Below, one piece after another: positions 1 to 64,000 of a stretch of DNA of 64,000 bases. The stretch covers positions 62,001 through 126,000 of the forward strand of contig CDMY01000185.1 in NCBI GenBank assembly GCA_001179505.1, given 5' to 3'. The notes under the pieces are model-generated. The model searched no databases and was not told the origin of the DNA. It worked only from the letters and a program-made list of their open reading frames with translations. The translations under genes were made by a program, and so were the position numbers. Each line of letters begins with the position of its first letter. The first letter of the stretch is position 1. This DNA is from Vitrella brassicaformis CCMP3155. Lineage: Eukaryota; Protista; Chromerida.

Positions 1-322
1 CGGAACCTCACGGCTACATTGATGTTGCACGACTTGCCAGACGACGCATCCGCCAGGACTGTGGATGCCGATGCAGACCCATCCATGGCCACCCAATTGC
101 CGCTCGCGCACTGCGAGCTTAGCTCTGTAAATCTATGGGGCAGCCAAAGTCCACAGATCGTCGTGGGGAGCGTAATGCAGCACGCAGCCGACCGGCAAAA
201 GGAAGGGGTGAGGGACAGGAGGGACACGCACGTCTGTTTAAGTTGTTGTCTGTGCTTGTCTGCTTGACATTGTCTGTCTGACATGGGCGTCGTAGGGCGT
301 CGACGTCTTTTCGCGTCATTAA
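1..322 (+). CDS. 3' end of a hypothetical protein (partial, runs off the window)
   Basis: Open frame from the window start to a GTGAG donor at 208; intron 208-295 ends in ...cgtag; the last exon reads GVDVFSRH-stop (320-322) in phase 0. Confidence 0.5.
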
Positions 323-428
323 CTTGTCGACGCAACAGGTCGACGCAACAGGCAGGATACATTGTGTGCACAGCACTCTTGAGTATCAATGTCACATCCA
401 AGACAACGCACGGAAACAACACCGATCC

Positions 429-2080
429 CTACCCCCACTGTCCCTCATCATCGGATATTGGTGTCGCTGTACGCGTTGAATCGACGTCTCTGTGCCGCCC
501 CCTCCACAGCCGGTTCCCACCGCTTCGCCGCACAATCTGCCCAACGCCCTCCTTCCCTTTATAGCGTCGCTTATCACTGCCAATGAGCTGCATCACAGGC
601 TGCGAAAAGTCGAAGACCTCACGGCTGAATTCAGGAGTCGACGGGGGGGTGGGAGGGGGGAAGGCAGATGGGGGGCAGCCGCGGTGCTGCGCTCTTGCCT
701 GCTGGAGACCCATGGCCAGACTGCAGTCATTATTGAGAGAAGAAGCTGGGTGGGCACCACATATCAGCAATTGGCTGGTGTCTCTTGCTCACCTCAACTG
801 GTAGACGTGTCTCTGGGGGAAAGTCATGTTGTGATGTTTGTGGGGCGTCTGTGGCGGGGGGGCAAATGATGGTGTGGCCATATCTGGCGAGAGGGTGACT
901 GGAGATGAAGAAGTGGCCGACCAGACCTGACTGATGCTGCCAACTCGCGGAGAGCCTGTCATTGACAAACCACGCATATACACTTACATAGCCACATGTG
1001 ACAGCCGCATGTTATCGTTTTTCCTCCCTCTGTACCTGATGCACTTGACAGCTGGTCCCCTCCGCCCGTCTGTGTAGCCACCGATCTCGCCTTGCCGACG
1101 TAGCCGATGTCTGATAATCTCCGCTCCTCTTCCATCAATCCAGCAGCATTAAACACAGGCAGTCGCCCCTGCACTTGAACTCTTCTTGGAGGAAAGGGAG
1201 ATGGCCTGTCTAGGAATCTCTGTTGTCTCTCGCGGCCCGTTCGTGCCGGCGATGGGCGAGCTGGGCAAGTGGGGCAAGAGGCTTGACCGACTGAGGTCTC
1301 TTCAAGCCTGAGACAGGGGATTGTCCATCAAGCCATGAAAGGAGACGACACCGATATTTTGACATCATATCTCTTTGCCCAACCGACCTGCTGAGCATTT
1401 GCGGCATGATGCTGAGGAGCTGCTGTGTAATTGAATCCAACAGCGTCCTCATTTGGCTTCTCTCTTCTCGATCGAACGATGTTTGCTCCTGCAGCACCCG
1501 CAGCTGCTGGTCGATGCCGGCAAGTTTTGCGCTGACGATTGCACATAAGTGAAGGGCTTTTCCTTCGCATCCACCAGTATGTATGTCCGTGCTCTCACCG
1601 CAGTGCCCATCCTGTGTCTTCTTGCGGTAGCCCCAGACCAGGCTCGTCCCTCGAGCTGTCCCTGGCCGGTTTCCAATCTGCTGGGCGACCACTAAACAGC
1701 AGGCTTTCCTTCCCGTCTTGTGTCTCTTGCGGCGTTGTTGACGGACCGCAAGCCGGGCCGCAACCGCACACGGAACACGGATACAAAAGGTCATACGACG
1801 GTGTGAAACCTTGGGCCCCGGATCTTCCCTCAGGCTGAGCAGGGGCCTCGCCCTGATCAACAGGGCAAGAAGACGATAGAGACTCCTCAGAGAGCAGCCA
1901 CGCGCCATGCGGTGTGTGGTTCCGTGAGCAAAGGGGCTCCGCCACTTTCCGTGAGCAAAGGGGCTCCGCCACACTCCAGGACCACCCAGCAGAAGCCTTG
2001 ACATCTTCCTGCCACAGTGGGGCAGAGCTGTGCGTCAAAAATGTTTCCACTTCGTCCTCCCACCAAAGATCACTCGTCAT
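429..2080 (-). CDS. Hypothetical multi-exon protein with a central coiled-coil-like segment
   Basis: ATG at 2080. ORF 1595..2080 splices (cg|GTGAG ... cAG|c, phase 2) into AKLAGIDQQLRVLQEQTSFDREERSQMRTLLDSITQQLL. Further segments match ORFs 959..1174, 789..983 and 429..770, with GT/AG signals at most junctions. Confidence 0.55.
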
Positions 2081-2213
2081 TGAGACGCGAGACGGCGAGC
2101 TCAGGGGGGAATGGGGGCTGCATGCAAGACGCCGATCAGAGGCCTTCTCTTTATGCGGCGGATTTGTTCCTGCTTGACCATTTGACTGGGGCTCAAACTA
2201 TGCGATCTCAGCC

Positions 2214-3882
2214 ATGATGATCTCAGCCATGGACGACGCAGATTCGCCTCTATTCAAGTCCTTACCTGCCAGCGCGGCCGCATCTTCGTCATCCAGTACG
2301 CATCTTCTCTCCTCACACTTGTCTGGGCTTGACTCATGTCTGTGTGTGTGGCTTTGTGACGTTTTCTCACACCTCAGACGAAAGTGGGTCCGTCCCTTCT
2401 TATCTGAAGCTCTATCGCAAGTGCCGTCACAGTCGACGTCAACCCCCTCGGGCACCTCCACCGACACGGAGACGGACGCAGACTGATTACTTTTCTGCGG
2501 GTGAGACAACAACCGGATCGGGTGAGACGAATACAGGGAATGCAGACACACTTGTGACATGTTTGTGCAGCAAGCAACGGGAGAGAGGCGCCTGAGCGGC
2601 AAGTCCTTGAGAGGGCCTCCGAGGCGCGGCACAATTTCCATCGCACCCTCCAGCAACTCGGTCGTGCAGCGTTCCAGCCAACCGCAGCTCTCGACGACCC
2701 GGCCATCACCACCTTTCTGGAGAAGGTCAGGCCCCGGCCGCCGCTTGTCTTGAACTCGCGGCCGCCATCACCGATGCCCGGCTCCTCGCATGACCCTTCT
2801 GCTCGTGACAAATATACCATCTGCCGCTATCCGCGTGACGACTTCTGGTGCACCCACTTTGTCGACAGACACCCGCTGCCCCCTCGCTCTGCGTCTGCTT
2901 TCTCTCCCATTCGGCAGCCGGCTGTGCGATGGGAGGCGCTGAGTCTTGCCGAGCCTGTTGACGGCATGAGGATCTTGTCGGTGCGGTCGCGAAACACGGG
3001 CAGGTTTCTATACAAGCAGAGGACAGATTCCATCGTCTTGTGGGGAAGTGGAAGCAGCTGTGATGGGGATATACAGCAGAGAACGAAAGGACAGTACGAT
3101 GATGAGAAGCGGCCGTGTGAGAGGGATGGCGGGAAGTGCTTGCTGCTGGAGCGAACGCAGGATGACGAGGTCTTTGACCCCAGATTCAGCGACCTGAGGG
3201 CCTCTGTGCGAGTGCTGGATCGCTGGATTGGTAATACAACGTCTGCTCAGTTCTTGGTGGCACATGATGCGATAATGTGGTGTGCCTCTCTTTTCAATCG
3301 ATCAGAAAGCCTCCCACGTCGGCTGAGAGATCCGTCAGCTCTCCCTCCTCTGTCGTCTATCTATCCGCCGCCCCAAGCCGCTTCGCCCCCCTCATCAGCC
3401 AAGTCGCCTCTGCGCGAGACACCTGCTCAACACCAGCAGATGCCAGCCCGATTCACGAGGAAGAGAAAGCCTGATATCAGGTCATTCATGCACGTGTGTG
3501 TGCCTGTTGAATCGGTGTGTGTGCCTGTTGAATCGGCGGTTGTTATATCCTGCACAGGCCTCATCGGCAGGCACGCATTCAGCCCTCCCTCCCAGCTCCG
3601 GGCCCAAAGGGCGACCCTTCCCCCCTCTTTCACTACGACAAACCCACGGATGTCTATGTGCCTGTTCCGGCGCCCCACCAGCAAACCACTAAGAAAGAGG
3701 ACAAACTGTGGGAGCGGATCGAGTCTCTTCCTGACTCTGACATGGTGAGCTCAGTGGTTACATGTCTGTTCATTGGTAGGGTCAGTCACTGCCTGTGTGT
3801 CACGATCAGGCTCCATCGGTTGAAGCCCCTGATGGCAAAGGTCAGCCTAGGCAGGGGGAGGATCGCTTGAAGGTGATCGATG
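2214..3882 (+). CDS. Hypothetical multi-exon protein
   Basis: ATG 2214; phase-consistent introns at about 2296-2377, 2501-2570, 3481-3557 and from 3745. A long exon 2571-3480 is in the frame of ORF 2750..3748. The 3' end is approximate. No family recognised. Confidence 0.5.
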
Positions 3883-4051
3883 AGCTAGAGAACGGGCAGA
3901 AGCTGATGGTTAGGGAAGAGTCAGGAGAAATGGACCAGAATGACACGTGTTTTCCTTGCTGCTAGCTGCAGCCATGCAGCTGCACAGTAAGATGCTCATT
4001 TTTTTGCATTGCGCTCCAATGGATTATGCCTGTTGCGCAGACGGCATGGCC

Positions 4052-4126
4052 GGTCTCGTTGAACACGAGCCGGTCTGGTCTCGTTGAACACGAGCCGGTC
4101 TGGTCTCGTTGAACACGAGCCGGTCT
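4052..4126. repeat. Perfect 25-bp tandem repeat x3 (GGTCTCGTTGAACACGAGCCGGTCT) with an internal CTCGT/ACGAG inverted repeat
   Basis: Three identical consecutive copies read directly at 4052, 4077 and 4102. The position is intergenic and there are no spacers. Confidence 0.95.
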
Positions 4127-4360
4127 CGTGGCCCCAAATGGGGCCAAACGACAAAATTTAATTTTAAACTTGAGTTGCAATGAACAGAGTACCATCAGCT
4201 GCGTTGCCCCTATTTCTCTTGCAAGTAGTAGGGGCCCTCGATTGTGTTATCCCCCTTGGGCTTGCGTTCGTTTCCTCGCGACGCCACCCATCGCACGCCG
4301 GTGACAAGTCGTTGGCGTTCCGGCCTCTCCGGTCATTCGGCATGAGGCAGGTGGACCGCC

Positions 4361-6081
4361 ATGACCGATATGCAATGCGGGGAAACGGCTCAGGTCACTC
4401 TGCACCAGCGACAAGGTGAGCTGGCAGACATGTCGGGAAGGATGCAGACGCACATGCAATGTGTTTCTTGTTGTATGGACAGCTTCGTCGAGTCAGCTCC
4501 TTATCGCACCTTCATCGGTCCAAGAGCTCCTTCCCCTGCCTTTGTCCGGCCTTCTTTCCTTCGTCCCTCGTCCCACCTCGCCCCCCCTCTCACCCCGCCA
4601 GCGAGGCTGACATGCGCTCTGCGCTCTGACCGGCGCCGCACCTAGAACAGCAACGATTCTCCACACATCATCAACGGCCAAAGGGACATGCTCGTCCTAT
4701 GGTGGCGCGCGGTGTTGTTCTGAAGATCACATTCGACGAGTGGAGCCACTGTGGAGGGAAGTGACGAGACACTTTGGTGGATGTCCAGGGTAGAATTGCA
4801 ACCGCCGCATTCATGAGTCATAAGTGTTGGTGGCCCATTGCGTTTGTGTCTGCGGTAGGTGTGTTTCCAATGCTGAGCTGGCTCTTTGCACGCTCCTCTG
4901 CTCGCCATATAACACAATTGGAAGTCCCAAGTAAGGCCTACAAGCCCCATTCTGGTACCTTCCCAAGTCCGTATTATTGTGCGTTGTCGTGTCTCCCTGG
5001 CAGCACCACCTTGGATCTCCTGCTTTCTCGTTCCTTCTGCAACCGATTGGACAACTCCTGCAGAGCCATCCAGTAAGGTGATAATATGTAATCATCAAGA
5101 TTACACCGTCCACCCCCCACACTCCGTGTCTCTTCTTGATACGCAGTGCGAGAGCGGTCCCCCGTCCCTCATGCTCCCTCACCTTCCTTCTAAACCTCCT
5201 CGATAAGGCATTGGGCGGTCTCAGCAACACTCTGGCTATTCGGCTGCAGGTAGCACCATTGTCTCGCTGTACATGTATGGCTGGCTGTGTGTGTGGACTG
5301 TATGTGTCTCGTTTTGTTATCTATATGATTCTCAGAGTTCGCCCGATGACGCGTTTCTGCCGTTTTCGTCGCTGCTCGATACAGCCACCCAGTTCTGCGA
5401 CCCTCTAGCTTCATCAGCAGGGCACCACAGACTATGGCACTGGGTCATGAGGAGGTGAGACACGCGGATAGAGGGCGAGGCCAAGCCCATATTTGGCATA
5501 TTGTACGTCTTTCTGGCTCAGGTATGGGTCGGGTCGGCATTCCTTTGTGCTTTGGCTCGCTTGGACGGCCGGTAGTGTCGTCATTACATTCGCTGCTGTC
5601 GCCCTCATTGCTTACGGTTACGGAGACACGAAGTGCCAAGCGCTCAAGACACATATACACTCCCGCGTCCCTCTCTTCCACCCCCGTATCAGGTTTGGCC
5701 CTTTTGAAAACCCACAAGAGTTTGCTCTCACTCAAGTGCCTGCCACCTTTCCTCGCGCCGGCGGCCCGAGCTGCTTGCAACCACAACGTTCCTGATGCCT
5801 CCCAGGCTGAATCAGCTTGTGAAGAGGCCCCCCAAGAAGGCAAGCCCATATACATCCAAGGAGACCTGCTATCTAGCAGCAGCCCTACACGCTGCTCGCC
5901 GAGGGCCGATGAGGCGACGGACTCCCACTCTGTGAGTGCCCACTCCCACCGATCAGTGGCGGACCGGACAGCAGCGGTGGCGGCGCGCACAGGGGCCCTG
6001 ACGGGGAATATTGACGATAGGGCGTCGGAGAGGGAGTGTGTGGCTATTGAGAGGGGCGCTGAGGACGTGTGCAGATTGTGA
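4361..6081 (+). CDS. Hypothetical multi-exon protein (boundaries uncertain)
   Basis: A chain of + strand segments bounded by donors (4396 GTGAG, 5072 GTAAG, 5249 GTAGC, 5455 GTGAG) and acceptors. One phase-0 join gives ...LAIRLQ|SSPDDAF. A terminal open segment runs about 5736-6081. No family recognised. Confidence 0.4.
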
Positions 6082-6513
6082 GGGGCCGCGGGCACGGGGG
6101 TGGGAGTAAATGCTCCGGGTGCGTGCGTGGGTCGTGTGATATGTGCAGCTTGAAGCAATGGGGTAGGTCGACAAATTCGCTGGGGCTTCGGTATTCAGTC
6201 TTTCGTGTTTGTTTATGATTGATTGCCATTTGACCTTCACTCCCCTAATGTATAGTGTACATCAATACGTGTCTCAGCAAGAATCCCTGGCTGGCAGATG
6301 GCCACCCACCCATTCACCCACCCACCCACCATTTGCATTACTCAGTTATCCAGTCCAGTACAAACTATCGCAGTCAGCTAGCGCGATAACAAATGCAGCC
6401 ATTTCCCATGCACCCGCCTTCCACCCACCGGACAGTCTGAATCTCTTCCCCCGCTGCATTCGGGCAGACAGATACGCAGGTATGTCCCCTATATATCTGC
6501 ATACACCAGTGAG

Positions 6514-7800
6514 TCACCCCAGCAGACACCATGTTGGGCCGGCGCACTCGACCCCCAACACCAAGGGCTGTATGGCCCTCGCGGCATCCAGCGGAGCCCC
6601 GACAAGGCTTCTCACAATCCCACTCACCACAAGCAAGGGGTTGTCAAACAACGACACGACGGCCTCTTGTCCCCCTTCCCCTTCCCCCTCCGCCTCTCGC
6701 TGCTGCTCTGCCTCTAGAATATGCTCTTCTGGCTGCTGCTGATATTCCCTGTGATCGTCCTCGGATCGCTGCTCCATGAAGAACGGCCAGAGGTTGACAT
6801 CGTCGGAAAAGGGCGGATACTGCAGGTGTGAGAGTAATTCCCGGTCTTCGTTCAGGGCGGCCATCCATCGGCTGGGCAGGTAGAAGCTGCTGCCACGTAG
6901 GGAGAAAGGCAAGGGCTTAGAAGAGGCGGGCTCGGACTGCTCGGCGGGCTCGGACTGCTCGCCTTTGGCTGTGGCATTGCACAGCGGGCATGGGCCACGC
7001 CTCCTTGTGAGTCGCTGCCTCGATACAGAAGGACTCCGTGTCAGAGACAAGAGCTTGAAGAGGAAAATGTCCTCTATCGCCTGCGAAGGACAGGTGAGAT
7101 TCACCGTCGTCGTCTCTATTTGCTGCCAGATACGAGCATACCGTGTCCATGGCATGGAAGAATCGCAGCTCACGCCGCCGCCGTCGGGGGCCTGGCGGGC
7201 ACCATCGTGAATGGTAATGGTGTACTCGATGACACTCCTCGCCTTCTATAGACCCCATATCCGCCTCCCAAGCCCAAGGCCGCCCTTGTCTGACTGCCTG
7301 TAGGGAGGCCGCCCTGTCGTTCGATGCGTGACTCCAGTTGAGATAATAGCGACGACAGACAGGTGGCGAGGAGCCCGATGGCGGCCTCACAAAGGACAAG
7401 GCCAGACTGCACAGCGTCTGCAACGCCGCCAGAGACTCGAGAATCGCGGGCGTTCTCCACTGCTCTCCGGACAGCTCGTCCTGTTGTTCGTGTCGCTGAT
7501 ACTGTGTCTCAGCCCGCTGACGACACCGTCTTTCCAGTCGATGACAGGTCGTGTTGACCAGCAGCCTCGTTGTGCCAGAGCCCCGATGCAGGCCATCGCT
7601 GTACGTATCACACCTGTAGTCACATCGATGCCGTTTAGGGCTGCGCAGCAGCTGCTGTGTGTCGGGCTGCTCGTGATCACGGGATGCGGCGGTCTCCATC
7701 CTCCAACATTCCTTCCAAGCCACTGTGCGACCACCATGGTAAGGTCCAAGGGTGTAATCGGTCGACGGGCCCTGCTCGCCTGCCGATGATGTGAGGCCAT
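6514..7800 (-). CDS. Hypothetical protein, exon structure unresolved
   Basis: ATG at 7800, divergent from the gene at 7977. The E/Q-rich protein-like frame 6514..7173 contains a PCPLC motif. Several overlapping frames could not be joined unambiguously. Confidence 0.3.
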
Positions 7801-7976
7801 TTTCCATACACCGCAGGTTCAAGAATGAGACCCTCTTTGCCGCTTGGGATGGAAGCTTGTCACCGAGGTCTTCCCTTTCGTTCGCTTCAGTGCCGTCGGC
7901 CGGGTGTGGGTAAGGGCAGCTGGTTGGAGTCTCAGAGAATCTTGGAGACGACGTCGGCCGCGGGAGGTAGTGGCTC

Positions 7977-10900
7977 ATGGACAGGGTGGGGCCCACCAGG
8001 GAAAACGACGCCACGAGGAGGAAGACTGCCATGATTGCGAGGAAAAGGGACAAGGGGACTGCCGAGTTCGCGGCGCCCCCACGGTTGCGATCTCTCGCCC
8101 CCAACGGATTGTCGAAGCGAATGGAGTCGCACCCTCCGCAGGAAGCGCCAGCTCCCCGCCGGCTGCACATAAGTAACCCCTGTCCAGAGCCGGAGGACCA
8201 CAAAGGGGCATCCACTCTTGCTGGCTCAACAGGCCTGGCGACGGCCACACCAAACAGAGGCAGGTCCTTTCGGTTAGACATCAGGAGGCGTGGCGCCCCA
8301 AAGCAGTCGCTGGTGGACAGCGAGAGGACAGACTTGAGCAGAGACAATTTCTTCCGGTACAAGAGAAGACGCTGGAAGTGGCTCGGCCTGTTCTGCCATC
8401 TCTGTGTGCCCTTCATCGTGCTTCTGGGTGAGCGGTGCCTTGTGTGAACAAAGCCTGTCATGCTTGCCTTATGGACACATCTGGCCCGTTCAGCTGATAT
8501 GCTGGCCTTATGGGTGCACGACTTAATCCACAAGACCATCATCACCGAGTCGATTGAAATGGGCACGACATTCACCACAGAGAGAGGTAAGTCGAGCGAG
8601 CAATGTGCGTATACTGCTCTCTTGTACCCTTGTACGTGTAGTGGTGGAGAAGGTGGAATTTTTCTTCGACGACCATCGATTCCTCACCAAGCTCATCGAA
8701 GAGACGCGCCTGATTTCCTTCTGGCACGGTTGGTTCCATCACACACGTCTACTGAGGCTTGGGAGCCCTGGCACTTTGTGCCGTATTTTGCCGCTTGCAG
8801 AGGCTCAGTACCAGGCGGCTCCACTAATAGTGTCAGAATTCCTTGAAAACGTCACCGAATTCGCTTATGACGTCAAGAATGTGAGATCGATGTTGGGCGT
8901 TGAGCGAGGGAGGGAGGGCCTCATGCACTCCCTCCCATTCGGCTGTACATTACATTTGCAGCTAAAAGCTGAGTCGGAATACTTCTCCATTCACATGGAC
9001 GGCAACATGTCCTGGTCGATGGCGCGGGTCAATGCGACGGAGATGCAAATACGCACACAGTAAGCAGCTGAGACGTGACAGTCGCGTGGCGACCAAAGTC
9101 GTTGTCCTTTTCCTCTTTCAGGGTCCCTGTGAACACTTCTCACTTTCAAGTCTGCACGAAAAGCAGCCGCAGCATCAGTGACTGGACATGCGCGCTCCCT
9201 GCGCAGGATACATACGCACAGGAGACACAAGGTCAGTCAAACCATGACATATTCACACACACACGTACTCAACAGACGGCTTCCTTCCGTGTCTCTTGCC
9301 GCTCCTGCCATCCATCCATCAGCAATCCTGCATGAGGCGGATCGGATGACTGCAGGGGCCTGGCGTCTGTATACAGATGACAGTGTGCCACCTCATCTCG
9401 ATCCCCCGGTAGTCACAAACGTGGGATTGGAGGACCATGCCACACTACACCAGCTGTACAAGCCAAGTAAGACACAGCCAGACAACCAGCCAGCCAGCCA
9501 GCCAGCCATGGAAAAGGCGACTCAGCCTGCGTGCGTCTCTGTTAGCCTTCGGCGACAAGACATTGATGGGTCTGAAAATCAACATGTTGAAGCTCGACAA
9601 GTTCTTGAAGGGGCTCAAATCCAACACGACCGTCAAGGCGGTCATCGCGGATAATGATGGGCTCGTCATCTCCAGCCCAGGTAGGTGATATGATCTGATG
9701 ACAGGCATCCCCTCATCCGCTGGCTTCCTCACTGTCCGTCTGTTCAGAGCTTTCCAAGGTGCACAAGCCCGTGTGGAAGCTCGGGTGAGAGAGAGAGAGA
9801 GAGAGGGAGGGAGGAGGGGAGGCAAGGCTTACAAGGGTAAGTTTCTCCTTCGTCGATCAACTCTTGTGCGTAATCAATCAGCGGTTTCTTTGGCCGATTG
9901 TCGCGGGGTAAGCTGCACTCGCTGTCCAAGGACGAGGACACGAAGGAAATCGACGGACATAAGGTAGGAGGCACCCAGCTCCCAAGACAACCAATGACCG
10001 CAGACAAACAACGGAAACCCGTGTGTGTGCGTTTGTGAAAGGCCGTGTCGGCCAGGCCAGTGGAGACAACAGGGACGAGGTATTATCGAGGCACCGAGCG
10101 ATGCCGCATCGACAATTGATTCACACTTTCTGTGTGTTCTGCATTATATATGCGTGGCAGGCTTTACATAGCAGCCGTGTACGATTCCGGCAAGCTGCTG
10201 CCCGAGACAACTCGTGTCGAGGACTGGGCGCAGTATATCATCATCGGTGTCCTCGTGATCGTGTCCTTGGCAACACTCTGGGAACTCATCGACGTCAGTC
10301 CATTCAGCAAAACACAACAGCCCACCGACAGAGGGATGCTTGTTTGTCCGTCTGCCTGCCTGTCTGTCTGTCTGTCTGTCTGTCGTGGCTGGGTGCAGTG
10401 CGGTGCGTGTGTTGCAGACCTGTCATGCGGTGCTGGTGTACAGGAAAAAGAAAAAAGTGCTAACGCGGCGGCTCTCGGCGTAGGCAGCCCATCAGCACAC
10501 CACACCACGACATCCATGTCTGTTTTGTTTTTTGCGTTCCTCGATCGATCGATCGATCAGTGCGTATCACCGTGGCGAGAAGAGTGACAGCCGGGCTGTG
10601 ATGGACATCCAAGCCAAGCTGGACAGCCTCGAGCACAACCCGTTTTCAAAGGCGAACCATTACGCCCCTTCTGACTATGGATCGATCGTCGGCTCCATCG
10701 TACAAAACCTGCAAAAAGGACACTCGGTGAGAGAATATATTAGGGAAAGAAAGACAGACACACACAGACAAAAGGGGACGGACAGACACCCTCTTCTTCT
10801 GTGTCTCAGTTTGTATTCGACGTTGGCGAGCCTTCCAGCCGGCGGCCGTCTGTGATTCTCGTGTCTGCGGATGAGGGCGAGAGCCAGAAAGACCTCCAGT

Positions 10901-11468
10901 CCATCACCACTGAGATCACGCGAATACTCAGAGACAGACGGCTCTCGGTCAACTCGCAGAGGAGCTTCACGGGAATGCCGCACAAGACGCCTCTGCCTGT
11001 AAGTGAGACACACAAGACACACCAGCCAGCCGTCCGCATCACGTGATGTGTGTGTGTGTGTGTGGCTGGCCTGATCTGTCTGATGCGCGTCAGCCGCAGG
11101 AGCATGAGGGCCGTCGCTATGCGGAATCAGTAGGTGCGAGCACTGAACACCGAACATGCACAGCGGTGTCTCAACCAGAAACATGTTCTTGTGTCTCTTG
11201 TGTCTCGTGTGTGTACTCTGGTGCACTGCAGGAAGGTCACCCGTCGAGTCCTCAGAGCCTTGCATCGTCGTTCACACCCCACTCAGCCCCCCGCACTCAC
11301 CACACACCGTTGCCAACGGTGCCACCGCCACGCCCGCCAGCGGCAAGCGGCCGCCCACAACCCCAAATCAGCAACACACAAGCGGGGGTGGGGGAGTGCC
11401 CCTCCGAAATCCCCCCCGAGCACTCGGCGGTGACCGAGACATCAATGGACCACCACAGCCGATGTTGA
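7977..11468 (+). CDS. Two-TM membrane protein with an extracellular dCache-like sensor domain and a low-complexity cytoplasmic tail
   Basis: Phase-checked exons 7977-8427, 8494-8586, 8642-8880, about 8969-9059, 9122-9231, 9323-9466, 9546-9680, 9748-9784, 9882-9963, 10040-10077, 10159 onward. TM1 is WLGLFCHLCVPFIVLLADMLALWV. The Cache-like core is LMGLKINMLKLDKFLKGLKSNTTVKAVIADNDGLVISSP...KEIDGHKAVSARPVETTGTRLYIAAVYDSGKLL. TM2 is YIIIGVLVIVSLATLW. Confidence 0.7.
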
Positions 11469-12981
11469 GTGACTGCGACATGATTGAGGAAATCGACGAG
11501 GGCCGCTGGGCAGGTGCGCAAGCGTGAGAGACTCAGTGGGTGCAATTGGGTGCGAGGTCATTGACTGTCTGAGTTTCGTGTGATGTTGAACTTCTCTCTC
11601 TCTCGTGTGTGTGTGTGTCTGTGTGTGTGTGTGTGTGTCTGTGTGTTGAATCTGTGTGGTGCGGCAAGGCAGTGATGGTTGGTCAGTCCTGGTGGGACCA
11701 GATGGCATGAGTGCATACGACGTACTACTCCATGTACTGGGGCAGAGAAAGTGTGTGTGAGTAGTATAGCGCCTGTGGATGTATGCCTGCGTGCGCAGCT
11801 GAAGTGTTACACTCTTGGTTATCCTTTTTGTAGTCAACACATTGTCTTGTCGCCCCCACACGGTGTGCACACCCATCCATCCCTCTCTAATTGTCACTGA
11901 GCCCCTCGCTATGACACCACACAACCAAAAATAGCAACGCAGGGAGACAGCATGCAGACGTACGGGCCCTCATGGATGGCCGGCCAGCCAGTTAGCGACA
12001 CAGACAGGTACACTCGAACCAGAAAAACAGCTACGCCGCGTTGAGTAGGGCTCCCGCCCATGCCATGCAGCAGATTCATGCCCTCCGGAGAAACACACAC
12101 TAATGCCCTGATCAATATTCCCCTCCCCTCCCTCTCCACACGCGAGCGACAAGGTGAGCATCGAGCCCCAGCTCATGTGCTTCTCCCTAGGTATGGTATA
12201 CGTATACGCACCAAACTCAATTCCCCTGATCCCCCCTCAGCCATCTCCTCGTGTGTAGAGCGGCTGCTCTGCATCCTTACCCCCACAAGGGATCCGACCC
12301 GTGAAGGCAGAGATACATGCTGACCATGACACCACAGAGAAGATGGCCTGAGGGAGGGAAACAGATCTCACTCTCACTCACCCCAACAGGCAGGCAGGGC
12401 TGCTGCATGCCATGCATGCCCACCCTTGAAAGCTGCGTGTATGGGTGTGTGTATGTGTGTATCGATCATTCAAATGCCGTCCGGAAGTATGTACGCTTCG
12501 TGTGTGGAAACAGACACACACTCGTACGTACGCATGTGTGTATGTGGCAGCAGAGCCAGCTGCCTGTCTGTCTGTCTGTCTGACGGGCCGGACGGGAAAA
12601 GCACGAGAAAAAGAGCACTAGACTCAGTCAGCGGATAGAGAACAGTCCCTAGGTACCATCCCATCCCGCCTGCCGCCCATCTGTCTGCTTCAAACCCCCA
12701 AGATGGACACGCAACCAACGCACATCACATGACTGCACGTATTGTGCAACACACCACAACACAACACAACACACCACACCACCCAGCATGCAGTCACACA
12801 CACGCAGCATTCAAGTAAGTAAGCGAGACTTAAGGGAGGCATTATTGACATGCATGGAGATAAAAGCGCCACGATGGGTGTCAGTAAGTGAGCGACCTCT
12901 CTCAAAGACCGTCGCGGCCGACCGACCCACCCGACACGCGCACACACACGATTAGATACAGGATGCATCATTACTTACAAG

Positions 12982-14815
12982 TCAGGCATGATGGTGTGTG
13001 TGCACCTGCGCCCCCCGAGAACGACCGGTGAAGAGCGGTGGGCCGGTGTAGGGAATGTCCACCGTCCGGTAGCTCGACGGCTGAGCACTCTCGCGCAAAT
13101 ACACGTCAGCATCAGGGGCACCACCCTCATCTGCACACACATAGGCAGGCGGCAATCAGACACTCACTCACAGTGAACAATGCCTGGATCGATCTGCTCT
13201 TGACCCACCCACCTGCCGTGACGACCGACTTGTCCGTCTCGACGTGGTAGTATCTGCACTCCCTGCCCTGCTGGTCGGCGTACGGCGGGCCCATGACGTC
13301 CAGCACGGCACACGTCGTCACAGCCACGAACTCGTGCACGTTGTCGCGGCCAGGCAGCACCAGCCGAGTGGTCGGGAAGAGCTGACGCGCCTTGCGGTCG
13401 TCATCCGTCCTGCACACCACCTCCGGCGCACCCGCGGGCATGGTGTCGCCACTGCCGGCCACCCAACCGTCGAATGTGCATGCTGCTGGCCGGTGGCGGC
13501 CGATGTCCGCCGAGAAGGGCTGGGGCTGGTGAAACCCACACAGGTGTGAGTCTGTCACCTGGCCAACACACACGACGAAGGTGGTTCGGTGCAAATCAGA
13601 TCAATTTCCGTGTGCATGTGGGCGAGCGTGCCTTAAATACGGCCGATTCTGGCCGGTTTGGTCCTGCGCGAGGGTCGTCGAGGATATGGAACGCCCGAAC
13701 CGATAGGGTGCCGAACAAAACCTGACGCCACGCCCGCATAGATAGATACGCAGTGGCGATCGATGTGCGACGGCGTGTTGAGCGAGTAGCTTAGCTTGCT
13801 CGTTTGGTGTGACTGACGCTGACTGACCTTTGATATGACGAGCATTCCAGGGTGGTCGTGGATGGGCAGCCCATGTCCGGGCGGGATTATGAACAGCTTC
13901 ACCTCGAAGTGCTCATTCTGACATACCCACAGACAGACAGACCAGGCCAGAATGATGAGTGGGCGGCCATCTCTCCCTCCCTCCAACCAGTCGTCTGGTG
14001 TGGAGCTTGCTCTGCTCACTTACTTCGTATATGTCCATCCAGGCGATGGCTGTGGTGGGCGGATCCTGGTGGTGCATCCCGCCCGCCGGGGTGGGCACTT
14101 GGGTTGGCGCACCTGAAGCAACACCAGAGAGAGAGGGGGGGGGGAAAGATGAGTGAGACAATCCATCCAGTGGCCCCCTACCACTGTGTGTGTACTTCGC
14201 CCACTCACTCTCTCACGTACTCACCCGATGTGTGTGGCGGCTCATGCGCCGAAGCCGAGGCAGCGTCGCCGTCATCCGGGGGTGACGAAGCGGGCGGGCG
14301 CTTCAAGCCAAGATCCTCCGAGCCCAACTGCTCTATCAGGAGCCTGGCAGACAGACACAACGAGACAACAACAACATTCCAACGCGGCTGCCTGCCTGTG
14401 TGTCGGCGTCGGCTGCATACCTGAGTCTGTTGACGCTGTCAGCCGTGGGCACCGTGCCCTGGAAAGTCCGCTGCGCCTGCCAACGGACGGGCAGAGAGGC
14501 AACAGAGGCCGATATTCTTCTGACGGCGCGGGAGTCTTCCTACCTGCTCAAACACACGCTGGATCCTGCAGAGCACGGCATGCAACATACACAAACACAA
14601 ACACACACAAACACGCACGCCAATGAGCACTGGCTGGCCTGGGGATAGTCAGGGGTTGTCAGATGCCTTACGTACTTTGGCGTTGAGGAAAGTGCACCGA
14701 CAGACCGTCCTGTGAGCACAACGGCGCCAAGGCAATCTATGCCAAATGTGCGGCTGGGAATGCGTGTGTGATTAGGTGTTCCTCACTCACCCGAGCTTCG
14801 GTTCGCTGGCGTCAT
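12982..14815 (-). CDS. ADO: 2-aminoethanethiol (cysteamine) dioxygenase / plant cysteine oxidase family thiol dioxygenase (PCO_ADO)
   Basis: Spliced protein MTPANRSS...PKIQRVFEQAQRTFQG...IAWMDIYENEHFEVKLFIIPPGHGLPIHDHPGMLVISKVLFGTLSVRAF...RDNVHEFVAVTTCAVLDVMGPPYADQQGRECRYY...IPYTGPP. The HDH and H iron ligands, the LDV-GPPY and CxYY motifs and the terminal PYxGP motif of the family are all present. Confidence 0.9.
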
Positions 14816-14996
14816 CGGTGAGGATCCAACATCGCCGCTGCTTCGATCGCGTTTTATCTACGCCTTCTCCTTCACACAATTTCCTTCTTCAAAGCTCGTG
14901 GATCTCTAGGGTGCTCCCTGAAACCGCTGCTCAGTCGCCGTTCAAAACTCTTCTCGACGTTTTCTGTTGCTGTTGTTGGTTAAGAGAGGTTCCCTG

Positions 14997-15628
14997 ATGC
15001 CGGCTGTGCGGCGTGGGCCGGCTGGCGTCGTCGAAGAGTGAGCCAGACACTAACCACACGCACACTCAGACCAGACGGCGACTGACGAGTGCATTTGTGA
15101 GTCGTGTTGTGATGCTCAGTTGGCAGAAGAAGGTCATCGATATCAAGCCGACGCCCATCCCCTCGGACGGCGTGCTGACGCCAAAGCTGTGGCGGAAGCT
15201 CTTCCTCAAGGGCGAGAAGCAAGGGGGCCTCCTGGTGAGTGAGGCCGTCACCATCACACGAGCAGCAAGCACCATGATCGCAATATATGGGTGTGTGTGT
15301 GTCGTGGCGCATGCGCTGCAGTTGCGGCCCGGCCCTGAGTTCAAGTCGAGTGCCAAGGGCTTCGACGAGGCCTTCTTCACCGACCTGAAAGTCACTAGGA
15401 AGACAAAGCAAAGAGGTCGGTGCCGCACACACACACAGCCGATGACATGTGGTTGTTGACGTGTGCCTGTGTGTGTGTGTGTGTGCAGTGGTCAAGCAGG
15501 AAGGCGCGCCTGAGGGCGTAATGCAAATCGAGCTTGAGAGGGCCGACGTCAGAAAGTAAGCCGTCCACCGCACGATAGACACACACACACACACACACAC
15601 ACACACCCCACAGACAGACCCCGACGGC

Positions 15629-15663
<35 letters not shown>

Positions 15664-16733
15664 TGTGCGTCGGTGTGTGTGCAGGGTGACCGCGTCTGGG
15701 GCCAAGTCGAGGGCGGCGGTCAACGCCAAGGAGTTCAAGAGTGAGCCCGACGGTGCGACGCCCTTCCCAATCGGCGGCACCTTCTCCTCCGAGGTCGAAG
15801 TCAAGATGTGGAACATGGTAACCACACACACACACACACACAAGACAAGGCAGGCAATGCGGCGTCCACCCACCCATTGTGTGTTGTGTGTGTGTGTGTT
15901 GTAGTTGTCGAGCGGCAAGTGCGGTTATCGGTATTACGCCGACAATCTGGACCGCACGATGTTTGACGGCATCGACAAGTGCCCGGGGCTCAACTTGGGA
16001 TTCTGGGAGGGCAACGCCGTGCGGCTGCTGCCCCTCATGGCCGGCATCAACACGCCGTTCTCGTACCTCGGTGTGTGGGCTCACAGCAACACGAACACAA
16101 CACAATGAATGCCGCGCACAGAGATTGACTGACAGGGAGGGAGGGAGGGAGGGATTCACCTCTGCTGTCTTTCTTCGGCTGGTGTCTGTGCAATAGGCAA
16201 GTTCGGCTCGGCGTTCGGGCTGCACACAGAGGTTTGNNNNNNNNNNNNNNNNNNNNNNNNNNNNNNNNNNNNNNNNNNNNNNNNNNNNNNNNNNNNNNNN
16301 NNNNNNNNNNNNNNNNNNNNNNNNNNNNNNNNNNNNNNNNNNNNNNNNNNNNNNNNNNNNNNNNNNNNNNNNNNNNNNNNNNNNNNNNNNNNNNNNNNNN
16401 NNNNNNNNNNNNNNNNNNNNNNNNNNNNNNNNNNNNNNNNNNNNNNNNNNNNNNNNNNNNNNNNNNNNNNNNNNNNNNNNNNNNNNNNNNNNNNNNNNNN
16501 NNNNNNNNNNNNNNNNNNNNNNNNNNNNNNNNNNNNGGGGGGGGGGGGGCAGGCACTCAACGCACTGTTTCCGTCATCTGTCTGTCTGTCTGTCTCTTAG
16601 GATTTGGACTTGCCGTCGATCAACTACAGCCACAAAGGCTGGCACAAGGGCAAGGCCAAGTAGGCATAACACAAACACACAAACCCAGCCACCCCACCAA
16701 CAGTCATGTGTGTGCCTCTCTCTCTCTCTCTCC

Positions 16734-16768
<35 letters not shown>

Positions 16769-18822
16769 GGTCAGGGTGTGGTATCTGGTCCCAGCTGCGT
16801 TCATGGAGGCCGTCGATGAGTTGACAAAGAAGCACCTGCCCGAGGAGTTCGCTCAGTGGTCAGCCAGCCAGCCAGCCAGCCAGCCAGGCACCACACAAAC
16901 AAGCAGCTCAGTCATTGCTTAAGTGTCTGTCTGTCTGTCTGTGTGTGTGCCTGCTCACACTCAGCGGCCAGTACAACCGCCACAAGGCAGTTCTGCTGCA
17001 CCCCCGCATCCTCGTCGAGGCCGGCATCCCTGTCTACCGGTCAGCCAGCCAGCGATAGACCCACTGAGAAGGAAGATATAATGGGGAATAATGAGCCCCC
17101 TCACGCCACGGGGGGGTTGGGTTGATCTGTGTCTGTGTGTGTCGTTGGTCTTTGTGTGCGTGTGCAGGATCGTTCAGGAGGAGGGCGACTTTGTGGTGAC
17201 GCTGCCCGGTGCCTACCACCAGGGATTCAACCTCGGGCAAGCACACACACACACACACACACGCACCCAGCACTCCATCCAGATCTCGATCTCTCTCTCT
17301 GTGTGTGTGTGTGTGTTTAGGTTCAACATGAACGAGGCCGTCAACTTCCTCCCCTACGACGAGGTCTGCGTCAAGATGTGGCTCGCCAGAGCCCTTAAGG
17401 CCAAGCCGTGCAGCTGCAAGAACTCACCGCTCACCGGAGTGCCCAAGTAAACCGAGACACCACACAACACACTCAACAGTCTGCACACACACAGGTGTCT
17501 GTGTGTGTGTGTGTGTCGTTAGGTGGCACCCTTGCTCTCTGGTGTGGCGCATGGAGCTCAAGGAGGGCGAGGACGGCCGTGAGCTCTACAAGCGTACGCC
17601 ACACGACCACACACACACACACACACACACAGATGAGAGGATCTATCTGCTGACATGTGTTGTGTGTATGTTATTGTGTTGTGGTCAGGTTTGGTTGGGG
17701 AGCTGGCCGATGAGGGCGAGGCGGCCGAGTCGGAGGTGTCCAGGATGGACAAGTTCTCCCCCGACTCGGTCCAGGTCATCGGCTGCGCACAGAAGGACCT
17801 CATCGACACCAACTGCAAGAAATGCCGCCACCGGTAAACCCACACGCACACACACACAGCCACACGACACACATGCACCATCCACTGGTAGTCATCTGTG
17901 TGTGTGCGTTGGTCAGCTTCACGGGTTTGTCTGTGGTGGAGTTGGAGGGCCCCGGGCCCAACCGCTGGCGCACCAAGGTCAGACAGCGGACACCACACAC
18001 ACCCACTGCACCCCCTCTCTCTTTGATCGCTGTCTTCCTCGGTTCGTTCAGTATCTTTGCAAGAAGTGTCTGAAGCCCGAGCCCGCCGCGGTCGACAAGG
18101 GCAAGGCGAACAAACCGGCCGCCAGCTCTGGACAGGTCAGTCAGGATCACACAAGTGCGTCGACCGGTCTGTCACTTGGACACGTAGCTTTCATGTGTGT
18201 GTGTGTGTAGGTGTCGGGCAAGGCCAAGAGGGCGGGCAAGGGCGGCGGCAAGAAGGCCAGCAAGCCCGCCGCACCCAAGCAGAAGGCAAGAAATATCAAC
18301 ACACACACACACACACACACACACATCGGCCATCCACACGTGTGTGTTGATCGCTTTGTCCGCCTTTCTCTCGTTGGGGTATGCAGGGGAGTGTCGGTGG
18401 TGGTTGTGGCACGGCCGCCAGCAGCGCCCGGCGCGTCAAGAAGACCCCGCCCATGCAGCGCAGCCCATACGGATTGCGTGGCGGCAAGAAGCGCGGCATC
18501 GAGGCCGCACACAATGAGGCAGAGCCCGGCGAGGTCAGTGAGTGTCGCATGGCTGTCGCATTGGACCTGTGTGTGGATGTGTGTGTATGTGTGTAGGATG
18601 TCGTCATGGTCGAGTCGCGCCGTCCGAAGCGCGCCAGACAGAATGCCGACAGACACGAGGAGGGTAAACCACTGATGGACACGCACAGCCACAGCAGCAT
18701 CAAGCACACATACGCCGTGTGTGGTTGTCGTCGTGTGCGAAGCCGGGAGAGGTGATAAGAAGCGGAAGGTTGACGAGCAGGCCGCTCCCCCCAGCAAGAA
18801 AAAGGCCCGCCACCAGGACTGA
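14997..18822 (+). CDS. JmjC-domain histone lysine demethylase, KDM4/KDM5-like catalytic core, with Cys-rich and Lys-rich C-terminus
   Basis: Spliced motifs [83 protein letters not shown]. The HxE...H Fe(II) triad is intact. One intron contains the N-gap at 16237-16536. Confidence 0.9.
16237..16536. other. Assembly gap (300 N) inside a JmjC-gene intron
   Basis: Run of N followed by a G homopolymer. Confidence 0.99.
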
Positions 18823-19066
18823 CGTCACCCATCTGCCCTCCCGCCATCGGTGCACTCGACTGACTCTACTTACTGCTCTTCTCTTCGATTGCTTGCTGCG
18901 CTTGCTTAGCCTATTTGTTCCACTTTGGCTGGCCTGGCTGCCCCTGTGTGTGTGTGTGTGTGTGTGTGTGATGGAGTCATTCGACTGGCCGTTTTGTCTT
19001 TGTGTTGATAAATCGCATCAATGCCGTGTGGAAAGACAGTGAGAGTGGCCGACCGACTGAGAGAGC

Positions 19067-19097
<31 letters not shown>

Positions 19098-19468
19098 GGA
19101 GGGAGGGTGGTGGGACCACACGGCCGTCCATCGGCTGCCTGTCTGTCTGTCGGATTTGTGAAGGCATATGAGAAGAAGTAACATATGCTGCAGTAGTGTG
19201 TGTGCGTGCCGTGGCGGACTGGCTGACTCCCTCCCTGCGTGAAGCGTTGATGACAGACAATCTGCAGCAGGTCATTCACTGCTCAACACACACAGCATAA
19301 AGCACAGCATCACGCACACACGAGTTCTGACTGACTGACACACACACACACACACACACACGTGTGCCATACTTTATAAGGCCAGCGGGCCCATCCCGCG
19401 CACACGCATCTCGATCACGGTAGGTATCGCACACTCTTCGTTCGAGCCCGCCACCGTCATATATCGTC

Positions 19469-21123
19469 TCAATGCCCACCCAGCAGCTCTGCGTGGTCGT
19501 CGCGGACCCGTTTCTGCAGCTCGGCGATGCCCTCACAAGCCCTCCGACACACCTCAAAGTGCCACTCGCTCATGGCCATCTCGCTGCGGTGGCAGACGTA
19601 CTCCAAACACTGCACACACACACAGAGAGAGAGGGAGAGAGATGTCTGCACCCATGCAGCCGCAAGAATGAGCTTCCCGGCTCACTCACGGGTGGTTTGT
19701 GTTCGTGCGGCGTCTGTCTGCCGCTTCGCCGGATGTGGTACCACACAGTGAAGGTCTGCGGCTCGTCCTGGAGCGCCTCCAACGTCCCCGGGTACCCCAG
19801 TGCGAGCGCCACGGCGTCCTCGAGGACCAAGTATCCCTGCTTGGCCTCGTAGAAGGTGCGCCGCACGTGGCCGTAGCGGTCGTCCATGCGGTTCGCCAAC
19901 ACCCACCCGCCCTGCACGTGACAGACAGACAAGGTGACACAGACAAAGTGATGCTGAAGGCGCACACGGAAAGAGGAATGGAGCTGTGGGCGTCTTCTGT
20001 CTGTTGACCTTGAATCCCTTGTGCTCGCCGCCGGTGGTCGTGTAGGCGGTGGTGCGCATCTCGTGAGTGATCTCGTGCAGCTCCAACTCGACGCCATCGA
20101 TGTCCTTGGTCGCCGCCACAAAAGGACGGAAGGCCACATCCACAATGCTGCTCGCGTACTCGGGCCACCTGAACGAACGAACGAATGGAACACACAGACC
20201 ACCACATCTCACTTGTTCGTTCCTGTCTGCCCCCACTCACTCTCTCACATGTGCACGGCGATGAGGACACACGGCTTGAGCCCGAGGAGGAGCAGCAGCA
20301 CCTCGCCCGCAAAGCTCAGCCCCGCCATGGTCTCGGACAGCGGCGCGCCGTCCTCCATCTCACTCATCTCACGGAGCCTCTGCCTGTCGGCCGCCGACAG
20401 GCCTTGGAAATACCGCTGCTCGAGCGCCACGAAGCGGTCGAACGCATCGGCGACCTTCTTGCGTGCCACTGGTGACGGCGCCAGGCTGTCGGTGGCGACG
20501 CTGTGTGGCTTGAACAGGGGATGCTGGGCACGGGCCTGGAACTCACGGGCTGTCAGGAGGATGTCCTGCAGCTGCTTGTTGTCCGGCATTCTGCACACAC
20601 ATACGCAACATACACACAACGATAAGGAGGACGCTCGCTCACAAGAAGCCCACGCATCAGATTCCACTCACACTTTGAGGCCGTCCTCGAGTGCGCTGAC
20701 GGCGTCGTCGTATCTCTTCTGCCGTATCAGCACCGCTCCCTTCCTGGCCCAGGCCTTCTCCTGCTTGGGGCTGATCTGCAGGGACGAGCTGAGGTCCCCG
20801 AGAGCCATCTGCAGATGCCCCAGATGAATCAAACACGCAGCCTTGTCTGTGGGGCACACCAAACACACACACAACACAACATAACACGTCGTCGTATCTG
20901 CCGGGCCATGGCTGTCGGGCATTGACTCTCTCTCTCTCTCTCTAGTGCCCTGCCCACTGCTGAGTAGGGTGGCTCTGCCCGGCGCATCTCCCGGCATGAC
21001 GTTGAGCGCCTCCGCAAAGTCCGCCATCTTGTAGAACTCGTTGCCTCTCATGGCGAGTTGAGTGCCCTCGTCTGCCGGCCGCCGTATGCCTCTCGAGCCA
21101 CCTCTTTGCCGATGATCGCTCAT
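19469..21123 (-). CDS. N-terminal TPR protein with an uncharacterised C-terminal domain
   Basis: TPR consensus ADEGTQLAMRGNEFYKMADFAEAL...ACLIHLGHLQMALGDLSSSLQISPKQEKAWARKGAVLIRQKRYDDAVSALEDGLK. Downstream exons follow ORFs 20245..20667, 19682..20236, 19570..20205 and 19469..19651. Confidence 0.8.
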
Positions 21124-21383
21124 CACTCACGCGCTCTCACTCACTCCGACCGTCGTCGTTTCCGACCGCTGGCTGGGCTGGGCTGGTGTGGGGTGGCTGT
21201 GGAAGGTATAGCCACACGCCTTCAGACCGGTGTAACACGCCCATGGCTCCCCCGCTGCATCCACAGCAAAGATACGTACGCCCGGGCAGCAAATCTCACA
21301 ATCCATTTTCGAAACGTTTCACGATTCAACGACAAAACCCGACTTGTACGCTGTGTGTTTAGCAGCATTTTCTGTGCCGCTCG

Positions 21384-24300
21384 ATGCCGGGGCGGCACTG
21401 TCTGCGGTGCCTGGTGCTGCCTCTGCTCTGTCTATGGCTTGGCTGGACGGCGGCCATCTGCCGCGGCCAATGCCTGGCGCGGGGCAGCCGCACTGTGGCG
21501 GAGAGGGAGGGCCTCAACACCAATGGCACCCTGCGGCTGGCCAAGAGGGCGTGGCTCAGCCACCAAATCGTCACCGAGATATTCGCCGCGGTACCACAAG
21601 AAGATGATGTGTGTGTGTACGTGTGTGATGTCTGTCTGCGTGTGTGTGTGTGTGCAGGTAGTTCGTGACGTTGTGGGCATTCCCGTGAAGCTGGTCGACC
21701 TCAGCCGCATCCCTGCTTCCCACATGTGGGAGGACATGGCGCGCCACACCGACTCCTCCCACTCCCATTCGAGCTCCAACACCAACAGCAGCCCCTTCCC
21801 TCTGTACGACATCGACCTGGAGCAGTGGAACATGCACGACACCCTCGACACGGCCTATGTGCAGCACGTCCTCAACGACAAGACCGTCGTTGACGCAGGC
21901 TCCATCGGATACCCTGGCAAAGAGGTCCGTCAGTCAGCTCAGCCTCGCAAACGAGCTCCGCACAAGCCATGGGTGTGGGTGTGTGTGGGTGTGGGTGTGG
22001 TGTCTTGCTTATCAGGGCATTTTCTTCCCTCGTCGCGTGTTGAGTAAGGGCTCGTTCGTGGACTACTGGCGGAGCCACCAGGAGGGCGGGGGGGCCTGGA
22101 AGCTCTTCACGAGGCGCTCGAACGGCTCGCTGCAGTTCTACCCCACAGACAAGCCAAAGACCTTCGTCAGCCGACCCACCCCACACACACACACTCACGC
22201 GCACAGCGCCGTTGATGCCATGTGTCTCTCCGTGTGTGTGTGTGTGTGTGTGTGTGTGCAGGTGCCGCGCCACTGCAAGGGTGCGAGCGGCCGCTCGTCG
22301 TGCAGCGATCTGTACGCCCTGCCGAGCGGTGACGGCCACACGGTGCTCGAGGACCTGGTGACGGCCCTCTCCCTCCACTACAACGTCGTCTACCTCCCGA
22401 AGCACTCTTACAGAGAGCACATCGAGAAGGCAGCTCGCCAAGTGAGTGAATGTGACCAACGGGGAGGGGGAGGGGGAAGGGGGGAGTTGTGCAGCCAGCC
22501 GTGTCGACTTTTCCTATGTGTGTTCCTTCAGCGGCAGCCGATTTTGTTTTACTGGTGGCAGCCCGACGAGATGACCATTTCTACCAGCGCCATGTAAACA
22601 AGCGACTGGACCACACACACACACACACACCCCTCTATACCCTTCATCGCTGCGTCTGTGTGCCTGCAGGCCGCTGACACTGCCGCCCCACAATCCGTCG
22701 TGCTTCCCGCCCTCGTACACGCGCCTCGGGGGCGGTGGCAGCGGTCACAGCAACAACGGCAGCAGCGGCAGCGGCAGTGGCGCGCTGAAAGGCTCTGTGT
22801 CTGCGTCGTGCGACTGGCCGAGCATCCATCTGAAGAAGGCCGCCAGCCGCCGCGTGAGGGCCGAGATGCCCATGGTGCTCAAGGCGCTGGAGGCATTCAC
22901 TGTCAGCGAAAAGGAACTCACTGACATGATGAAGAAGTAAGTGAGGAGGGCGGTCCGGGAGGGAGGTGATATTGTGTCTGAGGGTGTGTGTGTGTGTCTG
23001 TGTGTGTGTGTTAGGGTCGTGATTGGAGGCGAGCACGTCTCTTCTGTGGCTTGCCAGTGGGTGGAGGGCCACAAGTACACGTAAGCGGCTTGGCGTGGCA
23101 TGGCGTCGTGTGGTGTCGGTGTCATGTGTGTGTGTGTGTGACGAAGCCGGCGAGGCCGATGGACGGATGGACGGACGTCTCTCTCTCTCTTGTGTGCTCT
23201 GTGTGTGGTCGGTGGATGATGTGCGGAGCGGTGCAGTATATCAGGTTGGCTGCCCGACTGCGCCTCTCGCGGCAAGATGCTGGACCCCTCCACCCTCAAG
23301 TGTGGCTTCAAATGCCGAACCACACGCGCCAACACACACAACAAGTACCTACCAGTACCCCCCCCCCCACACACAACAACACCGCACCACATCCTCACAC
23401 ACCTCACACAGACACATCTGGTTCCTTCCCTCGTGTCATATATCAGCTCATCGTCCTCGAGTGGCGTGTGGGAGTTGTGTCAGCGGTGCGGTGCCGGCCG
23501 TGACCTCACGATCGACGGCTGCAGGCCGTGTGCACCGGGGACCTACCGCAGCGGGTCGCTCCACAAGCACACCCACCAGACACACTGCACCAAGTGCCCC
23601 ATGGGTCGGTGGGTGGGCGAGAGGGGGTGGGAGGGGTGAGCTCGGTCCGTTGGTGAGGTGCCTGCACATGTAGGTGTGGGTGTGCGTGTGCGTGTGTGTG
23701 TGCAGGCATGTACAGCGGCCGGCCCGGCGCCACCCAGTGCAGGCCGTGCCCAAAGGTGGGAGGGGAGGGAGGGAGGGTGGGTCGGTGGGGTGGGAAGCTA
23801 GCAGACACACAACACACTTGGGCCGATGGGATGGATGGATGTTTCCATTGTATATGTTGGTTGCGCCAGGGCACATTTGCTGGCGAGGAGGGTCTGTCCC
23901 AGTGCAGCCTCTGCCCCGAAGGCACCTACAACGACTTACAGGGCGCACACCACTGCATACCCTGCCCACGGGTGCTCCCAAGCAATCAGACACCCACACA
24001 CACACGCCCAAGCCCACACCGATGGCTGTGTGCCGTTGCTTCTTTGGTCTGTCTGTCAGGGCGCCTCGTGTGTCCATCGAAGCGAGCGGGAGGTCCCCCA
24101 TGCCACCAAAGGCCACTACCGACTCACAGCCACCACCCGGACCACCACAAACAAGACAGACACCACCACGAGCAGCACCACCGCCTCCTTCTCGCTTTTC
24201 GTGCCATGCCCGCACGCCCCCGACTGCAGCGCAGCCAACACGTGCACCCCCAACTCACACACACAAGGCACCCTCTGCACCACCTGCACCAAAGGCCACT

Positions 24301-27300
24301 GGCGGCCATCGGTGCGGCGGCCGTGTGTGAGGTGCTCGTCTGGTGGCTGGGTGGCGGTGAAGGTGCTGTTGTTTCTGCTGCAGTGCGGGGGGCTGGTGTG
24401 GGGCCTGGTGCACCTGGTCAGGGGCAGGGAGAGGGAGAGTGGGGGAGGAGGACAGCACGGGAAAGACATCAAAGGGAATCCGGCGCTGCCGGCGGTGGTC
24501 AAGGTGAGTCAGGGGAGGGAGGGAGAGAGAAGGGAGACGACGGCTCTCGTTGATGCGCATCTGCATGTGTGTGTGTGTGTGTGGATGGTTCAGGTAGTGA
24601 GTTCGTATCTTGAGCTGACGTCTGTGGCGGTGGCCGCCCTGTCGCCGGCCGTGCGGTCGGCCTACTCGTCCCTCTATGTGCTGCAGTGGGTCTCTGACCT
24701 CGCCGACCCTCTCAAGAACATGCTCGAGTGAGCCACCGGCATATAAGCTTGGCGCACAGAGACAGGCAGAGAGACAGGGAGGGAGGGAGGCCGACAGGTC
24801 ATCGTTCATCGTGTGTGTGGGAGTCTGTCTGTGTATGTCTGTCTGTGTCTGTCTGTGTGTGTCTGTGTGTGTCTGTGTGTGTGTTGTCAGTTTTGGGTGC
24901 TGGTTCGGCACGCCGATCGGCTCTCTTCGGTTCACTCTGGTGCTGGCCTTCGTCTTCCCACCTGCCGCTGGTATGGATGCGTCTGCAGACAGACACTCAT
25001 GGCCTTCACACCCACAGGAGAGCCGAGTGATCTGATCTGATCTATGCGCTGCGCACCATGGCTGGCTGGCCTCAATGTGCTCTGTTTCTGATGGTATGGT
25101 CGGTGGTCAGTGTTGACGGGGCTGTTGCTGGTGCACGCCTTCTCTGTCGACCACGTCACCCCCCAGTGGCTCAAACAGAAGTTCCAACACAAAACCACCA
25201 CAGCAGTACTGGTGAGTGAGGGAGTGAGACACCGAGCACACACACACACACACGCGCCCATCGCCCTCCTCTCTCTCTGTCTGTCTCTGTCTGTCTGTCT
25301 GTCTCTGTGTGTCCATGTCCATGTGTGTGTGTGTGTTCTTCCAGGTGGCCCTGTTGCTCTTTTCACCGACGGCAACGCATCAGTATGTGGTGGCCCTCCA
25401 CTGCCGCAGCTATGCCTCCGTATACGGGCCACCTGTGGCTCATAGCGGTGGCGCCCGTGACGCAGCCAAGGCTGTGGGTGTGGGCGTGTTTGACGAGCCG
25501 GCACGGCTGGTCTATGACCCAGACACTTTTTGTTATGGCGGCGAGCAGACCGTAAGCCAACCGTCACATGGGTGGCCTTATGACGCTCCCCACATGTGTG
25601 TGTGTCTGTGTGTGTGTGTGTGTGTGTGTTGTCAGCCTTACTTCGTGCTGGCGCTGCTGGGTCTCATTCTGTGGTCCGTCGGGATGCCTTTGCTGTTTCT
25701 CATGCTGACAATCTATCTCCCGTCGACAACCGCAGACGCAGCGGCGGCCCCCAGCAAGCGCCGCCGGCTCTTCGGGGGTCTCTTCCTGCACCTGGACTTC
25801 CTGTGGTACGGCTACCGGCCGGCAATGAGGGGCTGGGAGTGCTACGTCATGCTCAGAAAGGTGAGGTCGGTGGAGTCGGGTCGGCAGAGGGTGGTCTTTG
25901 CAGGGGAAGTGGCACACACCATGGCATGGCTTGCCGTGTGTCTGTCTCGTTCCTTCTGCAGGTGGTGGTGTGGGTGGTGCTGCTGGTCCCTCCCGGCCCC
26001 CGCTCGACGGTCATGTCCGAGTCGGCCCAGGCATATGCCCTGCTCTTGCTGCAGGGTCTGGCATTCATCGCGCTCCACAGCTGGGCGCGCCCCCACGACG
26101 TTCGGCCGTGTGGCGTGCAGGACCGTCTCGAGAGCCAGTGCCTCTGGACCTTCCTCGCCACCGTCACGGCGATGCTGCTGCTCACATCCTCCTCTATCGT
26201 CGGCTCCCCCGGGAGTGCCACAGGCTGGATCGTCACCCTCGCCGTCCTCTCGCTGCATTTCCGCTTCATTGCCTCAGCGCTCTCGTCGCTCCGGCTCGAT
26301 GCGCCGTTTCTCCCTCTTCGCCGGATAATCTGGTCAGAGACTCTTCGCAAGCGCGTCACACGCTTCCTGGGCAGCCCACACGTGCATATCGTCGGCAGCC
26401 GGGAGGCCGTGTCATGCCTCGACGTGCGCGAGCTGAAGCCGGGCGAGAGGGCGGTGGTCGTCAACACGCTGGCGCAGCTGTCCACCGATATGCTCGACAG
26501 GCGAGTGTGCGGCCAATACTTCCACACGAAGGCGGTAGACTATGTGGTGGAGGGTGCGCTTGAGGGGTGGGGGGAGGAGATCAGCGATCAGCGGCGGCTG
26601 GAGGCGATTAGGGGGAGGGTGGCGGCGAGACGGACCGAGGGCGATGTCTGCTCAGCGTCCACGACGCTGACCCTGCCAGACTTACAGGTACGATGCAGCA
26701 ACACTCAGTGTGCTCAGTCATTCTCTGTGTGTGTGTGTCATCAGGAGCTGCTATTGAGCCAGCCAACGTCCCTCGTGGCCACCCAGTTCAGCCACGCCCT
26801 CGCCGCCGACAGGACACCGCCAGCCCCCACCTCTCCGCCATCCCGACACCGAGCATCCACACCCGCGCCCACACCCCAATCGCCCCCAGCTGACGACGAC
26901 GAAACACAGCCACACCCGCACAGGCACCCACCGCCAACCCCACACCAGCACAAGCGTCGTGCTCGCGACAAGGGCGGCAAGCGGCACAGGAGAGGGGCGG
27001 AGAGCGGGTGTTTCCCCCGACGAGAGAAGCCTCGCGATTGCAAGCCTTGTCCTCCTCCTCCTCCTGATTTGGGCGAGGTGGTCATCGACATGGACGCACC
27101 AACGCCTACGCCACCCGACAGACCGACAAGGCCGCCGTCACCATCCCCCCAGCGGAAAAAACACCAAGACAAGCCATCACCAAGGGCGGCAACGTCACCA
27201 GCAGCAGCGGCAGCAACCGAGCGGAAAGACCCCCACCCGCACCCCCACCAGAAGCCGCATGCCCATGCTCATGGTCATGGAGCTGCCCGCGAGACTGGTC

Positions 27301-28432
27301 ACGAAGAGGCCAAGAAAGCTTCCCCGACAACACGCAAGGACAGAGACAGAAAAAAGAGCTATAACGAGAAGGAAGAGTCCAAGACCAAGAGGGGCCGTTC
27401 AACGTCCGCCGAACGCAATAACCGTGACAAAGGTGACAAGGGCGACGGCTGCACCCCCAAGCCCCCCACAGGCGATCACAAACGAAGCAGGAGTCTGGAG
27501 CGGACGGAGAGAGGGAGGGAGAGGCACCGCGGGACTCACCGTGGGAAGAGCCACGAGCAGCGCCGGCACAGCAGCAACAGCAACAGCAGGGAGGCTGCCC
27601 AGTCCCAGTCGCCGCCTGTTGATGAGCCAATAACACACCAAGGGTATGCAGACGAGAAGCGGCAGCATCATGCAGGGTAGCGTAGCGTACCGTGCTGATT
27701 GCTGCCGCATGGCATGCTGCTGGCTGTAGGCGACGCCGGAGCCCCCCGCCGCGGCATGCAGCCTGTGCAGCCACGCTTGAGCCCCCCTACCCCCCGGCCC
27801 CTGCCGCCCACCCTCCCTGCACCAGCACTGACGACGAGGCCTACGCAGACGATCCCGAAGCCGCGCAAGACCCCGCCGCGCCCTCGAGCACCACGCCCAC
27901 GCCACCAGCACCACCACCAGCACCAGCAGCACATGGCCGTACTCCTCCTGCCCGTCGCAGAGACGACAGCACCCGGCGGCTGCTCTCGCCCGACGCCAAG
28001 CAGAAGGACCACCGTGTAGGCGCTGCACCCGTGACGCTCCTCGACCCCTCCTACCGATCTCCCTTCGCACCCAACGTCATGATGATGCACGGCGAGTGCC
28101 ACACCCACACCCACACCCATCGGCCCCCGATGACGCCGGAAGACAAGAAGCGAGATGGGGAGGGGGAGGGTGAGGGTCCTTGGGGCGAGAGGGAGAGGGA
28201 GGAGCTGGCGGCATTTTTTCGTCGGACGGTGGAGGGGTTTGACTTTGACGAGGCCAACGGGACGGATGTGAGCGAAGACGACGGACAGGGCGACTCGTCG
28301 TGTCTGAGCAACGAGTTTGACGAGGGCGTGACCATGATTACCGAGTCGGTGAAGCGGACGGAGCGGGCTTTGTCTAACGAGGAGAGGGCCAGGTGGATAC
28401 TCAGGGAGACGCAGGGGGGAGGAAGGAGATAG
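21384..28432 (+). CDS. Large receptor-like membrane protein: signal peptide, OpuAC/ProX-like periplasmic binding domain, GCC2/GCC3-type Cys repeats, multi-TM region, long disordered tail
   Basis: Signal peptide MPGRHCLRCLVLPLLCLWLGWTAAICRG. PBP-like motifs TLRLAKRAWLSHQIVTEIFAAVVRDVVGIPVKLV, GSIGYPGKEGIFFP, PILFYWWQPD, ACQWV. Cys repeats CRPCAPGTY, CRPCPKGTF, CSLCPEGTY. TM-region motifs RLVYDPDTFC, LDFLWYGYRPAMRGWECYVMLRK, ARPH...QDRLE. Stop at 28430-28432. Confidence 0.75.
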
Positions 28433-29326
28433 ATGAGACACGGACGGGTAGCTATCTTTCTTTCGTCCGGTGTGTGTGTGTGTGTGTGTGCGCGTGTGTG
28501 CTGCACTCTGTGTGTGTGTGTGTGTGGATGGATGGCTGTAAGTGAGTAGGTAGTAGGTTGCGTGAGTGTCTGGTTGCATGGTTGCACGTCTCTCTCTATC
28601 GTCTCCACGTTTTTCGCAGGTAGCGCCATTACATACGACTGACTGACTGCAGGTGTCTGTCGCTTGGCTGTCTGTCTGTCTGTCTGGTCTTTGTTTGTGT
28701 CAGTCGTGTCTGTCGCAGCTCTGCCGCCACTCCATGTGTGTGTGTGGATATGTGTGTGTGTGGATGTGTGTGGCTTTGGAGGTTGAAAAGTGACACTAGG
28801 CAATGTTGTGGCAAAAATACAGGTGCCTACGTCGGGTGGGTCGGTGGGTGGGGGGATTGACCGCATCCATCGTGCTGATGGCACGACCGCGATACTACTG
28901 GTTGCTGCACGTGACTGACGCGACTAATGGATGGATGATCACCGTTGACAGAGAGGACTGTCGTGCGTGCGTCGCGTCACTGGTGGCTTGGACGGACGAG
29001 TGCTTGACATGAGAAGTGAAGCGGCGAGTGGCTCGCCAGTGTCATAATGTCTGCCTGTACAATTGAGTGGGGACACGCAAGAAACAAACAGACACACGTG
29101 CTGTCAGTCACAGAAAAACATCATGATGGTCGACCAGCCGTCCGTCCTCTAGGTAGTGGGCTTGCCATCTGCTGCACTCGATGCTGCCCCGGCTGTTGTC
29201 ACGTCATGTGGTGACGACCGCATGACAACAGCCAGAGCCTCATCGAGCTTGACAGATCACAATCCCGGCCCGTCGGACACACACACGACAGACCTTCCCC
29301 TCCCCCATGCGCCCGGACTGTCTAGG

Positions 29327-30268
29327 TCACGTCACTTTGGCCTTCTTCTTGATGGTCTCTGCGGTCTTTTTGACATTGTCTGCCACCAGCCTCACAGGGC
29401 TCCTCGTGCGGCACAGCGCATGCACCACCAGAGCCCCCCACACCACGGCAGCATACAGCCGCGGCGCAGTCAGCAGCCCCACCAGCATCGTCAGCCACAG
29501 CATCAGGTTGATGGCCAGCGTGATGGCCAGCCGCGTGGAGGGCGGCAAGCCCAACAGCCAGCCGTTGCCCTGGCAGTCAGTGGAGGGTAGGAGGATGGCG
29601 GCGTACTGGAGGACGGTCACGATGAGCAGAGAGGAGGGGCGAAACAGCGAGAGGAGGGCGAGCATCGCGTAGATGAGCAGCAGGTAGTTGGGCAGGAAGT
29701 AGCTCAGGTTGGACGTGAAGCGGTCGAAGGGATGGTCTGAACACACACACGCACACAGACAGACAGACAGACAGGTGTATGGGCTCCACGTGGCTGGCTT
29801 CTCGGTCCGTCCGGCCGTGGCATGGCGTGGTACTACCTTACCTGGCGGTGCGAACTCTCCCATGAATTCCTTCTGCACACACAGCACAGCACAAGATCCC
29901 AAGAGCACATGCACAGCACAGACCTGCCTGTGACTGTCCGTTCTGCCCGCCTGATGCATGCACCCATACCATACCCATGGCCGCATCCGATTGGTCGGCA
30001 AGCCGAGAGGGTCATTGAGCAGTACTCTTCTCCCCTCCTCCACTGCCACATGCGCCTGCTCCTCAGTCAGCCCCACCCCGCCGCTCTGCACAATCGGCCA
30101 GCCGTGCCGGACCACCCAGCTCATCAGCAGCACGTCAGCCATCTTCTCATTGGTCGGCCGCACAGGACTCCGTCGTACCGCCTCGTCTGACGTGCGCCGA
30201 AAGGCCGAGAAGAGCGACTCGACGAGGTGGTCAAATTGCGACGCCCGCTGCCGCTGGTTGCCCGCCAT
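29327..30268 (-). CDS. PRA1: PRA1 family protein (prenylated Rab acceptor)
   Basis: After removing introns 29873-29974 and 29737-29841 the protein reads MRPW|KEFMGEFAPP|DHPFDRFTSNLSYFLPNYLL, followed by two long hydrophobic hairpins ending LVVHALCR. This is the PRA1 signature. Confidence 0.85.
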   Translation of the reverse strand: MAGNQRQRASQFDHLVESLFSAFRRTSDEAVRRSPVRPTNEKMADVLLMSWVVRHGWPIVQSGGVGLTEEQAHVAVEEGRRVLLNDPLGLPTNRMRPWVWYGCMHQAGRTDSHRQVCAVHVLLGSCAVLCVQKEFMGEFAPPGKVVPRHATAGRTEKPATWSPYTCLSVCLCACVCSDHPFDRFTSNLSYFLPNYLLLIYAMLALLSLFRPSSLLIVTVLQYAAILLPSTDCQGNGWLLGLPPSTRLAITLAINLMLWLTMLVGLLTAPRLYAAVVWGALVVHALCRTRSPVRLVADNVKKTAETIKKKAKVT

Positions 30269-30494
30269 TAACTCTCAGAAGGGACGCACTCGCCAGGGGA
30301 GTGTTACGGACCAACCGAATAAGCTAAGCTGTGGTTATCCATCTGCGGGTCGCATTCACCATTTCCTCAACAGGGAGAAACACAGCGATTTCTCACTTGC
30401 AGGGTTTGCAAAGCTAGGGCTTGGCCTTCCGTGAAACCGCTCTCTCTGAACTCTCCAGAGACTCAATTTGTTAGCACCGCAACCCACAGTCGTC

Positions 30495-33400
30495 ATGTCA
30501 GTGCTGACGGAGCAGGCCATCAAGGACATCCTGTGCGACTTGACGTCCAGCAAGCTCGACGAGGGCACGCTCGAGTACGCAGCAGGGATGGTTAAGGAGG
30601 AGGGATGCACCGACCCTGAGGAGCTGCAGGAGCTCATAGGACCGTTCCTTCTGGTCAGCGGATGAAAACCAGGCAGAAAACCGGATACACAGGGTGTGCA
30701 GTCACCTTACTGTCCCGTTGTGTGGTGTGTGTGTTTGTCCAGGACGGCGGCGCAGCGTCCACAGATGCCGAGGTGCTATCTTTGTGCAAGGCTCTGCACG
30801 AGAAGCTGACGACCAAGCCAGATGCGGCCACCACGAGCAGCGGGAGCAGCCCTGTGGCCGTCAACGGTGACGCTGCATCCACTGACGCTGAGGACGACCG
30901 CAGCACCTCCAACGCACCAGCACCAAACGGGGCTGGTGCTGCCGTGGGTGGTGGCGGTGCGGGCAAGCTCAAGACGCCCGTTGTCCTGGGCAGTGTGCTT
31001 GGGGACAAAAAAGGTGAGCAGAGTGTGTGGCTGAGGGATGGTGGTGGATGGTGTGCTTGTGTTGTGTGTCAGGTGGTTATCAGGACCCTTATCTCGGTCT
31101 CAAGAAGGGGTCGGTCAACTTCAACACGGGCGAGCACATCGACGAGTCGGTGCAGAAGCAGAAGGCGCTGCAGAGGGAAAGGGAGAGGCAGGCCAAGCTC
31201 ATGAAGCAGTGGGAGAAGTCCAAACAGCCGCCGCCACCGCCGACATGCCGGCACGGCGACAAGCAGCTCGCCAAGATGACCGACATCAACGTCGAATCCT
31301 TCTCTGTCATCATTGCTGGTGAAGAGGGAGGGAGAGAGGGATGGAGGGAGGGAGTGTGGCTGACATCTTTGCTTGGTGTGTGGGTGTGTGGCGGTCTCGT
31401 GGTGCAGGTCGTGAGCTGTTGCGCGATGCGCCGTTGAAGCTTGCAATGGGCCGCAAGTACGGTTTGGTTGGCCGCAACGGTATCGGCAAGTCCACCTTCC
31501 TCAACGCCCTCGCTCGGGGCGAGATACACGGCATCAAGTGAGGAGGCAGCACAGAGCCGACACCCCACCACACCACCCATTCCCCCCCCCACACACACAC
31601 GCATTTCTTCAATGCGTGTGTGTGTGTTGGCGCCCCGTATGTGTCCATGCAGTCCCGACATGCACATCCTCCATATTGAGCAGGGTAAGCGGACACACAC
31701 AGGGGGTTGGATGGCTGCATCGACCTGCGTGTGTGTAAATGTGTGTGTGTGTGTGTGTGTCTTAGAGATCCGTGGTGGCGAAGAGACCGCCCTCGAGGCC
31801 GTCTTGGCCGTCGACGTGGAGAGGGCCGACCTGCTGCAGGAGGAGAAACTCTTGCTGGGCAGAGAACAGGTAGATAGATCGCCGCTCCGCTCACCCACAC
31901 TCTGACACCCAAACAACTTTGCCTGCCTGCATCACTTTGATTGATGTGCGTATGTATCTGTGTGTTGTCCGTCCTTTGCAGACGGAGGAGTTGGGCCGTC
32001 GTCTGGCGTGGATATACCAGCGGCTCAACGACATCGACGCGCAGAGTGCCGAGAGCAGGGCGTCCACCATCCTCGATGGGCTGGGCTTCACCACCGACAT
32101 GCAGGTGAGAGTGACACCCACCCACACCCACCCAGACAAAAGCCACACTGGATGGATGGCCTCACTCAACCCTTGATATTGATGCAGCACAAGAAGACCA
32201 GGGAGTTTTCAGGTGGCTGGAGGATGCGGGTCGCACTTGCAAGGGCTCTCTTCGGAGACCCTGGTCAGTGGATGGGGTGGCGGATGGCGGATATCTCTCG
32301 TGGCTGGATGCATCTCTCTCCATCTGTGTGTGTGTGTGTGTGTTGATTCCCTCCCTGCAGATCTCTTGCTGCTGGACGAGCCGACGAACCACCTGGATCT
32401 GCATGCGGTGGCGTGGCTGACGCAGTACCTGAGCGAGTGGCCCAAGACGTGCATCATCGTCTCCCACGCCCGGCAGTTCCTCAACGACGTCTGCACCGAC
32501 ATCATCCACTTCAGCGACCAGACACTCACGTACGCAGCGCAGCGCAGCCAACGAACATGTCTCTGTGTGTGTGTCTGGGTGTCTGGGTGTCTCTGCACGA
32601 CTCTCTCTCTCTCTCTGTGTGTGTGTGTTTGTGTGCGTGTGTGTGTTGTGAAGGTATTACCGTGGCAACTACGACACGTTTGAGGAGGTCCGTGCGGGGA
32701 AGCAGCTGCAGCAGCAGAGGGAGTTCGAGGCGCAGGAGGCCAAGCGCGCCCACATGCAGAAATTCGTTGACAAGTAACCAAACCACCGCCCCACAAGGAA
32801 GGAGCAGATGAGCTGTCATGTCTGTGCCCACAACCACACAGGTTCCGATACAACGCCAAGCGAGCGTCGTTGGTGCAGTCGCGTCTCAAGGCCATCGCCA
32901 AGCTGCCCATGCTCGAGGCCGTGGCGTCGGACCCCACTCTGGTGTTCTCCTTCGACGAGCCCGAGGCCCTGCCCACGCCCATACTGCAGCTGCAGGACTG
33001 CTACTTCAAGTCAGTCAGCCCCCCGCCAGCCGGCCAGCACACTTGTACAAGGGAGATACACCTACCTGCCATGTCTGTGTGTGTGTCTCCCTTACAAGGT
33101 ATGGTGAGGGCAAATCTGATTGGCTGTTGAAGGACGTCGCTATGGTGGGTTAGGGAGCGGAGCGAGCCTCGCTCGGCTGACCCACGTCGTGTGTGTGTGT
33201 GTGTGTGTGTCTGGTCAGACCATTGACCTGGACAGCCGGATTGCCGTGTGTGGTGTCAACGGCTCGGGCAAGTCCACCCTACTCAAAGTCAGTAACACCA
33301 CACAGACAGAGAGACTGACAGACAGACAGACAGCCACACACACCGACATCCATGTGGTATTCCGTGTCAGCTGATGATCGGCACCATCGACCCCAGCGAA

Positions 33401-33995
33401 GGCCACGTGGTGCGCCACTCCAAGCTGCGCATCGGCTTCTTCTCGCAGCACCACGTCGACCAGCTCGACCTCACCCTCACAGCCGTCCAGTCCCTCCAGA
33501 CAGCCTTCCCAGATGCAAACCTGAAAGACGAGGATGCCCGCACCTACCTCGGCAAGTTCGGGATTTCCGGGCTGCTGGCGTTGGAGCCGCTGTACGTGTT
33601 GAGTGGGGGGCAGAAGAGCCGCGTGGCCATCGCGCTGGTGGCCTTCAAGAAGCCGCATGTACTGATCATGGACGAGCCGACCAACCACCTCGACCTGGAC
33701 GCCGTGCAGGCGCTCATCGCTGCATTGAACAACTTCCAGGGCGGCGTCGTGATAGTGGTACGTGGCTTGGTTAAGGTGCACAGGAAGATGGTCTGTGTGT
33801 GGTCATGTGAGCTCTCTCTCTCTCTCTCTCTGTGCTGTGTGTGTGTGTGTGTGTGTGGATCAGTCGCACGACGCCCACATGCTGTCGTGTGTGGCCGATG
33901 AGGTGTGGCACGTGGACCACCGCACCAGGTCGGTGGCGAAGTTCGGGGAAGACTTTGAGAGCTACAGGAAACAGCTTCTCAAGAACAAGCTGTGA
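30495..33995 (+). CDS. ABCF3: ABC transporter F family member 3 (GCN20-like)
   Basis: Two NBDs and no TM domain: GRNGIGKST / FSGGWRMR / [12 protein letters not shown] and GVNGSGKST / LSGGQKSR / [11 protein letters not shown]. It also has the ABCF linker and an N-terminal helical extension typical of ABCF3/GCN20. Confidence 0.93.
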
Positions 33996-34448
33996 GAGAT
34001 AGACTTGATGTCGGTTTTGGATCAGTGGTGGCCAATTAGCGACTTTGTGTATGCATGCCTGTGTGAATCGTGGCTGGTTTCATATGCATGTGTGTCGACA
34101 CTCATTCACTGGCACACGCGATATCCTGAATGATATGTGGACTTAACGCGCCGGGTGGCCGCCATGTGCCGTTACTGGCCAACGAATAACTGCCAGTGAG
34201 CTGGCCGTATTGTGCGTACTGTACGGTTCGCGTGACGCCTTACCCCCTTAGCTTCCTCGCTCTCTTCAGGCCCCCCCTTGTCTGCCTGCCATTGTCTGTC
34301 ACAAGGTACGGAACGAGCACGACAAGTATTCATGCCATCATCCTCTCACTCTCTGTCTTCAGTCCACCCAGCCGTCAGGCACCGCACGCAGCCTCACTCA
34401 ACGAACAGCTGCGCCCTGCCATCCGTATCTCCCCGTCTGTCCCGCGCC

Positions 34449-36134
34449 ATGGTCTCCGCCCTCCGCCCCTCCCTCGCCCTCTCCCTGGGTGCCTTCCTCG
34501 CCCTCTCCGCCTCCGCCCAGGTGTTCCTCCAGCCACACACACACACATTTCTACACCAGCAGCATCGTGAGCATGGCAGCGCGCCCCACACGTACCTCGC
34601 TGAGATCGACAGCAAGGAGGGGTCGAACTTCCCCGAGGCCGAGATGCTGCTGGAGCGTGTGATCCAGCTTAAGACGCTGCTCGAGGACATGGGCGGCGGG
34701 GTCGACATCGTGAAGCGCGGCCACGCCCTGACGGTCAGCAAGGGCCGGCGCGGAGGGGGAGGGGGAGGGGGAAGGAAGAGCACAGGCAGGGGCTACTTGC
34801 CGCCGCTGCCTGACCTGACGGACTTGTTGCCGGTGTTCAACAAGACCTATGATTACGATGAGTACTACTACAGCCATGGCGATGAGGCCGGTGAGTAAGA
34901 GCATACCCCCTGATCGTAGCTAGACAGGAGGGGTGGGAGGCGTCGGGGTGTTGGATTGGATCTGTGGTGTCATCTCTGTGCGATGGTTTTGGCAGATGGC
35001 GGTAGTGCTACTCATGGGGGCTACCCCGGCTACCGCCCGCCCAATAATGGTGGCGGTGGCAAGGGCGGTGACTCGGGGGATGACAAGGACGACGCAGATG
35101 ACGTCAAAGACGATGTCGACGACGCCAAGGACGACGTCGACGATGTCAAAGACGATGTGGTGAGAACAGAGAGAGAGAGAGAGAGATGCGACCCACATGT
35201 TTCATGATTCCTTGTCTGCTGGATCAGGATGACCTGAGTGACGACATTGACGACCTCAAGGACGACATCGACGACCTGCAGGACATGATCGATGGCATCG
35301 AGATGCCATCACCCCCTCCCCCGCCCCCAAATGTGACGGATGACAACGTCACCGACATCGACGACGACGACCTGGACGACCTCGATGAGACACTCGCCTT
35401 CATTGGTGAAGGTGAGACACCCACACGAACCAACAAGACTGGTCATCTTTTCTGTCTCCCGTGTTTGCAGGTCGCGAGATGCCCGGCCGTCAGTCCGGCC
35501 CAGCGGCCCCTTGTCCAGGTGCGTACCCCTTGCACCAACCAATTCGTGTGATCCCTCCATCATCATGTGTACGTGTGTTGTGTCTCGTGTGCAGGTGGGT
35601 TTCAGGAGGTGAAAGGCACCACGGCTGAGGGCAGCATCGACGTGCTGGGATACGTTGCCTTCGACACCAAGGAGTTCGCCCGCTACTTCATGATGGCCCT
35701 CGACTCCCAAAAGAGCGGCGACGCCGACCTCTTAGTCATCAACTACGAGACGGGGTGAGCGGATGACGAGCAATGGCATGATTGCCCGTGTTGCTATTGG
35801 TGCGTCTATGTGTCGTGATTCGTTCAGCCATTACGGAGGGAGCTTTGCCTTCAGCGATCAACACCAGAAAGACGGTGGGTGGATCAGGGCGCTGAGAGAG
35901 CACTGACATGAGCTTTCCCATCTGCGGTTCTGCGTGTGTGCAGTGGTAGCGGTGCGCACCAGTGCTGTCGACGAGGTCGACATTGCCGTGGGGTGCTACT
36001 CGGGCGGCTCATGCAAGTGGAGTCTGCTGCTGTTCGAGCACACCGGCCACTGTGAGCCTGCCGCCCCCGCCGGCCGCAGCATCGACGGCGTCGGTATCTC
36101 TATCTCGAAGAGCATCCCCGTCTTCCAGGGCTGA
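34449..36134 (+). CDS. Secreted acidic protein with Asp-rich heptad repeats and an unknown C-terminal domain
   Basis: Signal peptide MVSALRPSLALSLGAFLALSASA. Exons bounded by GT/AG. Repeats DDVKDDVDDAKDDVDDVKDDV and DDIDDLKDDIDDLQD. Last exon ends ...KSIPVFQG-stop. Confidence 0.7.
35088..35290 (+). repeat. Coding 21-bp (7-aa) degenerate tandem repeats, DD[VAI]DD[VAL]K, on both sides of an intron
   Basis: gacgacgcagatgacgtcaaa/gacgatgtcgacgacgccaag/gacgacgtcgacgatgtcaaa, continuing after the intron as gacgacattgacgacctcaag/gacgacatcgacgacctgcag. Confidence 0.85.
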
Positions 36135-36787
36135 TCGGATGACGGACGGCTGGGCCACCACACATGTTAACGTTGCTATGTGGCTGTTTGACTGACTGAC
36201 ACACGTGTCTCTATCTATCCAGTCGCTCTGTATTCTCTCTGTCTGTCCTGTATATGAGTACTCTGCGTCTCTACTTTCCCATTCGGGTGTGAATTCATTT
36301 GTGCTGCATTGGCCGGCCGGTCAGTGAGGCCGCTGTCTATCGGATATATGTGTGAATCTTTCTTTGTACGCGTCAGAAATGACGTCAAAGGATGTCTCCT
36401 GCTTGGGTGCGCTTTGTGAAGGTTTTTCTCGATGAACCGGATGCGATGCGACAGAGGCAGAGACAGGCGGCGACTTTGCGAGCAAGTGGTGTTGGACGCT
36501 GTCTCACTCTCGCCCGATTGTCTTCGGTGCCTCTATGTTGTTTATTGTAGAAATGATCGCGACAGACGAGTGTGTGAGCAGTGAGCTCTTCATGGGACGG
36601 AAAAAGCATTCACTCTCAAATTCGTGAAGATACCATGAAGCACTCGTCAAAGAGTCCATACCGACCATGGCTTGCCTCACATCACGCCACAGATCAACCA
36701 ACGACCAACAAAAAGCATCAAAAAGGAGTCTTCTCCATCGCGTCACACAGTCTACAAGCAGCAGTGCCCTCGCCCACCTTCCCTCCC

Positions 36788-37650
36788 TCATGCTGGAGGC
36801 ATCCCGTCTAGAACATCACCCGGATCCGCTGGACAGACGGCGCCACGAACAACGGAGAAAAACAGAGACAGAGAAGACACATGCCAAAGAAAACCAAGAG
36901 GCAGAAGGATCGGCAGCTCGTCTTCCATTCTTCTGGCAGCTTTGTTCAGGGGCCGCCACTTGGCCAGCTCAGCTTCTGCCTGCTCCATCCGCTTCTTGCA
37001 GTCATCTCTCTCGGCCATGATCTCATCCCTTTCCTTCTGCAGCTCACTGAGGTATTCATACTGACATCGCCGATGCGGAGACACACATGAACCACTCAGA
37101 TTGACTGACCTGTCTAGGCCCCTCCTGACCGAGAGTGTTACAGCGTGACCATTCATTCATTCATTCACCCTTGCTTAGAGTCAGTCTGATGGGTGTAGTG
37201 ATCCATTCATCCATTCTACCTAATTATTCGGCTGAATGTCCATCTGTCTCTCTGCCGGTAGGCATCACGCTCTGCTCGGTACTCGTCCCTCTGCCGCTGC
37301 ACCTCCTCAATCAGGCGCTGCTGTGTCCGCTGCTGCTCCAGCAGCTGCTGCCGCACCATCTCTGCACTGATGTCACCGACCTCAGATGACGCCGACGTCA
37401 CGGCCGAGTCCTGGACCCGCTGGGCCTCGAGGTCCCTGATCTGGGCCTCCGCCTGTCGGTCGCGCCGCTCCGCGTCATCCAGCCGTCGCTTGTAGTCGTC
37501 AAGCTCAGCCCTCAACTCGTTGCGCTGCCTGGTGAGCTCCTGGATGAGCTGCTGCTGCGTGCCCCGATGGTCCTGCGAGAGCGAGAGGAGCACCTCGGCG
37601 TCCAGCGTCACCACTGCCGGTGAAGCGCCCTCCAAGAACACCACTGACAT
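36788..37650 (-). CDS. Coiled-coil hypothetical protein
   Basis: ATG 37650, MSVVFLEGASPAVVTLDAEVLL..., then Q/R/E-rich heptads with an internal repeat (QQQLIQELTRQRNELRAE / QQRLIEEVQRQRDEYRAE). A second exon lies in the frame of ORF 36788..37156. Confidence 0.65.
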
Positions 37651-38055
37651 GGCGTAGTAGATGAATGAGAGATCTGCAACACAAAAGACGAGAAGAAAGG
37701 TGACTGCGTCGAGTGGAAGGTTGTATACATATATTTTATATACACACCTCTCGCGCCTCCTCCTCTTTCCAGCCAAGCTCGCCATTTTTGAGCTCGCCTT
37801 TCTCACGCTCCGTTTTTGTACAGATTTCGTGTACAGGGGATGGGAGTGGATGGAGCATAGTCCATTTTTCCAATCGCAGCGCCTGGGGATGATTGCGTGA
37901 CGATTTTGTCGATGCTCACTCACTCGCAGGCCGCAAGGATGACCAAGGGGACGTCATTTTTCGTCTACCTACACGTAATGAAGACCTGCAGAAAGCCAAA
38001 GAAGAACACTCGTCTCCATCTGTGATGCGTCTTCTGTCAGGTTTCAGCTTCTGCG

Positions 38056-39888
38056 ATGGTCTGGCTGCTTCTCGCTGCCGCTGCCGCTTCTCCCCTCCGC
38101 GAACCTGTCCTTATTGTCGGCGGTGGCCCAGCGGGCCTGTCCACAGCCATCCTGCTGGCCAAGCGGGGCTACTCAGACATCACAGTCGTCGAGAAGAGCC
38201 CATGGCGTGAGTACTTTGCGGCAAGTGATCCTTCCAGCCACACCGTCAGCCTGACTGAGCGAGGACAGCTCGTTCTTCGGACACTCGATTGGGATCTTGC
38301 GGAGGCCGTCCGCGCGCACAGCCTCATCAACGCCATGAGCAACGTCACGCATGTCGGTGCGGATGGATTGTGCGAGCAGATTGCAGAGAAGGCCGCAATG
38401 GTGGACTCGGTGGCTCTTCTGTCCTCTGGCAAGCTCGAAAAGCGGCATCGAGGCTCATCGTCGTCGAAGGAGCTCCCCAAGGAAGCGTGGCAAATCCCTC
38501 GCCACACACTGGTGCGCCTGCTTTCCCGGCATCTGATGCGCAGCTATCCAGGCCAAGTGCGGCTGTTGACTGGTCGGGAGGTGGTTGACGTGGTGCCTGG
38601 CACTGCATCCGAGCCGCATGTGGGCGTGCTGATGCGGCAGAGGAGGGGCAGGAGCGTGTATCGCGAGTCGACGTGTAAGGCCCATTTGGTGATCGGCGCG
38701 GATGGACGGAAATCGCAGGTGACACACAGGACGGACCGATGCACTCACTGCACGTGAAGCCCTCTAATGTATGGTGCACCCGCACGTGCATGCAGGTGAG
38801 TCAGGTGTTGGCCAAGCTCAATCCTGAACGGTTCAGCAAGATCCGCCCCACTCTTGCCCGCCCGGCAGGAAGGAACCCATCAGAAGACACCCCTGTCTGC
38901 AAGACCATCAGTCTCCCAGCCGAGCTCGACCTGCAGACGGCTGCAGGGCCACAGAGGCTCGCCGCAGACACTTTCGCGACGCTTCAGTCGCCCGAGGAGC
39001 GTGTGCATGCGGTCATCTACGCAGCACCTAGGGCCGGCGCCCGCCATCGGTCTGCCGTGATCGTTGCGCCAGCCGAGCATCGGCTGATGGAGGAGAGAGA
39101 CCCACGGCGAGTGGCCGATGCGTTGGCGGATGCATTCCCCCAGCTGCGGGGCGTCGTGTGGTCTGCGAGGGAGGTCGTTCGCTATGCGCGGCGGCGGGCA
39201 GTGGATGTTGATGGATGTCACTACATGAGCCACTGCTGGTGCAGCTGGAGGGGCAAGGAGAGCGGCGACAGCCGGGGGTATGTGGCCATTCTGGGCGAGG
39301 CGACGAGGGGATTGCACTATCTGTCCACACACGGGCTCGACGCCGCACTGTACGCATGAATCAATGACAACGCGTATGTCCGTCACTTCGGTGTGTGTGT
39401 GGGTGTGTGGGTGTGTGGGTGTGTGGGTGTGTGGGTGTGTGTTTGTGTGTGTTTGCAGTGAGGATGTGCTGTACCTGGACGCCGTCCTGCAGGCGAGCAA
39501 CCACAGCCTCTCGCGAGCCCTACCAGCCTTCTCCAAGGCGAGAGTCCGCCAGATGCGCGCACTCACCTCACTCGCCGCCATGCATCCCCATCTGCCCTTC
39601 CCATTGGGCCCAACCCAGCCATCCCTTGTGTCAGCAGTCGATTTCGCGGTGCGGTGGCACCTTTCGCGGTGGATGCCGTTCAGCTCCTTGATCCACCCGC
39701 CCGTTCCATGCCTACTGGCGAGAGCTGATCTGACGTATGAGCAGGTGTGGCGTCGCGCGTGCCGGACGAGTGGCCTGCTGGGTTTTGCGGCGTGGATGGC
39801 CGAGTTTTCGCTGGCTGTGGGTGTGTTGTGGCTGGCGACAGGCGGTGTGCCGGCCGTGGAGGTCGAGTGGACGGGAGAGAGGGGATAG
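38056..39888 (+). CDS. FAD-dependent monooxygenase, kynurenine-3-monooxygenase-like fold
   Basis: Rossmann motif VLIVGGGPAGLSTAILLAKRGYSDITVVEK, then SLTERG and the DG motif LVIGADGRKSQV. The GD-motif region is degenerate (LGEATRGL...HGLDAAL.EDV). Introns at about 38719-38796 and 39352-39458. Confidence 0.8.
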
Positions 39889-40080
39889 ATAGGCATGCAG
39901 CCTAGCCATGAGGATGGGAACGATGGGCCGGTGGGATTGATGAGTGGTGAGTGAGTGTGGATGGATGATTCACATACTGCACTTGATTGGTTGTTTGATT
40001 ATATATTCGCGTCGGTTCGTTCATTTATGAATTGTGTTGACTGACTGCATCACGTGTGAGTGACTTCAGGAGCGAAACGC

Positions 40081-41939
40081 ATGGATTCAATCAGGCGACC
40101 GTCGATCGGAAGACGGGGGGCTTGGTGGGGGCCGCATGCGCGAAGCCCTCCCTTTAACACAATGAGCAGGCGGCAGTCCAAGCGCTCGTCGACCAGCACA
40201 CATGAGGGGCCTGTGGACACCAGCAAGGAGGACACAGTTGAGACGGCTGACTCAGATCTTCCTCGAGATGCGTCCAGCCGACGGCTCGTTCCGACAGAGA
40301 TAGCGGCCCGGGAGGACTTTGCCAGGCTGGAAGACATCATCAAGACCTACTCTGCCCACAGCCCGACGTACGTACGCCACGCAGCTACATACATCATCCG
40401 TGTCGAGAACGAAGAGCTCTGAGACTCGTTGCGTGCATCAATCAGGCTGGGCAAGCGAGGATGGCAGACACTGAATCTGCAGAACCACTCGGCCGCGAGG
40501 AAGTCGCTTTACTTGATTATCGCCCAGCTGCCTCTCTTTGTCAACGTCTCCAACTATGCCATCAAAGAGTTCGCCCGCGTCCTGACTGTCTACCTTCTGA
40601 GCGACCACGCCTGGCTCTACCGTCAGGGCGAGCATCACGACTCTGCCTACATCGTCCTGGCGGGGCGAGTCACCAAGACCACAAAACGTCAGTGCATGCC
40701 ACGTGGCTCGATATATAAGGCGAGGAAGAGCCCCATGGATGTGTGTGTCTTCTGTGTGCGACGTTGCTCATTCGCAGTGCCGCAGCTCGGCGGCCAAACG
40801 CCATCCCATCACCATGGGAGCATCATGCATGGCAGTGGGACGCCAAGCCATTCGCCGTCCCACATCCACCCCCACCAGCAACAGTACAACTCACACGCCT
40901 TGTACCACACGGAGGAGGCCACATTCGGAGCTATCCTCGGTAGGTCTGCCTTCACGGACGACTGACAGGATGCATGGAGTCCCACTGCTCATGACATCAG
41001 GCAAGGATGACGCGACGGCCCAGGAGTCTGCACGGGCACATGGCGAGTGCGTGGTTGCCAAATGCTCATCCGAAAAGGTCAGCGAGAGAGACAGGGATGT
41101 GGGTGTGGGAGGTGACGAGATGCGCGTCACGGTGCCTTCGATGCAGCTGCAACCAAGCGCATTGCAGCAGCTGCATCGCCGCGGATATCAGCGGGCCCTG
41201 CAGCAGCAGGAAAGGAGAGAGATCGAGGCCCAGAGAAGAAGAGAGGCCCTTCAAAAGGCGACCGGCGTCATGGTAAATGCTTACCACCACTGAGAGCCGA
41301 CGATGAGAGACATGCCTCTTTGTTTGTGTGTAGGGCATCCACGCCGGACTGGCCGTGCAGGAAGGCAGCCCGAAAGCCCAACACGGTACCAGACACCAAC
41401 ACATACCTCATTGTGTGTCTCTCGTCACACCCCCTCCACATGCAGGCCTCTCTCAAGACCGTCTTCTCAGAGTGTCCGCAGAAGACATGGACGACACTCT
41501 CTCGGACCGCAGCAGTGAGGCCGACGCCAAGGACCGCCCCACGCAGCATGACGTGGCGGACAGCACGTGGCGGATGGAGGGCACCGGACGATTCGCCATC
41601 CGTCTCAACAACCCCCTGCTGGCCAAGAAGTACTGCACCTTCAGAGCCAGCAATGAGGCGGGTGCGCGGCTGTGCATCCACGAGGACAATGTCAATGAGA
41701 GGGTGCGGGTGCTTAACTCGGCCTGGGGCAAGCTCTCGCAGGACATCGGCCTCAACTATCGCGCCGGGGAGACATCGGCCACTGGCGCCGCGGAGAGGGA
41801 GCCTCACCGCGTGTCCGGCCATGACAGGAGGCCACACAGCCCGTTTGTAAGCGAAAGAGGTCAATGCACATTCGGGACTAGTCAAGGTGTGTGCAGGTAC
41901 GGGTTCCTGGGCATCGCCCACAACTGGAGCCGATGGTAG
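40081..41939 (+). CDS. Cyclic-nucleotide-binding-domain-like protein
   Basis: IAQLPLFVNVSNYAIKEFARVLTVYLLSDHAWLYRQGEHHDSAYIVLAGRV ... FGAILGKDDATAQESARAHGECVV follows the CNB beta-barrel pattern. A GTAG at 41936 suggests the gene may continue into the 42128-43489 exons. Confidence 0.65.
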
Positions 41940-42127
41940 ATTTTCTTGCTGCATCGCCATTGTTCTCGGTGGGAGGGAGGACACTAAAAAGGACTCGCCA
42001 TTACCTTTGATGTGTCCCTCTCCTCAGGGTTTAAGGCGTCGCGTGCTGATGGGTGACGGCCGGGAATCTTGAATCGCGTCTTCGACTTGCATGTCTCCTC
42101 TCTGTATGTGTGTCATCTCCTCTCTAG

Positions 42128-43489
42128 ACACATCGGAAGCATTTAAGGATGAGGGCACAAACGCTGGCGTCATACTGGCAAAGGTGGGCGGACAGACAGA
42201 CAGACAAGGGAGCCACACACATACGGACAGACAGATACCGGGAGCTTTCTTCGGTCAGCAAGGGGAGAAGCCGATAGTGCCCGCTGTCTTCGCTTTAAGG
42301 GATGGAGTCATTAAGGTACCAAGATCGTCTGCATGGCGGCGTCGCGTCGCGTCGCGTTGGCCGTTGCATGCAACGGGATGCATTGCAATGGGATGCAGGT
42401 CCTTCGCACATTGGAGATAGCCAGCGCCACACGATGGCCGTCCACCAAGAAGATTGCACTCAAGTGACTCACACACGCGCTCGGTCGGTCGCTTGTTCCT
42501 TCGGTTGTGTTATCCATCCACTCTGTCTGCCAGGACAGCGCGAGAGCGCAGGAAGGTGACGAAGCTCACGACTGTGGAGGTGGGCAGAGAGAGAGGGAGA
42601 CACGTGAGAAAAGAAGACCGACAAGCCGGACACTTCGTGTCTGTCAGGTGTGTGAGCTGAGGGCGAGAAAGTGGTGGGGGCAGGTGGATCCTGGCCCGAC
42701 AAGGTAAGGATGCATGAGCAAGGTATCTGCGTGGAGTCACCAGAATGTGTGCAGGGAGTATCAGTTCACGTTGGTGACTAAGACCGAGTGCACCGTGTGC
42801 AGGTAGGTAGGGTGGTTGGTGGATGAGTATACTGAGCGAGACACAAAGACAGAAAGGCCACGCCTTCCCCTTCAGCTCTGACGTCTCTCCGCCTTGCATT
42901 GCAGAGCGCAGCGTGCCAACCTACGCATCATGCTCGACGGTCTGTCTGTCTGACACATGCAGCCATGTCCCTCCCTCCCTCCCTCCCTCCCTCCCTCATT
43001 GTCTCTCTCTGATCGATTCCTGTTTCTGTTTTCAGTCGACACGCTGGCCAACATCCAGCGCTTCATCGATGACACATTTCCAGACGATGCACAGATAAGA
43101 GCCAAGTCACGCGACACAGAGGAGTGGCGCACTTTCAGGACACACCAGATTCAGAACATCCGTGACACATGCGAGGCGTCCACGCTCAAGGACTACTTTG
43201 CACGCCCCGTGGCCCTCAAGACATTGCCCAGACAAGTGGCCTCGCTCAAATCGCTGCAGAAAGAGGTACGTCAGTATCTTCCCTCCGAGACCCCGAGACA
43301 CTGCTGCCTTTTGTAGGCCTTCGAGCACCCAGAGCTAGAGAAAGAGCTTCAAGAGGTCACGACAGAGGAGCTCAGCCTCGTCCCGCAGCGGCCCATTTTC
43401 CTCCCCTCCCTCCAGCCACCCAGACAACAAGTCCGCCACACGCATCTCTCCTTCCTGGCATCACAGCGCTCCAGGCCGGCCACCCGGAT
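42128..43489 (+). CDS. Hypothetical protein exons, possibly the 3' half of the cNMP-domain gene
   Basis: A series of AG...GT-bounded exons (DTSEAFKDEGTNAGVILAK; QIPGAFFGQQ...; VDTLANIQRFIDDTFPDD...SLQKE; AFEHPELEKEL...RPPG-stop). Confidence 0.45.
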
Positions 43490-43633
43490 GAGCGCACCAG
43501 CGGGGGAGAGGCAGTTGCATCTCGCGGGGCTGTTTGCGTCGCATTTCACATCGACGAGGGGGCAGTTGACGGCCGCAACTTCGTTTGCCGGTGGCCGGGA
43601 GCACTAGCTGACACCGACATCGGCCATATGCCA

Positions 43634-45265
43634 TCAGTGGTCGAAGACGGGTGTGGGGACATCGCCGCGGTGGGCGCTGCCCATTGGGAGGCGATCGACC
43701 CTGGACAAATGGACCTAACAGAGAGGGGGGGAGGAGGTCAGCCAACAGAGAGAGCAGGATGTTGTCATATTGTGCTGTTGATTGAGGTGGTGGGGGTGGT
43801 GGCTGACCTGGAAAGCTGGCGTGTGCCACCCGCCGCAGGAGCACTGCAGGCCGTGCCACGACCATGCGCCAAGCTTGCCCTTGCACTGCACACATGACAA
43901 TCCATCGACCAGCAGACAGACAGACGAGGAGGTTCATGTGATGGTTGTTAATGTATCTGCTGTTTGCCATTACTGTACCCTCTGATTGGAGCAGACGAGC
44001 TTCCCAGTTTGGTCCTTCTGAACAGACACACAAATTGCCCTTTCCTCTCCGTCTCTCTCTGTGCTGCGTGTGGGGGCGTGTGAGTGGTGCCTTACGAGGT
44101 CGCCCATCCACTTCATGGGCTCGACAAACACCGAAGTGCACTCGTGGCCCGGTGTCTGACAACAGAGAACGATGGACGCACTTATGGTGGTACCTGTGCA
44201 TACCGCAGAACTCGTCTTCTTCCTCTGGAAGCTCTTCCACTTCCACCCATCTCTGGCGTGGTGTGGCAGAAGGTTGCTCTCATAGAACAGGCGCGTGCGA
44301 CACTTCCTGGAACACATATATACACAAACACACCTACCAGCGACACCAACAATGCACTCATTGTCGGTGTCTCACTCACGCACTTGCATGTGTATTGCCA
44401 CTCTGCCAGCTCCCTGGAACTTGCCGGCGGGCGTCTGCTCCCACCTGATGCCGCAACGTCCCCATCATCTTGGCCGCTGCCGCCCTCATCGCTTAGAATG
44501 CCCTCTTCCTGGTCCAGCTGGTCATCAAATAGCAGGCCTTCAGGGTCGTCACTAATGTCAGGAAACGGCAAAGATTGTCCCCGGTCACACGCGCGCTTCC
44601 ACAGCCGATACTGCCTGTGGTGCGGGCTGCTGCCGGCCGTGGTGCATCCCATCCTCTCGTACAGCCTGAGCTGCTTTCGGAAGTTCAGATTGGGACAGGT
44701 TGGGGGGTGTGCGTCCTCCACCCAGCTGAGTGCGTCGTCGAACGACATCTTGGAGGCCTTCATCAGATACGCGATGCAGACGGCAGCGCTTCGGCTGATG
44801 CCCTGGTGGCTAGAGAAAACAGCGCAGCAGAGAGGATCGATGTCACTGTGACCTTCAATCCCCCACCCAGTGTGTGTGCCGTGCCGCGGCCCCCCTACCA
44901 GTGGATGAGCACATCTGCCGTTGGCTCGCCGTCCATCACGCCTTCAATGAACTCGCATGCCTCGTCCAAATGAGCGATGAGATCAGACTCATAGTCGTCA
45001 AGAATCGGCACCTCGTGGAACAAAGTCCTGCTGAGGTCGACACACTCGGCCAATCCCTCAGTCAGGGCCTCTCGCAGCCCCAAGCCAGCCGACACGACGG
45101 CCGCCAGTGACTCATCCGCAAGCGCATCGATGGCGTCGTCGAGAGAACCAATCTGACAGCAGGAAGATGAAATGAGAGTCGCAATGCAGTGCATGACGTT
45201 TGCGCATCCTCCCAAGCGTGTGTGCGATGTACCAGGAGATGAGGCCGGACTTTCGATGCGACCAT
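43634..45265 (-). CDS. DUSP12: Dual-specificity phosphatase 12 / YVH1 with C-terminal zinc-binding domain
   Basis: The active site is rebuilt across an intron: VLIH-tg|c-HQGISRSAAV = HCHQGISRS. Also PNLNFRKQLRLY, YTCK..KCRTRLF, CTSVFVEPMKWM and CKGKLGAWSWHGLQCSCGGWHTPAFQ|VHLSRVD. Confidence 0.92.
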
Positions 45266-45477
45266 CTTCGTCTACTCGTTCTTCAATTCATCCAATAGAT
45301 CCAGATATGTGTGACCTCTTTCTTTTATTACCTTTCCTTCGTTTCCTGCGCCTCATCTGCGAGCTACAGCTCGCAGCGTGGCGAGCTTGCGCAACGGTCG
45401 CCCGTTGTGCAGCGAGGCCTCCATCAGCACCACACCAGCGCGCCCTTCCTTTCTTCTCCTTGCCGGCGTCTTTCACC

Positions 45478-46502
45478 ATGTCCTTGTCTGGTCCTTTCGC
45501 TGTGATCTGTGTCCTTTGCTTTGCCTGCGTGAACGCGGTCAAGTGGATCGAGGTGAACGAAGGGCGCAATGAGAATGGACATCCCGGCATCGGATCATCC
45601 TCTGACATGGCCATCCATACTTGCACAACACCACGAGGCTCGAAGATGCCAGCTTTTTATGCTTCTTATTCGCGTGAAATAGGTCCACTTCCCATTCATG
45701 ATCCCGCTGATGGCACACTCCTTTCTCCTGGGTATAATTATGGCGACATTGTATGGAACACGGGTACGGCTCACACACACACACCGCCTGAGTGGTGGTT
45801 TCTCTCCTCACACGGCACGCGTATGGGTTTGTGTGCGGTCTGTGTGATGATGCACAGGGTACGTTGGCTGCAACATTAACAAGAGGTTCTGGGGGGTAAA
45901 CGCCAGGTACACGCGTTCCGACAACTTCTACGAGACGAGTGATGCTCGCCTGAAGACGAATATTCAAGACCTCCCTGCGGACAGCAAGGCCGACATTTAC
46001 GACAAATTCGCGCAGATTCGCATGCGGACCTTCCAGTGGCAGCCAGAGAGCATGCCCAATGTGCCCGAGGAAGAACTCGCCGAAACGCAACTCGGTAAGC
46101 TGTCCATGGTGTGGATGTAAGAAATGAGTCGGCCGACTCATACCTGCCGGCCGGCCTGCTGCTTGCTTCATGCCGCCATGCTCTCTCTCTCTGGTCGATG
46201 GATGCTGCGCAGGTGTGCTGAGTCAAGAGCTTGCTGAGTTGTTCCCCGGGAGTGTCGCCCTGGACACCTCGGAAGCCGAGTTGTCCAGACCGAATGGCAC
46301 TGAAGCCATCAAGGGCGATGCCTACTACGTGAGTCTGTCATCCCTCATGTACAACAACATGGTCGTCACTCAGCGCCTGCAGCAGGAGACTCAGCGCCTG
46401 CAGCAGGAGCTGGCCGACATCAAGGCGCTGCTGGCTCGCGACGACAGCCCCCCAATGCGCAGGCTCTTCGAGGCCCGAACTGACTTACTGAGTGAGTACT
46501 AG
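45478..46502 (+). CDS. Secreted about 270-aa protein with a C-terminal Peptidase_S74 intramolecular chaperone (ICA/ICD) and coiled coil
   Basis: Exons 45478-45763, 45858-46094, 46213-46502 (813 nt, in frame). Signal peptide MSLSGPFAVICVLCFACVNA. Motifs FYETSDARLKTNIQDL, FQWQ, LGVLSQELAELFP, YVSLSSL and QRLQQETQRLQQELADIKALL. Confidence 0.85.
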
Positions 46503-47457
46503 CCAGTAGTGATTTTCCATGTCAAAATGATAGGATAATTTGTCAGATGCATTAGGGGGCGGGGTGGGTGGGTAGGTAGGTAGGTAGATTAGATGTGCGT
46601 GCTAATAATGCATGCGCTTTTCTACTACAACACGCGCCTGTCTAATTGAAATTGATGCGAAGGTGTGTATGGGGAATGGGTTGCATGCGACGTGATACGC
46701 TGTTAGTGCTTTCTTTGCCTGGAGGGAGGGACCGAATGTGTGCGCGCACGCTGCATGATCGAGTCTCTGCACGGGGGCGGGCGGGCAAGAGCTTCCCGAC
46801 CCGTGGTGTCGGCAGCGTGCGTGCAGCCGTGTGAGTGGCAAGGTCAGACCTTGTGACTCTGCGGTAATTCTTTTTGGTTGGCTGGCTGGCTGGACGGATG
46901 GCTGTCCATTCGAATTCCTTGGGCGTCAGCGGTGGGTTTCTGTCTGTCTGTCTCGGTCTCTCTCTCTCGGCGTGGCTGAATCCATATGTACGGATGCCAC
47001 ACGAGGCTGCAGAGAGAGACGAGTGTAAGCATGTCTGTCTTTTCTGTTGTGTCTGTGTGTTCTGTTGTGTTGTGTTGTTGAGTTGTGTTGTTGTGTTGTT
47101 GAGTTGTGTTGTTAAGTTGTGTTGTTTCTGTCGCGTGTGTGGGGTGGATGGGGTGTCGAGTGGTGGGGGGGTTGACACGTATGGGCACTGCATGGTGGGA
47201 GGGTGGGGTGGAGGGACAGCACGGACACACACTGGGATGAAAGCACAGATCTTTGAACGGCTCTACAGGGGTCTCCGCTCAAAAATACACACCCAACACA
47301 CTCAACACCCATCATACCCAACTACACTTAAGTGGCGTCTGATGTGTAGTATATCGTCTGGCACCACATCTCGATCGATATCGCGTGGCGTACACAGCAC
47401 GGACAGGGCAATGATGTGGATAAAAGCAACACACACACACACACGCACACACACACG

Positions 47458-47882
47458 TCACTCGTCGTCGGCAGGGCCACCCGGCTTGACGTGAATGTTG
47501 AACCTGTACTCCTGGTCGCAGCCGACGTACGAGTCGCACATCAGGTACAGCACGTAGTCGTACTCGCCGCTCGTGCCGGGCGCCTCGAACTCCAACTTGA
47601 CAGTCTGCTCTGACCTGACAGACCGACGCGACGCAATCAGACACACACACAGACATGTCGTGCAGTACGTGTGTGTCAAGTCATGTCATGTGTGGGGGGT
47701 AGTCTTGGCTTACTTGGCGATGGAGATGCGCTTGATGAATGCGAGGTTGCTCTCCTCCCCACCCTCTGCTGCTGCTGCCTTGGTCTTGGGTGCCCTGCCG
47801 GCGATGACCCACCACTGCTCGTCCTTCTCCTTGGGATAAAAGGGAGCAAACACGGGGCCCAACGCCTCATCCTGGTATAACA

Positions 47883-47915
<33 letters not shown>

Positions 47916-49195
47916 GGGCATGGAGACAGCCACACGTGTGAGAAGGATGTGGGGTGGTGTAGGGAGGGTGGGTTTACTTGTAGGTCTCTTTCGAATTTGA
48001 TGTTCATTTGGACGGCGTCTCCCTCTGCGATGTCGTCGGGGCTGATGACCTCGTGCTCCATCGTCACCATGGGGTACCGGTTGCACGCCTGACATTCGTC
48101 ACATACACACACCGACAAACACGCAGTCAGGTCAGCCATCATGTTTGTCGACTTGCAAGTCAGCCGCCTTGAGGGCGCACGCACCTTTGCCACATCCGCG
48201 ACTTGTGTCTGCGAGAGCGGCTGCAGCAGCGTGGTGCGCTGGTCGTCCTCCATGTTGAGCAGGTCAAAGACGTCGGCCACCTCCATCTCTGCGTTGACCA
48301 TCCATCCACCCCACACACGTCGATCCACACACACCAGACGTCGGTCTGTGTCTGTCTGGCTCGTTGGGTACCTTTGGCTTTGCTGATGAGCGTCTCGTCG
48401 AAGTGCGGCAGCTGCAACAGTGGCGACTGTGCGGTGGTCATGGCCTGGACGGTCATCTGGCAGATCTCCATGGCCACCAATGCCGGCTGCAGCCAGCCGT
48501 TGCTCGACAACACGTCAACCATGCCCTGATTGATGAGATGAGATGACACACGCACACACACAGAGACAGACATGTGGGGTGTGTGTGGTGTGTGCGCGAA
48601 AGGTGTGTTCACCTGTGTGAGCCTGACGGCGTGGTCCAGCACATAGCGCTGGTCCGCCTGCAGGTCTGTCGATATCGCTGTGCGGTTGAAGTGAGCCTGC
48701 ACACACACACACACACACACACACATCCGACCTCCCTCTCTCCCCCTCTCCCTTCGGCCCCCTGCCAGCTTACATAAAGGAGTATCTGTGCCTTGATGTG
48801 GGGCTCGTTGATCTTCTCGCGGTCCGACAGCCGCACGCCCAGCTGGCTCGCCAGGCCCTTGAGGACTGCCTCCTCCCCCGCTCTGACCGGGACGTAGTCG
48901 TATTCGGTGGCCGCACAGATGATCTCTATCATGGCCTTGCGCTTGGTGGAGGCTCGCAGCGCACGGTTGAACTTCTCTGCACACACAGAGACGGGTGTGG
49001 GAGGGAGAGGGCGAGGGGTGTGTGTGTGGTTGTGTGGCTGGCTGACCAATGGTGGTGTATCTGATGTAGTAGAAAGCGGCGATGAGCCCGAGGTTGAGGG
49101 CCGAGAGGTCGACTTCCTCCTCGACAGAGAGGCACTGGGACTGCTCGAGCGCCTCGACCGTGGTCTCAACCAGCTCTGACAGGTGATCTGTGGCA

Positions 49196-49228
<33 letters not shown>

Positions 49229-50259
49229 GGAGAGAGAGATTAGACGCCTGGTGGGTTTGGCTGGGGTTGTCTTGGATGCACACACGCAGCTGACCTGATA
49301 TGTGCCCGTGTGTGACGCCTTGCAGGCCGTAGTAATTGGGGTTCTGATGACACATGAGGTGGTATGACATGAGATGGTTCGGTGGTGATGTTGTGTGTCT
49401 CTTGCATGCCTCGAGAGCTCCTTTCTCACCTTGCTGATCCTCCTGTAGTAGAAGGTCCAGGTGAGCCAGTCGATGGCGTCCTGCTTGTTGTCGATGGTCT
49501 TGAGCACCACCTCCGCGTTGATGAAGTCGGCCATACGCTGCATCCACCACACCACACACACACAGAGAGATATCACCAAACGAACCAACAAGACGGCCGA
49601 TACAGATCGTCGTCCCCCTGACCTCCTTCTGGTCGAGATGTGATTCAACGGGCAGCGGCTCGTAGATAAATTTCTTGTAGTACTCTTTCTTGGACGAATG
49701 GCACAGCAGACAGAAGACCCCCGACTTGTCGATGTGCGGCCGCGTGGCCCGGCCCATCATCTGGATGATGTCGCTGACGGGGTAGTCCACCCAGCGATTC
49801 TCCCGGCCGTCGAACTTCTTGGTGTCCATGACAATCACCAGGTGGGCCGACATGGTCATGCCCCACGTCAGCTGCTCGGTCGTCACCAACACCTGGATGG
49901 CACCCGACTCGAACAGCCGCTCGATCATCCCTCGCTCCGACTCAGAGAACCCTGCAGCGGATGCATCAAACAGAGAAGGCAGGCCGCCACACGTGTGTGC
50001 GTGTTGATGGGGTGCTGGTGGTCGTGGTCTCCTTACCTTCGTGGTAGAAGCCGACACCGAATTCAAGCGTTTGCTTGAGGGCCTGCAGACACGCAGACAG
50101 AGAGAGAGGGTGGTGTCATTTCGATGGTTCCGTGTGTGGCTATGTGGGGGTGGAGGGGGGGTGATCAGACAGTACGAATAAGGAGGCTTCAGTGTGTGTG
50201 TGCACTCAGATATATGCTTGTCAAGTTGGGTTGTCTCCATCCCTTCACCCACCCCCCCC

Positions 50260-50294
<35 letters not shown>

Positions 50295-52929
50295 TGTCCC
50301 CTCTTGCGCACCTTCTCCCTGGCGCCTTTGATCTGGTTGGCCATGACGTCGTCCGGCACGTGCAGGAACCTCTTTGGCTTGTCGTCAGCGGCAGCCTGCA
50401 GCAGCAGGTCGATCGCCGTCAGCCGGCACTGCTTCCTGCAACCACATAGTCAGGTGATCACGGAGAGAGAGATGTCAGGTGTCCATGTGTGTGGATGGTG
50501 GCAGGGCCGAGTAAGGGGTACTGACTGTACCTGTCAGCCACAAAGATGATGACAGGTTTGTCGGGCGACTTGGTCTTGATGGCCTGGTAGACGGTCTTGC
50601 CCATTGCCAGCAGGCGGCTGCCGCGGTAGTACATGTCGAAGCCTGACAGAACAAATCACACCACATCACATCACACAAGCCATGTGGGTTGGTTGCGGCG
50701 ACACTGCTCGTCGCACAGACGCACCGTAGATGGCGATTTCCAGGGGGACAGTGCGGATGTTGGGGCCAAAGTTGAAGAGGTTGGTGCTGCCCGCGCCGAT
50801 CCACTCAGCCACATCCTGTGACAGTGACAGGAAGACACACACACATCGGTGGAGTGGCATCCCTCCATCCATCCATGGCTGTGTGTGGCGGCACCGCACC
50901 TTGGCGTTGGACAGAGAGCATGCCAGTCCGAGTATGCGGATAGACTGGTTCGTCTGGGCGGAGATGTACCGCATACGCGACACGCACACCTCCATCGTCG
51001 GGCCGACCTGTGTGTGAGTGAGTCGCACACAGACAGCATCCATCGTAAGGGGGTGGGGGTGGGGGTGGATGGTGTTCCGGTCTCTCTCTCTCTCTCTGTG
51101 TGTGTGTCTCACTTCGGAGTCCAGCAGCTGCAGCTCGTCCGCAATGAACAACCGCAGCTGCGTCGCCACCTTCTTGCTTCGCCACCTGCATACACACACA
51201 CACACACACATACACACACGAGCCCTCAGACACACATCCCAAGACGAAGTGGTGGACCTTCGTGAGATGAGGTCCCATTTGTCGGGTGTGGTGATGAAGA
51301 TGTGGGACTGCTCGAGTATCTTGAGGTCGGTGTTGAGGTCCCCCGTCGGCTCGTTGACCCGCAGCCCCAGCTTGCCGAACTTGGCGGACCACTCGGCGAA
51401 GCGCTCGCGGGCCGTCAGCTCGTAGGGCGCCATGTATACGCAGCGCTTCAAACCTGCACACACACACACAGAGAGAGAGAGATCGATCGATGCATCCATC
51501 CATCCATCCATTGTCCGGTGGTGGGAGGGAGTATACCATCGCCTTTGAGCATCCGGAGGATTGCGAACTCTGCGCAGATGATTTTGCCGGCGGCCGGTGA
51601 GGCGCAGATGAGGACGTTGTCGCCGGAGCTGTAGAGCGACGAGAAGACCTGTGTCTGTATGGGGTTGAAGAACTTGATGGACGACGAGTAGAGGGCCTCG
51701 GCCTCGGGGAACCGCAGAGCTGTCACGGGCAGCGGCTGCAGGTCCAGCAACTCTGAAGGACACAAGGACACACAGAAAAAGGTGTGATGCTTCCATTGTT
51801 CCTCTCTCTCCCTCTCTCTCTCTGCGTGTGTGTGTGTGTGTGTGTGCTGCATGCCTGTGTGAGGCGGGTTCTTCTCAGGCAGGATGAGGCTCTTGAAGGA
51901 CACCGGCAGCAGTGACTCGGCGTGCAGCCACCGGTCGGAGACCACCCGGATGAAGTACTGGGGCGGCAGGGGGTCCATCACGGGCACCGTGAAGTTGACT
52001 GTGTGCTCCTCCTCCACACCTCGCTGGGTCAGCAGGAAGATCTACACACACACACACGGGGAGCTTTGGTATGTGTTTGTTGCCGTGGTCTCTCTCTCTC
52101 TCTCTCTCCGTTGCATGCCTCGTGGTGGAGGATGGTCTCGCCGTCGACATCCTCGACAAAGATCCAAAAGGGCTCGGCAGTGCCGTGAATCTGACCACCA
52201 CACCGCCACACACACACACACCACCCATCCGCACAAACCACCACACACCACACCCACTGGCCGGCACCGAATCCGAATGCCGAATGCTCACCTTGGGATC
52301 CCACTGGAAGTCCGGCGTGATGGTGAGCTCCACCAGCAGACACGACCGTGTGATGGGCTGGACGTACGCCGAGAGGTCGAGCTTCGGGAACTGGTGGATG
52401 AATCTGTGGATCTTCTTGCCCAGGTTGGGGAGGCGCAGGAGCTCGCCGATCTCGGTGGACGAGAGGTCGTAGTACCGCTCCCATGAGAAATCCTTCTTCT
52501 CCATTTTGCGCAGGATGGGCTCCTCCAGGTTGAACTGCCGCATGGGCGTCATCGAGGCCCACATGCGCTTGTCGATCATCTTGCAGAAGGAGAGAGCCCG
52601 GTGGGCGAGGGCGGCCCAGCCACGCTTGAGGCAGATCTCGTATATGGCTCGCATAATCCGGCCGGCATTCTGCTGCACGTAAACCTGAGTAGACACTCCA
52701 CGCAGCAGGGAGGGCACGTGTGTGGCTGGGCTGGCTGGTTGTGCCGTTCGTTTGGTCTTTGGCTGGCTGACCATACCATGTCCGCCATGAGTGCGAATCC
52801 CTCGAGCTTGAGCTTGGAGATGTAGGCCTGGAGCAGCACGTTGACCTTGGACGAGGCCGTCTTTTCCTCCATCGAACCCTTCACCGGCACAGGCACCTGT
52901 CACACCACACAACACAGGACACAGTCGTC

Positions 52930-52966
<37 letters not shown>

Positions 52967-54688
52967 TGTGTTTGTGGTGGGGGGATGGGTACACACCCGC
53001 TCGACGAGCTTGAGTAGCTCGACCTTCTCCTCCTCTCTCACAGGGATGTACTTGAACTCATTGGAGAGGGAGAACAGACGCAGCAGCTCGATGTCAGACA
53101 TCGACGGCTGATGGACACACACACAGAAAGGGACACAGAGAGATAGGGACGCCATGAGGGCGGCTCATTATGGGCGGATTTGTTTGTGTGTGTGCGCCTG
53201 CCTTGAGGTGCTCGTTGAAAGCGGCGATGGTGGGGTGCTTGATGTAGTAGTGAGAAGCCACCTGACCTAGTGTGGTCGACTGCACACACATACACACACA
53301 CACAGACACACACACCGCGGGAGACAAAGAGAATACCACCAAATCCCTCACCCACCGCCCACCCAAATCCACTCACCGCCACGTTGCCCGTCCGCTTGTC
53401 GTACTTGATGAGCTGGTGCTTGTCGAGCAGCATCAGGGCCGAGTGCACCAGGTCAGTCCGCCGCTGCAGCAGCAGGTCGTCCTCCTGCTTCTCCTCCTCG
53501 GTGAAGCCATAGAGCGGCGGATTGCGGTACATCCGCACGTAGAGGTACGTGTAGCCCAGCCAGTTGACGGCATCGGCTCGCGACTGGATGGTGCCTGCGT
53601 CAGACACACACACACACACACACAGAGGGGTGTTTGTGGGGTGGGTGCTGGTAGGTGTACCTAGGACGATTTCGGCGTTGAGGATGTCTGGGAGCAGTGA
53701 GATGAGCTGCGACTCGATGGGCAGCTGCTGGTTGTTGAGCGAGAGGTAGTACTGCAGCTCGGACTGGTTCGTGATGATGATGCCGTGACCTGCACACACA
53801 CACACACACACAGGCGTGCACCACCCCACCCCCTGTGCCTCCCTCTGCACGCACCTTCTTTGTCGAATTGCGGTCTGCCGGCTCGTCCCATCATCTGCAT
53901 GATGTCCATGGGCGACAGCTCCGACCAGGCGCCCTTCTCGGGCATGTACACCTGAGTGCCCTTGATAATGACGGTGTGGGCGGGCAGATTCACACCCCAC
54001 GCCAGGGTCGACGTCGAGACCAACACCTACCCCACCACACACACACACACGTGACAGAGAGGGAGGGAGGGAGAGAGAGAGAGAGAGAAGGCGTGTGTTG
54101 TGTGTACCGACCTGTATGTGTCTGTCGTAGAAGAGGTCCTCGATGAGCTTCCTGTCCTTGCGGGAGAGGCCGGCGTGGTGGATGCCGAACCCGTAGGGCA
54201 GCAGCTCCTTTATCTCGGGCGTCTGCATGTCCTCCGCCTCGGCCTGCAGCACCTCCCGAGACGCCGGACTGTCCTGCAGGAACCGAGCCAGCGTGTCGTT
54301 CTGCATTGCCAAGTCGCGGATGGCCCGGGCCGTCTTGGCTGATAGATACGTATCGTCACACACGCACACACAGGGACAGACTGAGAGAGGGGGGGAGGGG
54401 GAGGGGGTGTTCGCGTGTGAGGCTCACCGGTTTCCTTCCTCGAGTGGACAAACACTAGGACCTGTTTCTTGCCGGCCTTTTCCATGACCTTCTCGTAGGT
54501 GACCTCGTTCATGGTGTTGAACCGCTTGATGGCCTTCTTCTCCTTGACACCGATGTACTCCTGCTCCAGCGGGACGGGCCGGTAGTGCGCCCCGAAGTGA
54601 TAGAGGCCCTTCTTGATGTCCACACGCATGAAGACGGCCACGTCCTCGTAGTTGGGCAGAGTGGCTGAGAGGCCCACCTGCACACACA

Positions 54689-54724
<36 letters not shown>

Positions 54725-57700
54725 CAGGGACAGAGGGAGGGGTGTGTGTGGTTGTGCGGTGGAGGAGGGCGGTGGGGAGGGAGGGATTACCAGTCTGATT
54801 CGCTCCTGGCTGGTCTCGATTTGCCTGATGGTGCGCGCCACGATGGACTCGAGCACCGGGCCTCGCGAGTCGTGCAGCAGGTGGACCTCGTCGATGATGA
54901 TCAGCCGCACCAGCTGCGTGTAGGTCCTGTCCCCTGCTTTCCGGGTGATGATGTCCCACTTCTCTGTGAGATGAGATATGCACACACACACACCGTTCGT
55001 TCCTTGCTGGTGGGCGTCCTAGCCAGGCCTAGCTGACACACTTACCAGGTGTGCAGACGATGACCTGCGTCTCGTCGATTTGGGCACGGGTGAGCTGCAC
55101 AACACAACACACATGCCGAATCTATCCTTCCTGGAACACCCTCGCTGTGCCATCCCACTCCGGTGAGCTCCTTACCGAGACGTCACCGGTGAGCTCCCGC
55201 ACAGTGATGCCGTAACACGCTGCACACACACACAGACGTCACCGCAACAGCGTGAGCCCTTCCCTGCTGGCGGGGTGTGTCTCTGTGGGNNNNNNNNNNN
55301 NNNNNNNNNNNNNNNNNNNNNNNNNNNNNNNNNNNNNNNNNNNNNNNNNNNNNNNNNNNNNNNNNNNNNNNNNNNNNNNNNNNNNNNNNNNNNNNNNNNN
55401 NNNNNNNNNNNNNNNNNNNNNNNNNNNNNNNNNNNNNNNNNNNNNNNNNNNNNNNNNNNNNNNNNNNNNNNNNNNNNNNNNNNNNNNNNNNNNNNNNNNN
55501 NNNNNNNNNNNNNNNNNNNNNNNNNNNNNNNNNNNNNNNNNNNNNNNNNNNNNNNNNNNNNNNNNNNNNNNNNNNNNNNNNNNNNNNNNGGGGGGTGCCC
55601 CTGCCCTGGCTGGCTCTTTTCACTTTACCCAGTCTCGAGCTGAAGCTCTGCACCTGCTCGGCGACCAAAGCCTTCATCGGCGCTGTCACACACACAAGCA
55701 GCACACAAGCACACAAACACACATCGTGGCCTTGTCCCTCCCACTGCTCTGCAGGTAAGTGATGTGACATGACGAGTCCGTGCTCACAGATATAGATGAT
55801 CTTGAAGTTGTTGAGGTCGATGCTGCCGTCGCTGAGGCGGTAGTTGCCGATGACGTTGAGCATGGTGAGCATGGCGACGTTGGTCTTGCCCGAGCCCGTG
55901 GGGGCGCAGACCAGCATGTTCTGGTCGTACTGCTGGAAGGCGCAGTCGGAGACGCGGCTCTGCACGGGGTTGAGGCTCTTGACGTCAAACTTCTGGAACG
56001 GCGCCTGCGCCCACTCGGGCAAAGTGGAGATCTGTCCACCATACACACACGAGAGAGAGATGACTTGCGCAGAGAGGCAGTGTGTGGTTTGTGTGTTTCT
56101 CACCGGCACAAGGGTGCTTTCGTCGATCTCTGGCGGCTTGTACTGCTTGACATGAACCTCGTCATAGCTCTGGTGTTGCGTGACAACGACACGGACATCA
56201 CCCACACAGGCGTGTTAATGCCACGAAAACATCCCCCGTCTGTCTCTTGCACTGCACACCTTCTTCTCGAGTCTGAAGGAGCCCTCCGGCAGTTTGCACC
56301 GCTTGTTGGCCATGAAGTGACCCCCCTGGGCGAAGGCAATGGTGTCGAGGTCCACCACGTGGGTGGGCTTCTTCATGTCCCCCGCATCCACTGCCGCCAG
56401 CGCTCCACCGATGCCCTCACCTGCATCAAACACACATCTCGCATCGCAAATGCCCTCTCTCTCCGGGTCTCTCTCTATCCCTCTGTGTCCGGCCGCGGCA
56501 GCTGACTGACCTTCGTCGGCCTGTCTGGCGGCCTGTCCGGCCTTCTCGCCCAGCTTGGCAGCCTCCTTCCTGACGTTGCGCCTGAACTCCTCCTCCTTGT
56601 TGCGTCTGAGGTTGACCCGCTCGAGCTGCTCGAGCACCTCCTGGCCCTCGGGCGTGGCTCGCATCTCCTCGTGAATCGCCTGGATGACACACAGGGGCCC
56701 AGAGAGACAGAGAGAGAGGGTGCGTGCGGCTGCGGTGTGTGCGTGGGGGCGTACCGCTTTCTCGTCGTTGGACTGCGCCTGCCCGAGTCGCGTGCAGTAG
56801 AGGAGCTTCCACCTGTTCTTGAGGATGAGTTTGGCAAAGTCGAAGTTCTCGTACTTGAGGATGAAGACCAGCTTGTTCTCGCACTCTTGCAGGTCAGGGG
56901 TCGACAAGATCGACAGTATCTGTGGCACACCACACAGACCACACACATCAAACAGGGGAGGGTCTCTCTCTCTGTCTGTCTGTCCGTCTGGTGTGATGTG
57001 TGTGTGTGTGTGTTGGTCACCTCCTTCTCTGTGGCGACGATGACATTGGGGTCGGTGTAGAACTTGCCCAGCTCGCGCTGCAGCCAATGCGAATCAATCT
57101 TGGCTGCACACCGACACAGGCAACACACAGGCAGAAAGGTGTGTGGGTGTGAGGTGTGGTGTGGTGTGTGGTGGGCATGGCAAATGTCTGTGTGCTCATT
57201 GTGCGAGGGAGAGAGACACTTACAGACGTCGAGGCTGTACTTGTCCCCCTCCTTGATCACATCCTCCTCGTCCTCATTGATGCGCGCCTCCAAGTGCTAA
57301 ACAAACGGGACAGTCCATATCAACACACACACACAAACACACACACACACACACATCCATCCAGCCATCATGCGTCTGTGTCGATGGACGATGCACACAA
57401 CACACGCATACCCACCCGTCGTTCGGTCTCCTCCCCGAGCGCCTCGTCGTCCTCATCGCCCTCCTCCTCCTCATCGATCTCATCGAAGTCGGCGTCCTCG
57501 GCCTCCTTCATGGCCTCATCCTCCTCGTCAAACACCACGGCCACTCCCGTCGGATCGTTCAACTGGCTCTTGGACAACGCTGCACACCACACCACACCAC
57601 ACACCACACCAGACACCAGACGGCGGGAAGAGGTTTGTGTGCTGTTTGTGTGGATGACGCGGTGCGGTGTGTGTTACCTGACTCCTCCATAGCGACGTCC

Positions 57701-58538
57701 TCTCCCTCTGCGTGGAAGTCGGTGACCTGTTTGGACATCTGGTAGAGGGCCGTGAAGGTGTCTTCGTCGAGCTTGCCCATGACCTCCTCGCAGTTTTTCT
57801 TGCGCTCCACGTCGCGAATATTGTCAGTCTTCAGTGCCGCGAGCACCTCGTCTGCCGCGCCCCGCAGGACGTCCTGCGGCTGGTCGCCGAGCTGCTGCTG
57901 GATCTTGGCCAGGAGCTGCTCGTAGACGGCTTTGGTCTGCCGTGTGGTGGGGCGGTAGATCATGGTCTCCGTCACGTCGGCACTCAACACGGTCTCGCCC
58001 TTGGTGATATCCTGAACGAACCAACCACACACACACACACACACACACCACACTCAGGACACGGCAAATGCTTCCTTCCGCTGTGTGTCTTGTCTCCCCT
58101 TCCCACAGACTGACTGACCAGTTTGGTCTTCTTCTTGGTGAAGGCCTGCTTTGCCTTCTGCTCGTCGCGCTTTCTCTTCTTCTCGAGTCGTTCCTCCAGC
58201 TCCTTGGGCCGCTCCCGGCTGATTTTGTCGCCCATGCGGTGCTTGAGACGACCCACCAGCGACTCAGGCTCGCCCGTCGGCTCATTCTGGTTCGGACCTG
58301 GACCTTCTCGCTGAAGCACCAGGTTCGAGTTCTGATCGATCATGAGACACACACACAAGCAGCAGGAGGACAGACAGACAGCTCACCACCGATGTTGCTG
58401 TGAATGTGTGCTTTGTGTGTGTGTGTGAGTGCGTGACTGTCTTGTCTGTCTGTCTCATGCGATGAATGTGCGTGCGAGTGCCCGGCTGCTCACCTCGCGA
58501 TACTCGAACCGCTTGAATCGCTCGTACTCGTCCGCCAT
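47458..58538 (-). CDS. SNRNP200: U5 snRNP 200-kDa RNA helicase (Brr2)
   Basis: [29 protein letters not shown]; PWI-like region; [12 protein letters not shown]; [19 protein letters not shown]; [19 protein letters not shown]; [12 protein letters not shown]; Sec63 domain; second degenerate cassette ([17 protein letters not shown]); ends [14 protein letters not shown]. More than 30 introns. Confidence 0.97.
55290..55589. other. Assembly gap (300 N) inside a Brr2 intron
   Basis: Run of N flanked by short G runs; the exons on either side join in frame. Confidence 0.99.
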
Positions 58539-60284
58539 CGCTGCGCCGAGTTCGTCGCCGCTGTGCTTCTTGCCTTTATGCTATGATCACGCTTCTGGCT
58601 GATGTCGGGCGGTTGTCATATCAACCGCAGGCTGAGATCTCTCGTCCGCTGCGCCGTCTGAGCTGCAGCGCTTTCGATTTGGTCTGTGTGACTCAATCAA
58701 AAGCTCGCAGGGTTCGCGAGCTTAGCTCGCAGAAGGGGCCAAGGAAGGAGAAAGGAGGAAGGAAACGGGGCAAAAGAAGGCCAGCACGACCTGGATCTAT
58801 TGGATGAGTCTTCTACCAGCGTCTTCAGCCATGGATGGAATTCATTGCCAGGTGGTGTGCCATCATGGTATTCCTCCCTTGCTTTGCAGGATGGCATGGC
58901 TGGCTCTGGAATTCATTGCCTGCGGCCCCGGCTGTCAGTTCAGGTGTGCCAATGAGCTGACGTACCCGGCCGTTCTTTGCACCTCTTGTGCGGATAGATC
59001 ATCATGACCCTCACCGAGTCTGACGGAGAGGGCGTCGACTGGGTAAGACGACACACACAGACAATCACACAGACAATTACCTGACTCGTGTGATTGGGGC
59101 TACCTCTGACGCCAGACGGCATTGCCTGACGAGAGAGCTCTTAGCGGCATTGCCTGACGCCAAGGTCAGCCTAGGGGAAGGGGGCGGCGTCTGTGGAAGT
59201 CGGCAAAATGCCTCGTCCTTCCTTGTCTGTGTGTTGATGTCCTGTTTCGCCAGGCCAGATTGACGATCTCCGAGATCCGCACAAGTGGCATGCATATACA
59301 GCGCCAAAGACAACACCGTCTTCCGCAATCGAGAGCTGTTGACGCCCTTCCCACTCAACGCTGGGGGCTTCCATCTGAACATGCACCACCTGAGTCGCCT
59401 GCCCAGGAGCACCACAGCGGCGTGCGTGCTGCTAGTCTGGCCGTCTGTCCGCCGACGTCCTCTACGTGGACAAACACTTCTGGTGAATGACGGCAGCGGT
59501 GAGGTTCCCGGTTGTCGTTGGCCACGGCTTCACTTACGAGGGGGTTGCGCCTGAGTTGGGATGGCTGGACGAGTGGGTGTGCATATGATGCATTGGGCGC
59601 GGGAGGGGGTGGGCGGGTGTATGTGTGTGCTCGATGGATGAATGCCTGTTGATCGCTCGATGGATGAATGCCTGTGTGTGCTCGTGGGGGCTGTGTGGTG
59701 GTAGTGGATGTGCACTAGCGCTTACGTCACATTCATGTCTACAGCGTGTTGGTCGGTGTGTTGAGTGTATTCTTGAGCGGAGACCCTTAATTGTAGAGCC
59801 GTTCGTTCCATTCAAGCAAACTAACTATTACCAGCAGTCAGTGGTCAACAAATGCACAAATGCACAAATGCATGCACGAAGGCACAGAACGTCTAACCCC
59901 CACAGACATACCTACACTAGTGTTCGCATCACAGGCCAGAGCAGACGAGCAATGATCATCGACTGCACTCACAGACACGACACAATACAATACAATACAC
60001 ATAGCTTCGGCAGTAAGCCCTCCTTCCCATCTTTGCAGTCGGTAGGTAGGTACGTCCCACCAAAGAGGCACACGCAGACGGGCACACTCTCATCCACACC
60101 CATCACAGTGCATTCTGAGTCACTCACTCCGTGCATTCATTCTCCACTAGCGCAAGAGCACCCCAGCCACACCTGTACAGCAAACCCGCCCACATGGTTG
60201 AAAACGAACGAAAGCCCACTCAACGAACGTCTCACGTGTGTCGGTCGCTCACCCAGCTGTGCTTCCTTCCTGCGTTATCTATCA

Positions 60285-60929
60285 TCACATTCTCTGCCTT
60301 GCTGTCGTTGTCGTCGACGGCAGCTTCTGGTTGGTGTCTGCGGGCATGTTGCTCATGGGAGGGACACCCTCCGCCGTGACCCTCTGGCGGCCGCTGCGAT
60401 CGCTCTCCAGGGCCGCCAGACGACGGTCAAGCTCTGCACACACCACACAGGACCTCCCATGCACCATGTTGCCCTCCCTCCCCTCTCGCCCACCGTTGAC
60501 TTTGCGCTCGAGTGCAGCAAATTGGATCGCGTCGGCTCTCGACGCCTCGTCGGCGGCAGGAGCAGCTGCACGACGAGGCAGCACCATCGTCGGCTGTACG
60601 TCGTACACACAATCAGTATGTGGCCTGTTGTCTTGTGTCCTCCCTAGCTGCTGCAATCAAGCACGTACCTTGCCCGGCAGCAACTTGTCCACCGTCGACT
60701 TGAAACCCTTCGGACCCTCGGCGGCGAGTTGATAGACGCACATCACCCTGAGCGTCGAGTCGTTCTTGAGCGCCCGGATCTTCGCCTCAGGGTTGGTGAA
60801 GTTCCCCTTCTCGATCTCCTCGCGCCACTGCTTCTCCGCCCACGCATACCGTCTGTTGGTCACACGGTATGTCGTCAAAGGGGGACTCCAATCGGAGCCA
60901 TATCGAAGGAAATGCGCAATCGCCCACAT
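60285..60929 (-). CDS. Small hypothetical protein, paralog A
   Basis: MWAIAHFLRYGSDWSPPLTTYRVTNRRYAWAEKQWREEIEKG...KLLPGK|PTMVLPRR...KVN|ELDRRLAALE...RQRM-stop. Two phase-consistent introns. Indels versus paralog B preserve the frame. The start codon is uncertain. Confidence 0.6.
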
Positions 60930-61194
60930 TCCCTTCTCGAAGAGCGGGAGAGGGGAGGAGATGGAGAGGGGCACGAACTTGGTAGCTCGCAAAATCCGGG
61001 CTAGGGTGATACCTGAAACCGCTCCGGGCGATCCCACCCCCGGCCCTTCATGGCCGCCGGCTCCATGTGGTTCGCCAGGGAGTCATGTGAGCCGGTCATC
61101 ATGCGTGCGATCGGTCGATCGGAGTGTGATCGTGCGTGGCCAGTGTAGCATGATCGGACTCGCAAAAGACTCGGAGGGGGGGGGGGGGGGGGGG

Positions 61195-61494
61195 NNNNNN
61201 NNNNNNNNNNNNNNNNNNNNNNNNNNNNNNNNNNNNNNNNNNNNNNNNNNNNNNNNNNNNNNNNNNNNNNNNNNNNNNNNNNNNNNNNNNNNNNNNNNNN
61301 NNNNNNNNNNNNNNNNNNNNNNNNNNNNNNNNNNNNNNNNNNNNNNNNNNNNNNNNNNNNNNNNNNNNNNNNNNNNNNNNNNNNNNNNNNNNNNNNNNNN
61401 NNNNNNNNNNNNNNNNNNNNNNNNNNNNNNNNNNNNNNNNNNNNNNNNNNNNNNNNNNNNNNNNNNNNNNNNNNNNNNNNNNNNNNNNNNNNNN
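61195..61494. other. Assembly gap (300 N) flanked by long poly-G
   Basis: Run of N with about 19 G upstream and about 25 G downstream. Confidence 0.99.
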
Positions 61495-62466
61495 GGGGGG
61501 GGGGGGGGGGGGGGGGGGGAAGGTCCCCGTAAACGAAACCACCACCACACCATGGCAATAGAGATGACTGTAGAAGAATGAGTTGCCCTCCTCCGTCGGG
61601 GGGTCGGGACTCGCTCGTTCGCCGCGTCAGGAAGTGCATGCAAAGCCCCCAAGCTCGCATGGCCCTCGAAAGATGGTGCCGAATGAAAAAGTCTCGAGGC
61701 CCCAAAATGGCCCCAATTACAAAGAACACGAACTCGGGTAAGAGCGTGCCTCGCTCGCTAAAAGCTCGCGAGTGAATCGATGAAGGACGACTCCTGCAAT
61801 CAAGGAGGGAGGGTATCACACGTGACGGTGGTGTCCGTGGCCACGTCCCTACCCTTGTGGGCAGGTCATGGCGGCTTCTCGGCTGCTTCATTGAATCGCA
61901 CTGACAACACACACACACACACACACACACACAGTGATGAGAGGCCGGCCCCTGCCGACGAGTGACGAGTGTGTATGTGTGTGTGTGTGTGTGCTGGTTT
62001 TATCCACACGCAGTAAGTGTAGTTGTGTGTGTTGCGTTATTGTGCAGGGTTGCCCTGCGTGTGGAGACCCGTGTAGAGCCATTCCATTCAAACAAACTAT
62101 TACCAGTAGGTAGGTACACGTGCACAAAGTAAATGTCGGGAAAAAAAGCATACACAGACGAACACAAACATGAACACTTGACAGACAGCTTCTCACAAAC
62201 AAGTGTCCCACTCACACACGCCCATTTGCATTCTGAGTCCGCTCCCTGCATTCTCCAATAAGCGCAAGAGCACCCCACCCACACCTGTACAACAAATCCG
62301 CTCACATGGTTGGCAACGAACGAAAGCCCACTCAAAAAGCACTAGCGCCTGACCACACGCACACATAATCACATGGACACTCTCCTCAAGAAGCAGCAAA
62401 GGAGAGAAAACGTGTCACGTGTGTCGCTCACCCAGCTGTGCTTCCTTCCCCTCCTGCGTTAGCTAT

Positions 62467-63035
62467 CTATCCCTTTCTCTGCCTTGCTGTCGGCGGCGGC
62501 GGCATCTGGTTGGTGTCTGCGGGCATCTTGCTCACTGGAACGCATACATTGCCTGTACGCACCAACACACGCACACCGAGAAAGAGAGCGACAAACAAAC
62601 GGTATGTCCCCTGCCTGTTGTCTTGTGTCCTCCCCAGCTGTTCCAATCAGCCCGTACCTTTCTTATCCTTGTCCGGCAGCACCACCGTCGGCTGTACGTC
62701 CACACAATCAGTATGTGGCCTGTTGTCTTGTGTCCTCCCTAGGTGTGCTGCAATCAAGCACGTACCTTGTCCGGCACCAAGTTGTACACCGCCGACTTGA
62801 AACCCTCCGGACCCTCGGCGGCGAGTTCAAAGACACGCGCCACCCTGATCGTCGAGTCCTCTTCGAGCGCCTTGATCTTCGCCTTTTTGTTCGCGTCGTC
62901 CCCGAAGTCCCCGTTCTCGATCTCCTCGCGCCAGTGGTTCTTCGCCCACGCTTTCCGTTTGTTGGTCAGAGGGTACGTCGTCAAAGGGGGACTCCAATCG
63001 AAGCCATATTGAAAGAAATGCGCAAACGCCCACAT
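62467..63035 (-). CDS. Small hypothetical protein, paralog B
   Basis: MWAFAHFFQYGFDWSPPLTTYPLTNKRKAWAKNHWREEIENG...NLVPDK|PTVVLPDKDKK|GNVCVPVSKMPADTNQM...RQRKG-stop. The start codon is uncertain. Confidence 0.6.
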
Positions 63036-63156
63036 TCCCTTCTCGAAAAGCCGGAGAGAGACGCGAGCTTGCCAGCTCGCAAAAGGGCCATGTCCCCGGC
63101 CTTGCCTGAAGCCCTGCTGCATGGCAATAGAGATGACTGTAGAAGAAAAGCTGTAG

Positions 63157-64000
63157 ATGAGGGGCCAGAGCATCCGGCCCGACTTCCTCCCGGCGCACAG
63201 CAAAGAGAACGGCGTCGCGGTGCCGACAAGGAGCATCCAGCAGGCCCTCGCCAGATGCGCCCAGAGCGGCGTGGCCAGCCTCAGCCAGCGGGGGCTGCGG
63301 GAGCTGCCCATGGAGCTCTTCGACTTGAGCAAGGCGCAGATCGAGGGCGTCAACTGGTGGGAATGCAACGCGCTGACCAAGATGGACATATCCTACAATG
63401 AGATCTCGGCCATCCCTGAGGTACGCAATGAAGAAAATAAAGAAATGCCGTTGTAGTCTCATGTTAATTGCTGAGGGTCGGTGATGTTGATGTTGATGTG
63501 GTCATGCAGGCTGTGTCGAGCCTTGAAGACCTCTCTGTGGTGATCGGCATGCACAACCGGTTCGACGCCCTCCCTGAGGCGCTGTTCAAGCTCCCGAGCC
63601 TCAAGTGCCTCCACTTCGCTCACAACAGACTCACATCGCTTCCCGGCAGCATGGCCAACTGCACGTCCCTGGTGGACCTCGACTTCTCCTGCAACAGCCT
63701 GTCTACGATGCCTTGTGTGGCGAAGCTGACAAACCTGGAGTCGCTCCAGCTGGATGGGAACGACCTCACGGTGAAACACGCATTCATTGCATATCAGATG
63801 GTGAACTGATTGATGTGACGAGTGGGCGGCGAGGCGATGTGTGTTGGGTGGGTGCAGATGCTGCCTGATGGGACTGAGCATCTGGCCAGGCTGAGCAAGC
63901 TGAGCGTGTCCAAGAACCAGCTGGAGAGTCTGCCCGACGGCATCGGCGACCTGGGCCACCTCAGGGAGCTCAACGTCCACGCCAACAAAGTCGCGGCGCT
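63157..64000 (+). CDS. LRRC40: Leucine-rich repeat protein, LRRC40-like (5' part, runs off the window)
   Basis: QQALARCAQSGVASLSQRGLRELP...NWWECNALTKMDISYNEISAIP resembles the LRRC40 N-terminus. It is followed by regular LxxLxLxxNxLxxLP repeats in GT-AG-bounded exons. Confidence 0.7.

What the first reader, a model, noticed from the sequence alone, without database searches (positions are those of the whole stretch)
45478..46502. Secreted eukaryotic mini-protein carrying a phage-tailspike-type self-cleaving chaperone (Peptidase_S74/ICA) with an intact Ser-Lys dyad
Seen in sequence: the ORF track misses this gene because two introns split it. Spliced, it gives about 270 aa. It has a signal peptide (about 20 aa) and a roughly 100-aa novel passenger (VKWIEVNEG...YYNYGDIVWNTGYVGCNINKRFW-type aromatic/Gly-rich sequence). 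Then come ET-S123-DARL-K128-TNI (Ser codon at 45938, Lys codon at 45953), FQW, GVLSQELAELFP, YVSLSSL and a terminal coiled coil. Established: SDxRxKxxI...GxIAQE...coiled coil defines the intramolecular chaperone of phage endosialidases and tail fibres and of MYRF/Dictyostelium MrfA. That domain trimerises its passenger and cleaves itself off just before the Ser, using a Ser-Lys dyad five residues apart. Inference: this is a domesticated, intron-bearing gene that secretes a small, kinetically stable trimeric spike, adhesin or peptide effector by autoprocessing. It has neither a MYRF DNA-binding domain nor a large phage tailspike body. I know of no described secreted minimal-passenger ICA system in alveolates.
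Basis: partly seen in the sequence, partly recalled or inferred. Interest (0 to 1): 0.9.

Follow-up and report, generated by a model that had tools for sequence, protein, structure and literature searches.

The report
Small secreted self-cleaving fibre-cap protein, Vitrella
A coral-associated alga (Vitrella brassicaformis) expresses a real, intron-containing gene for a small, probably secreted protein ending in the self-cleaving trimerising "chaperone" domain otherwise known from phage tail fibres and the animal factor MYRF. It belongs to an undescribed gene family in this alga, but its function is untested.

Summary
The window is Vitrella brassicaformis CCMP3155.

Transcripts start upstream of the ATG at 45478. 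The public 214-aa model, auto-named "Peptidase S74 domain-containing protein", therefore lacks the first 56 residues, including a signal-peptide-like N-terminus.

Pfam PF13884 matches over its full length (44.5 bits, cut-off 22). Ser123 and Lys128 align with the MyRF catalytic dyad. The AlphaFold model's best PDB matches are all intramolecular-chaperone (ICA) structures: MyRF, phi29 gp12, T5 pb1 and endoNF.

The gene is not viral or bacterial DNA. Its neighbours are cellular (Brr2 helicase), its GC3 matches the host, and both introns share position and phase with Vitrella paralogues. I confirmed five paralogues of similar small size, one of which has lost the dyad. The scan's own notes list about 30 S74 loci in this genome.

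The passenger (residues 21 to about 90) resembles nothing, not even the paralogues.

Secretion, trimerisation and cleavage at T122|S123 are inferred, not shown. I found no paper describing such a family. Verdict: a new variant of a known kind, of moderate interest.

The parts
45401..45477 (+). Minimum 5' UTR
   Evidence: Spliced transcript contigs begin at 45401, 45410 and 45422 in three runs. There is no ATG between 45344 and 45477, so 45478 is the first AUG.
45478..45537 (+). Start codon and signal-peptide-like segment (aa 1-20), with predicted cleavage after V-N-A20
   Evidence: This is the only strongly hydrophobic segment of the protein: residues 7-18, Kyte-Doolittle mean 3.2 over 11 residues. 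Paralogues P0002, P0003 and P0021 have comparable hydrophobic N-termini. No SignalP was run.
45538..45763 (+). Exon 1 remainder: unique passenger (aa 21-95)
   Evidence: There is no Pfam hit. The best Atlas score is only 0.86. An HMM of the paralogue passengers scores 2.2 bits, below the best shuffled control at 9.1 bits.
45764..45857 (+). Intron 1 (94 nt, GT..AG, phase 1, inside the Gly96 codon)
   Evidence: The joint is seen in four runs. Paralogues P0002, P0003 and P0017 have an intron at the same position and phase, just before G-x-[IV]-G-C.
45858..45937 (+). Pre-cleavage stalk-like segment (aa 96-122; GYVGCNINKRFWGVNARY...ET)
   Evidence: It aligns with the MyRF stalk just upstream of the cleavage site (7dc3, whole-hit E 0.027; profile alignment). 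Model confidence is low here.
45938..46094 (+). First half of the ICA / Peptidase_S74 domain, with Ser123 (45938-45940) and Lys128 (45953-45955)
   Evidence: Pfam PF13884 matches. In the alignment Ser123 falls on MyRF position 587 (Ala in the S587A crystal construct) and Lys128 on K592. PMC8326128 shows that S587 and K592 are essential for cleavage.
46095..46212 (+). Intron 2 (118 nt, GT..AG, phase 1, inside the Gly175 codon of G-V-L-S-Q-E)
   Evidence: The joint is seen in four runs. P0002, P0003 and P0017 have an intron at the same position and phase.
46213..46334 (+). Second half of the ICA domain (GVLSQELAELFP plus a beta hairpin)
   Evidence: The Pfam match ends at aa 189. The model places strands at aa 189-214 with pLDDT 82-94.
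46335..46502 (+). C-terminal helices (aa 216-250 and 254-269) and TAG stop
   Evidence: The model shows long helices with pLDDT 72-95. This region matches the C-terminal helix of solved ICA structures.

Best explanation
This is an expressed three-exon nuclear gene of Vitrella brassicaformis encoding a 270-aa precursor. The precursor has four parts: an N-terminal signal peptide of about 20 aa, a roughly 100-aa passenger, a complete intramolecular-chaperone autoprocessing (ICA, Peptidase S74) domain, and C-terminal helices. The first 70 or so passenger residues are unique; the last 30 or so resemble the beta-helical stalk that precedes ICA domains. The proposed mechanism, by analogy with endoNF, T5 pb1 and MyRF, runs as follows. 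The precursor enters the ER. Three chains associate through the ICA domain and its C-terminal helices. The assembled trimer positions Ser123 and Lys128 so that each chain is cut between Thr122 and Ser123. This releases a small trimeric N-terminal product (aa 21-122) that is exported, and a 148-aa chaperone fragment. Shown here: the gene model, expression, domain and fold identity, conservation of the dyad, and host (not viral) status. Inferred: secretion, trimerisation, cleavage, and any extracellular role such as wall or matrix component or adhesin. The gene is the most divergent confirmed member of a Vitrella family of small signal-peptide-plus-ICA proteins. In that family a conserved phase-1 intron separates a variable passenger exon from the constant stalk-ICA cassette.
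For: Gene model and expression:
- Spliced contigs in four runs skip exactly the two predicted introns, and transcripts begin at or before 45401.

Domain and fold:
- Pfam PF13884 scores 44.5 bits against a cut-off of 22, covering profile positions 1-57 of 58.
- The MyRF ICA crystal sequence aligns with Ser123 on position 587, Lys128 on K592, Arg126 on R590 and F159/W161 on Y615/Y617. The roles of those MyRF residues come from PMC8326128.
- A family profile hits 7dc3 at 2.7e-24, tail fibre 6f45 at 3e-20 and T5 tail fibre 8hqz at 3.5e-16.
- The AF2 model has pLDDT 80-96 across the ICA part. Its 13 best PDB matches are all ICA structures; 7dc3 gives E 1.2e-6, TM 0.67 and rmsd 2.9 A.

Host gene, not foreign DNA:
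- The downstream neighbour is the Brr2/SNRNP200 helicase.
- GC3 is 0.67, against 0.65 for Brr2.
- Both introns are shared in position and phase with paralogues on other contigs that also carry cellular genes.

Family:
- The nearest relatives in 1.84 billion representative proteins are Vitrella proteins of 141-276 aa.
- In a tree, the Vitrella proteins form one group with support 85/68.

Targeting:
- There is a single N-terminal hydrophobic segment with V-x-A at -3/-1 and no other membrane-like segment.
- Three complete paralogues have signal-like N-termini.
Against: - No signal-peptide predictor was available, and the N-region has no basic residue.
- The passenger gave no confident structure (pLDDT below 50 for most of it), so nothing shows that it forms a trimeric beta structure.
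- The MyRF paper reports that in MyRF the stalk does not trigger cleavage, so the phage-style coupling of passenger folding to cleavage need not apply.
- The residue aligned by eye with MyRF K671 appears to be Ser.
- Paralogue P0017 has lost both Ser and Lys, so the family does not always need cleavage.
- No protein-level data exist for secretion or processing.
Confidence: 0.6

Rival explanations
1. The ICA module serves here mainly as a trimerising coiled-coil scaffold. Either no cleavage occurs, or the C-terminal ICA fragment is the functional product rather than the small N-terminal piece.
For: Paralogue P0017 lacks both dyad residues (QDSRGT) yet keeps the rest of the domain. The ICA part is far better conserved across the family than the passengers. 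In MyRF the C-terminal coiled coil is the main driver of trimerisation.
Against: In this gene Ser123, Arg126 and Lys128 and the aromatic pair near the scissile bond are all kept in the canonical SDxRLKxNI context. In every studied ICA, these residues go with cleavage.
Confidence: 0.15
2. The protein enters the secretory pathway but is not released. It is delivered to an internal compartment or built into the thick cell or sporangium wall as a structural fibre cap. Alternatively, the N-terminus is an uncleaved signal anchor.
For: The hydrophobic core is only about 12 residues and the N-region is uncharged. Unverified scan notes describe giant and mucin-like S74-capped proteins in the same genome, which suggests matrix or wall roles.
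Against: There is no second hydrophobic segment, no KDEL/HDEL-like C-terminus and no transit-peptide-like sequence; the region after the predicted cleavage site is acidic. Nothing directly separates this reading from true secretion.
Confidence: 0.2
3. The locus is foreign or dead DNA: a bacterial or phage contaminant, a recent insertion of a polinton-like or giant virus carrying a fibre gene, or a pseudogene.
For: S74 domains are typical of phage tail fibres and are widespread in fibre genes of polinton-like viruses of protists (PMC12220804). The closest non-Vitrella hits are bacterial or metagenomic.
Against: The gene has two spliceosomal introns that are removed in RNA and shared with paralogues. 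Its neighbours are cellular and its GC3 is host-like. The frame is intact. No relative turned up in IMG/VR or JGI metagenome contigs with the close-relative scan.
Confidence: 0.02

Closest known systems
MYRF / Dictyostelium MrfA ICA domain (PDB 7dc3)
   Same: Best sequence and fold match among solved structures. The Ser-x4-Lys dyad, the aromatic pair near the cut site, the GV[IL][AS]QE motif and the C-terminal helix are all shared, and there is a short stalk-like segment before the cut. It is also a eukaryotic, intron-bearing gene.
   Different: This protein has no NDT80-type DNA-binding domain (no Pfam hit) and no transmembrane segment after the ICA domain. The topology is reversed in logic. 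MYRF cuts a cytosolic transcription factor off an ER anchor, whereas here the whole precursor is predicted to be lumenal or secreted.
Phage tailspike and tail-fibre ICA domains (endoNF 3gw6, phi29 gp12 3gud, T5 pb1 4uw8/8hqz, long tail fibre 6f45)
   Same: Same Pfam family and fold, and the canonical SDARLKTNI motif is closer to the phage consensus than the paralogues' motifs are. The domain sits at the C-terminus and is expected to be cut off after trimer assembly.
   Different: The passenger is only about 100 aa, with no enzymatic or receptor-binding body. The gene is a cellular eukaryotic one with introns and a signal peptide, and it is not part of a virion gene cluster.
Small (about 130-260 aa) bacterial or prophage S74 proteins
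   Same: Similar total length and architecture: a short N-terminal part plus S74. Atlas clusters of 215 aa and 196 aa score 0.94. Metagenomic hits P0010 (212 aa) and P0015 (251 aa) lie on contigs with bacterial-type gene content.
   Different: Only 26-34% identity, confined to the ICA part. The bacterial proteins have no introns and no eukaryotic signal peptide.
S74-capped fibre proteins of polinton-like and giant viruses of protists
   Same: An S74 domain at the C-terminus of proteins made in a protist cell (PMC12220804).
   Different: Those are large modular virion fibres, up to 3.9k aa, inside viral elements. This is a 270-aa gene among housekeeping genes with family-wide conserved introns.

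Membership tests
Peptidase S74 / intramolecular chaperone autoprocessing (ICA) domain | Match to Pfam PF13884 above the gathering threshold | tested here: met
   44.5 bits against a cut-off of 22, covering profile positions 1-57 of 58, at aa 123-189 of the 270-aa product. Exon 2 alone scores 32 bits.
Peptidase S74 / intramolecular chaperone autoprocessing (ICA) domain | Catalytic Ser and Lys five residues apart, aligned with endoNF S911/K916 and MyRF S587/K592 | tested here: met
   S123-D-A-R-L-K128. Ser123 aligns with position 587 and Lys128 with K592 of 7dc3. The equivalence and essentiality of these residues come from PMC8326128.
Peptidase S74 / intramolecular chaperone autoprocessing (ICA) domain | ICA fold ending in a long C-terminal helix | tested here: met
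   The AF2 model has pLDDT 80-96 in this part. The top 13 Foldseek PDB hits are all ICA structures (7dc3, 3gud, 4uw8, 3gw6).
Peptidase S74 / intramolecular chaperone autoprocessing (ICA) domain | Homotrimerisation and self-cleavage just before the Ser | not testable with these tools
   Only monomer prediction was available, and there are no protein data.
Peptidase S74 / intramolecular chaperone autoprocessing (ICA) domain | Trimeric beta-helical stalk or fibre upstream of the cut site | tested here: inconclusive
   Aa 88-122 align with the MyRF stalk segment within a hit of E 0.027, but the model is unconfident there.
MYRF / MrfA membrane-bound transcription factors | NDT80-type DNA-binding domain N-terminal to the ICA domain | tested here: not met
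   No Pfam family at E up to 1 on exon 1 or on the N-terminal part of P0001.
MYRF / MrfA membrane-bound transcription factors | Transmembrane segment C-terminal to the ICA domain | tested here: not met
   The only hydrophobic segment is at aa 7-18.
Phage or viral tail fibre / tailspike gene | Location in a viral or prophage structural gene cluster, with a large receptor-binding or enzymatic body | tested here: not met
   Neighbours are cellular (Brr2). The introns are spliced. The passenger is about 100 aa with no domain hit. No IMG/VR relative was found.
Vitrella small signal-peptide + ICA family (defined here) | Shared intron positions and phases, nearest-neighbour status, and the shared 3-residue insert after the SDxxxK motif | tested here: met
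   Both introns are shared with P0002, P0003 and P0017. The best hits are Vitrella proteins at E 2e-15 and 2.5e-10. The Vitrella proteins group together with support 85/68. The insert is visible in the alignment. The passengers themselves are not detectably alike.

The most novel reading that the evidence does not exclude
Vitrella has turned a phage- or virus-type fibre-capping module into a cellular cassette system. A constant stalk-plus-ICA cassette is joined, through a conserved phase-1 intron, to interchangeable and rapidly diverging passenger exons. This would yield a repertoire of dozens of secreted, self-cleaving trimeric proteins, from 100-aa knobs like this one to giant fibres. It would be a eukaryotic counterpart of phage receptor-binding-protein diversification, used for wall building, adhesion, or binding of bacteria or viruses.
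Probability: 0.3. Interest if true: 0.75.

Novelty: new variant of a known kind. Interest (0 to 1): 0.5.

Why it matters
Outside viruses and bacteria, the only studied use of the ICA/S74 self-cleaving trimerisation domain is MYRF/MrfA, where it frees a transcription factor from the ER membrane. Here the same domain sits in an ordinary intron-bearing host gene with a secretory leader and a tiny passenger. The gene also belongs to an expanded family in a chromerid alga, the free-living relatives of apicomplexan parasites.

If cleavage and secretion are confirmed, this would be a second, independent eukaryotic use of the module: making extracellular trimers. It would also offer a compact natural system of about 100 aa plus ICA for studying chaperone-assisted trimer folding. 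I found no paper describing it; the only prior record I met is the automatic domain name.

Tried and rejected
- **Word-indexed homologue searches** with exon 1, with P0001 and with the Vitrella alignment returned only Vitrella proteins, and even missed known paralogues. They are uninformative about wider distribution.
- **The search for related loci with the family alignment** failed because no conserved stretch was long enough. With P0001 alone it found no relative in IMG/VR or in JGI metagenomes. That method finds close relatives only.
- **Passenger identity:** no Pfam hit. The best Atlas feature score is 0.86, to unnamed phage-like clusters, which is below the level that means anything. An HMM of the paralogue passengers scored no better than shuffled controls. 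I therefore dropped my first impression, from the MAFFT alignment, that a Cys and a P-A-L motif are conserved with the paralogues.
- **Origin of the family:** a low-GC freshwater clade (P0007, P0018, P0019) sits next to Vitrella in the tree, but with weak support (82/79). Its short contigs gave no telling neighbours. I make no claim about the donor.
- **Plastid targeting:** considered and judged unlikely because the region after the signal peptide is acidic. This is my own reading with no predictor.
- **Paralogue P0021:** threading with canonical GT..AG introns found no solution, so it is not used for the intron comparison.

Full report
**What is there.** The window comes from Vitrella brassicaformis CCMP3155; the only database protein matching exon 1 is from that organism. 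Joining 45478-45763, 45858-46094 and 46213-46502 gives an uninterrupted 813-nt frame of 270 aa. Both introns are GT..AG, 94 and 118 nt long.

**Transcript evidence.** I laid contigs from four public runs on 44800-47300. Every run has one contig that skips exactly these two intervals, with all 237 nt of exon 2 between the joints. These contigs start at 45401, 45410 and 45422. No ATG lies between 45344 and 45477.

The upstream contig (44899-45152 / 45233-45343) carries a CT..AC intron, so it belongs to a divergent minus-strand gene. The first AUG of this gene's transcript is therefore 45478.

The public model P0001 uses the same introns but starts at Met57, giving 214 aa. It lacks the hydrophobic N-terminus. 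Three complete paralogues have comparable N-termini, which supports the longer model.

**Domain identity.**
- Pfam Peptidase_S74 scores 32 bits on exon 2 alone. On the spliced product it scores 44.5 bits over profile positions 1-57 of 58, against a cut-off of 22.
- A single-sequence search of PDB sequences finds the MyRF ICA crystal construct 7dc3. In that alignment Ser123 falls on position 587, Arg126 on R590, Lys128 on K592, F159/W161 on Y615/Y617, and GVLSQE on GVIAQE.
- PMC8326128 shows that S587A and K592A abolish MyRF cleavage, that these residues equal endoNF S911/K916, and that Y615/Y617 flank the cut site.
- A profile of this protein and its 20 best relatives hits 7dc3 at 2.7e-24, a long-tail-fibre tip (6f45) at 3e-20 and the T5 L-shaped fibre (8hqz) at 3.5e-16.
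- An AlphaFold2 model built on that alignment has pLDDT 80-96 over the ICA part and two long C-terminal helices.
- The model's 13 best Foldseek PDB matches are all ICA structures: MyRF (E 1.2e-6, TM 0.67, rmsd 2.9 A), phi29 gp12, T5 pb1 and endoNF.

Membership in the S74/ICA family is therefore established by sequence, by the catalytic residues and by fold. Trimerisation and cleavage could not be tested.

**What it is not.**
- No DNA-binding domain or any other Pfam family is present.
- There is no hydrophobic segment apart from aa 7-18. It is therefore not a MYRF-type membrane-bound factor.
- It is not viral or bacterial DNA. The downstream gene is the spliceosomal helicase Brr2, and GC3 (0.67) matches Brr2 (0.65).
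- No other S74 copy lies in the window.
- The close-relative scans of IMG/VR and JGI metagenome contigs found nothing.

**Family.** An exhaustive HMMER search of 1.84 billion representative proteins gave only 20 hits at E up to 0.001.
- The best two hits are Vitrella proteins: P0002 (215 aa, 2e-15) and P0003 (276 aa, 2.5e-10).
- Further down come P0021 (210 aa), P0017 (220 aa) and the fragment P0014 (141 aa). All are auto-named S74 domain proteins.
- The remaining hits are unnamed metagenomic proteins. Two of similar size lie on contigs with bacterial-type gene content.
- The paralogues lie on different contigs among ordinary cellular genes.

Threading three paralogues onto their loci showed five or six introns each. 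Two of those introns coincide in position and phase with the two introns here. One is phase 1 in the Gly codon just before G-x-[IV]-G-C. The other is phase 1 in the Gly codon of G-[VL]-x-[AS]-Q-[ED].

A maximum-likelihood tree of the ICA region puts the six Vitrella proteins on one side of a branch (85/68). The window's protein is sister to the other five (96/92). Shared introns, a shared three-residue insert after the SDxxxK motif and this tree together indicate one old acquisition, followed by duplication inside the lineage.

P0017 has Gln and Thr in place of the Ser and Lys, so some members cannot cleave.

The scan's own unchecked notes list about 30 further S74 loci in this genome, including mucin-like and giant-fibre forms. 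I used these notes as leads only.

**The passenger.** Residues 21 to about 90 match nothing.
- Pfam gives no hit.
- The Atlas score of 0.86 is below the level that means anything.
- An HMM of the paralogues' passengers scores 2.2 bits, less than the best of 2,000 shuffles at 9.1 bits.
- Only the short G-Y-V-G-C stretch at the conserved intron is shared.
- Residues 88-122 align with the MyRF stalk that precedes the cut site, but the monomer model is unconfident there.

The conserved phase-1 intron therefore falls at the boundary between a variable passenger exon and a constant stalk-ICA cassette. Exon 2 is also flanked by two phase-1 introns. This is compatible with passenger exchange by exon shuffling. 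That is an inference, not a result.

**Mechanism proposed.** The steps are: ER entry through the signal peptide; trimer assembly nucleated by the ICA domain and its C-terminal helices; cleavage by the Ser123/Lys128 dyad between Thr122 and Ser123; and export of a trimer of the 102-aa N-terminal fragment. The first step rests on my own hydropathy and -3/-1 reading and on the paralogues. The other steps rest on analogy with endoNF, T5 pb1 and MyRF.

The rival readings are a non-cleaving trimer scaffold, retention in a wall or internal compartment, and foreign DNA. They are weighed in their own sections; the foreign-DNA reading is contradicted by the splicing and intron data.

**Novelty.**
- The domain call itself is already in public databases as an automatic name.
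- Small S74 proteins are common in bacteria and phages.
- S74 domains are known in fibres of protist viruses.
- AlphaFold DB clusters named as S74 proteins also match the model, but their organisms were masked, so I cannot say from this output which are eukaryotic.
- I found no paper on cellular, secreted, non-MYRF ICA proteins or on this Vitrella family.

I rate it a new variant of a known kind, of moderate interest. Most of the interest lies at the level of the family rather than this single gene, and the scan has already noted other members of that family on other DNA of this genome.

Noticed in passing
window 44899-45343 (minus strand): The divergent upstream gene has a CT..AC (minus-strand GT..AG) intron at 45153-45232. 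Its transcript contig ends at 45343, only about 60 nt from the first contig of the S74 gene (45401), which suggests a short shared bidirectional promoter region. No Pfam family was found on its ORF pieces.
   Followed up: partly
window 45478-45645: The public gene model (P0001, 214 aa) starts at Met57 and so omits the signal-like N-terminus. Transcript contigs and paralogues favour the start at 45478.
   Followed up: yes
window 46553-46595: A (GGTA)n-type microsatellite lies just after the stop codon. Transcript assemblies break there, so the 3' end of the mRNA is not defined. It is unclear whether the 46596-47108 contigs belong to this gene or to the convergent Brr2 gene.
   Followed up: no
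window 47458-51796 (minus strand): ORF pieces with Sec63, Helicase_C, SNRNP200 wHTH and DEAD domains indicate the Brr2/SNRNP200 spliceosomal helicase gene, running convergent to the S74 gene.
   Followed up: partly
L004:6001-7387 (paralogue P0017): This Vitrella paralogue has Gln and Thr in place of the catalytic Ser and Lys (QDSRGT) but otherwise keeps an ICA-like sequence and the shared introns. The precomputed Pfam hits do not list S74 for it. It is a probable non-cleaving member.
   Followed up: partly
L006, L007, L008 (freshwater metagenome contigs, 38% GC): S74 proteins P0007, P0018 and P0019 share the three-residue insert after the SDxRxK motif with the Vitrella family and sit next to it in the tree with weak support (82/79). 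Their neighbours have no PHROG or Pfam hits, so their origin (giant virus, polinton-like virus, or other) is unknown.
   Followed up: partly
L001-L004 (paralogue loci): Paralogues P0002, P0003 and P0017 have five or six short introns (about 55-370 nt), against two in the window's gene. This implies intron loss here or gain in the others.
   Followed up: partly
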